From Halarcobacter sp. (lineage in GTDB: Bacteria; Campylobacterota; Campylobacteria; Campylobacterales; Arcobacteraceae), in the NCBI GenBank assembly GCA_963676565.1, contig OY781089.1:736001-800000 (forward strand): a DNA stretch of 64,000 nucleotides. The letters run 5' to 3'. This document shows positions 1 through 64,000 of the stretch, one piece after another (the stretch's first letter is position 1; the number at the start of each line of letters is the position of its first letter). The position numbers and the translations under genes are program-made. A model generated the notes under the pieces. The model worked only from the letters and a program-made list of their open reading frames with translations. It searched no databases and was not told the origin of the DNA.

Positions 1-2
1 AA

Positions 3-404
3 AAGTCTGACATAGAAAATAGAACAAAAAGTGCAATTAATTATATTAATCAATTTATCCCAAGTTTCAAAAATGTAGAGGTTGCTTCTAAACCTTTATA
101 TGGAGCTCAACAAATCCCAGGTGATGAGGTTAGTTTAAGAACCGCTGATGTATGTTTTGAGAGTGAAAGATATGCAAGATGTGAGATTGTAAAAGCCTCG
201 TCGGTTTTAACCATGAGTGATATGATAATCAAAAGTTTAATAAATCTTTCTGCCCTTCCTAATGATATTTATAAAAATAGAACTCAAATTTTTGATAAGT
301 TTCAAAATAAAGAGAAATTAGATTCTTTATCAAAAGAGATTGCAAAACAAAGGGATTATCCAGAAGACTTAGCAATGCTTATAAATGACAAAAAACTTAA
401 TTAG
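3..404 (+). CDS. FAD-dependent oxidoreductase, C-terminal part (5'-truncated by window edge)
   Basis: Frame is open from base 3 (KSDIENRTK...PLYGAQQIPGDEVSLRTADVCFESERYARCEIVKASS) and continues into the 213..404 ORF; resembles the C-terminus of DAO-type FAD oxidoreductases. Confidence 0.55.
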   Translation, partial: KSDIENRTKSAINYINQFIPSFKNVEVASKPLYGAQQIPGDEVSLRTADVCFESERYARCEIVKASSVLTMSDMIIKSLINLSALPNDIYKNRTQIFDKFQNKEKLDSLSKEIAKQRDYPEDLAMLINDKKLN

Positions 405-413
405 GCCTAATAA

Positions 414-1262
414 ATGATACAAATAGATATAAAAAAACAGCTTCATGGCTCAAACGGTCAGATGCTTTTAGATGTAAACCTTGAGATAAAAAAAGGGGAC
501 TTTATAGCATTAAGTGGTTTGAGTGGAAGTGGAAAGACAACACTTTTGAGAATCCTTGCTGGACTTGAAGATGGTAATGGTGTAATTAAGATTGATGATA
601 AAATCTGGTTAGATGAAAAAATCAAACTTCCAACACAAAAAAGAGAGATAGGTTTTGTTTTTCAAGATTATGCCTTGTTCCCTAATATGACAGTTCTTGA
701 AAACCTACTTTTTGTAAAAAAAGATTTAGACTTAGCAAATCATTTACTTGAAATTACAGAATTAAGTGAATTAAAAAAAAGATTACCAAATATGTTAAGT
801 GGTGGACAAAAACAGCGTGTTAGTTTATGTAGAGCTTTGATGAATCGACCAAAACTTTTACTCATGGATGAGCCTTTGTCTGCTTTAGATCCAGCTATGA
901 GAACAAAACTTCAAAATGAGATCTTGCAACTACATAAAGAGTTTGAAACAACTACAATTATGGTAAGTCATGATCCAAGTGAAATATATAGATTAAGTAA
1001 TCGTGTTTTAGTTTTAAATCAAGGAAAGATTATTGATGATGGTGATGCTAAAAAAGTACTTCTAAAAACAACAGGTAGTGCAAAGTTTTCCTTTGAAGGG
1101 GAGCTTTTGGAAATTGTGAAAATGGATGTGATTTATGTGGCAATTGTATCTATTGGACAACAATTAGTTGAAATTGTTATTAGTCAAGAGGAAGCTTCTA
1201 ATCTTGAAATTGGACAAAAAGTAAATGTAAGTACAAAAGCATTTGCTCCAATAATCTCTTAA
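414..1262 (+). CDS. modC: Molybdate-type ABC transporter ATP-binding protein with C-terminal TOBE domain
   Basis: Walker A GLSGSGKTT, LSGGQKQR signature, DEPLSALD; C-terminal TOBE-like segment; nif context. Confidence 0.8.
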   Translation: MIQIDIKKQLHGSNGQMLLDVNLEIKKGDFIALSGLSGSGKTTLLRILAGLEDGNGVIKIDDKIWLDEKIKLPTQKREIGFVFQDYALFPNMTVLENLLFVKKDLDLANHLLEITELSELKKRLPNMLSGGQKQRVSLCRALMNRPKLLLMDEPLSALDPAMRTKLQNEILQLHKEFETTTIMVSHDPSEIYRLSNRVLVLNQGKIIDDGDAKKVLLKTTGSAKFSFEGELLEIVKMDVIYVAIVSIGQQLVEIVISQEEASNLEIGQKVNVSTKAFAPIIS

Positions 1263-1294
1263 TCTACAAAATTGTAAGTTAAAATAATAGTTCA

Positions 1295-1310
1295 AGGAAC
1301 ATCATTTGCA
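1295..1310 (+). promoter_or_regulatory. sigma54 -24/-12 promoter
   Basis: AGGAACATCATTTGCA = GG-N10-GC, upstream of the small ORF at 1334. Confidence 0.7.
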
Positions 1311-1333
1311 TTATCCTTATTAAAAAAGGAGAG

Positions 1334-1432
1334 ATGATGTTTTTACTTGAACAATTTCTATTACCTGGTATTTTAGTGTGTTACACAGCAGGTGTAATTA
1401 TTTATACAAATTACAAATACAAAAACTCATAA
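1334..1432 (+). CDS. Small single-TM protein (31-32 aa), absent from the ORF track
   Basis: AAGGAG RBS then ATGATG; MMFLLEQFLLPGILVCYTAGVIIYTNYKYKNS*, hydrophobic core with basic tail. Confidence 0.65.
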   Translation: MMFLLEQFLLPGILVCYTAGVIIYTNYKYKNS

Positions 1433-1438
1433 ATTCAG

Positions 1439-1454
1439 TGGAACACTTCTTGCA
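1439..1454 (+). promoter_or_regulatory. sigma54 -24/-12 promoter
   Basis: TGGAACACTTCTTGCA. Confidence 0.8.
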
Positions 1455-1490
1455 TATATCTTTATAACCTTTTGTAAATTAGATTTCATT

Positions 1491-1528
1491 AGAGTAAGGA
1501 ATTAATGTCTCCTTACTCTTTTGTTTTT
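1491..1528 (+). terminator. Rho-independent terminator-like hairpin
   Basis: AGAGTAAGGA-loop-TCCTTACTCT followed by TTTGTTTTT. Confidence 0.65.
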
Positions 1529-1591
1529 ATACAATATTTACATTAGTGAAAGTAGTCTCTTAGAATTGGGACAATTTATGAGGATATTTTT

Positions 1592-2701
1592 ATGGCTGAA
1601 GCTACATTTGATGACACATTAAATTTTGCAAAAAAATTCAAAAATTATAAAGACTTTTATATAAAACACAACAATTTAATATTTTCTAAACTTGGTCTTG
1701 GAACTTTTAATAAAGAACCTTATAAAGAGGAGAATTATGTATTTCATTATATTGAAGGTGTAAAAGAAGCTATTAGAAGTGGAATAAATCTCATAGATAC
1801 AGCAAGTAATTATAGATATGGACAAAGTGAAAAAGAGATAGGAATAGCATTAAAAGAATTATTAGATGAAGATGAGATTAAGAGAGAAGAGTTAATAATC
1901 TGCTCAAAGGGTGGTTTTATACAATTAGATTATCCCTTTCCTGAAAATCCTTATTTATGGATTGATGAAAATATTATACAAACTAAATTAGCAACAAAAG
2001 ATGATATAGAATTAGACCAACACTGTATGACGCCAGATTTTTTAGAGTGGTCATGTAAAAAATCATTAGAAAATGTAGCAATAGATTGTTTTGATATCTA
2101 TTATTTGCACAATCCTGAGATGCAAATCTTAAAACTTGGTTATGACAAGTTCCTAAAAAAAATTGAATCAATATTTAAACGATTTGAAAAAATGGTAACT
2201 ATGGGGCTTATGAAAAACTATGGTGTTGCTGTATGGAATGGGTTTATTAGTGAAATTAGTGGAGAAAATATCAATTTAGAAGATTTGGTTAATATTGCCA
2301 GAAAAGTTGGTGGAGAAAACCACCATTTTAAATATATTCAAACCCCTTTTAATATTGGGAAAACTACAATTTACACAATACCAACACAAAAAGTAAATGG
2401 GGAAGAGTGTACTTTATTACAAGCTGCCCATAGATTGGGAATAGGTGTTGTTTCAAGTTCATCTTTGCTTCAAATGAATCTATTTAAAAAATCATTCAAA
2501 CCAGAAACTGGTTACCTATTAGATTCAAAAATGGTTTTAGAAAATGATATTCAATTAGCACTACAATTTGTACGTTCAACTCCAGGAATAATTAGTTCAC
2601 TTTTTGCTTCAAAAGCCCCTATTCATATAAAAAAGAACTTAGAGATTACAAAAATAAAAGCTACTCCTAGAGCAAATTATGACTTAATGTATAGAGTTTA
2701 A
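1592..2701 (+). CDS. Aldo/keto reductase family protein
   Basis: LGLGT, IDTASNY, ICSKGG, DIYYLHNP motifs. Confidence 0.85.
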   Translation: MAEATFDDTLNFAKKFKNYKDFYIKHNNLIFSKLGLGTFNKEPYKEENYVFHYIEGVKEAIRSGINLIDTASNYRYGQSEKEIGIALKELLDEDEIKREELIICSKGGFIQLDYPFPENPYLWIDENIIQTKLATKDDIELDQHCMTPDFLEWSCKKSLENVAIDCFDIYYLHNPEMQILKLGYDKFLKKIESIFKRFEKMVTMGLMKNYGVAVWNGFISEISGENINLEDLVNIARKVGGENHHFKYIQTPFNIGKTTIYTIPTQKVNGEECTLLQAAHRLGIGVVSSSSLLQMNLFKKSFKPETGYLLDSKMVLENDIQLALQFVRSTPGIISSLFASKAPIHIKKNLEITKIKATPRANYDLMYRV

Positions 2702-2711
2702 GAAGTTTGCG

Positions 2712-4358
2712 ATGATTTATGATGTAATTGTAGTTGGTGGAGGTGTAGCTGGACTTATGGCTGCAATTGAAGCTAAAACCCAAACAAATAAAGTGGCAAT
2801 AATTACTAAAGGTAATATCTTTAAATCAAACTCCTCTATGGCAAGTGGTGGAATTAATGCTGTTTTAGATTCAAATGATAAAGAAGCAATTCAATCCCAT
2901 ATAAATGATACTTACAAATCTTCCAAAGGCTTAGGAGATTTAAAATCAATTACATATATGTGTAATCAAGCTTCAGAGATTATATCTAAACTGGTAAGTT
3001 TCGGAGTCCCTTTTAATAGAAATGAAAAAGGAGATATTGCACAACGTCCATTTGGTGGTGCAGGGAAAGATAGAACTTGTTATGTTGGAGATAAAACTGG
3101 TGGAGCAATCACACAAGCACTTATAAAAAAAGCTAAATCATTAGGGATTGTTTTTTTAGTAAATAGATATGTTTTAAATTTAACTACCCATGAAAAAACA
3201 ATTAGTGGGGTTACTGTTTTAAGAAGAAGTGACTCAATGGTAATTGTTCATCCTGCAAAAGCAATAGTTCTTGCTGGTGGGGGTTATGCTGGGATTTTTA
3301 GAGGAAACTCGACAAATGCACAAGATTATACAGGTGATCTTTTAGCTGTTTGTTTAAGAGCTGGATTAAGTTTAAAAGATATGGAATTTATTCAATTCCA
3401 TCCAACGGGAATTGCTAAAACAAATTATCTAGTTACAGAAGCTGCCAGAGGTGAAGGTGGTTACTTAATCAATAGTGATGGTGAAAGATTTGTAAATGAA
3501 CTTGATACTAGAGATAAGATTGCAAAAGCGATATTAGAACAAAAACAAAAAGGACAAAAGGTATTTATTGATTTAAGACATTTACCCCTAGAAAAAATTG
3601 AAACAAAACTACCTTCTCTTTATTCTGTTGCTTATAATCAAGTTGGCGTAAATTTAAGTCAAGATTTACTTGAGATTAAACCAGTTGCCCATTATACAAT
3701 GGGTGGTGTTGAAACAAATATGACGAAAACAAAAATAAAAGGTTTATATGCCTGTGGTGAGATGGCTTGTGAAGGTCTTCATGGTGCAAATAGACTTGGA
3801 GGAAACTCTTTATTAGAAGGAACTGTCTTTGGAGAACTAGCTGGAAAAAAAGCTTTAGAGTATTCTAAAAAAACTGATTTTTTACCAATAGATTACAATT
3901 ATGTAATAAAAGATATTGAAAATATTGACAAGCTATTTCAAGGGGATACTTCAAAAAACTTTAATGCAATTAGAATCTCCCTTGGTAATTCTATGTTTAA
4001 TGATGTAGGGATTTTAAGAACTAAAGATTCTCTTGTTAGAGCATTTGATTATGCAAAGTATTTAAGAAATCAGTCTTATTCTCTTCATTGTATAAATAAA
4101 GAAAAAAGAAATAATGTGGAACTTGTTTCTATATTAGAGTTAAGAAATGCACTTGAGGTATCTGAAGCTATAATTTTATCAGCTAAAAAAAGAAAAGAGA
4201 GTAGAGGAAGCCACCATAGAAGTGATTTTACTAAAACAGATGAAAGTTTTTCCAAGTCCATTTTAGTAAAAGAGTTTCAAAAAGGTTTTTTCAAAGTAGA
4301 ACTTGAAGATAAAAGTTTTCTATCAACAGTTAGAAACCTTATAATAAATAAAGTGTAG
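2712..4358 (+). CDS. FAD-dependent oxidoreductase of the NadB/SdhA/FrdA family
   Basis: GGGVAG, QFHPT, TEAARGEGG, HYTMGG, LHGANRLGGNSLLE; SNSSMASGG lacks the covalent-FAD His of SdhA. Confidence 0.8.
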   Translation: MIYDVIVVGGGVAGLMAAIEAKTQTNKVAIITKGNIFKSNSSMASGGINAVLDSNDKEAIQSHINDTYKSSKGLGDLKSITYMCNQASEIISKLVSFGVPFNRNEKGDIAQRPFGGAGKDRTCYVGDKTGGAITQALIKKAKSLGIVFLVNRYVLNLTTHEKTISGVTVLRRSDSMVIVHPAKAIVLAGGGYAGIFRGNSTNAQDYTGDLLAVCLRAGLSLKDMEFIQFHPTGIAKTNYLVTEAARGEGGYLINSDGERFVNELDTRDKIAKAILEQKQKGQKVFIDLRHLPLEKIETKLPSLYSVAYNQVGVNLSQDLLEIKPVAHYTMGGVETNMTKTKIKGLYACGEMACEGLHGANRLGGNSLLEGTVFGELAGKKALEYSKKTDFLPIDYNYVIKDIENIDKLFQGDTSKNFNAIRISLGNSMFNDVGILRTKDSLVRAFDYAKYLRNQSYSLHCINKEKRNNVELVSILELRNALEVSEAIILSAKKRKESRGSHHRSDFTKTDESFSKSILVKEFQKGFFKVELEDKSFLSTVRNLIINKV

Positions 4359-4385
4359 ATAAATTTTAAAAGGAGAAAATTAAAA

Positions 4386-4595
4386 ATGGCAAAAGTTATG
4401 TTAAGAGAGAGTGAAGGGGTTATCTATTTTTATGTTGCAAAAAAAGATATGGAAGAGACAATAGAAACACTAGAGTTTGATAGTGAAGAGAAATGGGGTG
4501 GAGAGTGTGAATTATCTAATGGTGAAACATGGTGGATACAACCTGGACCTAAAAACTTACCTAAAGAAGAAGTTTGTAAAAAAATTGCTGACTAG
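4386..4595 (+). CDS. nifT: NifT/FixU nitrogen fixation protein
   Basis: VMLR..YVAKKDMEE..WGG...L.NG..W pattern; strong AGGAG RBS. Confidence 0.9.
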   Translation: MAKVMLRESEGVIYFYVAKKDMEETIETLEFDSEEKWGGECELSNGETWWIQPGPKNLPKEEVCKKIAD

Positions 4596-4625
4596 TTGAA
4601 TAAATATTCAGATTGACTAAATATT

Positions 4626-4660
4626 GAACAGTTTTTAATAACGAAACTGTTCACTTTCTT
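4626..4660 (+). terminator. Terminator-like hairpin after nifT
   Basis: TGAACAGTTT-N9-AAACTGTTCA then CTTTCTT. Confidence 0.5.
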
Positions 4661-4713
4661 ATATACTAATAATGTGTAGTAAAATCTAATTTAATCCCCA
4701 AAAAGGACGTCAA

Positions 4714-6261
4714 ATGGCATTAATGGACGACAGAGGGTCATGTGAAACCTGTGTTACGACAAAAGAGTTGACAACTTTATATGATATTGCAGCGATGATT
4801 ACAAATCAACACGATTTGCAAACATCAATTGAAAAATCTATGAAGATTTTAAAAAACTCTTTAAATCTTACAAATTGTTCAGTACATATCTTAGAAGATG
4901 AAGAGTTAAATGTTTTCGCTTCAATTGAGATGACAACAATTCAGAAAAAATTATCTACTTATAGAGTTGGAGAAGGTGCTACTGGTATGGCAGCACAATC
5001 AAAAGAACCTATAGTGATTGAAAATATACATAGTGATTCACTATATTTAAATAAATCAGGAAAAAAAGATTTTAATAACCTTTCTTATGTTGCTGTACCT
5101 TTAGTTGTTGAAGATACAACTATTGGAGTATTAGGAGCAACAATTACAAAAACAACAGAGATTGGGTTTGAAGATTGTGTAAGAATATTAACAATTATTG
5201 CATCACTTTTTGCCCAAGCAATCTATTCTTTTCAATTAAATACAAGTGAAAAGGAAAGATTAAAAGAATTAAAACTTTATTATAAAATGGAATGGGATTC
5301 AAAGGTTCATAATTTTGGAGATATTATTGGAGATAGCCAAAAAATGAATATAGTATTCCAAGTAATTCAAAGAATTGCACAATCAGATGTGACTGTCCTT
5401 GTTCGTGGAGAAACGGGAACAGGTAAAGAGTTGGTTGCTGCTGCAATTCATAAAAGAAGTAAAAGAAAAGAAGAACCTTTTATAAAACTAAATTGTGCGG
5501 CAATTACAGATTCTTTACTTGAAAGTGAACTTTTTGGTCATGAAAAGGGAGCTTTTACTGATGCAAGGGAAACTAGAAAAGGTAGATTTGAACTTGCAGA
5601 TGGTGGGACTTTATTTTTAGATGAAATAGGTGATATTTCAGCTTCTGCCCAAGTAAAACTATTAAGGGTTTTACAGGAGCGAGAATTTGAAAGGGTTGGT
5701 GGAAGTAAGACTATTAAAGTGAATGTTAGACTTGTTGCTGCAACCAATCGAAATTTAGAGCAAATGGTAAAAGATGGAAAGTTTAGGGAAGATTTATATT
5801 ACAGATTAAATGTTATCCCTATTGATTTACCGCCACTTAGAGAAAGGGGCGATGATATTAGACAACTAGTTGAATTCTTCCTAGAAAGGGCAATTAAAAA
5901 CCATAAAAAACCTGTTAGCTTATTGCCTGAAGCAATGGATATATTATGTAAATATCCTTGGCCTGGAAATGTAAGGGAATTAGAAAATACTATTGAGAGA
6001 ATTGTTTTAATGGGTAGTGAAGATATGAACAAGATGGATATGCTTTTCTTACTTCCAGCATTAAATGATTTAAATCTAAAAAAAGAGTATAAAACTATTC
6101 CAATGGAAAATAAAACATTAGAAGAGATTGAACAAGAAGCTATTGAAACAGCATTAGAAAACAATAATTTTAATCAATCTAATGCAGCTAAAGAACTTGG
6201 AATAACACTTAGACAAATGGGCTATAAAATCAAAAAGTATGGAATCTCAAATGAAATATAA
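4714..6261 (+). CDS. nifA: NifA-like sigma54 enhancer-binding protein (GAF-AAA+-HTH)
   Basis: N-terminal GAF, GETGTGKE, ESELFGHEKGAFTDA, WPGNVRELEN, Fis-type HTH; adjacent to nifT. Confidence 0.85.
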   Translation: MALMDDRGSCETCVTTKELTTLYDIAAMITNQHDLQTSIEKSMKILKNSLNLTNCSVHILEDEELNVFASIEMTTIQKKLSTYRVGEGATGMAAQSKEPIVIENIHSDSLYLNKSGKKDFNNLSYVAVPLVVEDTTIGVLGATITKTTEIGFEDCVRILTIIASLFAQAIYSFQLNTSEKERLKELKLYYKMEWDSKVHNFGDIIGDSQKMNIVFQVIQRIAQSDVTVLVRGETGTGKELVAAAIHKRSKRKEEPFIKLNCAAITDSLLESELFGHEKGAFTDARETRKGRFELADGGTLFLDEIGDISASAQVKLLRVLQEREFERVGGSKTIKVNVRLVAATNRNLEQMVKDGKFREDLYYRLNVIPIDLPPLRERGDDIRQLVEFFLERAIKNHKKPVSLLPEAMDILCKYPWPGNVRELENTIERIVLMGSEDMNKMDMLFLLPALNDLNLKKEYKTIPMENKTLEEIEQEAIETALENNNFNQSNAAKELGITLRQMGYKIKKYGISNEI

Positions 6262-6760
6262 AAATGAAGAGTTTCAACTAACTGATGAGTTTATAGATAT
6301 TGGTTATATGGCTGAAGAGATTGAAGCAGTTGATTTAGAAGGTAATGAGATTACATTAAAAAAAGCAAGTGAAAATAGAATGATTCAAATCTTTCTATCT
6401 TTCCCTAGTTTTGAAGAGTTTAAAGAAGAAATTTTAGCTTTTGACGAATTTATGGATGAAGCACAAGTTGAAATATTTTCATATATTTTATTTAATGAAA
6501 AAATTGAACTACCAAAATTTAAAAAACTTATTCCAATATTTGATATAAACCAAGATTTTGCAGATATGTATGGAACAAAAATAATTAGTGGAAGTTTAGA
6601 AAATAAACTTACAAAAGCATTGTTTCTAATAGGTAAAGATGGAGCAATTTATCATATAGATATGCCAGAAAATTTAGAAACTCCTTTTGATATGGATAGA
6701 ATCAGGATTGAGTTAAATAAAGTATATCAATCTTATACAGGTGTAGGATGTCACGGTTAG
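6251..6760 (+). CDS. Redoxin/thiol peroxidase (Tpx)-like protein lacking the usual peroxidatic Cys
   Basis: Tpx-like layout (IGYMAE..VDL, SFPSF, FADMYG, KALFLIGKDG.I); start likely ATG 6251 overlapping the nifA end; only Cys is in C-terminal GCHG. Confidence 0.55.
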   Translation: MKYKNEEFQLTDEFIDIGYMAEEIEAVDLEGNEITLKKASENRMIQIFLSFPSFEEFKEEILAFDEFMDEAQVEIFSYILFNEKIELPKFKKLIPIFDINQDFADMYGTKIISGSLENKLTKALFLIGKDGAIYHIDMPENLETPFDMDRIRIELNKVYQSYTGVGCHG

Positions 6761-6777
6761 TGATTTAATCCCAACAC

Positions 6778-7695
6778 TTATGCTATTGCCTGCTCTTTTA
6801 GATATTGAGCGTGGGCTTTAGGAGACATACCAAACATCCTTGAGTATTCTCTACTAAACTGAGATGGACTTTCATACCCAACTTCAAAGGCTACTTGCGA
6901 AGCTTCAATATTCTGATTTAAAAGCATCAATTTTGCTTCCTCTAATCTAATCTTTTTTTGAAATTGAATAGGGGTCATAGAGGTTATAGTTTTAAAATTA
7001 TCGTATAAAGATGATTCACTCATATCTATTAATTTTGCTAGCTCTTTCACATTTAGTTTTTCATTAAAATTTTCTTTTATTTTTGAAACAACTTTTACTA
7101 TTTTATTTGATATCGTTCCTTCCATTGCAAACTTATTTAAGAAATATCCACTTTCATCTTTTATCAAGATATAAAGTATCTCTTTTAAAATCAATGGAGA
7201 AAGGAAGTTAATCTCTTCTTCTGATTTATTAAGTAGTTTTACAAGTCTTACAATAGGCTCATAAATTCTTTCATTTAAATCATCAACAAATAAACCCTTT
7301 TCTATCTTTTTTGAAACATCAAATTTACTAGTATCTAATCTTTTTAGTACGTCATAAACCTCTTCAAGGGAAAATCTAATTCTTAGGGAAACATAGGGAA
7401 TCTCTTCTTTTGTACCTTTTATTCTAATTTTAGCAAAAAGGTTGGATGCTGATAAAAGATATTTTTGAGTATCATACCCTAAGGTCTCACTTCCAAAATC
7501 TATTGTTTTACTTCCTTGTAGAATAATACATAATGAAGGTTCATAGGCAATTGTATTAAACTCTGTTTCCCCTTGTGCAAAATAAAAATCTAATGCAGAA
7601 ATCTGACTTTGTAAGATACCTTCTAAATCTAAGGTATACTTGTTTTTAATGACATTTAAAAGTTCTTTTCTACTTTTTTCAATAAATTCTTTCAT
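6778..7695 (-). CDS. AraC-family transcriptional regulator (YqhC-like)
   Basis: YEPSLCIILQGSK N-domain; VGYESPSQFSREYSRMFG HTH; start at MKEF (7695) after AAGGA. Confidence 0.9.
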   Translation of the reverse strand: MKEFIEKSRKELLNVIKNKYTLDLEGILQSQISALDFYFAQGETEFNTIAYEPSLCIILQGSKTIDFGSETLGYDTQKYLLSASNLFAKIRIKGTKEEIPYVSLRIRFSLEEVYDVLKRLDTSKFDVSKKIEKGLFVDDLNERIYEPIVRLVKLLNKSEEEINFLSPLILKEILYILIKDESGYFLNKFAMEGTISNKIVKVVSKIKENFNEKLNVKELAKLIDMSESSLYDNFKTITSMTPIQFQKKIRLEEAKLMLLNQNIEASQVAFEVGYESPSQFSREYSRMFGMSPKAHAQYLKEQAIA

Positions 7696-7697
7696 CT

Positions 7698-9686
7698 TTA
7701 TCCTTCTAACCATGAACTTAAAGCTCTTGGTTTTCCAAGGTAATACCCTTGACCATAGGTTACACCAATTTTTCTTAACTCTTCGACATCCTCTTTTGTT
7801 TCCACATACTCTGCAACTGTTTCTTGATTTTTTAAACTAGCTATCTCTTGAATATATTTTATAACTGCTTTATCAGTTGGATCATTATGCATATCTTTTA
7901 CAAAACTCCCATCAATTTTAACAACATCAAAGGGCATACTTTTTAGATATTCAAAGGAAGCCATACCTGTACCAAAGTCATCTAATGCAAGTCCTATTTT
8001 TTTTGATTTTAAATATGAAATAAATTCATTTGCCATATTAAAACTTCCTATTGCAGAACTCTCTGTAATTTCTAATTCTAATTTTTCCCATGGAAAATCA
8101 AAATATTCAATTGCCTCTTTTACTTTTGCTTGGAAGTCTGGATTATTTAAACTTGAACCTGCTAAATTTATATGAGCACTATGTAATTTATTTATATGGT
8201 TTTTATCTTTAGTAACTGTTTCTAAATATGTCCAAAGTACAAAAGAATCAATGGCACTCATAAGTTGATATCTTTCAGCAGTACCTAAAAACTGGTCAGG
8301 AGATATGAAATTGTTATCTTTATCCCACATCCGAATAAGTATTTCATATCCTATATTATCACTTTCATATTGTAAAGGAACAATATCTTGTGCAAAAAGT
8401 TCAAATCGTGCTGGGCCATTACCCAAGGCTTCTTTTATTTTTTTTGCTGTGTCAATCTCTATTGAAACTTGTTTTGTTTTTTCATCACTCTTGTCATAGA
8501 TATGAGATTTATTTCGCCCTTTTTGTTTTGCAGTATAAAGGGAAACTGTAATCGCTTTTAATAATTCATTTAATGTAAATTCAAAAGCTTTAAAATGAAC
8601 TAAGGCAATACTTGCACTTACACTATAGGTTTCATTGTTATGGGAAAATCTAAAATCACTTAATGCTTCAAGACTTTTTTGTAAAAATTGTTCCCCAAAT
8701 TCCTTTGAAGTATTTTTAATTAAAACAGAAAAGCTATCCCCATCGATTCTTCCAAAAAGTGCATCTTTAGGGAGTATTTGTTTATAGTGATTTACAAGCA
8801 TCTTAAGTAAATTATCCCCCGCTTCATTCCCAACTGAATCATTTACAAGTTTAAATTGGTCTAAATCTATTAAATATGCATTATTTCCTTTTGTGTTGTT
8901 TTCTTCTTTTAGAGTCTCTTGCAAGGCTTTATCCATATAAAATCTATTATAAATACCTGTTAATTGGTCATGGTTTGCTTGAAATTGTAGTTTTTTAGAA
9001 GCACTTGAGATTTGCTCCATTTGATTATTAAAACCTTGAAATATATCTTTTATCTCATTACTTGCATTTGTTTTTATATATTTAATATCATTTTTAGTTG
9101 GATCACTCTTTTTCATCGCCTCTAAAAGGTTTAAAAAAGGTTTAGTATAGGTTTTACTAAAAAACATAGCTAAAAAACTTCCAAAGATTAATGCAAAGGG
9201 GAATATTGCCAGAATAGTATTTGTTATTTGTTCTTGTCTCATTTTAAAGCTTGTTAAATCAACATCTAAAATGGTGTAACCAAAATTGTAATTATCAATT
9301 ACTAAATTGTTTTTTATATATAATGATTCTTTGGTAAAAAAAGTGTTTGAAGTTTTTAAATACTTATTGGCAATATCTTTTTCTATATTTCCGTATTTGT
9401 AAATTGCATTATTTGATTCATTAAATACCATCATAGATTTTATATTTTTAAAGGCTTTTAGTCTAAAACTAATATCTGAAAGTAAATCAGCACTAGGGTT
9501 TAAAATATATTTCACAAAGTCATTATTTAAAGATTTTGTAATCGCTTTTGATTCAATAATTGCATTTTTGTTGTTCTCTTCTTTTTGTATTTTTAAAACA
9601 AAAAACATTGTCGCAGCTTCAACGGCAACAACAACAAGTGAGATAATTATAATTAGTTGAATCTTTATACTAAACTTATTCCACAT
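7698..9686 (-). CDS. Membrane-anchored GGDEF(degenerate)-EAL protein, probable c-di-GMP phosphodiesterase
   Basis: 2 TM helices, HAMP-like linker, DGDSF in place of GGDEF, EIL and DDFGTG/KIDGSF EAL motifs. Confidence 0.85.
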   Translation of the reverse strand: MWNKFSIKIQLIIIISLVVVAVEAATMFFVLKIQKEENNKNAIIESKAITKSLNNDFVKYILNPSADLLSDISFRLKAFKNIKSMMVFNESNNAIYKYGNIEKDIANKYLKTSNTFFTKESLYIKNNLVIDNYNFGYTILDVDLTSFKMRQEQITNTILAIFPFALIFGSFLAMFFSKTYTKPFLNLLEAMKKSDPTKNDIKYIKTNASNEIKDIFQGFNNQMEQISSASKKLQFQANHDQLTGIYNRFYMDKALQETLKEENNTKGNNAYLIDLDQFKLVNDSVGNEAGDNLLKMLVNHYKQILPKDALFGRIDGDSFSVLIKNTSKEFGEQFLQKSLEALSDFRFSHNNETYSVSASIALVHFKAFEFTLNELLKAITVSLYTAKQKGRNKSHIYDKSDEKTKQVSIEIDTAKKIKEALGNGPARFELFAQDIVPLQYESDNIGYEILIRMWDKDNNFISPDQFLGTAERYQLMSAIDSFVLWTYLETVTKDKNHINKLHSAHINLAGSSLNNPDFQAKVKEAIEYFDFPWEKLELEITESSAIGSFNMANEFISYLKSKKIGLALDDFGTGMASFEYLKSMPFDVVKIDGSFVKDMHNDPTDKAVIKYIQEIASLKNQETVAEYVETKEDVEELRKIGVTYGQGYYLGKPRALSSWLEG

Positions 9687-9691
9687 TATTT

Positions 9692-10558
9692 TTAGTTTCC
9701 TGATAAATTCACTACAGGAAGAGCAAAATCATTTCCCCATTCTTTCCATGAAGCATCATAATTTGCTACATCAAAGCCTAATTCTCTTAGGGCAAAATAG
9801 TTTGTTGATGCAATTCGTCCAATTTTACAATATATAACTATTTTTTTGTTTTTATCTAAGTTTTTATAAACCTCTTTTAGTTCATTTATGTTTTTTAACT
9901 TGGAGGTTTCACCATTACTATTTATATTGTGTCCTGCTGGTATATTTATAGCTTTTGGAATATGTCCAAACCTTTTTGCAATAGACTCTTTTCCAATATA
10001 AGCTTCTTTAGGTCTTGCATCAATTATGATTTGAGAATCATTTCTCGTGGCAATTTGTGTTGAAAATTTTGTAGCTAGTCTTTTATTGTTTATTGAAACT
10101 ATGTAATCACTTTTTTTTATTTTTGTTGGTTTTGTTGATATTTCAAAACCATTTTTCTTAAATTCACTAAACCCTGCATTTATAAGTTTTACATTTTTAA
10201 AACCATAAACTTCTAATGTCCAAAATACTCTAGAGGCATCGAAAAATATTCCATCATCGTAAATTAAAATAGAATCACTGACATTAATACCTAAATCTTG
10301 GATGATTTTTTGCATTTTTGTTGGAGTTGTTATTTTCCCATTTCTTGACATGTTTTCATAGGTGATACTTGCAGGTAGATTTACAGAATTTTTTAGATGA
10401 CCCTTTAAAAATAAATCACTACTTCTAGCGTCAATCACTTTTGAAGAGGAAATAATTTTTGATAAATCTTGCAAATCAATACTTAATTTAGTGGCAAATA
10501 AGTTTGAATATACAAATAGTAGTGCTATTGAAACTAGAAATAACCTTAACATAAACAT
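9692..10558 (-). CDS. Secreted tandem-domain rhodanese/sulfurtransferase
   Basis: Signal peptide, two IDAR motifs, GHIPKA, YCKIG active-site loop, YDASWKEW. Confidence 0.85.
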   Translation of the reverse strand: MFMLRLFLVSIALLFVYSNLFATKLSIDLQDLSKIISSSKVIDARSSDLFLKGHLKNSVNLPASITYENMSRNGKITTPTKMQKIIQDLGINVSDSILIYDDGIFFDASRVFWTLEVYGFKNVKLINAGFSEFKKNGFEISTKPTKIKKSDYIVSINNKRLATKFSTQIATRNDSQIIIDARPKEAYIGKESIAKRFGHIPKAINIPAGHNINSNGETSKLKNINELKEVYKNLDKNKKIVIYCKIGRIASTNYFALRELGFDVANYDASWKEWGNDFALPVVNLSGN

Positions 10559-10616
10559 TCCTTTTAAGTAAAAATAGATTATAGCATAGAACTAAATAAT
10601 TTTATAATAGTTTTAT

Positions 10617-10632
10617 TGGAACACTTTTTGCA
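10617..10632 (+). promoter_or_regulatory. sigma54 -24/-12 promoter
   Basis: TGGAACACTTTTTGCA upstream of the SIR2-like gene. Confidence 0.85.
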
Positions 10633-10665
10633 TGTAAGTCTATAAATATTACTATAGGATATTAA

Positions 10666-11490
10666 ATGGAAAATATAGTAGAGAAATTAAAAGATGGATC
10701 ATTGGTTCCTTTTTTAGGAATGGGCGTCTTTGAAAATACAGTTGCAAAAGATGGTAGTCAAATGCCATTTGATAGTGATTCTATGATTTTAGCTTTAAAT
10801 AATGGAAGGGCAATGAGCCCAAGACTTATGTATGAATATAGCCGTGCTGCTATGAGTTTAGAACAAAGAAAAGGAAGAGAATTTATTGTTCAAATGACAA
10901 ATCATATCTACTCTTCTAAGGAGTATGATTTACCTCCTTCTTATAAATGGCTTTCACAAATAAAACCTAAATATGTAATTGATACAAATATGGATGATTC
11001 TTTACACAAAGTTTATGCTGATACTGAACATTTTTTAATAACTGGAGTTTCAAGAATTACAGCCGATTACGATAGATTTATAATATATAAATACGACTTA
11101 GAAAAAAAAGAATATATACAAATTGAAAAAGAGGCTTTAACTTTAGATTTGCCTATTTTATTTAAACCTATGGGGTCAACAAAGCCTCAAATGAACTTTA
11201 TTGTTTCTGATGCAGATTTTGTTGATTGGCTAACTGAAGCAATGGGTGGTTATGCTTTACCTCCTCAACTTAAAGAGTTTAGAGCAAATAAAGAATATCT
11301 TTTTATGGGAGTTGATTTCTCTAGAGATACTTTTAGAATGGTAGCAAATGAAATAACAATAGGACTAAAAGGTGGAATCACACTTTTAAATAAAGAAGAA
11401 CTAACAAAAAAAGAGGATAAATTTATTAAAACTCATAATTTAGAAAATCTAAAATTGAGTCTTAATGAATTTATAGAAAATTATGCCTAA
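10666..11490 (+). CDS. SIR2-like (SIR2_2) protein, nif-associated type
   Basis: LVPFLGMG, IDTNMDD, FKPMGS, VSDADF, LFMG motifs. Confidence 0.7.
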   Translation: MENIVEKLKDGSLVPFLGMGVFENTVAKDGSQMPFDSDSMILALNNGRAMSPRLMYEYSRAAMSLEQRKGREFIVQMTNHIYSSKEYDLPPSYKWLSQIKPKYVIDTNMDDSLHKVYADTEHFLITGVSRITADYDRFIIYKYDLEKKEYIQIEKEALTLDLPILFKPMGSTKPQMNFIVSDADFVDWLTEAMGGYALPPQLKEFRANKEYLFMGVDFSRDTFRMVANEITIGLKGGITLLNKEELTKKEDKFIKTHNLENLKLSLNEFIENYA

Positions 11491-12730
11491 TACTACAAAT
11501 TCATGTGACTTCTGTGGAAAAGAGATTAAAGAAGTAAAGAAAATATTTAGTAGTGAAACCTCACATATTTGTGATGAGTGTATCACCATGTGCTCAACTG
11601 TTTTAGATAAAGAGATGATGCAAAGTGCAAAAAAAGAGTTTCAAAAAGGACTCAGTGTTCCTATGAAAATCAAAGAGCATTTAGATGATTATGTAATTGG
11701 TCAAAATGAAGCAAAAAAAGTTCTTGCAGTTGCACTATATAACCACTACAAAAGAATCGATAAACCTATTATCAAAAATGTAGAGATTGAAAAATCAAAC
11801 ATTATGCTTGTTGGACCAACAGGTTCTGGTAAGACATTACTTGCCAAATCACTAGCTAGGATTATGGATGTACCCTTTGCCGTTGCCGATGCGACAGCTT
11901 TGACAGAAGCTGGATATGTTGGTGAAGATGTAGAATCTATTTTATCAAGATTATTAGCTGCCGCTGATTTTGATCTTGAAAAAGCAAAAAGAGGTATTGT
12001 TTATATAGATGAAATTGATAAGATTGCCAATAAAAGTGAAAGTGCCACAAGTGGTAGAGATGTTTCAGGTGAGGGTGTTCAGCAAGGACTTCTAAAAATA
12101 CTTGAAGGTGCAGAGGTTTATGTTCCTGTAAAAGGGAGTAGAAAAAATTCAACTGCTGAAACAGTTCTTTTTGATACTACCCATGTATTGTTTATTTGTG
12201 GTGGTGCTTTTGTTGGATTAAGAAAAGACAAGACAAAAGAAAAATCTTCTGTAATGGGTTTTGTTAATGGAAAAGAAAAAGAGGAAGAGAAAAAAGAGAT
12301 TGAGCCAAAAGAGCTTATTAACTTTGGACTTATTCCAGAATTTATGGGAAGAATCCCAGTTATTGCAGAACTTGATAAACTTACCCATGAAGATATGATT
12401 AGAATTTTAAAAGAGCCTAAAAATGCTATTACAAAACAGTATGAGATTTTGTTTGAGCTTGATGGGGTTGATTTAAAATTTACAGATGAAGCTTTAGAAG
12501 ATATTGCACAAATAGCAATTGAAAAAGATGTAGGAGCTAGAGGTCTTAGAGGTATTATTGAAAAATATATGTTACCTTTACAATATACAATACCATCAGA
12601 AGAAAATCTTGCATCATGTGTTATTACAAAAGAGTATATCAAAGGTGAAGAGGAAGTGAATTTAGAGTATAAAAAACCATCGAATAAAGAACCTTCAAAA
12701 GAAGTACAATATAGTGATATTAAAAAATAA
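11483..12730 (+). CDS. clpX: ClpX ATPase (probably a nif-associated paralogue)
   Basis: N-terminal C4 zinc finger, GPTGSGKT, TEAGYVGEDVE, RDVSGEGVQQ, GARGLR. Confidence 0.9.
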   Translation: MPNTTNSCDFCGKEIKEVKKIFSSETSHICDECITMCSTVLDKEMMQSAKKEFQKGLSVPMKIKEHLDDYVIGQNEAKKVLAVALYNHYKRIDKPIIKNVEIEKSNIMLVGPTGSGKTLLAKSLARIMDVPFAVADATALTEAGYVGEDVESILSRLLAAADFDLEKAKRGIVYIDEIDKIANKSESATSGRDVSGEGVQQGLLKILEGAEVYVPVKGSRKNSTAETVLFDTTHVLFICGGAFVGLRKDKTKEKSSVMGFVNGKEKEEEKKEIEPKELINFGLIPEFMGRIPVIAELDKLTHEDMIRILKEPKNAITKQYEILFELDGVDLKFTDEALEDIAQIAIEKDVGARGLRGIIEKYMLPLQYTIPSEENLASCVITKEYIKGEEEVNLEYKKPSNKEPSKEVQYSDIKK

Positions 12731-13178
12731 TCTAGAAATTTCAAAGGGGGATATTTTAGATATCCCTCAACTCATTCCTTTATTAAAAGAACTTTTTACA
12801 ATAGAAAAAGACTTTACTTTTGATAAGTCTAAACATGAAGAGGGATTAAAGCTTTTAATTTCAAACAAAAACTCAACAATTGTAGTGGCAAGATTTGAAA
12901 ATGAAGTTATTGCAATGGTTACCATTCAAACTATTATTTCAACTGCCACAGGTTCTAAGACGGGACTAATTGAAGACTTTATTGTAAAAGATGATTTCAG
13001 AGATTTAGGAGTTGGTACACATCTTTTTAATTATTTAAAAGAGTATGCTAAAAAACATCATATGAAAAGACTTCAACTTGTTTGTGATGAAGATAATGAG
13101 GTAGCAAAAGAGTTTTATACAAATAAATCATTTAAAAAAAGTAATCTTGCAGCTTGGTATAATCATCTAGTGGAATAA
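12714..13178 (+). CDS. GNAT family N-acetyltransferase
   Basis: FRDLGVGTHL acetyl-CoA motif, N..A..FY. Confidence 0.85.
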   Translation: MILKNNLEISKGDILDIPQLIPLLKELFTIEKDFTFDKSKHEEGLKLLISNKNSTIVVARFENEVIAMVTIQTIISTATGSKTGLIEDFIVKDDFRDLGVGTHLFNYLKEYAKKHHMKRLQLVCDEDNEVAKEFYTNKSFKKSNLAAWYNHLVE

Positions 13179-13186
13179 AAATTGCA
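13171..13186 (+). promoter_or_regulatory. sigma54 -24/-12 promoter
   Basis: TGGAATAAAAATTGCA overlapping the GNAT stop codon, upstream of the ferredoxin. Confidence 0.75.
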
Positions 13187-13222
13187 TCTATCTTTTTATA
13201 TTTTTATAGCGAAGGATAGAAA

Positions 13223-13609
13223 ATGGCAGTTAGAATTACTGAAGAATGTATTGCATGTGAGGCTTGCGCTCCTGAGTGTCCAGTAGCAGCAATATTAGAA
13301 GAGGGACATGAAAAGAATCCTTATGATGATTATTTTTATGTAAAACCAGAGTCATGTGTTGAGTGTGTAGATCATGCAGATGCTCCAAGATGTGCTGAAG
13401 CATGTCCAACAGAAGGTGCTATTGTATGGGATATGCCATATACAGCAGAGTTCAATGAATATTATTCTTCAAGAAATGAAGATGGTATTTATAAAATTAG
13501 AGAACACAAGAAAAAAGGTTTAATGCTTCCAGAAGTTAAAGAGCAAAAATTTATTGCTGATATCGCGATGAGCGAAAGAGAAGCAGAAGCTAACGTTCAA
13601 GAGTTTTAA
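13223..13609 (+). CDS. 2[4Fe-4S] ferredoxin (FdxN-like) with C-terminal extension
   Basis: CIACEACAPECP and CVECVDHADAPRCAEACP. Confidence 0.9.
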   Translation: MAVRITEECIACEACAPECPVAAILEEGHEKNPYDDYFYVKPESCVECVDHADAPRCAEACPTEGAIVWDMPYTAEFNEYYSSRNEDGIYKIREHKKKGLMLPEVKEQKFIADIAMSEREAEANVQEF

Positions 13610-13632
13610 TGTTTTTGTAAGAGCACTTGCTC

Positions 13633-14052
13633 TTACAAATTATAATTTACCGCAAGGGCTAAAAATAGATATCTAGAAAACTTTGCAATTGAAACTAACA
13701 CTAAAAAATACTTCCAATTATATTTTAAAACTCCAGCTACAAAGGTTATAGGATCTCCAACTATTGGTAACCATGAAAACAAAAGTGTAATGGCTCCATA
13801 TTTTTTGAAATATTTATTATATCTTTCAATTTTTTCTTTTTTTAAGTAGCCTTTTTTCTCTAAATACTCTTCACCTTTTAATCCTAAAATATAATTGATT
13901 AATGAGCCAAGAATATTCCCCAAACTTGCAAATAATAGTAAAAGATAAATATTGTAACCTTGGGTTATATCATATATTAGTAAGGCTTCACTTCCCATGG
14001 GAAATAGTGTTGCTGAGATTAGGGCTACAAAAAATAAACTAAGGTAAATCAA
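13633..14052 (-). CDS. YqaA/DedA (SNARE-associated) membrane protein
   Basis: SATLFPMGSE, GNILGS, WLPIVGDP. Confidence 0.85.
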   Translation of the reverse strand: MIYLSLFFVALISATLFPMGSEALLIYDITQGYNIYLLLLFASLGNILGSLINYILGLKGEEYLEKKGYLKKEKIERYNKYFKKYGAITLLFSWLPIVGDPITFVAGVLKYNWKYFLVLVSIAKFSRYLFLALAVNYNL

Positions 14053-14951
14053 GCTTTTACTTTTCTAAATCTTTTAACTTTTAGTTGAGAAATAAATACC
14101 CCTATTAAAATCAAACCACTTGCTATTAACTCTTTTGATGAAAGTTTTTCCCCTAAAAACAGATAGGCTAACAAAACTGTAAAGATTGGGATTAGATATA
14201 TGAAAACTGCTGCCTTTGATGCTTCTATTTTAGTTAAAGCAAAGTTATATAAACCATAACCACCTAAAGTTACAACTATCCCTAAATAAACTGACCAAGA
14301 TAAGGCTTCAATAGTAAATTGCATATTCGAAGTACTAATCTCATAAATAAAAAAAGGAAAGAAAAAAACTGCTCCAATAAAAACTTGAATTGCTGTTATA
14401 AATAAAGCTGAGTATTTGTTGCTTAAGTATCTAGCTACAATAGTGTAACCTGCTGCACAAATCATGGCACAAAATTCTAAAAAATTTCCTAACATAGGAT
14501 TAGGAGCGCTAAAAGATGTAGTTGCTTGAACACTTAACCAAACAGCTCCAAACATAGCAATTAAAGAACCAAAAATCAGTTTTCTTGTGATAATCTCTTT
14601 TAGGAAAAAGCCTGCAGCCATTGCTGTAATAATAGGCATAAGTGATGTTATCATCCCAGCTTGAGAAGCTGAGGTATATAATAAAGCTTTTGCTTCAAAA
14701 ATAAAATAAAAACAAGGTTCAAATAAAGCTAGTAGAAAAATATACTTTATATCACTTTTAGTGAAATCGTATTTTAAAAAATCTTTTATAAAGTATAAAA
14801 AACATAATGAGGCTGTAACCATTCTTATAAATATAACTGTATATTCACCTAAATCTTGCATTGCAGATTTTAAGGCAATAAAAGAACTAGCCCAAATAAA
14901 CATTGCAAAAACCAATGAAAAGAAACCGATTAGATTAAAATTTTTAGACAA
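14049..14951 (-). CDS. DMT/EamA family transporter
   Basis: About 10 hydrophobic helices, WASSFIA, LGEKL. Confidence 0.85.
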   Translation of the reverse strand: MSKNFNLIGFFSLVFAMFIWASSFIALKSAMQDLGEYTVIFIRMVTASLCFLYFIKDFLKYDFTKSDIKYIFLLALFEPCFYFIFEAKALLYTSASQAGMITSLMPIITAMAAGFFLKEIITRKLIFGSLIAMFGAVWLSVQATTSFSAPNPMLGNFLEFCAMICAAGYTIVARYLSNKYSALFITAIQVFIGAVFFFPFFIYEISTSNMQFTIEALSWSVYLGIVVTLGGYGLYNFALTKIEASKAAVFIYLIPIFTVLLAYLFLGEKLSSKELIASGLILIGVFISQLKVKRFRKVKA

Positions 14952-15085
14952 TTTATTTACTTTTTTTGTGAAATTAAGCGTGGATTATACTCTTTTAAAA
15001 AATAAAGTCAATAAATCACTTTAAAGTATTTTAAGAAAAGATTTAGTATAATTCGTTCCTTTAAAAGCAGAGCACAAAGAGTACA

Positions 15086-15194
15086 CAGGTACTTTTGATG
15101 CTCTTCTTTAGCCCCTTACAATCGTTTTAAGAGACAACGCCCCAGGATGGGAACATAGCAAGGCACCTCTTTCTATGGTGTGTTTGGGTACCTG
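15086..15194 (+). ncRNA. ffs: SRP RNA (4.5S)
   Basis: Helix-8 motif CAGG-ATG-GGAA-CAT-AGCA (15143-15160); closing stem CAGGTAC/GTACCTG; TATAAT about 15047; ends approximate. Confidence 0.85.
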
Positions 15195-15197
15195 GAG

Positions 15198-15222
15198 AAG
15201 AGTGCTAACAGCACTCTTGCTT
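15198..15222 (+). terminator. Hairpin after ffs
   Basis: AAGAGTGCT-AAC-AGCACTCTT. Confidence 0.6.
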
Positions 15223-15351
15223 ACTCAAAATCTATTCAAATATAATAATCAAAACTTTTTTTAATATGTAATTACTTTTTCTAAATTATATAAATGTAGT
15301 ATTTCAAGGAAGAATAAAGACCCAAGAATTACTTGAGTCTTAGATTTTTGT

Positions 15352-16611
15352 TTAGTCTTCTATTCTGATCATAACTGGTTTTGCAGTAACAGCGCCAGCT
15401 TGTTCTATTTTTTCTAAGGCAGCAACTACATCTTTTTCTAATGATGTATGCGTTGCTAATAAAATGTTTGCATAAGTTCTATTAAGTGGCTTTTGAATCA
15501 TCTTTTCAATAGAGATATTCTGCTCACCTAAGATAGTTGCAATTTTAGCTAAAACGCCAGCTTTGTCCTCAACTCTAAGTCTTAGATAATATTTTGTTTG
15601 AATATCATCTTTTGACATTAAAGTTAAATCTTCTGAGTTATCAAGTTCAAACCCTAACATTGGAGAGCCTTTCCCACGTCTTGCAATATCAACAATATTT
15701 GCAATTACAGCAGATGCTGTTGCATCACCACCAGCCCCAGCACCATAATACATAGTTTCTCCAACTTTATCACCAATTACAGAAACTCCATTCATAACAC
15801 CATCAACTTTTGCAATCATTTCATCTTTTGAAATAAATGCAGGATGAACTCTAAGCTCAACTTTTTTATCAATTTTTTTAGCAATTGTTAAAAGCTTGAT
15901 AGTGTAGTTAAACTCATTTGCAAAATCGATATCTTCTGGAGCAATATCTTGGATACCTTCAATCAAAATATCCTCAGGTTTTGCATCAATATCATAGGCA
16001 ATAGATCCAAGAATTAGTAATTTATGTGCAGCATCAAATCCACCAACATCAAATGTTGGATCAGCTTCTGCATAACCTAAGTCTTGTGATTCACTTAAGA
16101 TAGTATCGTAATCAACACCTTCATTAATCATTTTTGTAAGCATATAATTACAAGTACCATTCATGATACCTCTAATTGATTGGATATGGTTTGCTGTTAA
16201 TCCATCCCTTAGGGCATTAATAATTGGAATACCACCAGCAACTGCCGCTTCATATTCAAAAGGAGTATCTCCTGCTAAATCTTGAAGCTCATATCTGTGA
16301 TAAGCCAATAAAGCTTTATTAGCAGTAACAACTGCTTTTCCGTTTGCTAAAGCTTTTTTTACAATTTCATATGGTTTTTCAATCCCACCCATAAGTTCAA
16401 CAATAATATCAATTGAATCATCATTTAACACTGACTCAATATCATCTGTTAGTTTAATTGTTACATCTCTTTTTTTATCTAGATTATTTACTACACCAAT
16501 TACTGGTTCTATTTCACAACCTGATCTTTCTGTAATAATATCTTTATTATCTCTTAAAATATTAGCAACAGATGCACCAACAGTACCAACTCCAATAATT
16601 CCTACTTTCAT
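15352..16611 (-). CDS. hom: Homoserine dehydrogenase
   Basis: GVGTVG, VVTANK, EAAVAGGIP, GYAEADPTFDVGG, C-terminal ACT domain. Confidence 0.95.
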   Translation of the reverse strand: MKVGIIGVGTVGASVANILRDNKDIITERSGCEIEPVIGVVNNLDKKRDVTIKLTDDIESVLNDDSIDIIVELMGGIEKPYEIVKKALANGKAVVTANKALLAYHRYELQDLAGDTPFEYEAAVAGGIPIINALRDGLTANHIQSIRGIMNGTCNYMLTKMINEGVDYDTILSESQDLGYAEADPTFDVGGFDAAHKLLILGSIAYDIDAKPEDILIEGIQDIAPEDIDFANEFNYTIKLLTIAKKIDKKVELRVHPAFISKDEMIAKVDGVMNGVSVIGDKVGETMYYGAGAGGDATASAVIANIVDIARRGKGSPMLGFELDNSEDLTLMSKDDIQTKYYLRLRVEDKAGVLAKIATILGEQNISIEKMIQKPLNRTYANILLATHTSLEKDVVAALEKIEQAGAVTAKPVMIRIED

Positions 16612-16620
16612 ATACTTATC

Positions 16621-17829
16621 CTATAAACTACTTAAATATCTTTTTATATTTTTTGCTGCTTGTCTAATTCTTTTTTCATTTTCAATTAGGGCAATTCTTA
16701 CATATTGGTCACCATAATGACCAAATCCAATACCTGGACTTACTGCAACTTTTGCTTCAGTTAGAAGTTGTTTTGAAAACTCCATACTTCCAAGGTGCTG
16801 AGCTTTTTCTGGAATTTTAGCCCAAATAAACATAGAAGCATTTGGAACATCCATATCCCAACCAGCCTCTTTGAATACTTCAACCATTACATCTCTTCTT
16901 TTTCTATATTTTTCAATATGCTCTTCAACACATTCTTGTGGTCCATCTAAAGCTACAGTTGCAGCAACTTGAATAGGTGTAAACATCCCATAATCAAGCC
17001 ATGATTTAATTCTTTTTAATGCACCAATTAGTTTTTCATTTCCAACCATAAAACCAACTCTCCATCCTGCCATATTATATGACTTAGATAAAGTAAATGA
17101 TTCAACAGCTACATCAAGTGCACCTTTGGCTTGGAAAATTGATGGTGTTTTATATCCATCAAATGTAATATCTGCATATGCAATATCAGAGATGATATAA
17201 AATCTTTCTTGTTTTGCTAAATCAACTAATCTTTGGTAAAACTCTGGTGTAACCGTTGCACAACTTGGGTTGTGTGGAAAGTTAACTAAAACATATTTTA
17301 CTTTTGGAATAGATTCTTTTAATGTTTTATTTAACCTTTCAAAGAATAGATCTTCATCAACTCTAAAATCTCTTCCAAATGGTAACTCAAAGTTATGAAT
17401 ACCCGCACCAGCAAGCATAAATGCATATGAGTGGATTGGATAAGTTGGATCTGGAACAACTGCCACATCACCAACATTTACAATTGCTTGAACAAGGTGA
17501 ACATATCCCTCTTTACTCCCCATTGTTGCAACAGCATGTTTGTTTGGATCTAATCCTTCAACTCCATATTTTCTTTTATACCAATTACAAATTGCAAGTC
17601 TTAATTTATAAATCCCCGCACTTGCACTATACCCATGATTTTTTGGTTTATCAGCAGTCTCTTTTAGTTTATCTGTGATATGTTGTGGTGCTGGACCATC
17701 TGGGTTCCCCATTGAAAAGTCAATGATATCCTCACCGGCTCTTCTTGCTTCCATTTTTATATTATTAACTTCTGCAAACACATAGTTTGGAAGTCTTTTC
17801 ATTCGCTCAAATTCAATTTCTGGAAACAT
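16621..17829 (-). CDS. Class I PLP aminotransferase (LL-DAP aminotransferase/AlaC-like)
   Basis: DIAY, SKSYNMAGWRVG, GSKEG. Confidence 0.85.
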   Translation of the reverse strand: MFPEIEFERMKRLPNYVFAEVNNIKMEARRAGEDIIDFSMGNPDGPAPQHITDKLKETADKPKNHGYSASAGIYKLRLAICNWYKRKYGVEGLDPNKHAVATMGSKEGYVHLVQAIVNVGDVAVVPDPTYPIHSYAFMLAGAGIHNFELPFGRDFRVDEDLFFERLNKTLKESIPKVKYVLVNFPHNPSCATVTPEFYQRLVDLAKQERFYIISDIAYADITFDGYKTPSIFQAKGALDVAVESFTLSKSYNMAGWRVGFMVGNEKLIGALKRIKSWLDYGMFTPIQVAATVALDGPQECVEEHIEKYRKRRDVMVEVFKEAGWDMDVPNASMFIWAKIPEKAQHLGSMEFSKQLLTEAKVAVSPGIGFGHYGDQYVRIALIENEKRIRQAAKNIKRYLSSL

Positions 17830-17841
17830 TAATTTCACTCC

Positions 17842-18672
17842 TTATTTAATCATTACACTTAATCCACGCTTTATATTTTCAAGCGTGTATATATCATCTA
17901 TTTTTACATATTTTGTATCTTCTGGAATAGCTAGTTTTATAGATCTTGATTTTTTATCATCTTTAACTATTTCCAAGATATTTAAATCTTTATCGTAAAA
18001 CACTATATTCGGAAACCATTGATTACCTGGTTTTGATAAAACAATTAAGTCACTTGCTTCTTCAAAATTTATGAAATAAGGTTTCAATGGCTTTCTTAAA
18101 TCAACTTTTTCCCCTACTATAAGCTTTTGAGATTTTGCTAAAGTTGAATTGGACGTATCAATTACATACGACCACTTAGTATACCCCTCTTTTTTGATAT
18201 CAATAAATTTGCAATTACTTTGTGCTAATTCGATTGATAGCATTAGAGGGTCGATGGCGGCTTCTGTTTTTAGATTTATAATCCAAGTAGCGGTTCTATC
18301 TTCATTATAAACTAAACTTTTCGTAAAATAGTGATAATAGCCTAATCTTTTCAATGAATCAGAAATGATTTTCATAGATTTTATTGGCGCATTTGAAATC
18401 TTAAAACTAATAGTAATATTTTCTGGTGCATCTAATGAAACTGTCAATAATCCATTGTCTTTTAATCTTTGCATAACTGCTGGATAGTTTAAAGATTCAT
18501 TTTGATAATAAGCAGATTTATCTTGAAAAATATAATTTATTAAACTTAAATTTTCATTGAATGTATCGTACCCAATGATATTTGCAATTTTTTCATTGAA
18601 AGTTGCCCCATTTAACAATACAGAACAAAAAATAAAAATAAATGATAATTTTTTCAAAATATTTTTCAACAT
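17842..18672 (-). CDS. Conserved periplasmic hypothetical protein
   Basis: Signal peptide; in operon with rlmB-aminotransferase-hom. Confidence 0.7.
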   Translation of the reverse strand: MLKNILKKLSFIFIFCSVLLNGATFNEKIANIIGYDTFNENLSLINYIFQDKSAYYQNESLNYPAVMQRLKDNGLLTVSLDAPENITISFKISNAPIKSMKIISDSLKRLGYYHYFTKSLVYNEDRTATWIINLKTEAAIDPLMLSIELAQSNCKFIDIKKEGYTKWSYVIDTSNSTLAKSQKLIVGEKVDLRKPLKPYFINFEEASDLIVLSKPGNQWFPNIVFYDKDLNILEIVKDDKKSRSIKLAIPEDTKYVKIDDIYTLENIKRGLSVMIK

Positions 18673-18682
18673 AGTTTCTCTC

Positions 18683-19366
18683 TTATTTTTTTAAATTATA
18701 AATTAAAATTCCACCTGCAACAGAAACGTTTAAAGAATCAAAATCATTAAACATTTTAATTGAAACTGTTTTATCAAGTTTTTTAATAATTTTATTTGAT
18801 AATCCAGCACCTTCACTCCCTAAAAGTAAAGCTGTTTTTTCATTTGTGTTATCAAACTCTTTTAAATCTACTCCATCCATCGCTGCACCAAATAGTTTAA
18901 AATCTTGTTGTTTTAATTCGTTTGCCACATCAAGAATATTTGGTACTTGGCAAAAAGGGATATCAAATAAAGCTCCACTACTAGTTCTTGCTATCCCTTC
19001 ATAGTTTAGCTGTTTAACATTACTTGCAATAATTGCATCAACCCCTAAAGAGTATGCAGTTCTGCAAATAGCTCCAATATTCCCTACATCAGTTAATCCA
19101 TCTAATACAACAATAAAACTTGAGTCTTTCAAATCTTTTAAAGCTACTGTTTCATATTGACTAAGTTTTAGAAAAAATCCTTGGTGATTTCCACCTTTTG
19201 CCAAACTTTGTGCTTTTTTGTTATCAAGTTTTATGATTTTTTTGTTTAGACTTGTAAACTTTTTAAAAAGTTTTGGTTCAATCTCTTTTGAGAACATAAC
19301 CTCTTCAATAAGGTTTGGATGTCTCTCTAGTACATAAAGTACTACTTGTTTCCCATATATAATCAT
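18683..19366 (-). CDS. rlmB: 23S rRNA Gm2251 methyltransferase (TrmH family)
   Basis: NHQG, DVGNIGAICRT, GSEGAG, SLNVSVA. Confidence 0.9.
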   Translation of the reverse strand: MIIYGKQVVLYVLERHPNLIEEVMFSKEIEPKLFKKFTSLNKKIIKLDNKKAQSLAKGGNHQGFFLKLSQYETVALKDLKDSSFIVVLDGLTDVGNIGAICRTAYSLGVDAIIASNVKQLNYEGIARTSSGALFDIPFCQVPNILDVANELKQQDFKLFGAAMDGVDLKEFDNTNEKTALLLGSEGAGLSNKIIKKLDKTVSIKMFNDFDSLNVSVAGGILIYNLKK

Positions 19367-19500
19367 GGCAAGATTTTATCTAAAAATTGTTGATAAACTA
19401 CTTTTGAAGATAAATAATATTTTTTTCTATAAAAAAAGATACACTCATGCTATAGTTTTTTGTTATACTATAGAAAATAATATTTAGTAAGAGGCAAAGT

Positions 19501-21477
19501 ATGAATAACAATTTGGAATATATAAAAACAGTAAATACTACGGAATCTCAACTTGATGGAACACTAGCAAAGGGGCTGTATTTTGGTGAAGATGCCCCTG
19601 CTTTTATTTTGGGATATATCTCTCCACATATAAACTTTAATAGCGTTGCGCAAAAGGTGAAATCTTTATTTCCTAGTGAAACAAAAGTTATTTTGATTAC
19701 AACAGCAGGAGAATTATGTTCTTTCAATATTGATGAAAAAAGAGGAATGCTATATAACGATGCAAGTTCAACTTGGGAAAATATTGTATTACAATCTTTT
19801 TCATCATCTATGGTTGAATCAGTTGAAGTTTTATCTATTCCATTATTTAGTGAGGATATGAGTCCCCAAAGTATGGATCACTCACAAAGAGTTGATAGAA
19901 TTACACAAGAGATAAAAAGACAAAATATAAATACGAAAATACACCATGAAAATACTTTCGCTCTTACTTTAGTGGATGGGCTTTCAAGCTCTGAGAGTTT
20001 CTTTACAGAAGCAGTTTATAAAAGTGGAAAACTTCCATGTTTAATTATTGGTGGAAGTGCTGGTGGAAAACTAGATTTTAAAGAAACTTACATTTATGAT
20101 AATTCTCAAGCAGTAAGACATAAAGCGGTTGTTTGCTTAGTAAAATTAAAACAGGGATATAGATATGGTGTTTTAAAATCACAAAGTGTTGAGGAAACAA
20201 ATGTCTCTTATTTAGTTGCTGATGCTGATGTTTTAAAAAGAACAGTTTATAGTGTTTTAAATGAATCAACAAACGAGGTAGTAAATTTCTTAGATATGTT
20301 AAGTTATCAACTAAACTGTACAATTGATGAGCTACCAACTGTATTAGGGGATTATACCTTTGGGATTAAAGTTGGTGGAGACATCTATATTAGGTCAGTT
20401 GCAAATGTTGATGTGGAAAATAAATGTATCTCATTTTTCTGTGATATTGCTTTTGGTGACGTTTTATATCTTGTTAGAAATAAAGATTTTGTTTCTCAAA
20501 CAGAAGAAGATTATAGAAGATTTTCATCTCAAAAAAGAGTCGCACCTTTAGGTGCCATGTTTAATGACTGTATTTTAAGAAGACTTTTAAATCAACAAAG
20601 ACTAGGTGCCTTACAAACATTTAATGACTTCCCTGTTGCTGGTTTTTCAACATTTGGAGAGTTATTAGGGGTAAATATTAATCAAACCTTGACAGCATTA
20701 TTTTTCTATAAAGTTGAAAATGAAGATGATTTCAAAGATGATTTCGTAGATAGTTTTGTTCAAAAATATGCGCAATATTCTGCTTATTATGAGAAAAGAG
20801 AAATTTATCAACTTCAACTAATGGCAAAAGTAAGACGTGCAATTATTGAAAAACTAAAAGAGGCTTTCCCTCTTATTCAAGATATGGTTTCTATTATCAA
20901 TGATGTTTATGATAATACGCAAAAAGCGAATAAGATTATTGATGAACTTAATAACAAATTTGAAGTATTTACAAAAGATATTATGACAAATGTTGATACA
21001 AATACAAAACTTGTGTCAAATATGGAAAATCTTACATCAAATGCAGATGAGATTAAAAAAGTTCTTTCATCTATTTCAGATATTGCAATTCAAACAAACC
21101 TTTTAGCACTAAATGCAGCTATTGAAGCAAGTAGGGCAGGTGAATATGGAAAAGGGTTTAAAGTTGTTGCCGATGAAGTTAAAAAGTTAGCAAAAAGAAC
21201 ACAAGATGGGTTAAAATCAAGTAATGATTCTGTTGATGTAACTGTAACAGCAGTTAAAGATACAGCAGGAATGATAAATAGTGCAAGTAGTTCTTTGAAA
21301 TCAATTTCTGAAAATACAGAAGTTATAAACGAATCATTCAATAACATAAAAGATAGTACTAGAACAACAAATAGTTTTATTGCTGACAAAAAAGATAAAT
21401 TTGAAAGATTATCTCAAAGTATTAATAGAATTGAACAGATTCAAAATAGTTTAGAGCAGTTAGAAAGACATATGTAA
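19501..21477 (+). CDS. Soluble methyl-accepting chemotaxis protein with FIST N/C domains
   Basis: TTAGE, GGSAG, DCILR, GFSTFGE (FIST); [34 protein letters not shown] (MCP). Confidence 0.9.
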
Positions 21478-21483
21478 GAAGAT

Positions 21484-22299
21484 TTAATCTTCTTGCATCA
21501 GCTCATTATAAATCTCTTTAACATTTTTCCCTGTCATTTTAGCAAGTAGTTTTGCTTTTGCTTTTGGCGCGATATCTAGGGATTTTATATCATCTAAATC
21601 TAGGGTTTGACCTTTGAACTCAACGGGCTGAATTACAATTACCCATTCCCCTTTTATGTTTTCATCTTTAAATTTCTCAAATAGATTTTTTGCGCAATCT
21701 TTAAAAGTTTTTTGATGAAGTTTTGTTAGCTCTTTTGCTAAAAAAACAGTTCTTTCTTCATCTATATTAGAAATCTCTTCAAGTGTTTTTAAAAGTCTAT
21801 GGGGTGATTCATATAAAATAGATAAAATTGAACTTTGCATAACTTGAGTAAGTTTTTCTTTTCTTTCTTTCCCTTTGTGGGCTAAAAAACCAAAAAACGT
21901 AAACTCTGTATGTTCAAAACCACTCATAGCAAAGGCTGTTAAAACTGCATTTGCTCCAGGAAGGACATCATAATCTAAGTCATTGTCAATGGCATATTGA
22001 ACCAATGAAGCACCTGGGTCACTAACACAAGGCATCCCTGCATCACTAACATAAACAATATTTTTTTCAAATGTTTCAGGAGTTAAAGTTTTTAATACTT
22101 GATTTTCGTTGTGTGAATGAAAAGATTTAAATTCACTACATTTAAAAGTTATATTTTCTCTTTGAGATATTAGGTTTAGAAGTTTTTTTGTGACTCTTGT
22201 ATCTTCACAAAAAATCAGTTCCGCTTCCAAAAGGGCATTTATTGAACGCTTAGAGATGTCCTCTAAATTTCCTATTGGAGTTGGAACTAATGTTAACAC
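21484..22299 (-). CDS. rsmI: 16S rRNA C1402 2'-O-methyltransferase
   Basis: PTPIGNLEDIS, CEDTRVT, SDAGMPCVSDPG, YESPHR, ELTKLH. Confidence 0.95.
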   Translation of the reverse strand: MLTLVPTPIGNLEDISKRSINALLEAELIFCEDTRVTKKLLNLISQRENITFKCSEFKSFHSHNENQVLKTLTPETFEKNIVYVSDAGMPCVSDPGASLVQYAIDNDLDYDVLPGANAVLTAFAMSGFEHTEFTFFGFLAHKGKERKEKLTQVMQSSILSILYESPHRLLKTLEEISNIDEERTVFLAKELTKLHQKTFKDCAKNLFEKFKDENIKGEWVIVIQPVEFKGQTLDLDDIKSLDIAPKAKAKLLAKMTGKNVKEIYNELMQED

Positions 22300-22311
22300 G
22301 CTATTTTATAA

Positions 22312-22512
22312 TTATTTTTTAGCGTATTTAGCTTTGAATTTCTCAACTCTACCAGCAGCATCAACAATTTTTTGCTCACCAGTAAAGAATGGGTGACAAG
22401 CAGAACAAATATCGATTCTCATAGATTCAACATTAGACTTAGTCACAAATGAGTTTCCACAAGCACAAGTTACAGTACACTCTTTGTAATCTGGATGAAT
22501 GTCTTTTTTCAC
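22312..22512 (-). CDS. rpmE: 50S ribosomal protein L31 (Zn-binding type)
   Basis: [23 protein letters not shown]. Confidence 0.97.
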
Positions 22513-22595
22513 TTGGTTTTCCTTACTTTGATTAATGCCTAAAAAAAGATCGAATCTCTTGTCGTCCTTTAATAAGCTCTTTAAATGGATTGGGA

Positions 22596-23471
22596 TTATA
22601 TCGAAAAATACTTAATAATATCTGAATTTAAGTTCTCTATAATATTTGAAGTTTTATCTTTGAATTGCCCTCTATTGAAAGTGTTTTGTCTTTTTGCTAA
22701 TTTTGCAGTATTTTGTGCAATCTTCTCTTCGAGTTGCTTTTTATCCAGTTTTCCATCAAGATATTGCAAGGTTTCAACAATACCAATTGAAGCCATACAG
22801 TTTGGTTCTCTTCTGTATTTTTTTTCTAAAAAGATTACTTCATCGATAATGCCATCTTTTATCATTTGTGAAGTTCGTAGGTTAATTCTTTCTCTAAGTT
22901 TCTCTCTATCCCATAAAATTTCAAAGATTTTTAAATCCTTTGCAATAGGTTCTTTTTTGTTTAGTTCAAAATATTTTGATGGAGCCATATTACTTTGCTT
23001 GTAAATAGAGAAGGCTTTTCTTACTCTATAGGTATCATTTTTTGCAATTTTCCCCATATAGATTTTATCTAGTTCATACAAAAAATCATAGGTTTCTTCT
23101 AAACTCATCTCAAGGTCGTGTTCTTTTTCAATCCCCGTTGACAAACCTTCAGTTAAAGCTTTTAAATAAAAACCTGTACCCCCAACAATAATAAGATTTT
23201 TGCCATTTTCTTTGGCATAAGTTTTAGCTTTTTTGTACTCATCAAAAAACTGTATAACATCAAATTTTTCATTTGGATAAAGTACATCAATCCCAAAATG
23301 AACTATATCCCCACGCTCTTCTTTTGTAGGTTTTGCAGAAGCAATATCTATCTCTTTGTATACTGATAATGAATCAAGTGACAAAATAATAGAGTTTGTC
23401 TTTTGTGCTATATCTATTGATAGTCCAGTTTTTCCTGAGGCTGTTGAGCCAATAATTGCAATCTCTTTCAT
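22596..23471 (-). CDS. miaA: tRNA dimethylallyltransferase
   Basis: [27 protein letters not shown]; start re-placed at MKEIAII. Confidence 0.95.
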
Positions 23472-23525
23472 AAAAGTGATTGTAGCAAAACAATTGTAAA
23501 TATCTTTTTTGATATACTTCATTCC

Positions 23526-24395
23526 ATGAAAAAAATTACTACTATATTAAATGATTTTAATGAACTTGTTATGTTCAAACACTCAATATTTTCTTTACCA
23601 TTTATATTTATAGCGATGCTTGTAGCATCTGTTGAAGTAAATGGCTCACCATGGTTTGGTTTCAAACTTTTAATTTTGGGAATCTTAGCTGCAATTACAG
23701 CTAGAAATTTTGCCATGGGGTTTAATAGATATATGGATAGAGATATTGATGCCTTAAATCCAAGAACTATCAACAGACCAAACGTAGATGGGAGAGTATC
23801 TGCAACACAGATGTTAGTTTTTGTAATAGCAAATGCCCTTGGGTTTATCATTGTTGCTTATTTTGTAAATGATTTAGCTTTTTATTTATCTGTTCCAATT
23901 TTATTTGTGATTGGTTCATATTCTTATTTTAAGAGATTTTCCTATTTAGCCCATGTAATACTTGGTATTTCTCTGGCTCTTGCTCCTATTGCTGGGGTAG
24001 TTGCTGTTAGTGAAACTATTACTTTATGGTCGATTTTACTTAGTATTGGGGTTATGTTTTGGGTTGCTGGTTTTGATTTACTTTATTCTCTACAAGATAT
24101 TGAAGTGGACAAAGAGTTAGGACTTCACTCAATTCCAAGTAAATTTGGACCACAAAAAACAATGCTAATCTCTAAGGTGTTTCATTCCTTGACAGTATTA
24201 TTTTGGCTTTTATTTGCAATAACTTCAAATAGTGGAATATTTGCTTATATTGCTGTGATAATTAGTGCAGTGATGTTGACTTATGAACACTACTTAGTAA
24301 ATAAAGACTTCACAAAAATTGATAAAGCCTTTTTTACAGTAAATGGATACCTTGGTATTGTATTTTTCTTTTTAATATTAATTGACTCATTTTGA
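23526..24395 (+). CDS. mqnP: UbiA-family prenyltransferase, futalosine pathway
   Basis: HSIFSLPF, NRYMDRDIDALNPRT, GFDLLYSLQD. Confidence 0.85.
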   Translation: MKKITTILNDFNELVMFKHSIFSLPFIFIAMLVASVEVNGSPWFGFKLLILGILAAITARNFAMGFNRYMDRDIDALNPRTINRPNVDGRVSATQMLVFVIANALGFIIVAYFVNDLAFYLSVPILFVIGSYSYFKRFSYLAHVILGISLALAPIAGVVAVSETITLWSILLSIGVMFWVAGFDLLYSLQDIEVDKELGLHSIPSKFGPQKTMLISKVFHSLTVLFWLLFAITSNSGIFAYIAVIISAVMLTYEHYLVNKDFTKIDKAFFTVNGYLGIVFFFLILIDSF

Positions 24396-24485
24396 GACTA
24401 TTTTAATACCAGTATTAAATAATACTTAATTAAATATTTAGATAATTTCTAGTAAGATTTTTTTATATTGGGGTGGGGACTACAT

Positions 24486-25295
24486 ATGAGCGATAAATTA
24501 AAACGAGTCACATACATGACTGTAAAAAACTTAAAAAATGAAGACATAATTTTACCTGGGAAATACTCAAGCACTTTTGAAAGCTTTGCAAGAGGTCTTG
24601 AACTAGATGTTAAAGATGAAAATGTCGTATTAAAAGAATTAAATAATGATTCTAACTATGTAAATAATATCGTTAAGAAAACAAACAAAAATTTAGATAA
24701 TTTTTATAAATCGACAACTGATGCTCAAATTGCTATTAAAAATAATGATAAAGATTCATTAGAAAAAATCAATTCAGAAATAGCTCAAATGAGAAATGAG
24801 ATTAACTCTTTGCAAAAACAACTTTTTTCTGATCCATTAACAGGTGCATACAATAGAAAATGGTTTGCTGATGAATACTTAAATGATGATATTTTTAAAC
24901 ATGATGGTTTTATAGCATTTTTAGATTTGAATAAATTTAAGGCTATAAACGATACTTATGGACATATTGTAGGTGACCAAGTATTAAAGTATCTTGTTAG
25001 ATTTTTAAAAAAAGAGTTACAAAAACCAGGTGTTGATATCGTAAGATACGCAGGTGATGAGTTTATAGTTTTATTTAATAAAGAAAAAGCAACAGTTTTA
25101 AATGTAGATAGAACTATCTCTGAAACCCAAGAAAAGCTTTCAAGGCAAAAACTAAAATCTGCAAAAATAGATGAACTTCAGTTCTCTTTTTCTTTTGGGA
25201 TTAGCCCTTTTAGAAAAGGAGATTTTGTGGAAGATATTCTTAATACTGTAGATGAACTTATGTATAAAAATAAACAGAAAAGTAGACAAATCTAA
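24486..25295 (+). CDS. GGDEF-domain diguanylate cyclase
   Basis: Coiled coil, DPLTGAYNR, FKAINDTYGH, RYAGDEF. Confidence 0.85.
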   Translation: MSDKLKRVTYMTVKNLKNEDIILPGKYSSTFESFARGLELDVKDENVVLKELNNDSNYVNNIVKKTNKNLDNFYKSTTDAQIAIKNNDKDSLEKINSEIAQMRNEINSLQKQLFSDPLTGAYNRKWFADEYLNDDIFKHDGFIAFLDLNKFKAINDTYGHIVGDQVLKYLVRFLKKELQKPGVDIVRYAGDEFIVLFNKEKATVLNVDRTISETQEKLSRQKLKSAKIDELQFSFSFGISPFRKGDFVEDILNTVDELMYKNKQKSRQI

Positions 25296-25388
25296 AACTC
25301 TCTAAAGCCTACATGAGAGTGTTTTCAGAGATTTTTAAACAAAATAAATGTATTATTCGCTTCCAATCAGTGTGAAACTGATAAAAGC

Positions 25389-25465
25389 GCGTCTGTGGCT
25401 CAACTGGATAGAGCACTGGGTTTCGGCCCCGGCGGTTGTGAGTTCGAATCTTACCAGGCGTGCCA
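25389..25465 (+). tRNA. tRNA-Arg(UCG)
   Basis: Cloverleaf: GCGTCTG/CAGGCGT acceptor, CTGGG-TTTCGGC-CCCGG anticodon arm, GTTCGAATC T-loop, encoded CCA. Confidence 0.95.
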
Positions 25466-25470
25466 TCTAG

Positions 25471-25520
25471 AAGCTCGATATAATGGACTCTATAGAGTTT
25501 TTATATCGGGCTTTTTTTAT
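25471..25520 (+). terminator. Hairpin after tRNA-Arg
   Basis: AAGCTCGATATAA...TTATATCGGGCTT followed by a T-run. Confidence 0.7.
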
Positions 25521-25598
25521 TTCCGAAAATATGAGTTCTCAATTATTCTTATATAATCTATTTAGTATTTTTATTTGTTACAGTGATTTTTTTAATTA

Positions 25599-25952
25599 GT
25601 GGAGATTCAACCTCTGGGGTGTAGGTTTGACAAATCAATAAAAGCAGGAGAAAATTGGTTTATATTTGTATTCTTAGGTTCAGGAAAAAACTTCCAAGAA
25701 ATTACAATTGAAAATGATATATACAAAAAAATTGAAACATCCTTTGATGAAAACAAAGAGATGATGCCAGAGTTCAAAGATTTTGTTAAAGACTGTAAGA
25801 AGTTATGTAAAGATATACCTTCTTCTGAACTACTTCAAAAATTATATGAAGAAGACAATAGAAATTCAGAGTATTTAGATTTAGAGACTTTTTTCAAAAA
25901 AGGTAGTGAATTAATTCAAAATATAGAAATGATTATTTTGCAGATAGTTTAA
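25599..25952 (+). CDS. Hypothetical protein, possibly a gene fragment
   Basis: 117-aa ORF, GTG start with no clear RBS, no recognised motif. Confidence 0.4.
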   Translation: MEIQPLGCRFDKSIKAGENWFIFVFLGSGKNFQEITIENDIYKKIETSFDENKEMMPEFKDFVKDCKKLCKDIPSSELLQKLYEEDNRNSEYLDLETFFKKGSELIQNIEMIILQIV

Positions 25953-26102
25953 TACAACAAGATATATTGAAAGAAAAAGAGAATATACTTTTATTTCAAT
26001 TGTTATCAATGTATTTAATTTCACTTTATAGAGTGTCAATTAAATAATTATTTAATAACTAAATAGATAAAATCATTATTTGTTAATAGTTTAAGGATAT
26101 AT

Positions 26103-26654
26103 ATGAAATTTATCGAACCTTTACGTTTAATTAAGGCAAATGATTTACCTTTTAAATATTGGCTATTATTTACTATTCTTGCTGGACAATCAGGAATAAT
26201 ATTAAATATAATTATAGGTGTATATAGAGATAATGAAAGTATTTGGTGTATATTAGAAGATAGTTATTTGAATGGTGAGTTCTATACGTATTCAATTGCT
26301 TTACTTTCTTCAATGATTGGGTTAGTATTTCTTGATTTAATTTCTGCAGACAGTCAACATTTTAGACAAATTAAATTAAATACAATAATTATTGGCGCAC
26401 TATTGCTTGGATTTTCTGCTGTTACTTATCCATTTATGTCAAAGGGCGATTTGGAGTGGACACAATTAGTAATATATATACTTTCAATATCTTTAGCAAT
26501 ATATTTTTATGCACTTCTTAAATTAGAAGAAAATCATAAAAAGTTTGAACATTTGTATGATATTGATTATAGTAAAGCAGATGATGATACAGTTGATAAT
26601 ATTAAAAAAAGTGCGGAAACTACTAATACAGATAAAAAAGGAAATAAACTATGA
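26103..26654 (+). CDS. Hypothetical 4-TM membrane protein
   Basis: AAGGA RBS; four hydrophobic segments and a charged C-tail; ATGA overlap with the next gene. Confidence 0.8.
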   Translation: MKFIEPLRLIKANDLPFKYWLLFTILAGQSGIILNIIIGVYRDNESIWCILEDSYLNGEFYTYSIALLSSMIGLVFLDLISADSQHFRQIKLNTIIIGALLLGFSAVTYPFMSKGDLEWTQLVIYILSISLAIYFYALLKLEENHKKFEHLYDIDYSKADDDTVDNIKKSAETTNTDKKGNKL

Positions 26655-27709
26655 TTTTAGATTTTTTAGAAATTAATCAACCAATTGGAACATTTTATTT
26701 ATCTAAAATGTCTGCATCTAATATTAGTAAACTTACACAAGTAAATCAACGTTCAGATGAAAATGGTACAAGTGTCCAAAGAGAAGATTCTGAAAAGAGA
26801 ATAAAAGAAATATCAGCATATAGTAGTGATCCTGATGCTACATTCCCAACTCCAATTATTATTAGTATTTATGATAACTCAAATGTAGAAATAAAAGACG
26901 GTAAAATTGTTGTTCATAATGAAAATGAAAAAATTGGAGAAATTTTAGATGGACAACATAGAATTAGAGGATTAGAAAATTCATTATTTATAAGTGAGTT
27001 TGAAATGCCTATAATTCTTATGTTTAATTTAACTGAAGAAGAAAAAGCTTATGTTTTTTCAATTATTAACAGTAAACAGACTAAAGTTTCAATGTCATTA
27101 ATATATGATTTATTTGCACTTTCTAAAAAAAGAAGTCCTCAAAAAACAATGCATGAAATTGCAAGAACATTTAACAATGATAAGAATTCACCATATTATA
27201 ATAGGTTAAAAATGTTAGGTAAAAAAGAAGAAGGACAAGATTTAGCATCTTTATCTCAAGGTACTTTTGTTAATTATATAATTAAGCTAATTTCTAAAAA
27301 ACCTGATGAAGATATGCGAAAAATAAAAAGAGAAGAACCTCTTACCATTTATAATGATTTACCATTAAGAGAATATTTTATAAATGAAGATGATGAGATA
27401 ATTTATAAAATATTATTGAATTGTTTTAATGGATTATCAAAAGTCTTTATAGAAGAATGGCTTAATCCTGATACTTATATTTTAAGTAAAACTACAGGAT
27501 TTGGTGCAGTTATTAAATCCTTCAATAAATTGTATCTAATAGGGGATGAACAAAATGATTTATCTGAGGAATTCTTTATAAATTGTTTTAGAAAGTTAGA
27601 ACTTAAATTAAAAGAGAATAATCAAAAATTAACTTCGGAATATTTCCCTTCAAGTGAACATACACAGTCTAAGTTGTCAAAACTAATCATTGAATCTGTG
27701 ACTTCATAA
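26651..27709 (+). CDS. DGQHR-domain protein (DndB/ParB-like superfamily)
   Basis: VQRE, FPTPIII, ILDGQHRIRG, FSIINSKQ motifs. Confidence 0.9.
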   Translation: MILDFLEINQPIGTFYLSKMSASNISKLTQVNQRSDENGTSVQREDSEKRIKEISAYSSDPDATFPTPIIISIYDNSNVEIKDGKIVVHNENEKIGEILDGQHRIRGLENSLFISEFEMPIILMFNLTEEEKAYVFSIINSKQTKVSMSLIYDLFALSKKRSPQKTMHEIARTFNNDKNSPYYNRLKMLGKKEEGQDLASLSQGTFVNYIIKLISKKPDEDMRKIKREEPLTIYNDLPLREYFINEDDEIIYKILLNCFNGLSKVFIEEWLNPDTYILSKTTGFGAVIKSFNKLYLIGDEQNDLSEEFFINCFRKLELKLKENNQKLTSEYFPSSEHTQSKLSKLIIESVTS

Positions 27710-27820
27710 GTGTTCCAATAATGTTCCAAAATTAACTATAAATAATTGGTTTTTTAGAATTATATAATTTCAAGAAGTCTTTATTTATGGTTATATGTAG
27801 TTATCCTTGGTAAATATATC

Positions 27821-27842
27821 CGAATCCTACCAGGGGTGCCAT
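27821..27842 (+). repeat. Degenerate att-like copy of the tRNA-Arg 3' end
   Basis: 20/22 match to 25445-25466. Confidence 0.8.
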
Positions 27843-27981
27843 TTTATAATTACTTTTAAACTAACTAAAATCAAAACAGAAATTAGATACTATTTAACAA
27901 AAAATTAAGATAAAAAATATATGAATTTAACTCAAAGAATTAAAGAAACAAAACAATTATTAAAAGCAGCGTAAAATAGTC

Positions 27982-28842
27982 ATGGCTAAAAGTGATTGGA
28001 TAGAAGTTGTTGAAATATTTAATACAAAACGTAAATCATATCTTGATGATTTTCTTACTTCAAGTGATAGGTTTTGTCCTAGTTCTAATCATTTAAATAT
28101 TTTTGACAATAATCACAATGCATTTAGTTCTAAGTTACTTAATAAACCAAAGCCGGGTAATTGGATACCACTTTATCAAAGAGAAGAACTATCTGATTAT
28201 TTAGTAGAAAATAATTTAATGCCAATACGATGTGGACAAGGAGAATTCTTTTTTTTCAAAGGAGATATATTTTATAATTTAAATGAACTTATATATTCAA
28301 GTATTGATATTAAAAACTTATCTCAAACAGACAGTTTTGTTCCTTTAACATTGAAGAATTTTCATAAGAATGAAAATGCTTATTTAAATAAGGCATTAGC
28401 AATTGGAATAATTAATGATTTTGTTGATAATGATAATATGACTGTTTTTCAGCAGCAATTATCTTATAGAAGATTATTATATGGACAATTTGGAAAGATT
28501 AAAACAAATTTTGATTTAGAATTCAAAACTAGCTTCGGAATTAAAAAAATAAATAAGGGTTTTCAATTTGAAATAGATTTAGTACTAGAAAATGAAGATG
28601 AAATTATAATTTTTGAAGCTAAACAAGGACTAAAAGCAAGAAAAACACTTGCACTGTTGCAATTATATTATCCATTGATTTATTTAAATATGATTACTAA
28701 TAATAAGAAGAAAATAAGAACTATATTTATTGATATAATTTCACATAAATCTAAAAATGAAGTTTACAAATTAGTCGAATTTAATTTTGAGAATTTTGAG
28801 TTTGATAATTGTAAAGTGATTAAGAGTTGCGAATATAGTTAA
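27982..28842 (+). CDS. PD-(D/E)xK restriction-endonuclease-like protein
   Basis: QFEIDLVLENEDEIIIFEAK and downstream QLYYP motif; no methyltransferase adjacent. Confidence 0.65.
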   Translation: MAKSDWIEVVEIFNTKRKSYLDDFLTSSDRFCPSSNHLNIFDNNHNAFSSKLLNKPKPGNWIPLYQREELSDYLVENNLMPIRCGQGEFFFFKGDIFYNLNELIYSSIDIKNLSQTDSFVPLTLKNFHKNENAYLNKALAIGIINDFVDNDNMTVFQQQLSYRRLLYGQFGKIKTNFDLEFKTSFGIKKINKGFQFEIDLVLENEDEIIIFEAKQGLKARKTLALLQLYYPLIYLNMITNNKKKIRTIFIDIISHKSKNEVYKLVEFNFENFEFDNCKVIKSCEYS

Positions 28843-28998
28843 TTATCAAAATTTTATATTTACAACTTTTGACTTTTTTAAGTCTATTAGAGTCAATTTT
28901 ATTTTTTTAACTATACAAATAACCAATTTAAAGATTCATATATACTTTTAAACAAAAAATAATTCTTAAAATAATAAAATAACTCCAAAGGAATAAGT

Positions 28999-29571
28999 AT
29001 GATTAAATATATAAAATATGGATTTTTGACTCTTATCGTAGGAGTCATATTTAGTGGTTGTGTAGCAAAGCCTAAGATTGCCCTTGAATATAGACCTGCT
29101 TCTGTTTTAGAACTTGAGGGTAAAGTAAGTGTAAATGATTTTGGATATCTTCCAAAAGAAGGTGTAACTCAAAAACAAATACCTAACACAGCATTAGGAG
29201 AAGGGTTATTTCTAGATGACCCCATAGGTGTGTTTTTTGCAAATGCAGTAAGAAGAGAATTTAGACAGTCAGGATTATCTATTAAAACAGGTTCATGCGA
29301 ACTTGATGGAGAGGTAAATGAATTATTAATTGATGATTTAGGATTTACAGTAGATTTAATCACTGATGTTAGATATATTTTATACAACAAAGATAAAAAA
29401 GTATTAATGGACAATACATATAATACAAAGCTTGATGGCTTATCAAAATTTGTGCAAGCATCTGTACTTTTTCAAAATTTAAATAAAATGTTTTCAAAAA
29501 ATATTGAGTCATTTATGAAAGATCCTCTATTTGTTAAATCATTAGAAAAAGAATGTTCAGAAAATAATTAG
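28999..29571 (+). CDS. Hypothetical lipoprotein
   Basis: Signal peptide with FSGC lipobox. Confidence 0.75.
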   Translation: MIKYIKYGFLTLIVGVIFSGCVAKPKIALEYRPASVLELEGKVSVNDFGYLPKEGVTQKQIPNTALGEGLFLDDPIGVFFANAVRREFRQSGLSIKTGSCELDGEVNELLIDDLGFTVDLITDVRYILYNKDKKVLMDNTYNTKLDGLSKFVQASVLFQNLNKMFSKNIESFMKDPLFVKSLEKECSENN

Positions 29572-29709
29572 GAGAGTATTTGAATAATAAGATTAGTCTT
29601 ATTATTCCCCTCTTCAACTCTAGTTTATTAAATTCCCACTTTATTATGTATTTAGAATATATTCTAAAAATAACTAATAAATAATCATTTTTTATAGTAT
29701 AATGAAATC

Positions 29710-31338
29710 ATGGTATTTAATATATTAGTTATAGATGATGAATTTTCATCAAGAAACTTTTCTTTTATTACAGATAGTCTAGACAATACTAAAATAAGTA
29801 TCTTAAGTGACTATAGCACTCTTAGTGCAGTTTTAAAAGAAGAAGCTATTCATATGATTATCATCAATCCTAATATCTTTTCTTTAGAAGAATTTAAAGA
29901 AATCATTGAAGAAAATAACTTAGATTATACTACAAATCCTATCTTGGTAATAACCAAAAAAAAAGATTTAAAAGTTGACTTTGATTTTATCTATGATTAT
30001 ATCAATTTTGAGATGTCTCAAGAACTGATTATTCGAAAAATACGATTTTGTAAAGAGCTTTTTGAGAGAGAACTTAATTATCAAACAAGCATAAATAAAC
30101 TTTTATATACAGATTCCTTGACCCAATTACCAAATCGTGTAAAACTAATAAAAGATTTACAAAATGGTTCTTTTCATATAGATGCCCTTGCCATAATTGA
30201 TATAAAAAACTTTAGAGGAATAAATGATTTTTTTGGTATTAGAATAGGTGACAAGGTTTTAAAACATACAAAAGAACTACTAACAAAATATATAGAATTG
30301 GTAAACAATCGTGCAGTCTTATATAAGTTTCCTTCAGATGTTTTTTGTTTAGCAAATAATGGATTATCAACAAAAGAGTTTCAAGATTTAGTTTTTTATA
30401 TGTTAAGCGGTATAAATCATCAAATCATAAAAGAACATGAATATGAAATAGACATCGACGCAGTTGCTGGTATAACCTTTTCCAAAAAAAAGAACAAACT
30501 TATTACTGCTGATTTAGCTCTTCAAAAAGCAAAATTAGAAAATAAACTATATCTTGTATTTTATGAAAAACTTGACAATCTAGTAGAATATGAAAACAAT
30601 ATGTATTGGACAAAAAAGTTAAAAAAGGCATTGCTTGATGATGATATTATTGTTTATTTCCAACCCATTTTAGATAACCATACAAAAAAGGTTGAGAAAT
30701 ATGAAGTTTTAGTAAGACTATATGATAAAGAAAAAGATGAGGTTGTCCTTCCTTATCGCTTTTTAGAGATATCAAAAAAAGCATGCTTATATAAAGATAT
30801 TACAAAAAATGTGATTGAAAAGTCTTTCAAAGAGTTTGAAAATCTTGATTATGAATTTTCAATAAATATTTCATATGAGGATATAAATGACCCAACATTT
30901 TTGATATATGTTGAAGAGATGTTAAAAAAATATCAAGTATCCAAAAGATTGACTTGGGAGATTCTAGAAGACGAAAATATAAAAAACTATGATGTTTTGA
31001 TATGTTTTATTAAAGCAGTTAAAAAGCTTGGTTGTAAAGTTGCCATTGATGATTTTGGTACGGGATATTCTAATTTTGAGCATCTATTAAATATGGATGT
31101 TGACTGTCTAAAAATAGATGCTTCTCTTGTAAAAAATATCGTGAAAGATAAAATAAGTTACAAAATTGTAGAAACAATAATAAAATTTGCAAAAAATCTA
31201 AATCTAAAAACTGTTGCTGAATTTGTGGAAAGTAAAGAGATTTTTGACTTAGTAAATAAATTAGATGTTGACTTTTCTCAAGGTAACTACATTAGCGAAC
31301 CTATAGAAAAGCCAAATTTCAAAGAGGATTTTATCTAA
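29710..31338 (+). CDS. Receiver-like/GGDEF(degenerate)/EAL phosphodiesterase
   Basis: ILVIDDE N-terminus, KFPSDVF degenerate GGDEF, EVL and DDFGTGYS. Confidence 0.85.
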   Translation: MVFNILVIDDEFSSRNFSFITDSLDNTKISILSDYSTLSAVLKEEAIHMIIINPNIFSLEEFKEIIEENNLDYTTNPILVITKKKDLKVDFDFIYDYINFEMSQELIIRKIRFCKELFERELNYQTSINKLLYTDSLTQLPNRVKLIKDLQNGSFHIDALAIIDIKNFRGINDFFGIRIGDKVLKHTKELLTKYIELVNNRAVLYKFPSDVFCLANNGLSTKEFQDLVFYMLSGINHQIIKEHEYEIDIDAVAGITFSKKKNKLITADLALQKAKLENKLYLVFYEKLDNLVEYENNMYWTKKLKKALLDDDIIVYFQPILDNHTKKVEKYEVLVRLYDKEKDEVVLPYRFLEISKKACLYKDITKNVIEKSFKEFENLDYEFSINISYEDINDPTFLIYVEEMLKKYQVSKRLTWEILEDENIKNYDVLICFIKAVKKLGCKVAIDDFGTGYSNFEHLLNMDVDCLKIDASLVKNIVKDKISYKIVETIIKFAKNLNLKTVAEFVESKEIFDLVNKLDVDFSQGNYISEPIEKPNFKEDFI

Positions 31339-31606
31339 GAAGACCATATCTTCTATGATGGTTTTTCTCTCTTATTCTTTTTATTTTGTGAAAGTATCTA
31401 TTGTTTTTTTGCTCTAATGCTTGTATCTTCTCCCAAAGTTTTTGAATTTTTATTTCATTGTGTCTGATTTTTTGTCTAAAGTCTGAGATTCTTTCTTTTT
31501 TTGGATTGACTTTTATAAAGTTGTCATAGTATCTATCAAATTGTTTTGCATTTAAACTTAATACACCTAAACTCATAATCAAACCTACAGCTAATAACTT
31601 TTTCAT
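31331..31606 (-). CDS. Small secreted basic coiled-coil protein
   Basis: AGGAG RBS, signal peptide ending LNA. Confidence 0.7.
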   Translation of the reverse strand: MKKLLAVGLIMSLGVLSLNAKQFDRYYDNFIKVNPKKERISDFRQKIRHNEIKIQKLWEKIQALEQKNNRYFHKIKRIREKNHHRRYGLLR

Positions 31607-31668
31607 TTTTTACTCCTTAAAGTTTATATGTGAAAGTTTAAGAACAAAAAGTGAAACTATCGTGAATA

Positions 31669-33882
31669 CTAACTTTTAGGAATCCTAATAGAAAAAACAG
31701 CACCATATTTATTATTTGATGCTTCTAGGTTTCCATTACAATGTTTATTTATAATTGTTCTACTCATATGTAGACCAAGTCCTGTGCCATCTCTATTTTT
31801 TTTAGTAGAAAAATATGCTTCAAAAATCTTATCAATTAACTCTTCTTTTATCCCACCTGCATTGTCATTTATTGTTAGGAGTATATAATTGTCTTCTTCT
31901 TTTGTCTCTATGAAGATTTTTTTATCTTCTATTTTTCTCTCTATTAATACATCTTCTGCATTTTTTAATATATTTAATATCACTTGTTTTACTTCATTTT
32001 CATATGTAGAAACTTTTTGCTTACAATTGTAGTTTTTGAATATCTTTATATCATTTGTTTCAAGGGATAGTTTTATGATATTTAATGATTTATCAGCTAA
32101 CTCTTCAAAGGAAACCGTTGTTTCTTCTTTTTCTGCTTTGAAAAAGTTTCTAAAGTCATCTATAGTAGAAGATAAGTGATTTGTATATGTAGATATTAAG
32201 TTAAGTTCATCGTTAAGTTCTTTTGAATTTATCTCTTTCCCTACCATATTTTTAAGTAATAAAGCATTTGTAGTAGCTGATAAGGCAGTAAGAGGTTGTC
32301 TCCACTGATGTGCTATCATACTTAACATTTCTCCTTGTTGCGCTAGTTTTTGTTGGTGCATTATTAGTAATTGTTGATTTTCAAGTTTTTTTTGTGCAAG
32401 AACTTTTTCTGTTCTATTAATAATATATCCATTTATATGATTTAGGTTATTTTCATTGTCATAAGAGTATTGCCAATGAATAGATATGAATTTTAGTTTT
32501 GTTATGTCTGAATCAAGGATTAATCTAAATTCAAATTTACTAATATCTTGTTTTAAAAGTGCTTGTTCTTTTATTTTCAACATATCTTCTCTATCCTCTG
32601 GATGGACAAGATTAAAAAAATGTTCAAAACTAATTACATCTTCATCAACTTCATATATCTTTTTTGCAGGTTCATCTAAGTGTATAGTGTCATTATGCAT
32701 ATCGTATGTCCATATACCCATTTTTGCTAGGATTTGCATCTCCTTTAGTTTTTGAGCATACTCTTTACTTTTGTTCTTTTCTGTATTGATACGATTATAA
32801 ATACGAAACAAGATTAAAGAAAGAAAAGCAAAAGATTCTATTATTGAACCAATTTGCATACTTACAAGTCCATAACTAGTATCAATAATTCCCGTAAAAT
32901 ATAAAGCACAATACATAGAGGTATTGATAAAAGTGAACATTCCAATAAAAATAAATAAACTATATTTTACTTTTTTAATAATCATATATAGTACAAATAA
33001 AAATAGAGATATCAATCCAAAATTTATTACCACTAGTTCAATAAAAAGATCAACATAATAACTAAAATTAAAAAGTAGTAAGATGATTCCTAATGAGCAC
33101 ATTGCTATTATTGCATGAAATAAATATTTTGTGAAACTGTATTTATTGACTTGTTTTTTAAAAAAGTTTTTAATAAATAAAGTAGTACCAATCAATGCTG
33201 CAAGTGCAAGAATCTCAGCATATTTAACTAAATTGGGGATATCTACGTACATTAAGATGTAACCAGAATGATATATCTGAAAAATCATAGTTATAAATAT
33301 AAAATAAATATAATAGATAAATAGTTTCTCTCTAAATATAAAAAATATGATTATGGCACTAGTTAAAATCAATGTCATTATAGAAAGATATATCATAAAA
33401 ACATTTTCATAAAAATCATTATATTTATCTACTTCATTATATGATTTAAAAATATCAAAGGCATAAGTTGCATTGTATTTAGGTAATATTTTTACAAAGA
33501 CTGTTTTAGTACTATTTTGTTCAAGTTCTACTTTAAAAGTATCTGTTACATATGGAAGTTGTTTGTTTTTAAATGAAACGCTTGAACCGCCTTTTAGAAT
33601 ATTGTTTTCATCATAGAGTTCTATTTTATAAAGAAAGGCTTCTCTAAATCTAATATATTGGGAGGAAGCATATTTTAAGTCATTTTCCAAAGTGATACTT
33701 AGCCAGATTACAGATTGTGTTGCTGCAAAACTTGGTCTATTTGTTTTCTTAAAAATTGAATGTTGGTTTTTTTTGATATAGTCTAATGTTTTATTTCCAT
33801 TTATATCTTCATATACTAAATATTCTGCATTTAAAAAAGAGAAAAAAAATAAAAGTATTAATAGTTTAAATTTCAAGTTCAT
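31669..33882 (-). CDS. 7TM-DISM/PAS sensor histidine kinase
   Basis: Extracellular domain, 7 TM helices, VHPEDR PAS, IAHQWRQPL H-box, DNAGG, GTGLGL. Confidence 0.9.
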   Translation of the reverse strand: MNLKFKLLILLFFFSFLNAEYLVYEDINGNKTLDYIKKNQHSIFKKTNRPSFAATQSVIWLSITLENDLKYASSQYIRFREAFLYKIELYDENNILKGGSSVSFKNKQLPYVTDTFKVELEQNSTKTVFVKILPKYNATYAFDIFKSYNEVDKYNDFYENVFMIYLSIMTLILTSAIIIFFIFREKLFIYYIYFIFITMIFQIYHSGYILMYVDIPNLVKYAEILALAALIGTTLFIKNFFKKQVNKYSFTKYLFHAIIAMCSLGIILLLFNFSYYVDLFIELVVINFGLISLFLFVLYMIIKKVKYSLFIFIGMFTFINTSMYCALYFTGIIDTSYGLVSMQIGSIIESFAFLSLILFRIYNRINTEKNKSKEYAQKLKEMQILAKMGIWTYDMHNDTIHLDEPAKKIYEVDEDVISFEHFFNLVHPEDREDMLKIKEQALLKQDISKFEFRLILDSDITKLKFISIHWQYSYDNENNLNHINGYIINRTEKVLAQKKLENQQLLIMHQQKLAQQGEMLSMIAHQWRQPLTALSATTNALLLKNMVGKEINSKELNDELNLISTYTNHLSSTIDDFRNFFKAEKEETTVSFEELADKSLNIIKLSLETNDIKIFKNYNCKQKVSTYENEVKQVILNILKNAEDVLIERKIEDKKIFIETKEEDNYILLTINDNAGGIKEELIDKIFEAYFSTKKNRDGTGLGLHMSRTIINKHCNGNLEASNNKYGAVFSIRIPKS

Positions 33883-34391
33883 AATCCGGAGTAATCAAAG
33901 GGTAAAGTTTTATAAGGGGAATATTACCATAAATAGGTTTATAGGAATAAATACTTAATTGATATCTAAATATGAAAAATAATATTAGTCAACAATTATT
34001 GCACCATGTTAAAATTTAAACATAGCATGTATAAAAAATAGGTATATTAAATGTACAATTAATGTTAAAAAATATCTTTACAAAAAAATCTCCAAGTTAT
34101 AAAATACTTTTACGAAACACATGAGGTACTAAACAATACTAAAATTACTAAACTTTAGTATCTGTAGTTCCCTAACTTTTGATTTCATAGATTTTTAGAA
34201 AAATGTTTATTTATCTAAAAAATAAAAGTACCTCACTTTATGTTTTATACTCTATTTTGAAGAAAATGAGTTTAAATAATTGTTCAAAAATAAAATGAAC
34301 TAAAAAAAATAATATTTTAAAGCTTATTTTCAAAAGAAAAGTCATGGTGGATTCATTTTGAATCTTAATTATGAAGGACTAAGGAAAAAAA

Positions 34392-35492
34392 ATGACTAAG
34401 AACAGAAGAGATTTTATAAAGAAAACAGGTTTAGCAGGAATAGGTGCAGCAATAGCAGCTCCATCATTAGCAAACGCAGCAGTATCAGAAAAAAAATTTA
34501 GATGGAAGATGACAAACTGTTATGGAGCAGGGGCACCATTTTATTCTACTGGTCCTGGAAGTGCAAGTTACTTTTGTGATAGAGTTGAAGAATTATCTAG
34601 TGGTAGATTAAGAATTAAACATTATCCAGCAGGTGAACTAATCCCAGCAATGGAAGGGTTTGATGCAGTTTCTAAAGGAACTATTCAAATGAACTGGGGT
34701 AACTCATTTTTCTGGGCAGGTAAAACTTTCGCAGCTCAATACTTTACAGCAGTACCATTTGGTATGAACTTCCAAGGAACAAACGCTTGGTTACAATTTG
34801 GTGGAGGTCAAGAGCTTTGGGATGAGGTATATAAACCATTTAATGTTATTGGTCTAGCAGCAGGTAACACAGGTGTTCAAATGACAGGATGGTTTAAAAA
34901 AGAGATAAATTCTGTTGAAGATTTAAAAGGTCTTAGAATGAGAGTACCAGGTCTTGCTGGTAAAGTTTTAGAACAGCTTGGAGTGGGAGTTAAACTTCTT
35001 CCTGGTGGAGAGATTTTCCCAGCTTTAGAAAGAGGAGTTATTGATGCAGCAGAATTTGTAGGGCCTTTCCAAGATAGAAGAATGGGATTACATAAAGCTG
35101 CAAAAAACTACTATACAACAGGATGGGGAGAACCAAGTAATACAAGTGAGTGTTTAATCAACAAAGATGCATGGGATTCTTTACCAAAAGATTTACAAGT
35201 TATTGTAAAAGCAGTTGCTGCAGAGTGTAATCTTATGGGATTATCTTGGTCTGAAGCAAACAACTCAGAAGCATTAAAAGATTTAGTTGAAAATGAAGGG
35301 GTAATAGCTAGAACTTTACCTGATGAAGTAATAGAAAAACTAAGAGAAACTACCTTTGCTACATATGATAAATTAACAGCAAAAGATCCTTTAGTAAAAA
35401 AAGTTCACGACAGTTACTTTGCTTTTAAAGCGATGCATGATGATTGGCAAAATAAAAGTGAAGAAGTTGTGATGACTAAGTTATCATCATGA
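34392..35492 (+). CDS. dctP: TRAP substrate-binding protein (TakP-like 2-oxoacid subfamily), Tat signal
   Basis: RRDFIK twin-arginine signal, GNTGVQMTGWF, ALERGVIDAAEFVGP. Confidence 0.85.
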   Translation: MTKNRRDFIKKTGLAGIGAAIAAPSLANAAVSEKKFRWKMTNCYGAGAPFYSTGPGSASYFCDRVEELSSGRLRIKHYPAGELIPAMEGFDAVSKGTIQMNWGNSFFWAGKTFAAQYFTAVPFGMNFQGTNAWLQFGGGQELWDEVYKPFNVIGLAAGNTGVQMTGWFKKEINSVEDLKGLRMRVPGLAGKVLEQLGVGVKLLPGGEIFPALERGVIDAAEFVGPFQDRRMGLHKAAKNYYTTGWGEPSNTSECLINKDAWDSLPKDLQVIVKAVAAECNLMGLSWSEANNSEALKDLVENEGVIARTLPDEVIEKLRETTFATYDKLTAKDPLVKKVHDSYFAFKAMHDDWQNKSEEVVMTKLSS

Positions 35493-35998
35493 AAAACCTG
35501 GCTGTAATTTCAAATAAACTCGATGCGTTCGTTGAACGCATCGGTCAGATTAGTTCATGGTTAATATTTATTTTAGTTTTGATGGTTGCAGGAGATGTTC
35601 TTTTTAGATATTTTTTTCATATAAGTTCTATTGCAGAACAAGAACTTCAATGGCATATCTTAGCTGCTATTGCAATGTTTGGCTCAGCTTTTACTTTCCA
35701 ACAAAAAGAACATGTTCGAGTTGACCTTTTTTATCATCACTACAGTGAAAAAGTAAAACAAATGATGGATATCTTAATTCCTCTTTTTATAATAATTCCT
35801 TTTTCAATTTTTATAATTTATTTATCAAGTGACTATGTAATGCAGTCATATCATAATGGTGAAGTTTCTCCTGATCCTGGTGGACTACCATATAGATATT
35901 TAGTTAAATCATTAATTCCAATTGGATTTACTTTGATTTTTATTCAAGCTTTAGCTGTTTTATTTAAAGCAGTCTCAAGATTTATAGGGGAGAGATAA
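35489..35998 (+). CDS. dctQ: TRAP small permease
   Basis: ELQWH, HVRVD, SPDPGG; 4 TM. Confidence 0.9.
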   Translation: MKNLAVISNKLDAFVERIGQISSWLIFILVLMVAGDVLFRYFFHISSIAEQELQWHILAAIAMFGSAFTFQQKEHVRVDLFYHHYSEKVKQMMDILIPLFIIIPFSIFIIYLSSDYVMQSYHNGEVSPDPGGLPYRYLVKSLIPIGFTLIFIQALAVLFKAVSRFIGER

Positions 35999-36001
35999 TT
36001 A

Positions 36002-37327
36002 ATGGATCCACAAATTTTAGCAATTATGATGGTTGTATCTTTGTTTACCCTAATTATATTAGGAGTTCCTGTTGCCTTTGCTATTGCAGGTGCTGGACTT
36101 CTATTTGGAGTTATTGGTGTAGATTTAAATCTATTTAATCTTCTCCCTTCAAGAATTTTTGGAGTACTTACAAACTATACTCTTTTAGCAATTCCTCTTT
36201 TTGTTTTTATGGGAATACTTTTAGAAAAATCCCGTTTAGCTGAAAAGATGTTAGATGTTTTAGGACTTTTATCTGGTAAAAAACCTGGCGGGATGGCAAT
36301 TGCAATTATTGTTGTAGGTATTCTTATGGGTGCTTCAACAGGTATCGTTGGAGCAACAGTTGTAACTCTTACAATGATTGCCTTACCAACACTTTTAAAA
36401 AGAAATTATTCTCATAGTGTTTCTTGTGGGACAATTTGTGCCTCTGGAACATTGGGGCAAATTTTACCTCCAAGTTTAGTGTTGATTTTACTTGCAGACA
36501 TTAGTGGTGAAGCTATTGGCCCATTGTTCGCAGCAGCACTTATGCCAGGACTTTTATTGGCAACTTGCTACATTGTGTATATTATTATTTTAAGTAAGTT
36601 TGCACCACACCATGTGCCACCAATTGATGAAGAGGAAAGAAATACTTACACAAAAAAAGAGTTATGGATAGAGTTTTTTAAATCAGTTGCACCTCCATTT
36701 TTACTTATTTTTGCAGTATTAGGTTCTATTATTGGAGGACTTGCAGCCCCTACTGAGGCTGCTTCGATGGGAGCAATTGGTTCTTTGATAATTGTATTTT
36801 TAAGTAAAAGACTAAGTTTAGAAATTTTAAAAGAAACTTTATATGAAACTATGAAAGTGACTGGTATGATTATGTTTGTCCTTATCGCCTCTCAAGTTTT
36901 CGGATTAAGTTTTAGAGGATTAGATGGGGATTATTTAGTTGAAGATCTTTTTGATGCAATACCAGGGGGAATGTGGGGAGCAATTCTATTTATGATGGTG
37001 GTTTTATTTATTTTAGGGTTTTTCTTAGAATGGATTGAAATATCATATATTGTATTGCCATTAGTGTTACCTATATTTCATGCTTTGGATGTAAATATGA
37101 TTTGGTTAGGGATTTTAATCGCACTAAATCTCCAATCATCATTTTTAACTCCGCCCTTTGGTTGGTCACTCTTTTTCCTAAAAGGTGTAGCACCAAAAGA
37201 GATTAAAACAATGGAAATATATAAGGGAGTTCTTCCATTTATTGCAATTCAAATTATAGTAATTGCACTTGTGATGGTCTTCCCAGAAATAGCCCTTTGG
37301 CTACCAAAAGCAATAGGATGGATGTAA
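36002..37327 (+). CDS. dctM: TRAP large permease
   Basis: LLAIPLF, SGTLGQILPPS, PTEAA, LTPPFG. Confidence 0.9.
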   Translation: MDPQILAIMMVVSLFTLIILGVPVAFAIAGAGLLFGVIGVDLNLFNLLPSRIFGVLTNYTLLAIPLFVFMGILLEKSRLAEKMLDVLGLLSGKKPGGMAIAIIVVGILMGASTGIVGATVVTLTMIALPTLLKRNYSHSVSCGTICASGTLGQILPPSLVLILLADISGEAIGPLFAAALMPGLLLATCYIVYIIILSKFAPHHVPPIDEEERNTYTKKELWIEFFKSVAPPFLLIFAVLGSIIGGLAAPTEAASMGAIGSLIIVFLSKRLSLEILKETLYETMKVTGMIMFVLIASQVFGLSFRGLDGDYLVEDLFDAIPGGMWGAILFMMVVLFILGFFLEWIEISYIVLPLVLPIFHALDVNMIWLGILIALNLQSSFLTPPFGWSLFFLKGVAPKEIKTMEIYKGVLPFIAIQIIVIALVMVFPEIALWLPKAIGWM

Positions 37328-37328
37328 T

Positions 37329-38927
37329 ATGAATATAAGTTTACCAAAAACTCAAACTTCAAAAAATGGGATGGTAGTTTCACCTCATTTCGCAGCTTCA
37401 GATGCTGGATTAGATATTTTAAAGCAGGGTGGAAATGCCCTTGAAGCAACAATTGCAGTTGCCTCTTCTTTGGCAATTCATTACCCACATATGACAGGGA
37501 TTGGTGGAGATGCCTTTTGGTTAGTTTATGACCCACAAGAGGGTGTTAGTTTTATTGAAGCTTCTGGATACTCTGGGTTTGATGTGAATATGAGTTATTA
37601 TGAAGGTTTAAAAACAATCCCTTTTAGGGGAAGATTGGCAGCAAATACTGCTGCTGGTGCAGTTTCTGCTTGGGATTTAGCTTACAAAAAAAGTAAAGAT
37701 GAATGGGCTGGGAAAATCCCAGAATCAAAGCTTGTAGAAGAAGCAGTGAATTCTGCTAAAAATGGAATAGTTGTAACAAAATCTTTAAGTGAAACTTTAG
37801 AAGAGAAAAAAGAAGAATTAAGTGTTGATGAATATTTTGCAAAGGTTTATTACCCAAATGGAAATACTCCAAAAGAGGGTGAAAAACTTGTTCAAGAAAA
37901 ACTTGGAAATACTTTAGAAACTCTTGGGACTAATGGTTTTGATGATTTTTATAGGGGTGAGTTAGCAAAAGAGATATCAAGTGATTTTGAAAAAAGAGAT
38001 GCCTTATTAACAAGTAAGGATTTAAACGAACACAAGGCATCTTGGAACAAACCTTTGGAAATGAATATGAGCAAAGGAAAACTTTTTAATGCTTCTGCTC
38101 CAACGCAAGGTATTGCTTCCCTTATGATTTTAGGGCTTTTTGATAGATGGTGTGAAAAACTTCCATCAAAAGATTCTACAAACCATGTGCATCTTTTAGT
38201 AGAAGCTACAAAAATAGCTTTTAAACATAGAGACAAGATGGATACAAGTGCAAGTCCAGAAGAGCTACAAAAATGGATAGAACCAGAATACTTAGACAAA
38301 CTAAGTTTAGAGCTTGATTTAGAAAAAGCATTTCCTTGGGGAGAAAACGCAGCTCCTGGTGATACAACTTGGTTTGGTGTAATAGATAGTGAAGGTAGAG
38401 TTGTAAGTGCCATACAAAGTATTTACCATGAGTTTGGAAGTGGTTTAACTCTTCCAAATACTGGTATTGTTTGGCAAAATAGAGGTTGTAGTTTCGCCCT
38501 TGATTCAACTCATATACAATCTTTAGAGCCACATAAAAAACCATTTCATACTTTAAATCCTGCAATTGCATTATTTGATGATGGAAGAGTTATGGCCTAT
38601 GGAACTATGGGTGGAGATGGTCAACCTCAAACACAAGCAGCAGTTTTTTCTAGATATGCTTATTATGATGAAGATTTGTCAGCTTGTATAAATAACCCTA
38701 GATGGTTATTAGGAAGAACATGGGGAAATTCATCTCAAAGTTTAAAATTAGAGTCACGATTTGATAAAGAGTTAATTAATGAGTTAAAACAAAAAGGTCA
38801 TGATGTTGAGATATTAAAAGATTTAGATTCTGCAGTTGGCCATGCTGGAGCATTGGTTTATCATCCTTCTAAAACGATAGAAGGGGCATTTGACCCAAGA
38901 AGTGATGGAAAAGCTTCAAGCTTTTAA
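37329..38927 (+). CDS. hpxW: Gamma-glutamyltransferase-family Ntn hydrolase, oxamate amidohydrolase-like
   Basis: PGDTTW nucleophile site, QSIYHEFGSG, PFHTLNPA, MGGDGQPQTQ, PRWLLGRTWG, as recalled from Klebsiella HpxW. Confidence 0.7.
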   Translation: MNISLPKTQTSKNGMVVSPHFAASDAGLDILKQGGNALEATIAVASSLAIHYPHMTGIGGDAFWLVYDPQEGVSFIEASGYSGFDVNMSYYEGLKTIPFRGRLAANTAAGAVSAWDLAYKKSKDEWAGKIPESKLVEEAVNSAKNGIVVTKSLSETLEEKKEELSVDEYFAKVYYPNGNTPKEGEKLVQEKLGNTLETLGTNGFDDFYRGELAKEISSDFEKRDALLTSKDLNEHKASWNKPLEMNMSKGKLFNASAPTQGIASLMILGLFDRWCEKLPSKDSTNHVHLLVEATKIAFKHRDKMDTSASPEELQKWIEPEYLDKLSLELDLEKAFPWGENAAPGDTTWFGVIDSEGRVVSAIQSIYHEFGSGLTLPNTGIVWQNRGCSFALDSTHIQSLEPHKKPFHTLNPAIALFDDGRVMAYGTMGGDGQPQTQAAVFSRYAYYDEDLSACINNPRWLLGRTWGNSSQSLKLESRFDKELINELKQKGHDVEILKDLDSAVGHAGALVYHPSKTIEGAFDPRSDGKASSF

Positions 38928-38939
38928 GGATGTATATTT

Positions 38940-39746
38940 ATGAATGAATTATTGATTTTAATCCCTATTTTACTTGCAAGTGGAGTAGTTGCTGGCTTGC
39001 TTGCAGGCTTACTTGGTGTTGGTGGAGGGATTGTAATAGTTCCGATGTTATATCATATTTTTATATATATGAATATTGATATCTCTATTGCTATGCCTTT
39101 AGCTATTGGAACATCACTTTCAACTATAGTTGTAACTTCAATTATCTCTGCACGTTCTCACCATAAAAAAGGTGGAATTGATTGGGAGTTAGCAAAAAGA
39201 TGGATACCTTTTGTGATATTTGGAGTATTACTTGGAGCATCCTCTTCAAAGTTTATTGATGGGACAAATTTAAAATTTATGTTTGGTATTTTGCTTTTAG
39301 TTGTATCTTTACATATGATTGTTAGTAGCTTCAAAAGTTTAGTTATTGCCCAATCTTTACCTGGTAAATTTGGTCAATCGATTTTTGCAGTACTTCTTGG
39401 TGGCTTTGCCTCATTACTTGGAATTGGAGGAGGGACACTTATGGTTCCACTTCTTTCACTATTTTCATTTCCAATTCATAGAGCTGTTAGTACGGCTTCT
39501 TTGTTTGGGCTTATTATTAGTATCCCTGCAACAATTGGTTATATAATCGTTGGATGGGATGTTGAAAATCTTCCTTTAGCTTCAACAGGTTATGTAAACT
39601 GGTTAGCTTTTGCAGTACTTGTTCCCATGACAATGTTTTTTGCTCCTTATGGAGTAAAGTTAGCATATAAATTAAATGTAAAGCAGTTGAAACTAGCTTT
39701 TGCTATATTTTTATTATGTGTTGGAATAAAGATGGTTTTTGTATAA
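38940..39746 (+). CDS. TauE/SafE family anion exporter
   Basis: GLLGVGGG..VP repeated as LGIGGG..VP; AIGTSL. Confidence 0.85.
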   Translation: MNELLILIPILLASGVVAGLLAGLLGVGGGIVIVPMLYHIFIYMNIDISIAMPLAIGTSLSTIVVTSIISARSHHKKGGIDWELAKRWIPFVIFGVLLGASSSKFIDGTNLKFMFGILLLVVSLHMIVSSFKSLVIAQSLPGKFGQSIFAVLLGGFASLLGIGGGTLMVPLLSLFSFPIHRAVSTASLFGLIISIPATIGYIIVGWDVENLPLASTGYVNWLAFAVLVPMTMFFAPYGVKLAYKLNVKQLKLAFAIFLLCVGIKMVFV

Positions 39747-39830
39747 AACCATCTTTATCACTCTTCTTACCACTAGATTTTTTAATTATAAACATAGTAT
39801 CTTTTTAACTTCTAATAAATAGGAGATAAA

Positions 39831-40112
39831 ATGAAAAAATTAATTTTACTATTTACCTTAGCTATTTTTACTATCTCAGCAAATGCTGTTAGTTTTTCAT
39901 GGCTTGAAGGAAAGTTCAAAAATGGTGGAACAATCGATTCAGTGATGAATGAAGTTGATGCCGCTGGATGGGATTTTAGAACTTATACTTGGATTGATGC
40001 TGCAGGTAGAGTTTGTACGGTTGTTTTTACAGAAAACAAAGGTGGAAATCCTGATTGTGATTTTCCTCCAAAAGATTTTGATTATGATGCTTTTTATAAA
40101 AAAATGAAATAA
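39831..40112 (+). CDS. Small secreted hypothetical protein
   Basis: AGGAG RBS, signal peptide ANA, two Cys. Confidence 0.75.
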   Translation: MKKLILLFTLAIFTISANAVSFSWLEGKFKNGGTIDSVMNEVDAAGWDFRTYTWIDAAGRVCTVVFTENKGGNPDCDFPPKDFDYDAFYKKMK

Positions 40113-40128
40113 GAACTTAGGATAGATT

Positions 40129-41088
40129 ATGAATATAGTTGTAATTGGAGCAGGTGGAATTGGTGCTTTTTATGGGATGATTTTAGAAAAGTTAGGTTGT
40201 AATCTAACTTTCGTGGCTAGAAATGAAACCCTTGAGTTTTTAAAAAACAACAAGATGAAAGTAACTTATCAAAATGAAGTTCTTGAAAAGAAGATAGATA
40301 CTTACTCAATTGATGAATTAACCCAAAAATTTAGACCAGAAGATTTTGATGCAGTTTTTATAGCAACAAAGGCAATGAGTACAGAACAAATCTCAAAGAA
40401 ACTTGGTACTTGGACAAAAGATAGTACTAAGATTCCATATTATATCTCTTTACAAAATGGTGTTGAAAATGAAGATATAATGGAAAAATATTACAAAAAA
40501 GAGTATGTAATAGGTGGATTAACTAGACTTATTGTATCCCATACAATCTCTTTAGGTCATGTTCATTGTGAAGGTGAGGTTCAAACTTTAATTGGGGCAT
40601 TAAACCACACAAATGAAAATAAAAAATTTCTTGATGAATTAAAATTGATTCTTGATAAAACAGGAACAACAACTTTTATTTGTGAAGATATTAGACTAGA
40701 ACTTTGGAATAAACTTATAATAAACAATGGTGTTAATGCTATTTGCGCTTTAGTTCAAGAAGAATCTGGACCATTAATAAGAGATGAAAAAACATCAAAA
40801 TTAATATATGGACTTATGAGTGAAGCGGCAAAGGCTTCAAATGCTGTCGGGGTAAACCTTACTCAAGATGATGCAAAAAAGATGTTTGAACTTATGACAA
40901 ATTTCCAATCTGTAAAACCTTCTATGTGGGTTGATACTGAAAATAATAGAGATTTAGAACTTGATGAGATTTGTGGAGTTGTTATTAGAAACTGCGAGAA
41001 ACAAGGCTTTGATGCACCATATACAAGAACTATTTCTACACTTTTAGAGTTTACATATAATAAAAGAAGAGCTAAAATTAAGGCATAA
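40129..41088 (+). CDS. panE: Ketopantoate reductase family protein
   Basis: GAGGIG, LQNG, WNKL..N, PSM..D, ELDEI.G. Confidence 0.8.
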   Translation: MNIVVIGAGGIGAFYGMILEKLGCNLTFVARNETLEFLKNNKMKVTYQNEVLEKKIDTYSIDELTQKFRPEDFDAVFIATKAMSTEQISKKLGTWTKDSTKIPYYISLQNGVENEDIMEKYYKKEYVIGGLTRLIVSHTISLGHVHCEGEVQTLIGALNHTNENKKFLDELKLILDKTGTTTFICEDIRLELWNKLIINNGVNAICALVQEESGPLIRDEKTSKLIYGLMSEAAKASNAVGVNLTQDDAKKMFELMTNFQSVKPSMWVDTENNRDLELDEICGVVIRNCEKQGFDAPYTRTISTLLEFTYNKRRAKIKA

Positions 41089-41189
41089 AAAAAGGCTCCT
41101 TTTGGAGCCTTCCCTGATTTTTCGGAGAAATGATATTAATTCGCTTTTTAATATTTAAGATAGGAGTTCGCGGTTCCCTCTCAACCAAT
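41087..41189 (-). ncRNA. Putative sRNA, copy 1 of a tandem paralogue pair
   Basis: TATAAT at 41201-41196, 29-nt core identical to copy 2, terminator AAGGCTCC-AAAA-GGAGCCTT plus U-run. Confidence 0.7.
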
Positions 41190-41212
41190 ACTTATATTAT
41201 AATGGATGAGAA

Positions 41213-41250
41213 TTAATCATTTAGTAATGTTTAATTAATAAAAGGTTAAC
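41213..41250 (-). promoter_or_regulatory. Four direct repeats at 11-bp period upstream of sRNA copy 1
   Basis: (G/A)TTA(A/C) on the minus strand at 41246, 41235, 41224, 41213. Confidence 0.55.
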
Positions 41251-41258
41251 AAACTTAC

Positions 41259-41459
41259 TTATTTGTAATTTTCTTCTAAATCTCTCCATGTTAAATCTTT
41301 TTCAATTTTCATTTGATAAATATGTTTTGGAGCTGGAAATTTAAGTTCAACTGGTAAAGAAGCCCACTCTTGTACACTCATATCATTAAAATGATCCATT
41401 AATTGATGTTCTAATTCATTTGAAATTTCAACCATTTTTACTGATTCAACTCTTTTCAT
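41259..41459 (-). CDS. Small hypothetical protein (66 aa) between the two sRNA copies
   Basis: AAGGAG RBS; plausible protein composition. Confidence 0.75.
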   Translation of the reverse strand: MKRVESVKMVEISNELEHQLMDHFNDMSVQEWASLPVELKFPAPKHIYQMKIEKDLTWRDLEENYK

Positions 41460-41580
41460 TTTAAACTCCTTGTTTATTTTTATATGAAATTGTATTAGTT
41501 CAAAATGATATTAAAGTGATGTTTTGAACATATGCTCAAAACTTAAGTAAAAGTTTATTATTTTAAGGGATTTTTTAGGC

Positions 41581-41682
41581 AAAAAAAAAGGTTCCTATTG
41601 GAACCTTCAAATTTTGGAGAGTTTTAAATTCGCACATTAAACTTTATTTGAGATAGGAGTTCGCGGTTCCCTCTCAACCCAT
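41581..41682 (-). ncRNA. Putative sRNA, copy 2
   Basis: TATAAT at 41694-41689, same 29-nt core (41651-41679), terminator AAGGTTCC-AATA-GGAACCTT plus U-run. Confidence 0.7.
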
Positions 41683-41705
41683 AAGAAAATTATAATAGAT
41701 GAGAA

Positions 41706-41743
41706 TTAATCATTAAGTAATAAATTGTTAATCAAAGGTTAAC
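41706..41743 (-). promoter_or_regulatory. Four direct repeats at 11-bp period upstream of sRNA copy 2
   Basis: Same pentamers at 41739, 41728, 41717, 41706. Confidence 0.55.
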
Positions 41744-41815
41744 AATTGAATTTACTAAGAAAATAAGAGTAGATTTTTTATTTACATATATATAATAAAT
41801 AGAAAAAGGAAAATA

Positions 41816-42175
41816 ATGCAAACAAATTTATATGATGAACCACTAGCTGTATGCTCAACTTCTCCAATGACTGGTTTTTTTAGAGATGGTACATGTAGAG
41901 TATCATTTGATGATCAAGGAAGTCATAGTATTTGTGCTGTTATGACTGATGAGTTTTTAGAGTTTTCAAAATCTAGGGGAAATGATTTATCAACACCTAT
42001 GCCGATTTATGGTTTTCAAGGATTAAAAGCAGGGGATAAATGGTGTTTATGTGCTTTAAGATGGAAAGAAGCTTATGAAGCTAATTGTGCACCAAAAATT
42101 GATGCTAAGGCTACATCTAACCAAGCAACTAAATTTATCCCTAAAGAGATTCTTTTAAAGTTTAGTATAAATTAA
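41816..42175 (+). CDS. DUF2237 family protein
   Basis: PMTGFFRDG.C, GNDLSTP, GDKWCLCA.RW.EA. Confidence 0.9.
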   Translation: MQTNLYDEPLAVCSTSPMTGFFRDGTCRVSFDDQGSHSICAVMTDEFLEFSKSRGNDLSTPMPIYGFQGLKAGDKWCLCALRWKEAYEANCAPKIDAKATSNQATKFIPKEILLKFSIN

Positions 42176-42177
42176 AC

Positions 42178-42762
42178 CTAGTTTGATTTTTCTAAATACT
42201 TTATAATCTCTTTATTTGCTCTATTTGATAGAAAATATTGGTATAACATTTTATCCACATCAAAAAGTAGCTTACTTGTGTTTTGGATTTGAGTTGCAAC
42301 ATTATTTGAATCAACAGCAAGTTGAAGATACAACTCTTTATCTTCACTAATCCAAGTATTAACTACCTTTGAATAAGTCAGGGATTTTAGTGAAATATGT
42401 TCAGCAAACTTCTTTATATCTTTATCAAACACTTTAGGATTGTCTAGTTTTTCAGTATAGGCTTTATATAATTTACCTGTTTTAGAATAAATTCTTTTTA
42501 GTAGATTATTACTTGCAACAATAAGTGCCTTTTGTTTATAAAAATTTAGGTTTTCCTCTTTTACATCTTTTACAAAACCAATTGATGTGATATTATTTTT
42601 TATTTTAATATCAATTAACCATGCTGGAGAATTTGAAGGTATCTCAATCTCCTCTTTTTCTATCTTTTTTTTGGAGTCAGAAAAAGGATTGATTGAACTT
42701 AGTGAAAAACATCCAGTAAGCAAAAATGTCGAAATTAGAATAAAAAATATATTTTTTTTCAT
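42178..42762 (-). CDS. LPP20-like lipoprotein
   Basis: LTGC lipobox, P.W motif. Confidence 0.65.
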   Translation of the reverse strand: MKKNIFFILISTFLLTGCFSLSSINPFSDSKKKIEKEEIEIPSNSPAWLIDIKIKNNITSIGFVKDVKEENLNFYKQKALIVASNNLLKRIYSKTGKLYKAYTEKLDNPKVFDKDIKKFAEHISLKSLTYSKVVNTWISEDKELYLQLAVDSNNVATQIQNTSKLLFDVDKMLYQYFLSNRANKEIIKYLEKSN

Positions 42763-42776
42763 AAGTTTATAATTAC

Positions 42777-43946
42777 CTAACAATCTGAAAATTTAGAGAT
42801 AATCTCTTTTGATGCTTCAAGGGCTTTTTGGCTTGAGTCTTTATCAAAAGTTAATGCAACTGCCATTCTTCTTCCAACATGAGATTGTGGTTTTCCAAAC
42901 ACTCTTACAAAACTATTTTTTGTAAAAGCATCTTCTTCAATCTCTACAATTGGGTTAAAAGTATCATCTTTTGCTTTATAAGCAGCACTTGCTCCACATC
43001 CATAATCAATATAATCTAAAGGCAATCCTAAAACAGCTCTTACATGAAGGGCAAATTCACTTTGAGATTGAGTAATCATAGTAACCATTCCTGTATCATG
43101 AGGTCTAGGACTTACTTCACTAAAGAATACTTCATCACCTTGAACAAACATTTCAACACCAAAAATACCTCGTCCACCTAAACCATCAGTTACAGTTTTA
43201 GCAATTTTTTGTGCATTTTCTTTGGCTTTTTCACTCATATCCATTGGTTGCCATGAGAAGATATAGTCACCATCTTGTTGAATATGTCCAATTGGTTCAC
43301 AAAATACTGTTTGTTTTTCATTTCTTACCGTAAGCATTGTAATCTCATAATCAAATTTTATAAATGCTTCAACTATTAATTCACTTGCATCACCTCTAGC
43401 TTCTTTAGCAATTTCCCAAGAAGATTCTAAATCAGCCTCACTTTTTGCAACACTTTGACCATGTCCTGATGAACTCATTACAGGTTTAATTACACAAGGA
43501 AATCCCATATTTGAAGCTGCTCTTTGAAGCTCTTCAAAAGTACTTACAAATTCATATGGACCAGTTTTTACCTTTAATTCTTCTGCTGCAAATTGTCTGA
43601 TGTTTTTTCTATTCATTGTTTTATTAACTGCATCAGCATTTGGGATTACATGAAACCCTTCATTCTCTGCATCAAATAAAGCTTGGATATTAATAGCTTC
43701 AACCTCAGGTAAAATATATGTAGGTTTTTCTCTTCTAATTACATCTAATACTTCATTTTTATTTTTCATATTTATAGTATATGCTTTATTTGCAACTAAT
43801 TGAGCGGGTGCATTATTATAACTATCAACAGCAATTGTTTCAATACCTAATCTTTGTGCCTCAATTACAACCTCTTTTCCAAGTTCTCCACTTCCAAGAA
43901 GCATGATTTTTGTTGAATTAGATTTAATAGGTGCAGTAAATTTCAT
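42777..43946 (-). CDS. purT: Formate-dependent GAR transformylase
   Basis: [34 protein letters not shown]. Confidence 0.97.
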
Positions 43947-43955
43947 TGTTTTCCT

Positions 43956-44705
43956 TTAGTGTAAATTTAACATTTTGTCGTTTCTTATCATGATAAAAAA
44001 CTCTTTGTCATAATGTGCTAGGTGGTTTTTTCTAATAATTGATTGTAGAATTTTAACATAGTCGTGACCAATTCCAGAGTATTTTGTCATAGTTTTTGCT
44101 AGTTTCATACCATCAATAAACTCTTTTTTTAATCTCATTACTCTTCTTTTTGCCCTAAACTCATAATAAGCCTCTGTTCTATTTAGGTTTTTCATATATG
44201 CAGAAATAGAGTCTTGTAAAGTTGGAAAAATTCTAATAAAATGTTTTTTCCCTGTTTGTCTTTGAAGAGGAAGCATTCCAATTTTTGGATTATATGTCCA
44301 ATGACCAAATATATTGTTCGCTTCTTTAAAAAATCTACTTGTTCCCCAACCACTTTCTGTTGCAGCTTGTGCTAAGGCTAGTGATGGAGGAACTATATCA
44401 ATTCTTCTTAAAAACTCAGTATAATCATAGATATCTGAAACCTTATATTTTATTTGTAGTTCTTGAAGTCTTTTATACTCAAAAGAGTCTTCAATAAGAT
44501 TTTTTCTACCTAATAATGATTTAATAAATTCTCTTTCTTTTAAAATCTTTCTATTTTCTAATTCTATCTCTCCAATAAAATACTCAAAGAAATATTTTTT
44601 CTTTTTAGCCAATGGAAGCTTATAGTAATTAGGTGGAAAACCAGTGGCTTTTAGTGAAACCAAAAGCAAACTAAAAACAAAAACTATTTTTAAAAATATA
44701 TTCAT
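43956..44705 (-). CDS. Bax-like glucosaminidase (GH73) protein
   Basis: PPSLALAQAATESGWGTSRF..NNIFG. Confidence 0.85.
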   Translation of the reverse strand: MNIFLKIVFVFSLLLVSLKATGFPPNYYKLPLAKKKKYFFEYFIGEIELENRKILKEREFIKSLLGRKNLIEDSFEYKRLQELQIKYKVSDIYDYTEFLRRIDIVPPSLALAQAATESGWGTSRFFKEANNIFGHWTYNPKIGMLPLQRQTGKKHFIRIFPTLQDSISAYMKNLNRTEAYYEFRAKRRVMRLKKEFIDGMKLAKTMTKYSGIGHDYVKILQSIIRKNHLAHYDKEFFIMIRNDKMLNLH

Positions 44706-45454
44706 TAAATAGTAGCCGTAAATACTTTTTTAACGGCACCTTTAAAATATAATTTGCCATTTGTTTTAGAGATAGTTAACTCTTCACCACTTTTTGGATA
44801 TACAAAGGTTCTATCTTCAACAAGATTAAGATTATTTGCTCTTATAAAACATGCTACCATACCAGTTCCGCAAGCTAAAGTTTCACCTTCAACACCTCTT
44901 TCATAAGTTCTAACTTTAAGTACTTTACCATTTTGACCATTTTCTACTTTTGCAAAGTTTACATTTGCATTGTGAGCATATCTCATTTTTGCACATAAAT
45001 CATGGTCATAATTATCTAAGTTATCAGTTAATGTAACTAAATGGGGAACTCCTGTATCTATTAAGTACCAAGTTAAACCATTCTCTTCAAACTCTTCTTT
45101 TATAACTTTTGGTTCAGTCATTTGTGTTTCAACAATATTTCCATCAACTTTTGACTCTATAATTCCAGCTTCAGTTAAAAACTTCATATGTGAAGGTGCT
45201 AAGTTATTGTTATATGCATAGTGTGCAACTGCTCTTGTGGCATTCCCACACATAGCTGCATCACTTCCATCACTATTATAAAACATCCATTTAAAATCAG
45301 CATCATTACATGGTAAAAGGGCAACAAGCCCATCTGCTCCAATCCCTTCTGTTCTATTGCAAAGTTCTATTGCATCTTTTGTGAAATCTCTTTCAACAAA
45401 AGAGTGAAAGATAACAAAGTCATTTCCACTTGCGCTATATTTTGTATATGTCAT
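44705..45454 (-). CDS. dapF: Diaminopimelate epimerase
   Basis: GNDF, MCGNA.R, GVPH, ERGVEGETLACGTG. Confidence 0.97.
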   Translation of the reverse strand: MTYTKYSASGNDFVIFHSFVERDFTKDAIELCNRTEGIGADGLVALLPCNDADFKWMFYNSDGSDAAMCGNATRAVAHYAYNNNLAPSHMKFLTEAGIIESKVDGNIVETQMTEPKVIKEEFEENGLTWYLIDTGVPHLVTLTDNLDNYDHDLCAKMRYAHNANVNFAKVENGQNGKVLKVRTYERGVEGETLACGTGMVACFIRANNLNLVEDRTFVYPKSGEELTISKTNGKLYFKGAVKKVFTATI

Positions 45455-46041
45455 AAAATCTCCCCGATAACTTTTTTAACTTCTTCTTCAAGATTTTCAA
45501 GACTTGATGAGTTATCAATAATTAAATCTGCTAATTGTTTTTTTTCTTCAATATCCATTTGATTTGAAATCTTTAATTTCGCTTCTTCTTCATTTATATT
45601 GTCTCTATCCATAAGCCTTTTTATTTGTAAATTTCTAGGTATATAAACTACTAATGACTTTGGAATTGGATAATGCATTTTTTCAAAAAATAAAGGGATA
45701 TCAATAAAATAAGGTTTCCCTTGCTCTTCAAGTTCTCTTGATTCTTTGTAAATTTCATCTTTGATTAAAGGATGAAGTAATGCTTCAAGTTTAAGTTTGT
45801 TTTCCTCATTTGAAAATATTATTTTTCCTAATTTTTTTCTTATGACTTTTCCGTTTTCAACATACTCTTCACCAAACATAGTGGCAATTTTTCCACTATT
45901 TTCATCAAGGAGTCTATGTGCGATTTTATCTGCATCAATTATCAAAAAACCATGAAGTTTAAAAAGGTTACAAACAGTACTCTTACCTGTTGCAATTCCA
46001 CCTGTTAAGGCTATTGCGTGTTTAAAAAATTCATTATTCAT
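45451..46041 (-). CDS. coaE: Dephospho-CoA kinase
   Basis: LTGGIATGKS, IDAD, HPLI, DIPLFFE. Confidence 0.95.
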   Translation of the reverse strand: MNNEFFKHAIALTGGIATGKSTVCNLFKLHGFLIIDADKIAHRLLDENSGKIATMFGEEYVENGKVIRKKLGKIIFSNEENKLKLEALLHPLIKDEIYKESRELEEQGKPYFIDIPLFFEKMHYPIPKSLVVYIPRNLQIKRLMDRDNINEEEAKLKISNQMDIEEKKQLADLIIDNSSSLENLEEEVKKVIGEIL

Positions 46042-46157
46042 ATAAAAGATTTTACTATAATAATGATTTATTTAAGGTTTAAGAGGATAATTCATCTATA
46101 TCTTTGTCAGTTTTCGATACAATATCTCAAAAATTTTAAATAACAATAAGGAAAAAA

Positions 46158-47153
46158 ATGTCAACAGTTAGTTATAAAGACGCTGGTGTAGATATTGATG
46201 CTGGTAATCAGTTTGTAGAAAATATTAAACCACACGTAAAATCAACTTTAATTCCAGGAGTTTTAGGTGGAATTGGTTCTTTTGCAGGTGCTTTTGAGTT
46301 ACCAACTGGATACAAAAACCCAGTATTACTTTCAGGGACTGACGGGGTTGGAACAAAATTAAAATTAGCAATTGATTCAAAAAAATATGATACTGTTGGT
46401 ATCGATTTAGTTGCTATGTGTACAAACGATTTATTATGTAATTTTGGTGAGCCACTATTTTTCCTAGACTATTATGCAACTGCAAAACTTGAAGTTGATG
46501 AAGCAACAGATGTTGTAAAAGGGATTGCTGAAGGTTGTATTCAATCTGAGTGTGCATTAGTTGGTGGTGAAACTGCTGAGATGCCAGGGATGTACAAAGA
46601 GGGTGATTTTGATTTAGCTGGTTTTTGTGTTGGAATAGCTGAAAAAGAAGAGCTAAATAGAATTGAAAAAGTTAATGCAGGTGATGTATTAATTGCACTT
46701 CCATCTTCAGGAATTCACTCAAATGGTTTTTCATTAGTTAGAAAATTACTTTTAGAAAAATTAGGAATGAGCTTAGATGATGATTTCCAAGGAAAACCAC
46801 TTAAAGATGTTTTATTAGAACCAACTAGAATTTATGTAAAAGAGTTTAAATCAAACAAAGAAAATATCAATGCTTTAGCTCATATAACAGGTGGTGGGAT
46901 TACTGAAAATTTACCAAGAGTTTTACCTGATAATTTAAAAGCAGTTATTAAAAGAGATTCAGTAAAAGTGCTTCCAATTTTTGAATTTATGGGTGAGCAT
47001 GTTGAACTAGAAGAGATGTATAGAACTTTTAATATGGGTGTTGGAATGATTTTAGTTGTAAACCCTGATAAAGTTGATGCAGTATTAGCTAACACTGATG
47101 GTTATGTTATTGGTGAGCTAGCTGATGGTGAAAAAGGTGTAGAGTACATCTAG
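46158..47153 (+). CDS. purM: AIR synthetase
   Basis: [37 protein letters not shown]. Confidence 0.97.
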
Positions 47154-47241
47154 ATTTTCACTCATCTTCTTCGTTAAAGATCAATTGTTAAAATTGATCT
47201 TTGCCTTGAATCTAAATAAAACTCTAAATGTTTTCTTTTTT

Positions 47242-48264
47242 CTAATTATTTGAATAATATTTCATAATATCAGTAACTTTTGATGCATATCCCCATTCAT
47301 TATCATACCAAACTAAAAGTTTAATCATCTTGCCATTTTTTACATCGGTATATCGATGGTCTATTATTGTAGTTTTATTCTCTTTTTTGAAATCACTTGA
47401 TACAAGAGGGTCAAAATTGTTTAGAACAATATTAAATTTTTGATTCTTTTCATACTCATTAAAAATCTCAATTATCTCATCTTTTGTACAACTTTTTTCT
47501 ACAAAAAGTGTAACATTTATTGCTCCCACTGTATCCGTTGGAACTCTTAAAGAGTTTGAAGAGATTAGTTCATGATTAAATTTTGAATCAACAAAAGAAC
47601 ATGCTTTTATAGTTGTTGTTTTATTTGGAATTATATTTTGTGTTGAAGATCGACCAAACTCAAAATTGTATTCAACATCTCTTGTTGAACTTCCAACAAA
47701 ATGACCATCTAAAACCCTTTGGTGGTTTAATAATGGGTGAATTGTAACAATATCACCACAGGTAATTTTTTTTTCTTTATCAATAATTTTTAAAGCAGGT
47801 AATAAAGCAGTGGCATTGCATGAGCTTGTAGAGATTATTTTGTGTTTTTGTTTATCTAATTCATTTTCATTTACACCAAGAATTAAGTTTATATCTGCTT
47901 GAATATTTGGATGGGTTAAAAATACAGCTTTAACAGGTAAATTTCTAAGTTTTTCTATATTTGTTTTTACTCCACTTGAATCCACAATAATATCAATATC
48001 ATTCAAATCTAAATCAAACAAACTAGAATGGTTTGTGATTTTTATCTTTGTTTGAGTATTTTGAATAAAGCTTTCTTCTACAACTTTAAATTTATCTTCT
48101 AAACTTCCATATGTTGAGTCATAATTTATTGAATAAACTATATTTTCTATATATGGATTTATCTCGTTTATTATAACAATTTCATATTCTTTTTTTTGAA
48201 GAAGTTGGATTAGAATAGACTTACCAATTCTTCCTATGCCATTTATAAGTACTTTTTCTTTCAT
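47242..48264 (-). CDS. GAPDH/erythrose-4-phosphate dehydrogenase-like protein
   Basis: INGIGRIG, YDSTYG, SSCNAT, RVPT, WYDNEWGY. Confidence 0.8.
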   Translation of the reverse strand: MKEKVLINGIGRIGKSILIQLLQKKEYEIVIINEINPYIENIVYSINYDSTYGSLEDKFKVVEESFIQNTQTKIKITNHSSLFDLDLNDIDIIVDSSGVKTNIEKLRNLPVKAVFLTHPNIQADINLILGVNENELDKQKHKIISTSSCNATALLPALKIIDKEKKITCGDIVTIHPLLNHQRVLDGHFVGSSTRDVEYNFEFGRSSTQNIIPNKTTTIKACSFVDSKFNHELISSNSLRVPTDTVGAINVTLFVEKSCTKDEIIEIFNEYEKNQKFNIVLNNFDPLVSSDFKKENKTTIIDHRYTDVKNGKMIKLLVWYDNEWGYASKVTDIMKYYSNN

Positions 48265-48504
48265 AGGCGTATTGTATCATAGATTATATATATTATTTAT
48301 AACTATTTAATAATCCATACTAAATCTATTTGCTTAATAAAAAATCCCTTTTAAAACCTTTTATTAGATTAATTTAGAATCTTGATTAATTTAATATATA
48401 ATTATTACTTAAAGTATATTGAACTTTTTTATTAAACTAAATATTGTAATTTATAGTTTAATACCTTGATGATATGATTGATTAAATTAAAAATAGGAGA
48501 TAGC

Positions 48505-48978
48505 ATGAAATTTTTTAATTTAAAATTTTTACTAAGTACACTGTTGATATTGGGTACATTTGGATTTGCAAATGCCCAAACAGTAAAACAAAAAGTTGTT
48601 TATCATATCAACTATGATAATCCAAAACAACAAGAAGGTGCATTAAGAAATATTCAAAATCATATTAATGCAGTTGGAAAAGAGAATCTTGACATAAAAG
48701 TTGTTTTACATGGAAATGGTCTAAGTTTACTTCTTGACCCAGAATCATTGGCAAAAACAAAATTAAAGTATGGAAATGCAAATGAGCAAATGCAAGCAAA
48801 AATCTCTGGTTTAAAAGATCAAGGTATTAAATTCAATGTTTGTGCAAATACTTTAAAAGGTAAAAATATTAACTTTGAAGATGACCTTTATGATGTTACT
48901 GAAGGGGATATAGTTACAAGTGGAGTTGCCGAACTTGCTGTATTACAATCTCAAGGTTATGCATATATTAAACCTTGA
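48505..48978 (+). CDS. Periplasmic DsrE-family protein
   Basis: Signal peptide, KVVYHIN, VVLHGNG, VCANT, SGVAEL..LQ..GYAYIKP. Confidence 0.85.
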   Translation: MKFFNLKFLLSTLLILGTFGFANAQTVKQKVVYHINYDNPKQQEGALRNIQNHINAVGKENLDIKVVLHGNGLSLLLDPESLAKTKLKYGNANEQMQAKISGLKDQGIKFNVCANTLKGKNINFEDDLYDVTEGDIVTSGVAELAVLQSQGYAYIKP

Positions 48979-49090
48979 TTTTTAGAACTGTATATTCTGT
49001 ATACAGTTCTTCCCTTGAAGAAATTGTAAGTTTACATTACAATTTAAACAACAAAACATATTAGAGGCTAGGCCTCATTTAACAAACTGC

Positions 49091-49188
49091 AAAAGCCGGC
49101 TAGGGTTCCGATCTATTTTTAGATGTCTGGTCCGAGAGCTAGCGACTCATGATTAGAGTTACACGGAGGGATAAAAGCCCGGGAGGTT
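49091..49188 (+). promoter_or_regulatory. Guanidine-I (ykkC-yxkD) riboswitch
   Basis: CTAGGGTTCCG...CTGGTCCGAGAG...ACACGGAGGGATAAAAGCCCGGGAGG. Confidence 0.95.
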
Positions 49189-49232
49189 TAAGCCTCTTGA
49201 TGTGTTTTAAATTCTAATTAGGAGAATCAAAG

Positions 49233-50312
49233 ATGAAATCATCTTCTTTCACAAAACTTTTCAAAGTACTGACACTGTCTGTTCTATTTTTAGGACTAAC
49301 TACAAGTTCACTTTTTGCTGATACTAAAAAAGATTTTAAAGTTGCATGGAGCATTTATGTTGGTTGGATGCCATGGGATGTTATAGAATCACAAAAAATC
49401 ATGGACAAATGGGCAAATAAATATGGTATCAATGTAGAGATTGTTCAAATCAATGATTATATTGAATCAATCAATCAATTTAGTGCTGGTGAATTTGATG
49501 GATGTACAATGGCTAATACAGATGCATTAGGAATCCCTGCAGCTGGGGGAGTTGATTCTACTTCATTGATTATTGGTGACTTTTCAAATGGTAACGATGT
49601 TGTTATTTCAAAAGATGCTAAATCTATTAAAGAGTTAAAAGGTACAAATGTAAACTTAGTTGAATTATCAATTTCTCACTATCTACTTGCTCGTGGATTA
49701 GAAAAAAATGGTATGAGTGAAAAAGATATTACTGTTGTAAATACATCTGATGCTGATATGGTTTCAGCTTATACAACTGCTGATGTATCTTCTGTTGTAA
49801 CTTGGAAACCACAAGTAAGTGAAATACTAGCTATGCCAAAGGCAAATAATCTATTTAACTCTTCAAATATCCCTGGTGAAATCATTGACTTAATGGTTGT
49901 AAATACTCAAACTTTAAAAGATAATCCAGCATTTGGTAAAGCATTAGTTGGAGCATGGTATGAGATGATGGCTTTAATGAATACTGATACAAAAGAAGCG
50001 AAAGATGCTAAAACAATTATGGCAAAAGCATCGGGTACTGATTTAGCTGGTTTTGAAGACCAATTAAAAACTACAAATATGTATTACAATCCTGCAGATG
50101 CAGTTAAATTTAACAACTCTGAAGATATTGTAAAAACTATGGAGTTTGTAGCTAAATTCTCATTTGATCATGGATTATATGGTGAGGGTGCAAGTGATTA
50201 CGGTTTTGTAGGAATTGAATTCCCTAATGGAAAAGTGGTTGGAGATAAAGGAAATATCAAATTAAGATTTGATGATACATATATGAAAATGGCAGCTGAC
50301 GGAAAGCTGTAA
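49233..50312 (+). CDS. ABC substrate-binding protein, urea-carboxylase-associated (likely guanidine)
   Basis: WSIYVGWMPW, DFSNGND, IPGEIID; downstream of the riboswitch. Confidence 0.9.
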   Translation: MKSSSFTKLFKVLTLSVLFLGLTTSSLFADTKKDFKVAWSIYVGWMPWDVIESQKIMDKWANKYGINVEIVQINDYIESINQFSAGEFDGCTMANTDALGIPAAGGVDSTSLIIGDFSNGNDVVISKDAKSIKELKGTNVNLVELSISHYLLARGLEKNGMSEKDITVVNTSDADMVSAYTTADVSSVVTWKPQVSEILAMPKANNLFNSSNIPGEIIDLMVVNTQTLKDNPAFGKALVGAWYEMMALMNTDTKEAKDAKTIMAKASGTDLAGFEDQLKTTNMYYNPADAVKFNNSEDIVKTMEFVAKFSFDHGLYGEGASDYGFVGIEFPNGKVVGDKGNIKLRFDDTYMKMAADGKL

Positions 50313-50324
50313 TTAGGATAATCA

Positions 50325-51137
50325 ATGAAAAGGTTAATTAATCAAGTCCCTTCAAAAACAACAAATTTGTTTTTGGGGCTTTTGCCTTTTCTTTTGATTG
50401 CGGTGGTTTATATTGGAGCATCCAATGCAAGATTGGCTGAAAATCCAAATGATAAACTGCTACCTTCTATTGAAAAGTGCATCGATTCTATGAGTAAAAT
50501 GGCTTTTGAAAAGAGCAAAAGAAGTGGTGAATATATACTTTTAAATGACACACTATCTAGTTTAAAAAGACTTGCAATGGGTGTAATTATAAGTGCTATG
50601 TTTGCTTTAGCAGTTGGTATTGCAATAGGAACTATTCCTTATGTGACTTCAACGGTATCGCCACTGATATGGTTTTTTTCTTTAATCCCAACAATGGCAA
50701 TGTTGCCAATACTATTTATTGTATTTGGATTAGGTGAGGTTTCAAAAGTTGTTCTTATTATACTTGGAGTTGCTCCAATTATGACAAGGGAAATTTACCA
50801 AAGAGTAAAAGAGATTCCAAGTGAGCAAATTATAAAAGTTCAAACACTAGGTGCAAATACATGGCATATTATTTTAAGAGTTATAACTCCGCAAATATTG
50901 CCAAGATTGATTGATGCAATTAGAATTACACTTGGAACTGCATGGATATTTCTTATTTCAGCGGAAGCGATTGCTGCAACTGAAGGTTTAGGGTATAGAA
51001 TCTTTTTAGTAAGACGTTATCTTGCTATGGATGTGATTTTACCTTATGTTATATGGATTACACTATTAGCATTTTTAATAGATTTTATCCTAAGACAATT
51101 TAACCAAAGACTATTTCCTTGGTTTGGTAAGGAGTAA
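50325..51137 (+). CDS. ABC transporter permease
   Basis: TM helices, AEAIAATEGLGYRIF. Confidence 0.9.
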   Translation: MKRLINQVPSKTTNLFLGLLPFLLIAVVYIGASNARLAENPNDKLLPSIEKCIDSMSKMAFEKSKRSGEYILLNDTLSSLKRLAMGVIISAMFALAVGIAIGTIPYVTSTVSPLIWFFSLIPTMAMLPILFIVFGLGEVSKVVLIILGVAPIMTREIYQRVKEIPSEQIIKVQTLGANTWHIILRVITPQILPRLIDAIRITLGTAWIFLISAEAIAATEGLGYRIFLVRRYLAMDVILPYVIWITLLAFLIDFILRQFNQRLFPWFGKE

Positions 51138-51139
51138 TT

Positions 51140-51874
51140 ATGAGTTTGGTTAAAGCAAAGAATCTATGGAAAATCTATGGTGATAATATCATCTTAGAAA
51201 ACGTGAATTTTTCAATGGAAGAGGGTGAGTTCTGCGCTCTTGTAGGACCTTCTGGATGTGGTAAAACTACATTTTTAAGAATGCTTTTAGGTGTTGAAGA
51301 ACCATCAAAAGGTCAACTTTATTTTGAGAATAAAGATTACCCAAAGGAACCTAGTGATGAAAGGGGTATTGTATTCCAGCGATACTCAACACTTAGTCAC
51401 TTAAATGTGATTGATAATGTAGTTATTGGTTTAGAGTTTGAAAAGTCAAAATTTTTTGGAAAACTCTTTGGAAATGAAAAGAAAAAAGCAATGGAAACAG
51501 CTGATGAGATATTAGAAGCTGTAGGTTTAAAAGATGCAAGAAAAAAGTTTCCCCATGAATTAAGTGGTGGAATGAAACAAAGATTGTCAATTGCGCAATC
51601 ACTAGTAAAAAAACCAAAACTTTTACTTCTTGATGAACCCTTTGGTGCATTAGATCCTGGTATTAGTTTAGATATGCATGAGTTACTTTTAGATATTCAC
51701 TCGAAGTTAAATTTTGGAGTTGTAATGGTAACACATGATATCTCTGAAGCTTTTAAATTAGGCTCAAGAGTATTAGTATTTGACAAGGTAAAAGTTGATA
51801 AAGATTACCCAAATAGATTTGGTTCAACAATTGTTAGTGATGCAGATGCAAGTAATAAAAGAGGAAGAAAATAA
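51140..51874 (+). CDS. ABC transporter ATP-binding protein
   Basis: GPSGCGKT, LSGGMKQR, DEPFGALD. Confidence 0.92.
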   Translation: MSLVKAKNLWKIYGDNIILENVNFSMEEGEFCALVGPSGCGKTTFLRMLLGVEEPSKGQLYFENKDYPKEPSDERGIVFQRYSTLSHLNVIDNVVIGLEFEKSKFFGKLFGNEKKKAMETADEILEAVGLKDARKKFPHELSGGMKQRLSIAQSLVKKPKLLLLDEPFGALDPGISLDMHELLLDIHSKLNFGVVMVTHDISEAFKLGSRVLVFDKVKVDKDYPNRFGSTIVSDADASNKRGRK

Positions 51875-52596
51875 TGATTAAAAGTGAAAAAATTGTATTA
51901 AATGAAATTTTATATTCAAGTGTGAAATGGTCGAAAATTATAAAAAGAGGACAAACTATTCAATTAAAAGCATTAGGAGATAATGCAAGTTTAAGTGCTA
52001 TGTTTTACAACGCTTCAAACTCATATGAGAGATTTAATAGTGCCGATACAGTAAAGATTCAATGGAATGCCTTTTTAGGAAAAGAAAAATGTCTTTTTTC
52101 TGAAATGGGAAGGGTTTTATTTGCAATTAGTGATGATACAACTGATGGTTTACTTGATGCTTTAGGTGGGATTTCAAATCCTAGAATTATAAAAGAAAAT
52201 TTTGGTGGTGAGGCAACTTATGATAGTTGTAGAAATGGTTACCATAAATCTGATAGAGAAAACTTTTTAATTGAACTTGGAAAATATGGTATGGGTAAGA
52301 AAGATATGATTCCAGCTCTTAATTTATTTAGAAAAGTAGATGTAAAAGAGGGGTCAAATTTAGTTTTAAGTGATAGAAGAGCCGTAAAGGGTGATTATAT
52401 TGAATTAACTGCACATATGGATGTTTTATTAGTACTTTCAAATACACCACATGCTATGGATAAAAGTGGAACTTATAATCCAAGTGATGTTGAGATTACT
52501 ATTTTTGATTCGGTTGAATTTAAAGATGAAGACTACGCAAGTTATTCAGAGGAAGCTAAAAGAGGTTTCCAAAATACTAATAGATATTTTGTATAA
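51874..52596 (+). CDS. cgdA: Carboxyguanidine deiminase subunit A (DUF1989)
   Basis: ERFNSADT.K.Q, SEMGRVL, LSNTPH. Confidence 0.85.
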   Translation: MIKSEKIVLNEILYSSVKWSKIIKRGQTIQLKALGDNASLSAMFYNASNSYERFNSADTVKIQWNAFLGKEKCLFSEMGRVLFAISDDTTDGLLDALGGISNPRIIKENFGGEATYDSCRNGYHKSDRENFLIELGKYGMGKKDMIPALNLFRKVDVKEGSNLVLSDRRAVKGDYIELTAHMDVLLVLSNTPHAMDKSGTYNPSDVEITIFDSVEFKDEDYASYSEEAKRGFQNTNRYFV

Positions 52597-52606
52597 GGAT
52601 AAAAAG

Positions 52607-53227
52607 ATGTCAAAAAATATTGAAACTGCAATTTATAATGAAAAACTACTTTCAGGACTTCCATGGTCAGGTGTGATTAAAAAAGGTCAAAGATTTAGAA
52701 TAGTTGATTTAGAAGGTTGTCAAGCTGTTGATACACTTTTTTACAATAATAATGATTATTCAGATAGATACAGTGCAACAGATACAATTAGAGAACAAGG
52801 TTCTATTTTTATAACAACAGGAACAAAACTAATTTCAAATGATGACAATGTTTTAATGGAAGTTGTAGAGGATACTTGTGGAAACCACGATACTTTAGGT
52901 GGACATTGTAGTGCTGAGAGTAACTCAGTTAGATTTGGACTTGATAAAAAGTATATGCACTCTTGTAGAGACAACTATTTAACTTTGGTTGGTGAGCTTG
53001 AAATGAGCCCAAAAGATATTACAAATAATATTAACTTTTTTATGAATGTTCCTGTTGAAGAGGATGGACACTTAGCAATTGTTGATGGTATTTCAAAGCC
53101 AGGTGATTATGTAGAAATGGTTGCAATGATGGATACACTTGTGATGATTTCAAATTGTCCACAGTTAAATAACCCTTGTAATGGATATAACCCAACTCCT
53201 ATTCAATTACTTATTTGGGAAGATTAA
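52607..53227 (+). CDS. cgdB: Carboxyguanidine deiminase subunit B (DUF1989)
   Basis: DLEGCQAVD, HDTLGGHCS, NFFMNVP, SNCPQLNNPCNG; start ATG 52607 after AAGGA. Confidence 0.88.
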   Translation: MSKNIETAIYNEKLLSGLPWSGVIKKGQRFRIVDLEGCQAVDTLFYNNNDYSDRYSATDTIREQGSIFITTGTKLISNDDNVLMEVVEDTCGNHDTLGGHCSAESNSVRFGLDKKYMHSCRDNYLTLVGELEMSPKDITNNINFFMNVPVEEDGHLAIVDGISKPGDYVEMVAMMDTLVMISNCPQLNNPCNGYNPTPIQLLIWED

Positions 53228-53259
53228 AAAAAATATGGTTTAAAAGAGCCTTATCTTTT

Positions 53260-53310
53260 TATTTTGTGGGACGACCTACAAAATATAACTCACTTGGGAC
53301 GGCCCGATAT
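53260..53310 (+). promoter_or_regulatory. Guanidine-II (mini-ykkC) riboswitch
   Basis: Two hairpins with ACGR loops: TTTTGTGGG-ACGA-CCTACAAAA and TTGGG-ACGG-CCCGA. Confidence 0.8.
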
Positions 53311-53335
53311 ATAAACTAAAACTTAAGGATATAAA

Positions 53336-56300
53336 GTGTTTAAAAAAGTTTTAATAGCAAACCGTGCAGAAATAGCAAATAGAATTATAAAAACTTTAAA
53401 AAAAATGGGTATTGAATCAGTTGCTATTTATAGTGAAGCTGATAAACATGCTTCATTTGTGATGAATGCAGATATTTCAATCCCTTTAAATGGAACATCA
53501 TTAAATGAAACATATTTAGACTATGAAAAGATTATAAAAATCTGTAAAGATAATGGTGTAGATGCAATTCACCCTGGATATGGTTTTTTAAGTGAAAATG
53601 TTGAGTTTGTAAAAAAATGTGAAGAGAATAATATAGTTTTTATTGGTCCAAACTCAAAACATATTGAAGAATTTGGTTTAAAACACACAGCAAGAGCTAT
53701 TGCAAAAAATAGTGGTGTTCCTCTACTTGAAGGGAGCGAATTATTAGATTCACTAGAAATTGCTAAAAAAACTGCTTTAAATATTGGATATCCTGTTATG
53801 TTAAAAAGTACTGCCGGAGGAGGTGGTATTGGTATGAAGCTTTGTTTTAGTGAGGATGAATTAGTTGATGCTTTTGATTCAGTTATTAAATTAGCTGGCT
53901 CAAACTTTAGTAATAGTGGAGTTTTTTTAGAAAAGTATATCCAAACTGCTAGACACATAGAGGTTCAAATTTTTGGTGATGGAAAAGGTAATGTTAAAAC
54001 TTTAGGTGAAAGGGATTGTTCTATTCAAAGAAGAAACCAAAAGGTTATAGAAGAAACTCCAGCACCTCTAATTTCAGATGAATTAAGAGAACAACTTTTT
54101 GAAGCTTCTTTTAAACTAGCAAAGGCAGTTGATTATAAAAGTGCTGGTACTGTTGAATATATCTTTGATACAAAAACAAATAAGTTTTACTTTTTAGAAG
54201 TTAATACAAGATTACAAGTTGAACATGGGATTACTGAAGAGGTTTGTGGTGTTGATTTAGTTGAATGGATGATAAAAATAGCAGCAGGTGATAATACTCC
54301 ACTTATAAACTATGAACATAAGCCAAAAGGACATGCAATTGAGGTTAGGGTTTATGCAGAAGATGCAAGTAAAAATTTCCAGCCTAGTACTGGACTAATC
54401 ACAAAAGTTGAATTACCAAATGATGTTAGAGTTGATACTTGGATAGAAGATGGATGTGAAGTTAGCTCTTTTTATGATCCTTTGCTAGCAAAAGTTATAA
54501 CTGTAAGTGAAACTAGAGAAGAGAATATTTTAAAACTACAAGAGCTTTTAAATACAAGTAGAATTTATGGAATTGAATCTAACCTTTCATATTTAGAAGC
54601 TATTTCTAAAGAAGACTTTTTTATTAACTCAAAATTTTATACAAAGGTTTTAGATGGTTTTGATTATAAACCTTCAAAAGTGGATATTCTAAAATCTGGA
54701 ACCTTAACAACTATTCAAGATTATCCAAGTAGACTTGGCTTTTGGGCAGTTGGTATTCCACCATCAGGAGCTATGGATAGTTTAACTCCAAGATTACTAA
54801 ATCAACTTTTAGGAAATAGTGAAAATGCGCCATTTATTGAGATGACTTTTATGGGTGCAAGTTATAAGTTTAGAGCTAAAACAACTATTGCCATTGGTGG
54901 AGCTAATATGCAAGCCAAGCTAAATGGGCAAGATATAGATATGTTTAAAGCAATAGATGTAAAAGCTGATGATATATTAGAGTTTAAAAAAGTAGTTGGA
55001 GATGGAAATAGAACATACTTAGCTATTTTAGGTGGTTTTGATACTGCAAAATATCTTGGAAGTGCTTCAACTTTCACCTTAGGTGAGTTTGGGGGACATG
55101 GAGGAAGAGCTTTAAAAGCTGGTGATGTTTTAAGTTTTAATGAAATTAAAAATAAAGAGATTGTAGATTTAAAAGATACTCCAAGTTTAAGTAATGAATG
55201 GGAAATAGGTGTTGTTTATGGACCCCATGGAGCACCTGATTTTTTCACAAAAGAGGATATAGAAACTTTTCTAGATACTTCATGGGAAGTTCACTTTAAT
55301 TCAAGTAGAACAGGGGTAAGACTTATTGGACCATCTCCAAAATGGGCTAGGGAAGATGGAGGGGAAGCTGGTCTACACCCTTCAAATATCCATGACAATG
55401 CTTATGCTTTTGGTACTATTGATTTTACAGGTGACCAACCTGTAATACTTGGACCTGATGGGCCAAGCCTTGGGGGATTTGTTTGTCCTGTTACAATTAT
55501 TTCTTGTGAGTTATATAAAGTAGGACAATTAAAAGCAGGTGATAAAATCAAATTCAAGCCTGTTAGTTTAAAAAATGCAGACTTAATGAATAAAGCCTAT
55601 GAAGAGGCAATTTCAACAAATGGATATTTACCAAAATTAAAAGAGTATATTATTGATTTTAATGTTGAAAAACAAACACCAATTATTGAGAGTATGAAGT
55701 TTAAAGAACTTGATATCGATATTACAATTAGAGCTGCTGGAAATGAGTTTATTTTAATTGAAGCAGGGGAGTTAAAACTTGATATTGAGTTAAGATTTTT
55801 TATTCATGCCCTTATGAATCGTTTTGAAGAGTCTAATTTAGATGGAATTATTGATTTAACTCCAGGAATTAGAAGTTTACAAATACACTTTAATTCACAA
55901 ATAATTAGCCGTGAAAAGATTTTAAAAACTGTAATTCACACAGTAAACTCATTAAAAGATATTGAAAATTTAGAAGTTGATTCAAGAACAGTATGGTTAC
56001 CACTTTCATGGAATGATCCATCAATTCAAAAAGCAATTGATAAATATCAACAGGGTGTAAGACCAAATGCTCCTTGGTGCCCTTCAAATATCGATTTTAT
56101 AAAAAGAATAAATGGTTTAGAAAATAAAGATGATGTTAAAAATATTGTTTTTGAAGCTGATTATTTAGTTTTAGGACTTGGTGATGTTTATCTTGGAGCT
56201 CCTGTTGCAACTCCCCTTGATCCATCACATAGAGTAGTTACCACAAAATATAATCCAGCTCGTACATGGACAGCACAAAACTCTGTTGGTATTGGTGGGG

Positions 56301-56932
56301 CATATATGTGTGTTTATGGTATGGAAGGCCCTGGAGGGTATCAACTTTTTGGTAGAACTTTACAAATGTGGAACAAATTTAGAGCTACAAAAGAGTTTGA
56401 AAAACCATGGTTATTAAGATTTTTTGATCAAGTAAAATTTTATCCTGTAACAAATGAAGAGTTAGAAGATATTAGAGATAAGTTTTTATATGGAAAATTT
56501 TCTTTGACAATTGAAGAAAAAAGTTTTAAATTAAAAGAGTATAAAGAGTTTCTTGAGAAAAACAAAGAGAAATCAGATACTTTTCAAATAAAAAGACAAA
56601 AAGCATTTGAAGAAGAAAGACAAATGTGGAAAGAGAAAGGTTTAGATAGTTTTGACACTTCTATTGAAGCAGTTATGGATAAAGATGAGATTACCTTAGC
56701 TGATGATGAAGAGGCAGTAGAATCAATTATGGCTGGAAATATTTGGAAAATAGAAGTAAAAGTTGGAGATAAAATTAAATCAGGAGATGTTTTAGTTATC
56801 TTAGAATCTATGAAAATGGAAGTTGAAATAGAAGCTGAAGTATCTGGGACAGTATCGCAAATTCTTTATAAAGAGGGCGATAATATCAATAGTGGTGATG
56901 TACTAGTTGTTATAAAAAAGGATGAAAAATGA
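53336..56932 (+). CDS. uca: Urea/guanidine carboxylase
   Basis: Biotin carboxylase (ANRAEIA, HPGYGFLSEN), CT domain (GPDGPSLGG, TTKYNPART), biotinyl ESMKM. Confidence 0.95.
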   Translation: MFKKVLIANRAEIANRIIKTLKKMGIESVAIYSEADKHASFVMNADISIPLNGTSLNETYLDYEKIIKICKDNGVDAIHPGYGFLSENVEFVKKCEENNIVFIGPNSKHIEEFGLKHTARAIAKNSGVPLLEGSELLDSLEIAKKTALNIGYPVMLKSTAGGGGIGMKLCFSEDELVDAFDSVIKLAGSNFSNSGVFLEKYIQTARHIEVQIFGDGKGNVKTLGERDCSIQRRNQKVIEETPAPLISDELREQLFEASFKLAKAVDYKSAGTVEYIFDTKTNKFYFLEVNTRLQVEHGITEEVCGVDLVEWMIKIAAGDNTPLINYEHKPKGHAIEVRVYAEDASKNFQPSTGLITKVELPNDVRVDTWIEDGCEVSSFYDPLLAKVITVSETREENILKLQELLNTSRIYGIESNLSYLEAISKEDFFINSKFYTKVLDGFDYKPSKVDILKSGTLTTIQDYPSRLGFWAVGIPPSGAMDSLTPRLLNQLLGNSENAPFIEMTFMGASYKFRAKTTIAIGGANMQAKLNGQDIDMFKAIDVKADDILEFKKVVGDGNRTYLAILGGFDTAKYLGSASTFTLGEFGGHGGRALKAGDVLSFNEIKNKEIVDLKDTPSLSNEWEIGVVYGPHGAPDFFTKEDIETFLDTSWEVHFNSSRTGVRLIGPSPKWAREDGGEAGLHPSNIHDNAYAFGTIDFTGDQPVILGPDGPSLGGFVCPVTIISCELYKVGQLKAGDKIKFKPVSLKNADLMNKAYEEAISTNGYLPKLKEYIIDFNVEKQTPIIESMKFKELDIDITIRAAGNEFILIEAGELKLDIELRFFIHALMNRFEESNLDGIIDLTPGIRSLQIHFNSQIISREKILKTVIHTVNSLKDIENLEVDSRTVWLPLSWNDPSIQKAIDKYQQGVRPNAPWCPSNIDFIKRINGLENKDDVKNIVFEADYLVLGLGDVYLGAPVATPLDPSHRVVTTKYNPARTWTAQNSVGIGGAYMCVYGMEGPGGYQLFGRTLQMWNKFRATKEFEKPWLLRFFDQVKFYPVTNEELEDIRDKFLYGKFSLTIEEKSFKLKEYKEFLEKNKEKSDTFQIKRQKAFEEERQMWKEKGLDSFDTSIEAVMDKDEITLADDEEAVESIMAGNIWKIEVKVGDKIKSGDVLVILESMKMEVEIEAEVSGTVSQILYKEGDNINSGDVLVVIKKDEK

Positions 56933-58257
56933 ATTTAAATATAAATGAGTTAAGGTCTAAATATTTAAGTGGTGAGATTACAGTAAAAGAAGTAATCTCA
57001 TCAATAAAAGAAAAAATAGAAGAGTATGAAAATCATAATATATGGATTTATACTTTAAGTGATGAACAATTAGAAACTTACATCAAAAATTTAGAAGATA
57101 AAGATATTGAAGATTATCCACTATATGGAATCCCTTTTGCCATAAAAGATAATATAGATTTAGAAAATATTCCCACAACTGCAGCTTGTAAAGAGTATGA
57201 ATATGTTCCTACAAAATCAGCTTTTGTTGTACAAAGATTGATTGATGCTGGAGCAATTCCTATTGGAAAAACAAACCTTGACCAATTTGCTACAGGATTA
57301 GTTGGGACTAGAAGTCCATATGGGGAGTGTAAAAACTCAATTAATCCTGAATATATTTCAGGGGGCTCAAGTTCAGGAAGTGCAGTTTCAGTTGCCTTAG
57401 AAATGGCAAGTTTCTCCCTTGGAACAGATACTGCTGGAAGTGGTAGAGTTCCTGCTGCTTTTAATAATCTAATAGGATTAAAGGCAACAAAAGGAGTTGT
57501 TAGTACAAGTGGTGTTGTGCCTGCTTGTAGAAGTTTAGATTGCGTAACTGTTTTTTCTAAAGAGTTAGATTCTGTAAAAACTGTATTTGAGATAATTAAT
57601 AAATATGATGAAGAAGATATATATAGTAGAGTTTACGAAGCTAAAGAAAATGGTGTAAAAGAGAAGTTTAAATTCGCAATTCCTAAAAAAGAGCAACTAA
57701 TGTTTTTTGGTGATGGAGAGGCTAGAGTTTTATTTGAAAAAGCAGTTGAAAAATTTGAATCTTTAGGTGGGAAAGCTGTAGAGATAGATTATGAACCATT
57801 TAATGAGAGTGCAAATTTACTTTATAGTGGACCTTGGGTAACTGAGCGATATATCGCTATTAAAGAGATTATTACAAAAACTGCTGAAGTTGTAGAACCA
57901 ACTGTTAGAAAAATCATTTCAGGTGGAGATAAAATAGATGCTATTAACTATTTTGAATCAGAATATACTCTAAAGAAAAATAGAAAATATGCGGATAAAG
58001 TTTTTTTAGATTATGACTTTTTATTAACCCCAACAACTGGAACTATTTATAAGATTGATGAGGTAAATTCTGATCCTATTGCTTTAAATACAAATCTTGG
58101 GTATTACACAAATTATATGAATCTTCTTGATTTATGTGCAGTTGCAGTACCTGCTGGCTTTAGAAAAAATGGTTTACCTTTTGGAGTAACAATAGTTTCA
58201 GATAAGTTTGAAGAAGAAAAACTTCTAGATTACTGTGAAACATATTTAAAGGACTAA
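56929..58257 (+). CDS. atzF: Allophanate hydrolase, amidase domain
   Basis: KTNLDQFATGLVGTRSPYG, GGSSSGS, GTDTAGSGRVPA. Confidence 0.93.
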   Translation: MNLNINELRSKYLSGEITVKEVISSIKEKIEEYENHNIWIYTLSDEQLETYIKNLEDKDIEDYPLYGIPFAIKDNIDLENIPTTAACKEYEYVPTKSAFVVQRLIDAGAIPIGKTNLDQFATGLVGTRSPYGECKNSINPEYISGGSSSGSAVSVALEMASFSLGTDTAGSGRVPAAFNNLIGLKATKGVVSTSGVVPACRSLDCVTVFSKELDSVKTVFEIINKYDEEDIYSRVYEAKENGVKEKFKFAIPKKEQLMFFGDGEARVLFEKAVEKFESLGGKAVEIDYEPFNESANLLYSGPWVTERYIAIKEIITKTAEVVEPTVRKIISGGDKIDAINYFESEYTLKKNRKYADKVFLDYDFLLTPTTGTIYKIDEVNSDPIALNTNLGYYTNYMNLLDLCAVAVPAGFRKNGLPFGVTIVSDKFEEEKLLDYCETYLKD

Positions 58258-58258
58258 A

Positions 58259-58645
58259 ATGAGTGAAAATGAAATATTAGTGGGAGTTTGTGGCGCACAT
58301 ATGAGTGATTTACCATTAAACTGGCAATTAACTGAATTAAATAGTACATTTGTAAAAAAAACTAAAACAAAAAAAGGTTATAGACTATATGTACTTGAAA
58401 ATAAAGACCCAATTAGACCTGGGATGATTTATGATAGCTCTGTTTCAACTCAAATTGAAGTTGAAGTTTGGTCAATGCCCGTTGAGAATTTTGGAAAATT
58501 TATGAAAATGATTGCAAGTCCACTTGGAATAGGAAGTGTTTATTTAGAAGATGAGTCTTTTGTTTATGGCTTTTTATGTGAAGCAGATTTTGTAAAAGGT
58601 GCAAAAGAAATCTCTAATTTAGGTAGTTGGAGAGCCTTTGTATGA
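58259..58645 (+). CDS. Allophanate hydrolase C-terminal domain as a separate gene
   Basis: VCGAHMS.LPLN.QL, PLGIG.V.L, GFLCE. Confidence 0.85.
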   Translation: MSENEILVGVCGAHMSDLPLNWQLTELNSTFVKKTKTKKGYRLYVLENKDPIRPGMIYDSSVSTQIEVEVWSMPVENFGKFMKMIASPLGIGSVYLEDESFVYGFLCEADFVKGAKEISNLGSWRAFV

Positions 58646-58971
58646 CAAGTGCTAATTTAGCTTGGGGTTTTCTTGTTATTGCAGGATTACTTGAAGCTTT
58701 ATGGGCAATGGGGTTAAAGTTTAGTGAAGGATTTACTAAACCCTTGCCTACTTTTTTTACATTGATTTTAGTATTAAGTAGTTTTTTCTTACTTTCAAAA
58801 TCAATGAAAGTATTACCCGTTGGAGTTGCTTATTCTGTTTGGTGCGCAATAGGTATCTCAACCCTTGTTATTATTGAATATTTTTATTTAGGCACCTCTT
58901 TTAATATACCAAAGGTGATCTCTATTTTATTAATAGTTTTAGGAATAGTAGGCTTAAAACTTTTCTCTTAA
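58642..58971 (+). CDS. gdx: SMR family transporter, Gdx/SugE-like
   Basis: W..L.IAGLLE..WA.GLK.SEGFT, AYSVW; ATGA overlap at 58642. Confidence 0.75.
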   Translation: MTSANLAWGFLVIAGLLEALWAMGLKFSEGFTKPLPTFFTLILVLSSFFLLSKSMKVLPVGVAYSVWCAIGISTLVIIEYFYLGTSFNIPKVISILLIVLGIVGLKLFS

Positions 58972-58987
58972 AAATGGAAGAAAGATT

Positions 58988-59692
58988 TTATCTTGCTTCC
59001 ATTTCAATAAATAGAAAATGAGAGTTTTCTATTGCTTTTATTTTTAATAAGTTTTCTTCTGTAATTTCGCAGGCATCACCATTTTCTAAAACTATTTCGT
59101 TTACAGTAGAACTTCCCTCAATTTGGACAAAATATATTTGTCTATTTGGGGCAATCTCATAGTTTAACTCTTTAGAATCATTTAATTCACTAACATAAAA
59201 ACTCACATCTTGGTATAGCTTTATTGGAGCATTACCATTTTTAGAAGAGACTATATTTAAAAGTTTATTTTCACGCTCTTCTTTTTTAAATCTATGGGAA
59301 CCATATAATCTTTCTAAACCTTTTTTAGGAGGTATTATCCAAATTTGAAGTAGTTTTAAATCTTCTGTTTTATTTAGGTTATGCTCACTATGAAATATAC
59401 CATTTCCAGCACTTAAATATTGAACTTCACCCCTTGTTAAAGTTTCTTCATTTCCCATGGAATCTTTATGGGTTAATTCCCCTTGGGTTATATAGGTTAC
59501 TATTTCCATGTTTTCATGGGGATGTGTGTCAAATCCAGAATCTGGGTGAATGATATCATCATTTAAAACCCTTAAACATCCAAAATGGATGTTTTTAGGG
59601 TTATAGTATTGAGCAAAACTAAAATGGAAACGGCTTTCAAGCCAACCAAGATTGGATGTTCCCATATTTTCTTTATTTAATTTTTTTATCAT
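58988..59692 (-). CDS. Pirin family protein (YhhW-like)
   Basis: FSFA.YY.P, LRVLNDD, HPH.NMEI, H.DSMGN, HSE. Confidence 0.92.
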   Translation of the reverse strand: MIKKLNKENMGTSNLGWLESRFHFSFAQYYNPKNIHFGCLRVLNDDIIHPDSGFDTHPHENMEIVTYITQGELTHKDSMGNEETLTRGEVQYLSAGNGIFHSEHNLNKTEDLKLLQIWIIPPKKGLERLYGSHRFKKEERENKLLNIVSSKNGNAPIKLYQDVSFYVSELNDSKELNYEIAPNRQIYFVQIEGSSTVNEIVLENGDACEITEENLLKIKAIENSHFLFIEMEAR

Positions 59693-59695
59693 GAT

Positions 59696-60199
59696 TTACT
59701 CTTTTAATAATAAATAGTATTGGTCTAAAATTTTTTCTAAACTTTCATTTCCCATTGTAACTGTATAGCTTGTGACAATATCCCTAGGCATTACAATGGC
59801 ACCTAGTCTTGTTAATTGGTTTCTAAATGTATTTAGAAAATCAACTCCATTACTTCCTGAGTGAGTTGCAAGTTGGATTTTTTTAAGGGCAAATAATGCT
59901 CTAAAATTATCACCTATTCTTGAAATCCAAGCTATCATATTTAATAAAACAGGGGGTGCACTAAAGTTATACTCAGGAGAAACAAAAATATAACCTTGTG
60001 CTTCTTCCATCTCCTTTGCTAAATCAAGGGCTTTTTGTGGTATTCCTTCATTTTGCTCTTTATTAGTATCATACATTGGTAAATCTAATTCAACTAAGTT
60101 AACAATCTTAGTATCATAATTTTTTCCATTTAATTCTTTTTCAATTCTTTTTGCAAGTTTTACATTTTCATTTAAACTTGATACAAATATCATAATCAT
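59696..60199 (-). CDS. NAD(P)H-dependent FMN reductase
   Basis: DLPMYD, SPEYN. Confidence 0.85.
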   Translation of the reverse strand: MIMIFVSSLNENVKLAKRIEKELNGKNYDTKIVNLVELDLPMYDTNKEQNEGIPQKALDLAKEMEEAQGYIFVSPEYNFSAPPVLLNMIAWISRIGDNFRALFALKKIQLATHSGSNGVDFLNTFRNQLTRLGAIVMPRDIVTSYTVTMGNESLEKILDQYYLLLKE

Positions 60200-60224
60200 T
60201 TTTTATCCTTATTAATACGATAAT

Positions 60225-61295
60225 TTATATTTGACTAGCAAGTTCATCTGCTAGTTTTAACAATTCATCTTTTTCATTTAATCCATCAATAAATCTTTGA
60301 GGAATATTTTGAAAACCTACTTGTGCCCCAACTAAAGCACCTGTTAAGATAGATCTAGCTTGGTTTTGTCCTCCACCATTTAGAGCATGTAATATCGCAG
60401 ATTCAAAATCATTTTTAAATCTTGCTGCTAAATAATAACAAGCAGGAAGCATATGATAAATAGCACAAGGCATACCATATACAAGTGAAACTTTCCAAGC
60501 TGGTTCTATTTTTATATCTTCATCTTGTGCAGCTTGTGCCATATATGATGGAGATAAAAGTGCATCAGGTGAAGCAAAAAGTCCAATATTTGAAGGGGCT
60601 TTGCTTCCAGGTTTTGGTGCTTGTAAATTATCAGATGTTACAGCGTGAAAGGGAAGGTCACCACTTTTTACCATCTTCATAAGTTTTGTTGAAATATTTT
60701 TGTCTAATACTTCACCTTTTATAAGTTGGGCTAAAACTGCTCCAAAAGCCACTGTCATTGAACCAACAATATCATCAACTTGTGTTAAAAATGTATTATG
60801 TGAAATTGTTTTTGCTAACATTTTTGGTTCATATGCATATCTAATTGCTAAGGCTAAAGTTCGCTCAATAGCTTCTGTTGTATCAGCACGACTACCAACT
60901 TCATCCCATGAGAGTTTTTGCTCTACTCTTTGTCTGTAAACTTCTCTTATTGATTGAGAAGTATATCCTCCAGGGCCACTCATTGGATTTCCATCTATTT
61001 TTGTAAATAATTCAGTATCTAGTTTTTTACAGAAATCCTCTTGGTTATAACCATTATTATCAATTATTGATTTAATCATCAATTTTAAAATATATCCTGA
61101 TTGAGAAAGGTTACCTTTTTTTTCATTTTCATGGTATCTTCCTTTTTTAGGACTAGTAAAATCTGTTATCCATTTTCCATAATCTTTATATTGTTCTTCT
61201 AAATCATAATACCAGTGACATCCAAGTGCTATTGCATCACCAATAAAGGCACCTAGAATAGCACCTTTTGCTCTATCTTTTGTTGAGATTTCCAT
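60225..61295 (-). CDS. ADP-ribosylglycohydrolase-fold protein
   Basis: GAILGAFIGDA N-terminus, GALVGAQVG..IP.RFI.GL C-terminus. Confidence 0.8.
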   Translation of the reverse strand: MEISTKDRAKGAILGAFIGDAIALGCHWYYDLEEQYKDYGKWITDFTSPKKGRYHENEKKGNLSQSGYILKLMIKSIIDNNGYNQEDFCKKLDTELFTKIDGNPMSGPGGYTSQSIREVYRQRVEQKLSWDEVGSRADTTEAIERTLALAIRYAYEPKMLAKTISHNTFLTQVDDIVGSMTVAFGAVLAQLIKGEVLDKNISTKLMKMVKSGDLPFHAVTSDNLQAPKPGSKAPSNIGLFASPDALLSPSYMAQAAQDEDIKIEPAWKVSLVYGMPCAIYHMLPACYYLAARFKNDFESAILHALNGGGQNQARSILTGALVGAQVGFQNIPQRFIDGLNEKDELLKLADELASQI

Positions 61296-61298
61296 TTC

Positions 61299-62066
61299 TC
61301 ATCCTTTAAATATTATACTATCCATAGATAAATTTCCATGCATATAAACGTTATTTGCACTTTCTCCAATTTTATCTTTAGAACTACCAATATTTATAAG
61401 TAATGGCAAAAAGTGTTCTAAAGTAGGGTGATTTTGTTTTAAGAGTGGTACCCGCTCAATTAGATTTTGATAATTTCCTACTTTTAAATTTTCTACAATA
61501 AAATCATGAAATTTTATTGAATAATCTTTTATATTTTTTGTATATTCATCTCTATGTCTATCCATAAGATTATGGGTTAATGTGCCACTTCCTATAATCA
61601 AGGTATCTTCTCTTAATGTTTGTAAGGTCTCACCCATTTTTAGATAATCTTCTTCAGTGAAATTTTGTGGAATTGATAATTGAAGAACTGGAATATCAGC
61701 ATTAGGGTACATAAATCTTAAAACTGACCAAACTCCATGATCATATCCACCTCTTGTGGTGTCTTTTTCAATATTTATCCCATTTTGTTCAAAGAGTGAA
61801 ATAATCTCATCACTCTTTTTTATATCATTTTTTGCTTCATATTTTAAACTATATAACTCATTTGGGAAACCATAAAAGTCATAGATTAAAGAGGGTGACT
61901 CTTCATATAATATCTTCAAATTTTTTGTCACCCAATGGGCAGATATTACCAAGATAAATTTAGGTTTTTTAAATGTTGATGGTAGGTTTTTAAAAAATTC
62001 TGTAGTACTATTATCTCTTAGCATCAACATTGGTGAACCATGTGACATAAATATACTTGGTAACAT
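61299..62066 (-). CDS. DODA/LigB-type extradiol dioxygenase (YgiD-like)
   Basis: SHGSP, ISAHW, YDFYGFP, DHGVW, GSG.LTHNL, HPTLEHFLPL. Confidence 0.92.
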   Translation of the reverse strand: MLPSIFMSHGSPMLMLRDNSTTEFFKNLPSTFKKPKFILVISAHWVTKNLKILYEESPSLIYDFYGFPNELYSLKYEAKNDIKKSDEIISLFEQNGINIEKDTTRGGYDHGVWSVLRFMYPNADIPVLQLSIPQNFTEEDYLKMGETLQTLREDTLIIGSGTLTHNLMDRHRDEYTKNIKDYSIKFHDFIVENLKVGNYQNLIERVPLLKQNHPTLEHFLPLLINIGSSKDKIGESANNVYMHGNLSMDSIIFKG

Positions 62067-62093
62067 ATTTAATAAACCCCTTTCTTAAGAAAA

Positions 62094-62663
62094 TTAGTTA
62101 GATTGGATACCTTCTAAATCAATCATAATTTTTACATTTTCACTAACTACAACACCACCAGCTTCTAAAGCTTTGTTCCAGTTAACGCCATAATCTTTTC
62201 TATTGATTTCTCCAGTTATTGTTAAACCAGTTCTAACATTTCCCCATGGATCTGTAATTGTTGCCCCAGCTGTTTCTAAATCAAAAGCAACATCTTTAGT
62301 TACCCCTCTCATTGTAAATTTACCATAAGCTTTATTACCTTTTACCTCAGTTAATTCAAAAGTAATTGATGGGTATTTTTCTACAGCAAAAAAATCATCA
62401 GATTTTAAGTGTTTATCTCTTTTTTCATTGTCAGTATCTATTGAAGAAACATCTACTTTACCACTTAGTGCTTTAAGAGTATTCGTTTTTTCGTCATATT
62501 CAAACTTCCCTTCAAATTGATTAAAGCTTCCTGTAACATTTGAAATCATTAAGTGTTTAACTTTAAATTTTACATTTGAGTGACTTGGGTCAACAGTATA
62601 GCTTCCTGCATATAATGCACCTGCTGCTAAAATCGATGCCATTCCTAGTTTTATTAGTTTCAT
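62094..62663 (-). CDS. YceI family periplasmic protein
   Basis: DPSHS, F.VKHL, RDKHLKS.DFF, DPWG, INRKDYG. Confidence 0.93.
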   Translation of the reverse strand: MKLIKLGMASILAAGALYAGSYTVDPSHSNVKFKVKHLMISNVTGSFNQFEGKFEYDEKTNTLKALSGKVDVSSIDTDNEKRDKHLKSDDFFAVEKYPSITFELTEVKGNKAYGKFTMRGVTKDVAFDLETAGATITDPWGNVRTGLTITGEINRKDYGVNWNKALEAGGVVVSENVKIMIDLEGIQSN

Positions 62664-62683
62664 AATATATCTCCTTATTTTAA

Positions 62684-62699
62684 ATTACTAATTAGTAAT
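62684..62699. promoter_or_regulatory. Palindromic operator (probable MarR site)
   Basis: ATTACTAATTAGTAAT immediately upstream of the yceI RBS. Confidence 0.7.
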
Positions 62700-62720
62700 A
62701 TTAAGTTAAAAAAAAGTTTA

Positions 62721-63170
62721 CTAAGCTTTGTAAACTTTTCTCAACAAGCTGTATAAAGTATCTAACTCTTCCTCATCTAAAACATCCATATAATCATGGA
62801 TATTTTTTGCATGTTGGGGGAAAAGTGATTTCATTTTATCTTTACCTTTTTGGCTAATAGATAAAATACTTGCCCTTTTATCTTCAGGGTTTGGAAGTGA
62901 TGTAATCCATCCATCTCTTTTTAGGTTTTTTACAACAACTGTAATATTACCTGGTGTACTCATTGTAAATTTGGTAATAGCCCCAATAGATAAATCACCC
63001 CTATGATAAAGAACTTCAAGTACTTTAAACTGAATAAACGTCAAGTTATTTTCTGAAAAATATTTAATCTCTTGTGTAGCAAATCTATTATAAGTCTTTA
63101 CTATTTGAACCCATGTTTTCATTGCTTGGTCGGTTTTTTTACCGTAACTGATTAAACTTCTTTTTTCCAT
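62721..63170 (-). CDS. MarR family transcriptional regulator
   Basis: QFKVLEVL, L.RDGWI, DKR wing motif. Confidence 0.92.
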   Translation of the reverse strand: MEKRSLISYGKKTDQAMKTWVQIVKTYNRFATQEIKYFSENNLTFIQFKVLEVLYHRGDLSIGAITKFTMSTPGNITVVVKNLKRDGWITSLPNPEDKRASILSISQKGKDKMKSLFPQHAKNIHDYMDVLDEEELDTLYSLLRKVYKA

Positions 63171-63188
63171 TTGATAACTCCTGCTGAA

Positions 63189-63248
63189 ATTATAATACTA
63201 ATTAGTAGTATTTGTCAAGGGCTTTTAGAATTATAGTACTAATTAGTA
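63189..63248 (-). promoter_or_regulatory. marR sigma70 promoter with two operator copies
   Basis: TTGACA (63218-63213) N18 TATAAT (63194-63189); TACTAATTAGTA at 63196-63207 and 63237-63248. Confidence 0.75.
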
Positions 63249-63313
63249 TTAAAATGAAAGTGAAGAAGTCCCATTATAAGAGACTTCTAGAAATTTTAAA
63301 ATTTTTTAAAAAT

Positions 63314-63937
63314 TTAAGCTTTTTTTGCTGTAGACATAAAAATAGCTGCTAAAATTAAAAAAGAACCAGTAATTCTATTTTGAATTTTCATCGCTTTTAC
63401 ATCTTTTATTAAGAATTTCAATTTAGAAGCCATAGATGAATAACCTGTCATTACAAATATGTCAATAATGCATAAAGTTGTAACAATGATGAAAAACTGT
63501 AACCACAAAGATTCATTTGGATTTAAAAACTGAGGAATGAAAGCCACTAAAAAAACTGTAGCTTTTGCATTTGTTAAGTTTATTAAAGTTGAGGCCAAAA
63601 ATGATTTTTTAGCACTATAAGCTTTTAGTTGTTCACCCTCATCAACCATTTCAACTTTTTCAAAAATCTTTGAAAGTCCCAGATAAACTAAATAAATCAC
63701 TCCAATCCATTTGATTATATTAAAAAGCATAACTGATTTTAAAATAAGTGCACCAAGACCAATCACAACCACAAAAGTTTGTATAAATAGTCCAAGTTGT
63801 AAACCAAAAATTGCAGCATAAGATTTCTTTAACCCATATTTAATTCCATGATTCATTGAAACAACTGCACCAGCTCCTGGTGAAATTGAGATTGCTAAAG
63901 AAGCTAAGAAAAGAGTTATCCAAACATCAAATTCCAT
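63314..63937 (-). CDS. LysE/RhtB family amino-acid exporter
   Basis: SPGAG, KWIG..YL.YLG, N.K...F..AFIPQF. Confidence 0.9.
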   Translation of the reverse strand: MEFDVWITLFLASLAISISPGAGAVVSMNHGIKYGLKKSYAAIFGLQLGLFIQTFVVVIGLGALILKSVMLFNIIKWIGVIYLVYLGLSKIFEKVEMVDEGEQLKAYSAKKSFLASTLINLTNAKATVFLVAFIPQFLNPNESLWLQFFIIVTTLCIIDIFVMTGYSSMASKLKFLIKDVKAMKIQNRITGSFLILAAIFMSTAKKA

Positions 63938-64000
63938 AAAAAACCTTTATTAATTATTTAGGAAATTATATTTTAAATAGAATAAAAAGACAAAAAAAGT

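Follow-up and report, generated by a model that had tools for sequence, protein, structure and literature searches.

A pair of adjacent genes in Halarcobacter sp., encoding a four-helix membrane protein and a stand-alone DGQHR protein, is a self-contained, horizontally mobile two-gene module, and is probably an undescribed phage-defence system because it is located where bacteria and prophages keep their anti-phage genes. The pair lies within a 64,000-nucleotide stretch of the genome (hereafter the window, with positions counted from its first letter) and comprises the following features:

26103..26654, + strand: gene 1, four-helix membrane protein, 183 aa (ORF call, structure model)
26633..26654, + strand: coupling junction, a AAAGGAAA Shine-Dalgarno-like stretch in the last gene-1 codons plus an ATGA stop/start overlap
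26651..27709, + strand: gene 2, stand-alone DGQHR protein, 352 aa (ORF call, profiles, model)

The junction reads ...AAA GGA AAT AAA CTA TGA and the gene-2 ATG falls within CTATGA, giving the 4-nt ATGA overlap that a preliminary, sequence-only reading of the window had reported. That reading treated the two genes as a unit, a proposal against which a lack of co-occurrence would have counted, and their homologues do stay paired. We compiled 91 related loci, of which 7 came from genomes, 80 from metagenomes and 4 from viral contigs; the viral loci were found with an alignment query, a single-protein query of viral contigs giving none. Pairing was counted from the DGQHR gene in the 81 loci having at least 650 nt of upstream sequence, and a gene-1 homologue (hmmsearch E<=1e-3) is located directly upstream on the same strand in 79 of them; the two unpaired loci are both decayed, one (L013) being frameshifted with gene-1 fragments and the other (L051) truncated. 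Spacing is tight among the 85 pairs in the 91 loci, with 66 overlapping by 4 nt, 7 overlapping by 1 nt, 11 separated by 13-15 nt and one by 115 nt. No third gene family occupies a fixed position across the 56 locus clusters, only 38 of which have a called gene on both sides of the pair. The two proteins also co-diverge (r = 0.87 for the 1081 pairwise comparisons among 47 cassettes; Mantel 0/999), the membrane proteins sharing 23% identity where the DGQHR proteins share 40-50%. On three plasmids, DGQHR genes that are more distant (30-34% identity) likewise have a small membrane ORF of three to four helices directly upstream. Co-folding lends weak support to a predicted association of the two proteins, scoring 0.56 in all three runs against 0.00 for the best control (own alignments), with at least 96% of contacts in common between runs and a partner pLDDT of at least 73. 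Of 157 solved complexes, 116 reach the co-folding mark, as against 2 of 215 mismatched pairs; with scores of 0.60 or below, only 18 of the solved complexes do so, and both of the passing mismatches are in this range.

Assignment of gene 2 to the DGQHR proteins is supported by a match to TIGR03187 (150.1 bits, cut-off 58.85) and by a match to Pfam DndB (PF14072) that covers residues 14-155 only (50.2 bits, cut-off 29.1). The QR, FP, DGQHR and FxxxN motifs noted in the initial reading are all invariant in an alignment of 32 sequences (Q43-R44, F65-P66, D100-G-Q-H-R104 and F136...N140), and include each of the domain motifs given in the available text of PMC4619093, namely the QR pair, the DGQHR pentapeptide and FxxxN. 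The structure model and fold searches place the N-terminal domain (residues about 9-144) in the ParB/Srx NTP-binding fold, with matches to the ParB CTPase domain 7bnr_A (Foldseek E 8.5e-4, prob 1.0), PadC 6ryk (VIA-align Z 9.5, rmsd 2.5, 99 aligned), KorB 8qa8 (Z 8.0) and Srx (Z 7.1), and weak structural matches to SspE and BrxU. A sequence search of solved structures gave no match under E 0.6, and PHROGs returned only a weak ParB-like match for gene 2. Gene 2 thus resembles the ParB, Noc and KorB CTP switches in the NTP-binding fold of its N-terminal domain, and the available text of PMC12704722 describes both a DndB-like protein that bound ATP and GTP and the coupling of CTP binding to membrane binding in Noc. 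Unlike ParB, KorB and PadC, whose alignments to gene 2 end near residue 144, gene 2 continues into a C-terminal helical domain (145-352) that matches no solved fold, with nothing above Z 4.7 in VIA-align; unlike Noc, membrane contact would here come via a separate integral membrane protein; and unlike the ParB, Noc and KorB group, the pair is found in mobile and defence contexts. According to PMC4619093, the ParB-like NTPase domain of the DUF262 proteins GmrSD, BrxU and SspE is related and bears a DGQ[Q/H]R motif. In these proteins the NTPase is fused to an HNH nuclease, whereas the partner of gene 2 is a membrane protein; no DUF1524/HNH nuclease was matched in gene 2 by Pfam at E<=1, nor any nuclease fold in its C-terminal domain. 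An Rx6H motif in gene 2 (R161...H168, both invariant) was considered as HEPN-like because DndB is given a HEPN domain in the available text of PMC3632139, and was dropped as lacking fold or profile support.

The best named matches of gene 2, TIGR04172 ("DNA phosphorothioation-associated DGQHR protein 1") and DpdB, could suggest that the pair is what remains of a DNA-modification cluster of the dnd, dpd or ssp kind, and one relative (L044) does lie beside dndCDE. Like DndB of dndBCDE and TIGR04172, gene 2 has a DGQHR/ParB-fold domain with the QR, DGQHR and FxxxN motifs, and TIGR04172 is its best full-length model match (residues 6-350), but at 157.8 bits against a cut-off of 450. Like DpdB of the 7-deazaguanine Dpd system, it is a stand-alone DGQHR protein of similar length, and DpdB is its only PADLOC match (PDLC02811, E 6.8e-17), yet NF041060 scores just 58.2 bits against 300. 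We searched the complete genome (3.34 Mb, single contig, 99.97% complete) and found no match to DndC, DndE, DpdA or SspD, and for DndD only 21.6 bits, under the cut-off of 245.85, so that the absence of dndACDE, dpd and ssp genes first noted for the window holds genome-wide. The remnant explanation is thereby refuted for this genome, since the partner genes are absent, and TIGR04172, which is confined to genomes with a dnd (DPT) system (PMC3226654), meets here a genome with no DndC or DndE match and DndD below its cut-off. L044 is the only one of 55 representative loci near dnd genes and none of the 55 has dpd neighbours; the constant partner of gene 2 is a small membrane protein rather than DndCDE; neither gene is disrupted, and both show constraint at the protein level. 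We give the remnant explanation next to no credence. The initial reading could not match the pair to a named system, and neither could we: PADLOC v2.0.0 assigned no family to gene 1 at E<=1 and only the sub-threshold DpdB to gene 2, and in the portions of the DGQHR, DndB-like and ParB-like defence literature available as text we found no description of a membrane partner for a DGQHR protein. The members of the Escherichia coli copy of the pair (hypothetical protein WP_001530525.1 and DGQHR protein WP_001530524.1) appeared in no paper text that we found.

Gene 1 was described in the initial reading as having four transmembrane segments and a charged tail, and the AlphaFold model (pLDDT 91.7) agrees, predicting helices at 14-42, 59-81, 88-111 and 119-151, plus a short helix at the N-terminus and a charged one at the C-terminus (156-173). 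Lys+Arg counts (N-terminus 4, loop 1 0, loop 2 2, loop 3 1, C-tail 8) fit the positive-inside rule, suggesting an N-in/C-in topology, and the protein has an acidic cytoplasmic helix. Its C-terminal tail carries a conserved G-x-G-[N/I/V]-x-[L/I/V] motif, which is conserved as protein sequence, the Gly codons in the family being synonymous and varied (GGA 12, GGT 11, GGG 7, GGC 3). Near-invariant positions (P6, W20, G31, G58, Y61, Q121, Y134 and D177) are for the most part within the membrane helices or at their ends. The family comprises 338 representative clusters and has no family match in Pfam, PADLOC, NCBIfam or PHROGs. No PDB fold matched gene 1 at E<=0.001 (Foldseek), the wide VIA-align search against solved folds returned generic helical bundles only, the best at Z 8.6, which is under the level that VIA-align calls meaningful for helical proteins, and ESM Atlas matches were to "hypothetical protein" clusters only.

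The surroundings of the pair were resolved by comparison with two sister genomes (loci L133 and L134) and contain the following further features:

25389..25465, + strand: tRNA-Arg (anticodon tcg), left anchor of the slot (ARAGORN)
25520..29670, no strand: variable cargo slot (blastn of sister loci L133/L134 against the window)
27819..27841, + strand: att-like scar, a 23-nt copy of the tRNA-Arg 3' end with 3 mismatches, right of the pair
27982..28842, + strand: DUF6997 (PD-(D/E)xK/Cas4-like) protein, 286 aa (Pfam PF22518, 81.9 bits)
28999-29571: lipoprotein-like ORF, outside the tRNA repeat and within the variable slot

The pair had been proposed as the main cargo of an islet bounded by tRNA-Arg 3' repeats. 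The repeat itself is well founded, with 0 such matches expected from 100 shuffles, but it is not the full boundary: synteny with the two sister genomes stops at 25517-25523 and restarts at 29659-29680 (blastn), so the repeat-bounded segment is part of a slot of about 4.1 kb. The slot is flanked by conserved genes, a GGDEF gene and the tRNA-Arg on the left and a GGDEF-EAL gene on the right, and no integrase is present among its ORFs. Sister genomes G014 and G010 have two tandem tRNA-Arg copies at the corresponding site, and in place of the pair the slot of two sister genomes holds a DUF6088 and AbiEii gene pair (Pfam on sister cargo). The DUF6997 gene, which lies outside the tRNA repeat and is the sole copy in the genome, is a neighbour only and not a conserved partner; its product belongs, as a short form, to a family of type II restriction enzymes, and no methylase adjoins it. 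Full-length DUF6996-DUF6997-DUF7226 relatives, which match PADLOC REase_II, adjoin the pair in L079 and L083. Promoter-like sites number 35, against 30.7 +/- 6.2 in shuffles of this AT-rich DNA.

The module is spread over Campylobacterota, Bacteroidota, Bacillota and Gammaproteobacteria and is sporadic within them. A DGQHR protein of any kind exceeds the cut-off in 12 of 401 Campylobacterota genomes, gene-1 homologues occur in 3 of 401 Bacteroidia genomes and the E. coli copy of the pair in 3 of 5426 complete genomes; an alignment-query search found no gene-1 homologue in viral contigs. The E. coli copy resides in a P2-like prophage between the tail-fibre-assembly and tail-sheath genes, and the Z/fun locus and tail genes are the P2 sites of defence cargo according to the available text of PMC13586616. 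Supplementary tables of PMC9122126 and PMC13586616 may list the pair among unnamed P2 cargo. A phage collection contained DGQHR matches only 27% identical and no DNA match to the E. coli copy. Defence genes occur within three to four genes of the pair in at least 22 of the 55 representative loci, a raw count taken without a matched background and with many contigs short. These neighbours comprise restriction enzymes and methylases, AbiH, Abi_C, Shedu, Pycsar, GajA (Gabija), AriB (PARIS), LmuB (Lamassu), Dnd and PADLOC candidate systems. By the operational criteria for a defence system, we therefore find a conserved gene set, a sporadic distribution and placement in defence islands or hotspots. 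The defence role put forward in the sequence-only reading is accordingly supported as to context (AbiE in the sister slot, defence neighbours and the P2 locus), while the mechanism proposed with it keeps the standing of a model.

Some relatives (L063, L064 and L077) are found in clusters of polysaccharide-synthesis genes that have no defence gene near them. This would suit a mobile-element or housekeeping regulator, acting either as a DndB-like transcriptional repressor or as a Noc-like tether between DNA and membrane, with the membrane partner relaying an envelope signal. Noc provides a precedent for the tether, and DndB, a repressor in the available text of PMC4507180 and PMC12704722, for the regulator. 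We regard such a non-defence role as very unlikely given the sporadic distribution and variable flanks of the pair, its presence in an accessory locus of a prophage and, in the window, at a site that AbiE occupies in sister genomes, and the absence of a conserved target operon nearby.

Methylases among the neighbours raise a different prospect, that the pair depends on a nearby DNA methylase, often of the Dam/GATC type, and supplies the read-out half of a device resembling restriction-modification. A DNA methylase is present within four genes in about 10 of the 38 informative locus clusters (L013, L022, L025/27, L034/35, L061, L079, L082, L083, L089 and L090/91), and one D12-class family recurs in 6 clusters, which are not independent because they are related gut-metagenome sequences. 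In two plasmid relatives a Dam or adenine methylase is encoded just upstream, other Campylobacterota DGQHR subfamilies are coupled directly to D12 or N4/N6 methylases, and DndB, SspE and GmrSD act with or on modified DNA in the available text of PMC3632139 and PMC4619093. However, the position of the methylase varies from -4 to +4, several belong to complete R-M systems and most clusters have none. There is also no methylase in the slot of this window or in the E. coli P2 locus, and the Halarcobacter genome has a single D12 match, a marginal one (23.2 bits) at a distance of about 420 kb. A dependence on methylation is on this evidence distinctly unlikely.

Within the favoured defence reading, we can propose an order of events by analogy with related proteins, to which we assign about half of the credence given to the defence role itself. 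The DGQHR protein would be an NTP- and DNA-binding switch, as DndB, DpdB and ParB are, and the cytoplasmic C-terminal tail of its partner would keep it at the inner membrane face. On meeting incoming foreign DNA, or an abnormal nucleotide or DNA-modification state, it would undergo an NTP-dependent conformational change that is passed to the membrane partner; the latter would oligomerise or open, the membrane potential would collapse and infection would be stopped by abortive infection. No effector fold was found in either protein model, which weighs against the defence reading. So does the unusually high conservation of the DGQHR protein (about 55% identity across phyla), which is more in keeping with an enzyme, or with a protein that binds a universal ligand, than with a phage sensor that evolves fast.

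Kiwa consists of the four-transmembrane protein KwaA followed by the soluble, DNA-associated KwaB, and is found in defence islands. By analogy the roles could be reversed, with the membrane protein sensing or anchoring at the site of phage DNA entry and the DGQHR protein as effector, applying an NTP-dependent clamp to incoming DNA, or nicking it, so that replication or transcription is blocked without cell death. The ParB fold is that of a DNA-loading NTP switch, conservation is far higher in the DGQHR protein than in its membrane partner, and the gene order resembles that of Kiwa, a small four-helix membrane protein being encoded just upstream of a soluble protein. This likeness is one of working layout only, as there is no sequence relation to KwaA or KwaB in PADLOC for gene 1 (no match at E<=1) or gene 2. 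Moreover, fold searches gave no nuclease or other effector match for the C-terminal domain of gene 2, and the near-invariant residues in and beside the membrane helices of gene 1 exceed the needs of a plain anchor. We therefore hold the Kiwa-like order to be unlikely. Returning to the switch-to-membrane-effector model, a more specific form of it, possible if doubtful, is a new class of defence in which a ParB-fold switch, permanently docked on the gene-1 tail, would monitor DNA at the inner membrane, its NTP-dependent engagement of DNA directly opening a pore. The acidic cytoplasmic helix of gene 1 may in this case act as a DNA mimic, keeping the switch off until real DNA displaces the helix. 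If true, this would be the first defence role for a ParB-type switch without a DNA-modification or nuclease partner.

To our knowledge, DGQHR/DndB-like proteins have been known only in an accessory role, in the DNA-modification systems Dnd and Dpd. Our analysis indicates that one DGQHR branch forms a module of its own, together with a single membrane partner that is strictly conserved and unannotated, and that this module occurs in recognised defence slots including the tail-gene accessory locus of an E. coli P2 prophage. Being free-standing, widely spread and sited in defence slots, the pair is a small (about 1.65 kb), directly clonable defence candidate, and would provide a natural system for a ParB-fold NTP switch coupled to a membrane protein.

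The sequence-only reading had described two overlapping genes, one for a membrane protein and one for a DGQHR protein, and this description was confirmed:

Gene 1: 26103-26654, + strand, 183-aa ORF (membrane protein)
Gene 2: 26651-27709, + strand, 352-aa ORF (DGQHR protein)

An ATGA overlap joins the end of gene 1 to the start of gene 2. Gene 1 has nothing above curated thresholds in Pfam, NCBIfam or PADLOC, and no PHROGs match at all. Structure prediction from a 60-sequence alignment gave a confident model (pLDDT 91.7, pTM 0.81) in which four membrane helices (14-42, 59-81, 88-111 and 119-151) form a bundle, preceded by a short N-terminal helix and followed by a charged cytoplasmic helix (156-173) and a short tail; the Lys/Arg distribution fits a predicted N-in/C-in topology. 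Gene 2 passes the cut-off for the DGQHR domain TIGR03187 (150.1 bits, cut-off 58.85) and scores far under those of the two named full-length families that resemble it, TIGR04172 (157.8 bits, cut-off 450) and DpdB (58.2 bits, cut-off 300). The QR, FP, DGQHR and FxxxN motifs that had been recognised in it are all invariant in a 32-sequence alignment. The genome, a single 3.34-Mb contig that is 99.97% complete, contains one DGQHR gene and no match to DndE, DndC, DpdA or SspD, with DndD represented only by a sub-threshold match of 21.6 bits; the absence of dnd, dpd and ssp genes noted earlier for the window thus extends genome-wide. That the pair is a remnant of such a system is ruled out, since the partner genes are missing from the genome. 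Only one of 55 representative loci is linked to dnd, the pair there being convergent to a dndC-dndD-dndE cluster (L044 3378-9024). Gene 2 belongs by domain to the DGQHR/DndB superfamily, but by thresholds and context it lies outside DndB of dnd systems, TIGR04172 and DpdB.

A search of a 90%-clustered protein collection at E<=1e-10 gave 1929 relatives of gene 2, with identities typically of 53-60% to proteins named for Flavobacterium, Chryseobacterium, Dysgonomonas, Peribacillus, Paenibacillus, Planococcus, Vibrio and Aeromonas. For gene 1, word-based searching turned up just three relatives; a profile built from nine of the locus sequences recovered 338 representative clusters, all of 110-275 aa and none of them a fusion. 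Of the 91 loci with gene 2 relatives that we collected, 7 come from genomes, 80 are the best of 225 metagenome loci and 4 lie on viral contigs; 81 have at least 650 nt upstream of the DGQHR gene. Homologues stay paired: a gene 1 homologue lies directly upstream on the same strand at 79 of these 81 loci, the metagenome part being the best 80 of 225. Over the 85 pairs detected in the 91 loci the genes overlap by 4 nt (66 pairs) or 1 nt (7), or are separated by 13-15 nt (11) or 115 nt (1). Both unpaired exceptions are decayed copies. In an Ignavibacteria genome (L013 4464-6052) the DGQHR gene is frameshifted and split over four frames and gene 1 is present as fragments only, a joint decay consistent with loss of the pair as a unit, and at L051 the DGQHR gene is truncated beside a resolvase. 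No other family holds a fixed position across 56 clusters of loci at 90% identity, and hence no third conserved gene was found. Pairwise identities of the two genes correlate (r = 0.87 over 47 cassettes; Mantel 0/999), with gene 1 about twice as divergent as gene 2 (23% identity where the DGQHR proteins share 40-50%). Taken together, the two genes form a strict unit that is complete in itself.

Directly upstream of three plasmid DGQHR genes with 32-34% identity to gene 2 is an ORF of 157-207 aa with 3-4 hydrophobic segments; the best of these matches the gene 1 profile unconvincingly (7.7 bits, E 2.9e-4 in a three-sequence search) and the other two fall below inclusion, while one distant Campylobacterota pair gives a weak match (E 2.4e-5). 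With so little profile match among these distant pairs, the architecture extends beyond the sequence family. At two metagenome loci (L077 4001-5392 and L078 2007-3398) the DGQHR protein has 463 aa, extending ~100 aa further C-terminally than in the rest of the family. Distribution of the pair is sporadic: 12 of 401 Campylobacterota genomes encode a DGQHR protein of any kind above the cut-off, 3 of 401 Bacteroidia have a gene 1 homologue, and 60 relatives of the Halarcobacter genome yielded four weak DGQHR matches and no orthologues.

Co-folding of the two proteins from our own alignments scored 0.56 in all three runs, while none of the three controls exceeded 0.00; the runs agree in at least 96% of contacts, and the partner pLDDT is at least 73. 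In calibration, of 157 solved complexes 116 attained the mark, as did 2 of 215 mismatches, and passing scores of 0.60 or less came from only 18 of the 157 complexes plus both passing mismatches. Co-folding by itself supports contact between the two proteins weakly; with strict pairing as a strong prior, we take the support as modest. The C-terminal tail of gene 1 is conserved as G-x-G-[N/I/V]-x-[L/I/V], and its glycines use all four codons (GGA 12, GGT 11, GGG 7, GGC 3), a synonymous mix indicating conservation at the protein level, beyond the overlapping ribosome-binding site of gene 2. We infer that this tail and the acidic helix preceding it form a docking surface for gene 2.

Structure searches place residues 9-144 of the gene 2 model in the ParB/Srx nucleotide-binding fold, with a Foldseek match of the N-terminal domain to 7bnr_A (E 8.5e-4, prob 1.0), similarity to PadC (Z 9.5, rmsd 2.5, 99 residues), KorB (Z 8.0) and sulfiredoxin (Z 7.1), and weaker matches to SspE and BrxU. 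The helical C-terminal domain (145-352) has no structural match above Z 4.7 and thus gives no sign of a nuclease fold or of any other effector fold. A recent survey reports ATP and GTP binding by a DndB-like protein (PMC12704722). Gene 1 has eight nearly invariant positions (P6, W20, G31, G58, Y61, Q121, Y134 and D177), most of them in or at the ends of membrane helices, which is more than a passive anchor requires. The best reading is an NTP-gated switch triggering a membrane effector: gene 2 would be a DNA-binding protein attached to the cytoplasmic tail of gene 1. On engaging foreign DNA at the membrane, or in response to an abnormal state of the nucleotides or of DNA modification, it would signal to gene 1, which would collapse the membrane potential and bring about abortive infection. 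Observation covers the pairing, the joint inheritance, the fold, the motifs and the locations; docking, trigger and membrane effect are inference. The main rival, drawn by analogy with Kiwa, exchanges these roles, making gene 1 the membrane sensor and the DGQHR protein a DNA-blocking effector. The far stronger conservation of the DGQHR protein speaks for this swap. The layout of the pair would work like Kiwa or like sensor-plus-membrane-effector systems, but PADLOC v2.0.0 shows no homology to either.

The 170 ORFs flanking 55 representative loci within 3-4 genes were annotated by Pfam and PADLOC (150) or Pfam only (20). At least 22 of the 55 loci have recognised defence genes within this distance, as a raw count without a matched background.

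Recognised defence genes beside the pair, by locus
AbiH: L011, L019
Abi_C: L033
Pycsar cyclase and PycTM: L012
Shedu SduA: L015
GajA: L043
AriB: L042
LmuB and ABC-3C middle component: L055
DndCDE: L044
Type IV enzyme: L075
Type II enzymes and/or methylases: L022, L034, L061, L079, L082, L083, L084, L088, L089, L090
PADLOC candidate systems: L060, L068

Five more loci (L013, L030, L036, L041 and L081) have weaker defence matches, and integrases and transposases are common around the pair. Counting against a defence context, polysaccharide-synthesis clusters host L011, L012, L063, L064 and L077. The clearest single case of a defence context is a P2-like prophage (two viral contigs; E. coli), where the pair lies between the tail-fibre-assembly and tail-sheath genes; the E. 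coli copy occurs in 3 of 5426 complete genomes at 99.7-99.9% identity, with gene order inspected in one. This position corresponds to the P2 interval between G and FI, which we take to be the Z/fun locus. PMC13586616 names two sites of P2 defence cargo, the Z/fun locus and positions 'within the tail genes', and the analysis in PMC9122126 is limited to the cos-proximal old/tin hotspot.

In the window the pair occupies a variable slot between a tRNA-Arg/GGDEF gene and a GGDEF-EAL gene, listed here with the matching features of two sister loci:

25389-25465: tRNA-Arg(tcg), upstream of the pair
25599-25952: 117-aa ORF, GTG start, between tRNA and pair
27819-27841: tRNA-Arg 3' scar, copy of the last 23 nt with three mismatches (zero expected by chance)
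27982-28842: DUF6997 nuclease-like gene, 286 aa, PD-(D/E)xK/Cas4-like
L133 987-1304 (sister genome G014) and L134 991-1276 (sister genome G010): tandem tRNA-Arg(tcg) pair
L133 1421-2996 and L134 1396-2971: DUF6088 and AbiEii nucleotidyltransferase, start of sister cargo

The two closest sister genomes share both the upstream GGDEF and the downstream GGDEF-EAL gene with the window (flank identity 88-90%), but the cargo between differs, synteny stopping at about 25520 and restarting at about 29660-29680. Of the tRNA-bounded islet originally proposed, the 3' repeat is real, but the islet is only part of this larger slot. The window cargo runs from the 117-aa ORF through the gene pair, the scar and the DUF6997 gene to a lipoprotein-like ORF, with no integrase within the slot. 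The 117-aa ORF has no match in Pfam, PADLOC, NCBIfam or PHROGs and may be a non-gene. The DUF6997 gene, the sole copy in the genome, represents a shortened version of a family of type II restriction enzymes, with neither an adjoining methylase nor the DUF7226 C-terminal domain; it may be either a remnant or a short form that is new. Its full-length relatives (DUF6996-DUF6997-DUF7226) are recognised by PADLOC as a type II restriction enzyme, and at L079 and L083 they adjoin the pair, with methylases also present. The DUF6088 and AbiEii genes of the sister slot are an AbiE-type abortive-infection/toxin-antitoxin pair. Since window and sister cargo differ at the same tRNA-Arg, the slot behaves as a tRNA-linked hotspot with different defence-type genes per species. 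The G014 slot holds three further unassigned ORFs (347, 262 and 249 aa). Where the sisters carry two tandem tRNA-Arg(tcg) genes, the window has one and the 23-nt scar 2.35 kb downstream, which is closer to the acceptor end of sister tRNA copy 1 than of copy 2.

Among 38 informative locus clusters, about 10 have a methylase within four genes of the pair; the position is not fixed, and several of these methylases are parts of complete R-M systems. None was found in the window slot or in the E. coli P2 locus, and the only D12 match in the genome is marginal and ~420 kb away. Sparse, position-free and absent from both of these sites, methylases are no obligatory part of the unit in the present subfamily. 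In other Campylobacterota DGQHR subfamilies the coupling is to D12 or N4/N6 DNA methylases, and a functional link to DNA modification is possible in the wider DGQHR family. One of these Campylobacterota subfamilies (L104 597-3364, L105 604-3146 and L006) has a cassette of D12 (Dam-like) methylase, DGQHR protein and an unassigned 200-280-aa protein, with gaps of 0-2 nt or an 11-nt overlap, a three-gene unit that is distinct from the pair and uncharacterised.

Searches of literature text, with some papers judged by title and abstract, found no description of the pair or of a membrane partner for DGQHR proteins, and the E. coli accessions appeared in no paper text found. The proposal of a defence function, made from the sequence alone, is supported by the pairing and by genomic context. 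With a known DGQHR domain and no published account of the pair found, we class it as a candidate defence system, in which that domain is joined to an undescribed obligatory partner.

Follow-up and report, generated by a model that had tools for sequence, protein, structure and literature searches.

A sibling small RNA family of the Arcobacteraceae with predicted pairing to the start of the porin mRNA

In the Arcobacteraceae, two units that stand in tandem in the 64,000-nucleotide stretch of Halarcobacter sp. DNA analysed here (the window) are, judging from their sequence and that of their homologues, sibling trans-acting small RNAs (sRNAs) of an Arcobacteraceae-wide family. Gene anatomy, conservation, covarying structure, complementarity, operator sharing and the absence of Hfq were all computed, and on this evidence the sibling family is real, undescribed and furnished with a concrete, testable mechanism, in which predicted pairing would block translation of the porin (MOMP) mRNA. 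An initial annotation of the same DNA had recognized the two units and overlooked their two GCGAA seeds as pairing elements, the conserved operator, a third gene copy and the family-wide distribution. The subject bears on the means by which Campylobacterota, which have no Hfq, reduce the synthesis of outer-membrane proteins when the envelope is under stress.

Anatomy of the two window units

The starts of the two minus-strand units are spaced 493 bp apart (by sequence, repeat search and alignment), and each unit combines TATAAT, an identical 29-mer and TCTCC, as the initial annotation had described (Table 1). In a BLASTN comparison of copy A with the genome, copy B was matched at 79 % over 176 nt (E 3e-35), and approximately 55 nt of promoter DNA 5' of TATAAT is also conserved between the copies; the copy A promoter has no canonical -35. 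The compensatory terminator change reported earlier was found as well, as a U-A to C-G double change that separates GGTTCC/GGAACC in copy A from GGCTCC/GGAGCC in copy B. Since the 29-mer core occurs only twice in the 3.34 Mb genome, even allowing 6 mismatches, A and B are no dispersed repeat, and the units have no terminal inverted repeats, which speaks against the high-copy repeat or MITE end considered earlier.

The 66-aa ORF that lies between the copies, with its own Shine-Dalgarno sequence, is probably a passenger; a search for Pfam or NCBIfam families found none for it, its close homologues number only 6 (80-97 % identity, one being from 'Arcobacter arenosus'), and the tandem layout around it was seen only in the genome of the window (G000), G010 and G014. 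Copy B ends against a convergent gene and is therefore not a leader.

Table 1. Positions of the two units, their neighbours and related features elsewhere in the genome
Feature	Position	Strand	Remarks
Window
Copy A promoter	41689..41745	-	TTAAC-N6-TTAAC 41742-41727; TTAAT box 41709-41705; -10 TATAAT 41694-41689; DNA conserved with copy B 41745-41695
Predicted sRNA copy A	41581..41682	-	~102 nt; start placed 7 nt past the -10 box; 29-mer 41679-41651
Copy A 5' hairpin	41648..41677	-	GCGAA in loop, 41664-41660
Copy A second seed and anti-Shine-Dalgarno	41616..41634	-	UGCGAAUUU with GCGAA 41633-41629; UCUCC 41620-41616
Copy A intrinsic terminator	41581..41608	-	GGTTCC/GGAACC arms
Copy B promoter	41196..41252	-	TTAAC-N6-TTAAT 41249-41234; TTAAT box; -10 TATAAT 41201-41196; DNA conserved with copy A 41252-41202
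Predicted sRNA copy B	41087..41189	-	~103 nt; 29-mer 41186-41158
Copy B 5' hairpin		-	GCGAA loop 41171-41167; second GCGAA 41144-41140
Copy B complement of Shine-Dalgarno plus AUG	41133-41124	-	UCAUUUCUCC; TCTCC 41128-41124
Copy B terminator	~41112-41087	-	GGCTCC/GGAGCC arms
66-aa ORF	41259..41459	-	Between copies A and B; own Shine-Dalgarno
Ketopantoate-reductase-family gene	40129..41088	+	Convergent; ends at copy B terminator
DUF2237 gene	41816..42175	+	Divergent neighbour
Elsewhere in the genome
Copy C	G000:C1:1388505-1388694	+	L031; type I
Campylo_MOMP porin gene	G000:C1:1058905-1059987	-	PF05538; single
Porin 5' leader	G000:C1:~1060095-1059988	-	Loci L164, L044-L073, L165-L183
Spy/CpxP-like LTXXQ gene, then response regulator and kinase	G000:C1:1264172-1266643	+	L389
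Nucleotidyltransferase/phosphomannomutase-like gene g0264	G000:C1:294103-296586	-	L393

Distribution, structure and subtypes of the family

A third, diverged copy (copy C) was located outside the window by BLASTN and by a profile search of the genome, which thus holds three gene copies within a range of 1-6 per genome across the family. Among same-genus genomes, 20/24 gave BLASTN matches, and the pattern TATAAT..GCGAA..GCGAA matched in 21/21 plus G000 (1-5 matches each; control, 2 in the genus), its matches in other genera being mostly at chance level. A promoter-anchored pattern was found in 46/151 family genomes and 8/22 genera, and a covariance model in 83/150 family genomes and 15/22 genera at E up to 0.05, a count that includes the training sequences, which match by construction. 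The curated set comprises 66 units from 35 genomes, with five terminator-less candidates left out, three of which look real. Most of the 43 weaker model matches that were read have the operator, the 5' hairpin and the terminator; those in G110, G137, G067 and G086 are misplaced or partial, that in G102 looks false, and locus L260 was rejected as the antisense of a gene start. Outside the family the model found nothing in 138 genomes, and weak BLASTN matches in three other-family genomes were dropped because the profile did not recover them. Rfam scans of window positions 39000-44000, of 9 homologous loci and of the porin leader brought no family near the cut-off, in keeping with the earlier description of the two units as unannotated sRNA genes.

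The structural evidence comes from homologue covariation, not from the stability of single-sequence folds, as each RNA alone is only modestly more stable than its shuffles (z -1.9 and -1.6). In the 59 units aligned to the model, pairing holds for 85 % of cells and double changes occur in 13/13 pairs, with a covariation score of 0.766 vs 0.228 for shuffled and at most 0.241 for slid alignments, in an alignment that, being fitted to the model, leans towards the given structure; it replaced a sequence-only alignment on which RNAalifold had missed the 5' hairpin, the registers being misaligned. Because all 13 pairs covary across homologues, the letters of the 5' stem vary freely and the identity of the 29-mer in A and B reflects common descent. 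The 29-mer had been taken for a conserved functional core, a reading that gives way here: stem letters change, pairing is kept, and the GCGAA loop alone comes close to being fixed. The two anti-Shine-Dalgarno CUCC motifs that had been proposed fared differently from each other, in that the 3' UCUCC is conserved and unpaired, whereas the first CUCC sits inside the 5' stem and is not conserved among homologues.

Within the genus, three subtypes can be told apart by their modules and surroundings. Type I, which includes copy C, has an extra UUUCCUUGUGUGU module and usually lies 5' of a UvrD-family helicase gene; type II is the type of copies A and B, which are without that module; and type III is short and sits behind mlaA-mlaC-MMPL-LOG genes. 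In many same-genus genomes (L113, L152, L154, L035 and others) type III siblings lie ~4 kb behind mlaA, a slot that is empty in G000. The module most widely kept outside the genus is UAUGUUUCCUUGUGU, which is without GCGAA. At L253 (G114:C13:129021-129285) two 5'-hairpin/GCGAA units follow in succession, and on L144 (G158:C31), a 1278-bp contig of a g11 genome that is possibly mis-binned, the transcribed part of the unit is identical to the copy in G008.

The units are very probably real sRNA genes, judged by features expected of the trans-acting class, i.e. an own promoter, an intrinsic terminator, no ORF, a conserved covarying structure and a seed that is conserved, unpaired and matched by complementary sequence in a conserved part of an mRNA, with seed/target covariation that is partial. 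Flanking genes differ between the family loci, which fits stand-alone sRNA genes, as had been suggested for the two window units.

The porin mRNA as predicted target

The single Campylo_MOMP porin gene is one of only 2/3076 genes with two TTCGC in the -70..+30 region, one lying in the structured leader (GUUCGCG at -49) and the other at codons 4-5. The loop of A and B, CGCGAAC, is the exact complement of GUUCGCG in the leader, and the seed of copy A (UGCGAAUUU, followed by UCUCC) and that of copy B (GCGAAUU..UCAUUUCUCC) each complement the Shine-Dalgarno sequence and AUG region of the porin as well as its codons 3-5. Cofolding placed both RNAs on the Shine-Dalgarno sequence and codons 3-5 with the sRNA hairpins intact (ddG -12.8 for A and -10.9 kcal/mol for B). 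A block of ribosome binding by base pairing, as first suggested for these units, is probable. The two GCGAA:UUCGC contacts run in parallel order, and forming both would take a knotted topology or else a pair of RNA molecules. The codons concerned (AAA TTC GCA AAA ATG) occur in each of the 22 matched same-genus genomes, although TTC makes up 216/1978 Phe codons in first-ten-codon positions of G000 and 4/10 in the porin gene.

In a target scan, 62 distinct homologues were run against 3076 start regions (own gene caller) with accessibility included. By a two-site score the porin ranked 1 of 3076 for 9 units from other genera, 2 for 13 short type III units, 53 for 30 type I units and 1 for 10 type II units, six of which are A/B orthologues from three close genomes and, as kin, not independent. 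The one-site group ranks were 11 (type II), 12 (other genera), 6 (type III) and 257 (type I), and six dinucleotide-shuffled type II sets put the porin at 768-2583. These ranks are to be read with the knowledge that the porin had been spotted by eye, from GCGAA complements near gene starts, before the scan, and that the two-site score is ad hoc. Taken singly, the copies ranked the porin at 19 (A), 76 (B) and 458 (C) by one site and at 103, 35 and 349 by two sites; plain duplex energy without accessibility was noisy (porin rank 30 with A, 5 with B and 196 with C). Over all groups taken together, the nucleotidyltransferase/phosphomannomutase-like gene g0264 stood level with or just above the porin. 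Overall, the porin is probably a true target of A and B.

The leading alternative holds that these are generic anti-Shine-Dalgarno sRNAs with many targets, chiefly mlaA, OmpA-family genes, TonB-dependent receptors and second porins, the porin being minor or a chance hit. The weak single-copy ranks given above speak for it, as does the fact that the top-ranked gene of type I siblings is mlaA, 12/27 homologues of which form duplexes of 10 nt or more with the UUUCCUUGUGUGU module (background 78/3076 genes), and with whose leader copy C is predicted to pair. It also accommodates the wide UAUGUUUCCUUGUGU module without GCGAA and the ACACAAGGA leaders, which in 10 relatives belong to genes including several outer-membrane proteins, none common to all. 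However, the UUUCCUUGUGUGU module is missing from copies A and B, the porin reaches group-level rank 1-2 for three groups and falls back in the shuffle control, and perfect runs of 12-13 nt track lineage-specific porin starts, so that this alternative is considered unlikely. A search for a single conserved target of the UUUCCUUGUGU module outside the genus found none.

The porin leader is itself a conserved structured RNA, undescribed so far, made up of a hairpin that varies, two stems, one of which shows C-G/U-A changes that compensate each other, and a UUCGCG strand that is unpaired and invariant. Strand and pattern are present in 69/151 family genomes and reduced or lost in several g11 genomes. 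Because UUCGCG is kept where the sole homologue inspected is without GCGAA (e.g. G071, G174 and G170), the leader may well have a role of its own in cis. Second porin paralogues in some relatives have ACACAA..GG leaders, and a promoter with TTAAC-N6-TTAAC precedes a second porin paralogue at L064, L071, L073 and L088 (G011, G008, G005 and G024), a hint that two porins may be under reciprocal control in the manner of OmpC/OmpF.

Seeds and porin codons

Outside the genus, several seeds differ in step with the porin start. In G030, GCGAU faces ATC GCA within a 13-nt perfect run; a GCGAU loop faces ATC GCA in G176; GAUUUUUUUCAUU faces ATC GTA over 13 nt in G130; UAAUUUUCUCAU faces ATG AGA AAA TTA over 12 nt in G118; and ACGAA faces TTC GTA in G140 and in the second copy of G094. 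Both parts are present in 46 genomes. In 21/24 of those with TTCGC the cognate variant was strictly best, a figure with some circularity, GCGAA having served as a search term. Where codons 4-5 differ (n=22, counted by eye), it was the best match in 5 genomes and shared that place in 3, but did worse in the other 14; many of these 14 retain no more than the loop seed and the anti-Shine-Dalgarno tract, and G085, with GCGAAUUUUU kept against ATC GCA, is a plain counter-example. The seed pattern TTTGCGATTTTT..TCTCC (G164, G176, G071, G094 and G063) returned only porin-gene antisense in 4/5 genomes and nothing in G094, and a relaxed seed pattern gave chance-level matches only. Read in antisense, the porin start (L240-L243) resembles the 3' half of the sRNA, a likeness suggesting that the sRNA may have originated from an inverted copy of the porin start.

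These same seeds bear on a titration model, according to which the RNAs would act in the CsrB/RsmZ-like mode, their GCGAA loops mimicking the site of an RNA-binding protein, possibly one acting on the porin leader. One 5-mer presented twice in loops, several gene copies per genome and the lack of Hfq would suit such a model, but what the porin mRNA carries is the complement, UUCGC, rather than GCGAA itself, in several lineages the seeds differ along with the porin codons, GGA is not the motif, and it is the anti-Shine-Dalgarno tract that is kept more widely. Titration is accordingly rated very unlikely.

Operator and candidate regulator

The promoters share the layout TTAAC-N6-TTAAC-N17-TTAAT-N10-TATAAT. 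Because Campylobacter sigma70 promoters carry a general periodic upstream signal rather than a -35 box (PMC3847290), the specificity of this operator was tested with a matrix, built from the upstream boxes of 90 promoters with G000, G010 and G014 left out. In G000, 5/5083 intergenic -10-like sites scored above 14, the next standing at 7.0, and the five are those of the three sRNA genes, the Spy/CpxP-like LTXXQ gene and htrA. The htrA gene heads an OmpR-type regulator and an ArsS-family kinase, and the LTXXQ gene is followed by a response regulator and kinase in a cpxP-cpxRA-like arrangement. The layout also precedes htrA in 5/5 relatives from five genera, and a strict operator pattern combined with a ribosome-binding site gave 5 matches in those 5 genomes, 4 of them at htrA (control 0). 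The matrix scan found no operator box at the porin, mlaA or ompA-like promoters of G000. An early reading of ATGATTAATTCTCAT as a Fur- or LysR-like site was dropped, as only its TTAAT part is conserved.

It is likely that the HtrA- or Spy-linked regulator drives the sRNAs; which of the two is not fixed, because two operons with related regulators carry the operator. The order htrA-regulator-kinase may be set beside the gene order of C. jejuni CprRS. CprR activates htrA and its own promoter (bioRxiv 10.64898/2026.10.05.755907), and a binding motif for CprR was not found in the literature searched.

The logic could conceivably be reversed, with pairing that activates or stabilizes the porin mRNA, or with an operator bound by a repressor. 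The leader is structured, with the loop contact 43-49 nt upstream of the AUG, and the third box lies where a -35 element would be, both of which would fit; yet the predicted duplex lies over the Shine-Dalgarno sequence and the first codons, and the same operator precedes htrA, which is activated by the C. jejuni counterpart, making reversal more doubtful still than titration. Finally, the poorest candidate of all, at very long odds, is a mobile repeat, a cis-acting leader or attenuator, or the antisense RNA of a toxin-antitoxin system in which the 66-aa ORF takes part, since the position of copy A 5' of that ORF on the same strand and of most type I copies 5' of the helicase gene is outweighed by the end of copy B against a convergent gene, by varying neighbours, by RNAs that are not antisense to the ORF, and by three copies per genome lacking terminal inverted repeats.

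Proposed mechanism

Under the preferred reading, i.e. repression of the porin by a stress-induced sRNA, envelope stress would lead a response regulator of the OmpR type to bind the operator, the likeliest candidate being the one whose gene lies behind htrA, together with that of an ArsS-family kinase. The bound regulator would activate the three sRNA genes along with htrA and the spy/cpxP-like chaperone operon. The sRNA would pair with the porin (MOMP) mRNA without Hfq, for which no PF17209 match was found in G000 (control positive in 5/14). Its second GCGAA and U/C tract would lie across the Shine-Dalgarno sequence, the AUG region and codons 2-5 and so block initiation, and the loop of the 5' hairpin could contact the exposed GUUCGCG strand of the structured leader. 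Porin synthesis would fall as chaperone and protease capacity rises. In this scheme we infer transcription, pairing in vivo, the sign of regulation, the identity of the regulator and the stress signal; the entire chain, from stress through two-component activation and sRNA to porin block, is judged somewhat more probable than its failure.

A broader reading, put forward tentatively and given slightly less than an even chance, is that the Arcobacteraceae independently evolved a repressive sRNA arm of their envelope-stress response. It would consist of an HtrA-linked ArsS-family two-component system, modular, Hfq-independent sibling RNAs that are expanding, a two-point contact with the porin mRNA (hairpin loop on the internal loop of the leader and seed over the first codons, a part held with the same tentativeness and only jointly with the rest), co-evolution of seed and signal-peptide codons, and an add-on module reaching MlaA and other outer-membrane proteins. 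The sRNA family, its target sites and its operator are open to direct tests, for which natural compensatory alleles provide controls.

Comparison with known systems

Several sRNAs of other bacteria resemble this family in parts. MicA and RybB have no sequence match to it in Rfam. They depend on Hfq and on a sigmaE promoter, whereas here there is no Hfq, and the promoter is of the sigma70 kind, TATAAT being preceded by direct repeats and a response-regulator-type operator; the present family also differs in having a pair of loop seeds and a copy number of 1-6 genes per genome. MicA and RybB repress major outer-membrane protein mRNAs, as is predicted here for the porin. The mode of action proposed is like that of these enterobacterial sigmaE-dependent RNAs and of OmrA/B and MicF (PMC5736990). 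With regard to sigmaE itself, C. jejuni is without RpoE (bioRxiv 10.64898/2026.10.05.755907).

OmpR-type control of the OmrA/B kind may have a parallel here in an operator common to two regulator-kinase operons. The OmrA and OmrB genes stand in tandem, their seed is the conserved 5' end, and Hfq is needed. The present family is not homologous to them, and its 5' end is a covarying stem instead of a single-stranded seed. OmrA/OmrB, which are siblings, and MicF are two-component-controlled repressors of porins and other outer-membrane proteins (PMC5736990). A likeness to the Cpx regulon is seen in the operator common to htrA and to the Spy/CpxP-like gene that heads a regulator-kinase operon. CpxQ, however, arises by processing of the cpxP 3' UTR and works together with Hfq (same source), whereas the sRNAs here are stand-alone genes and the kinase is of the ArsS family, not CpxA. 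Compared with sponges of the CsrB/RsmZ type, GGA loops are not conserved and the loops carry GCGAA.

Within the Campylobacterota, NikS of Helicobacter pylori represses several outer-membrane protein mRNAs by pairing with their leaders and, unlike the present family, is under NikR control (PMC8322730), and CJnc140 of C. jejuni adjoins porA and leaves PorA unchanged (PMC10470494). Both come from the same Hfq-less phylum and from outside the Arcobacteraceae, where the covariance model finds nothing in 138 genomes. The literature searched, whose scope stopped short of subscription journals and preprint supplements (e.g. Arcobacter transcriptome sRNA tables), held no Arcobacter sRNA and no porin-repressing Campylobacterota sRNA. 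If true, the proposal would mean that regulatory pairing constrains signal-peptide codons, would offer a model of chaperone-free, loop-mediated pairing, and would amount to convergence on the logic of MicA and RybB.
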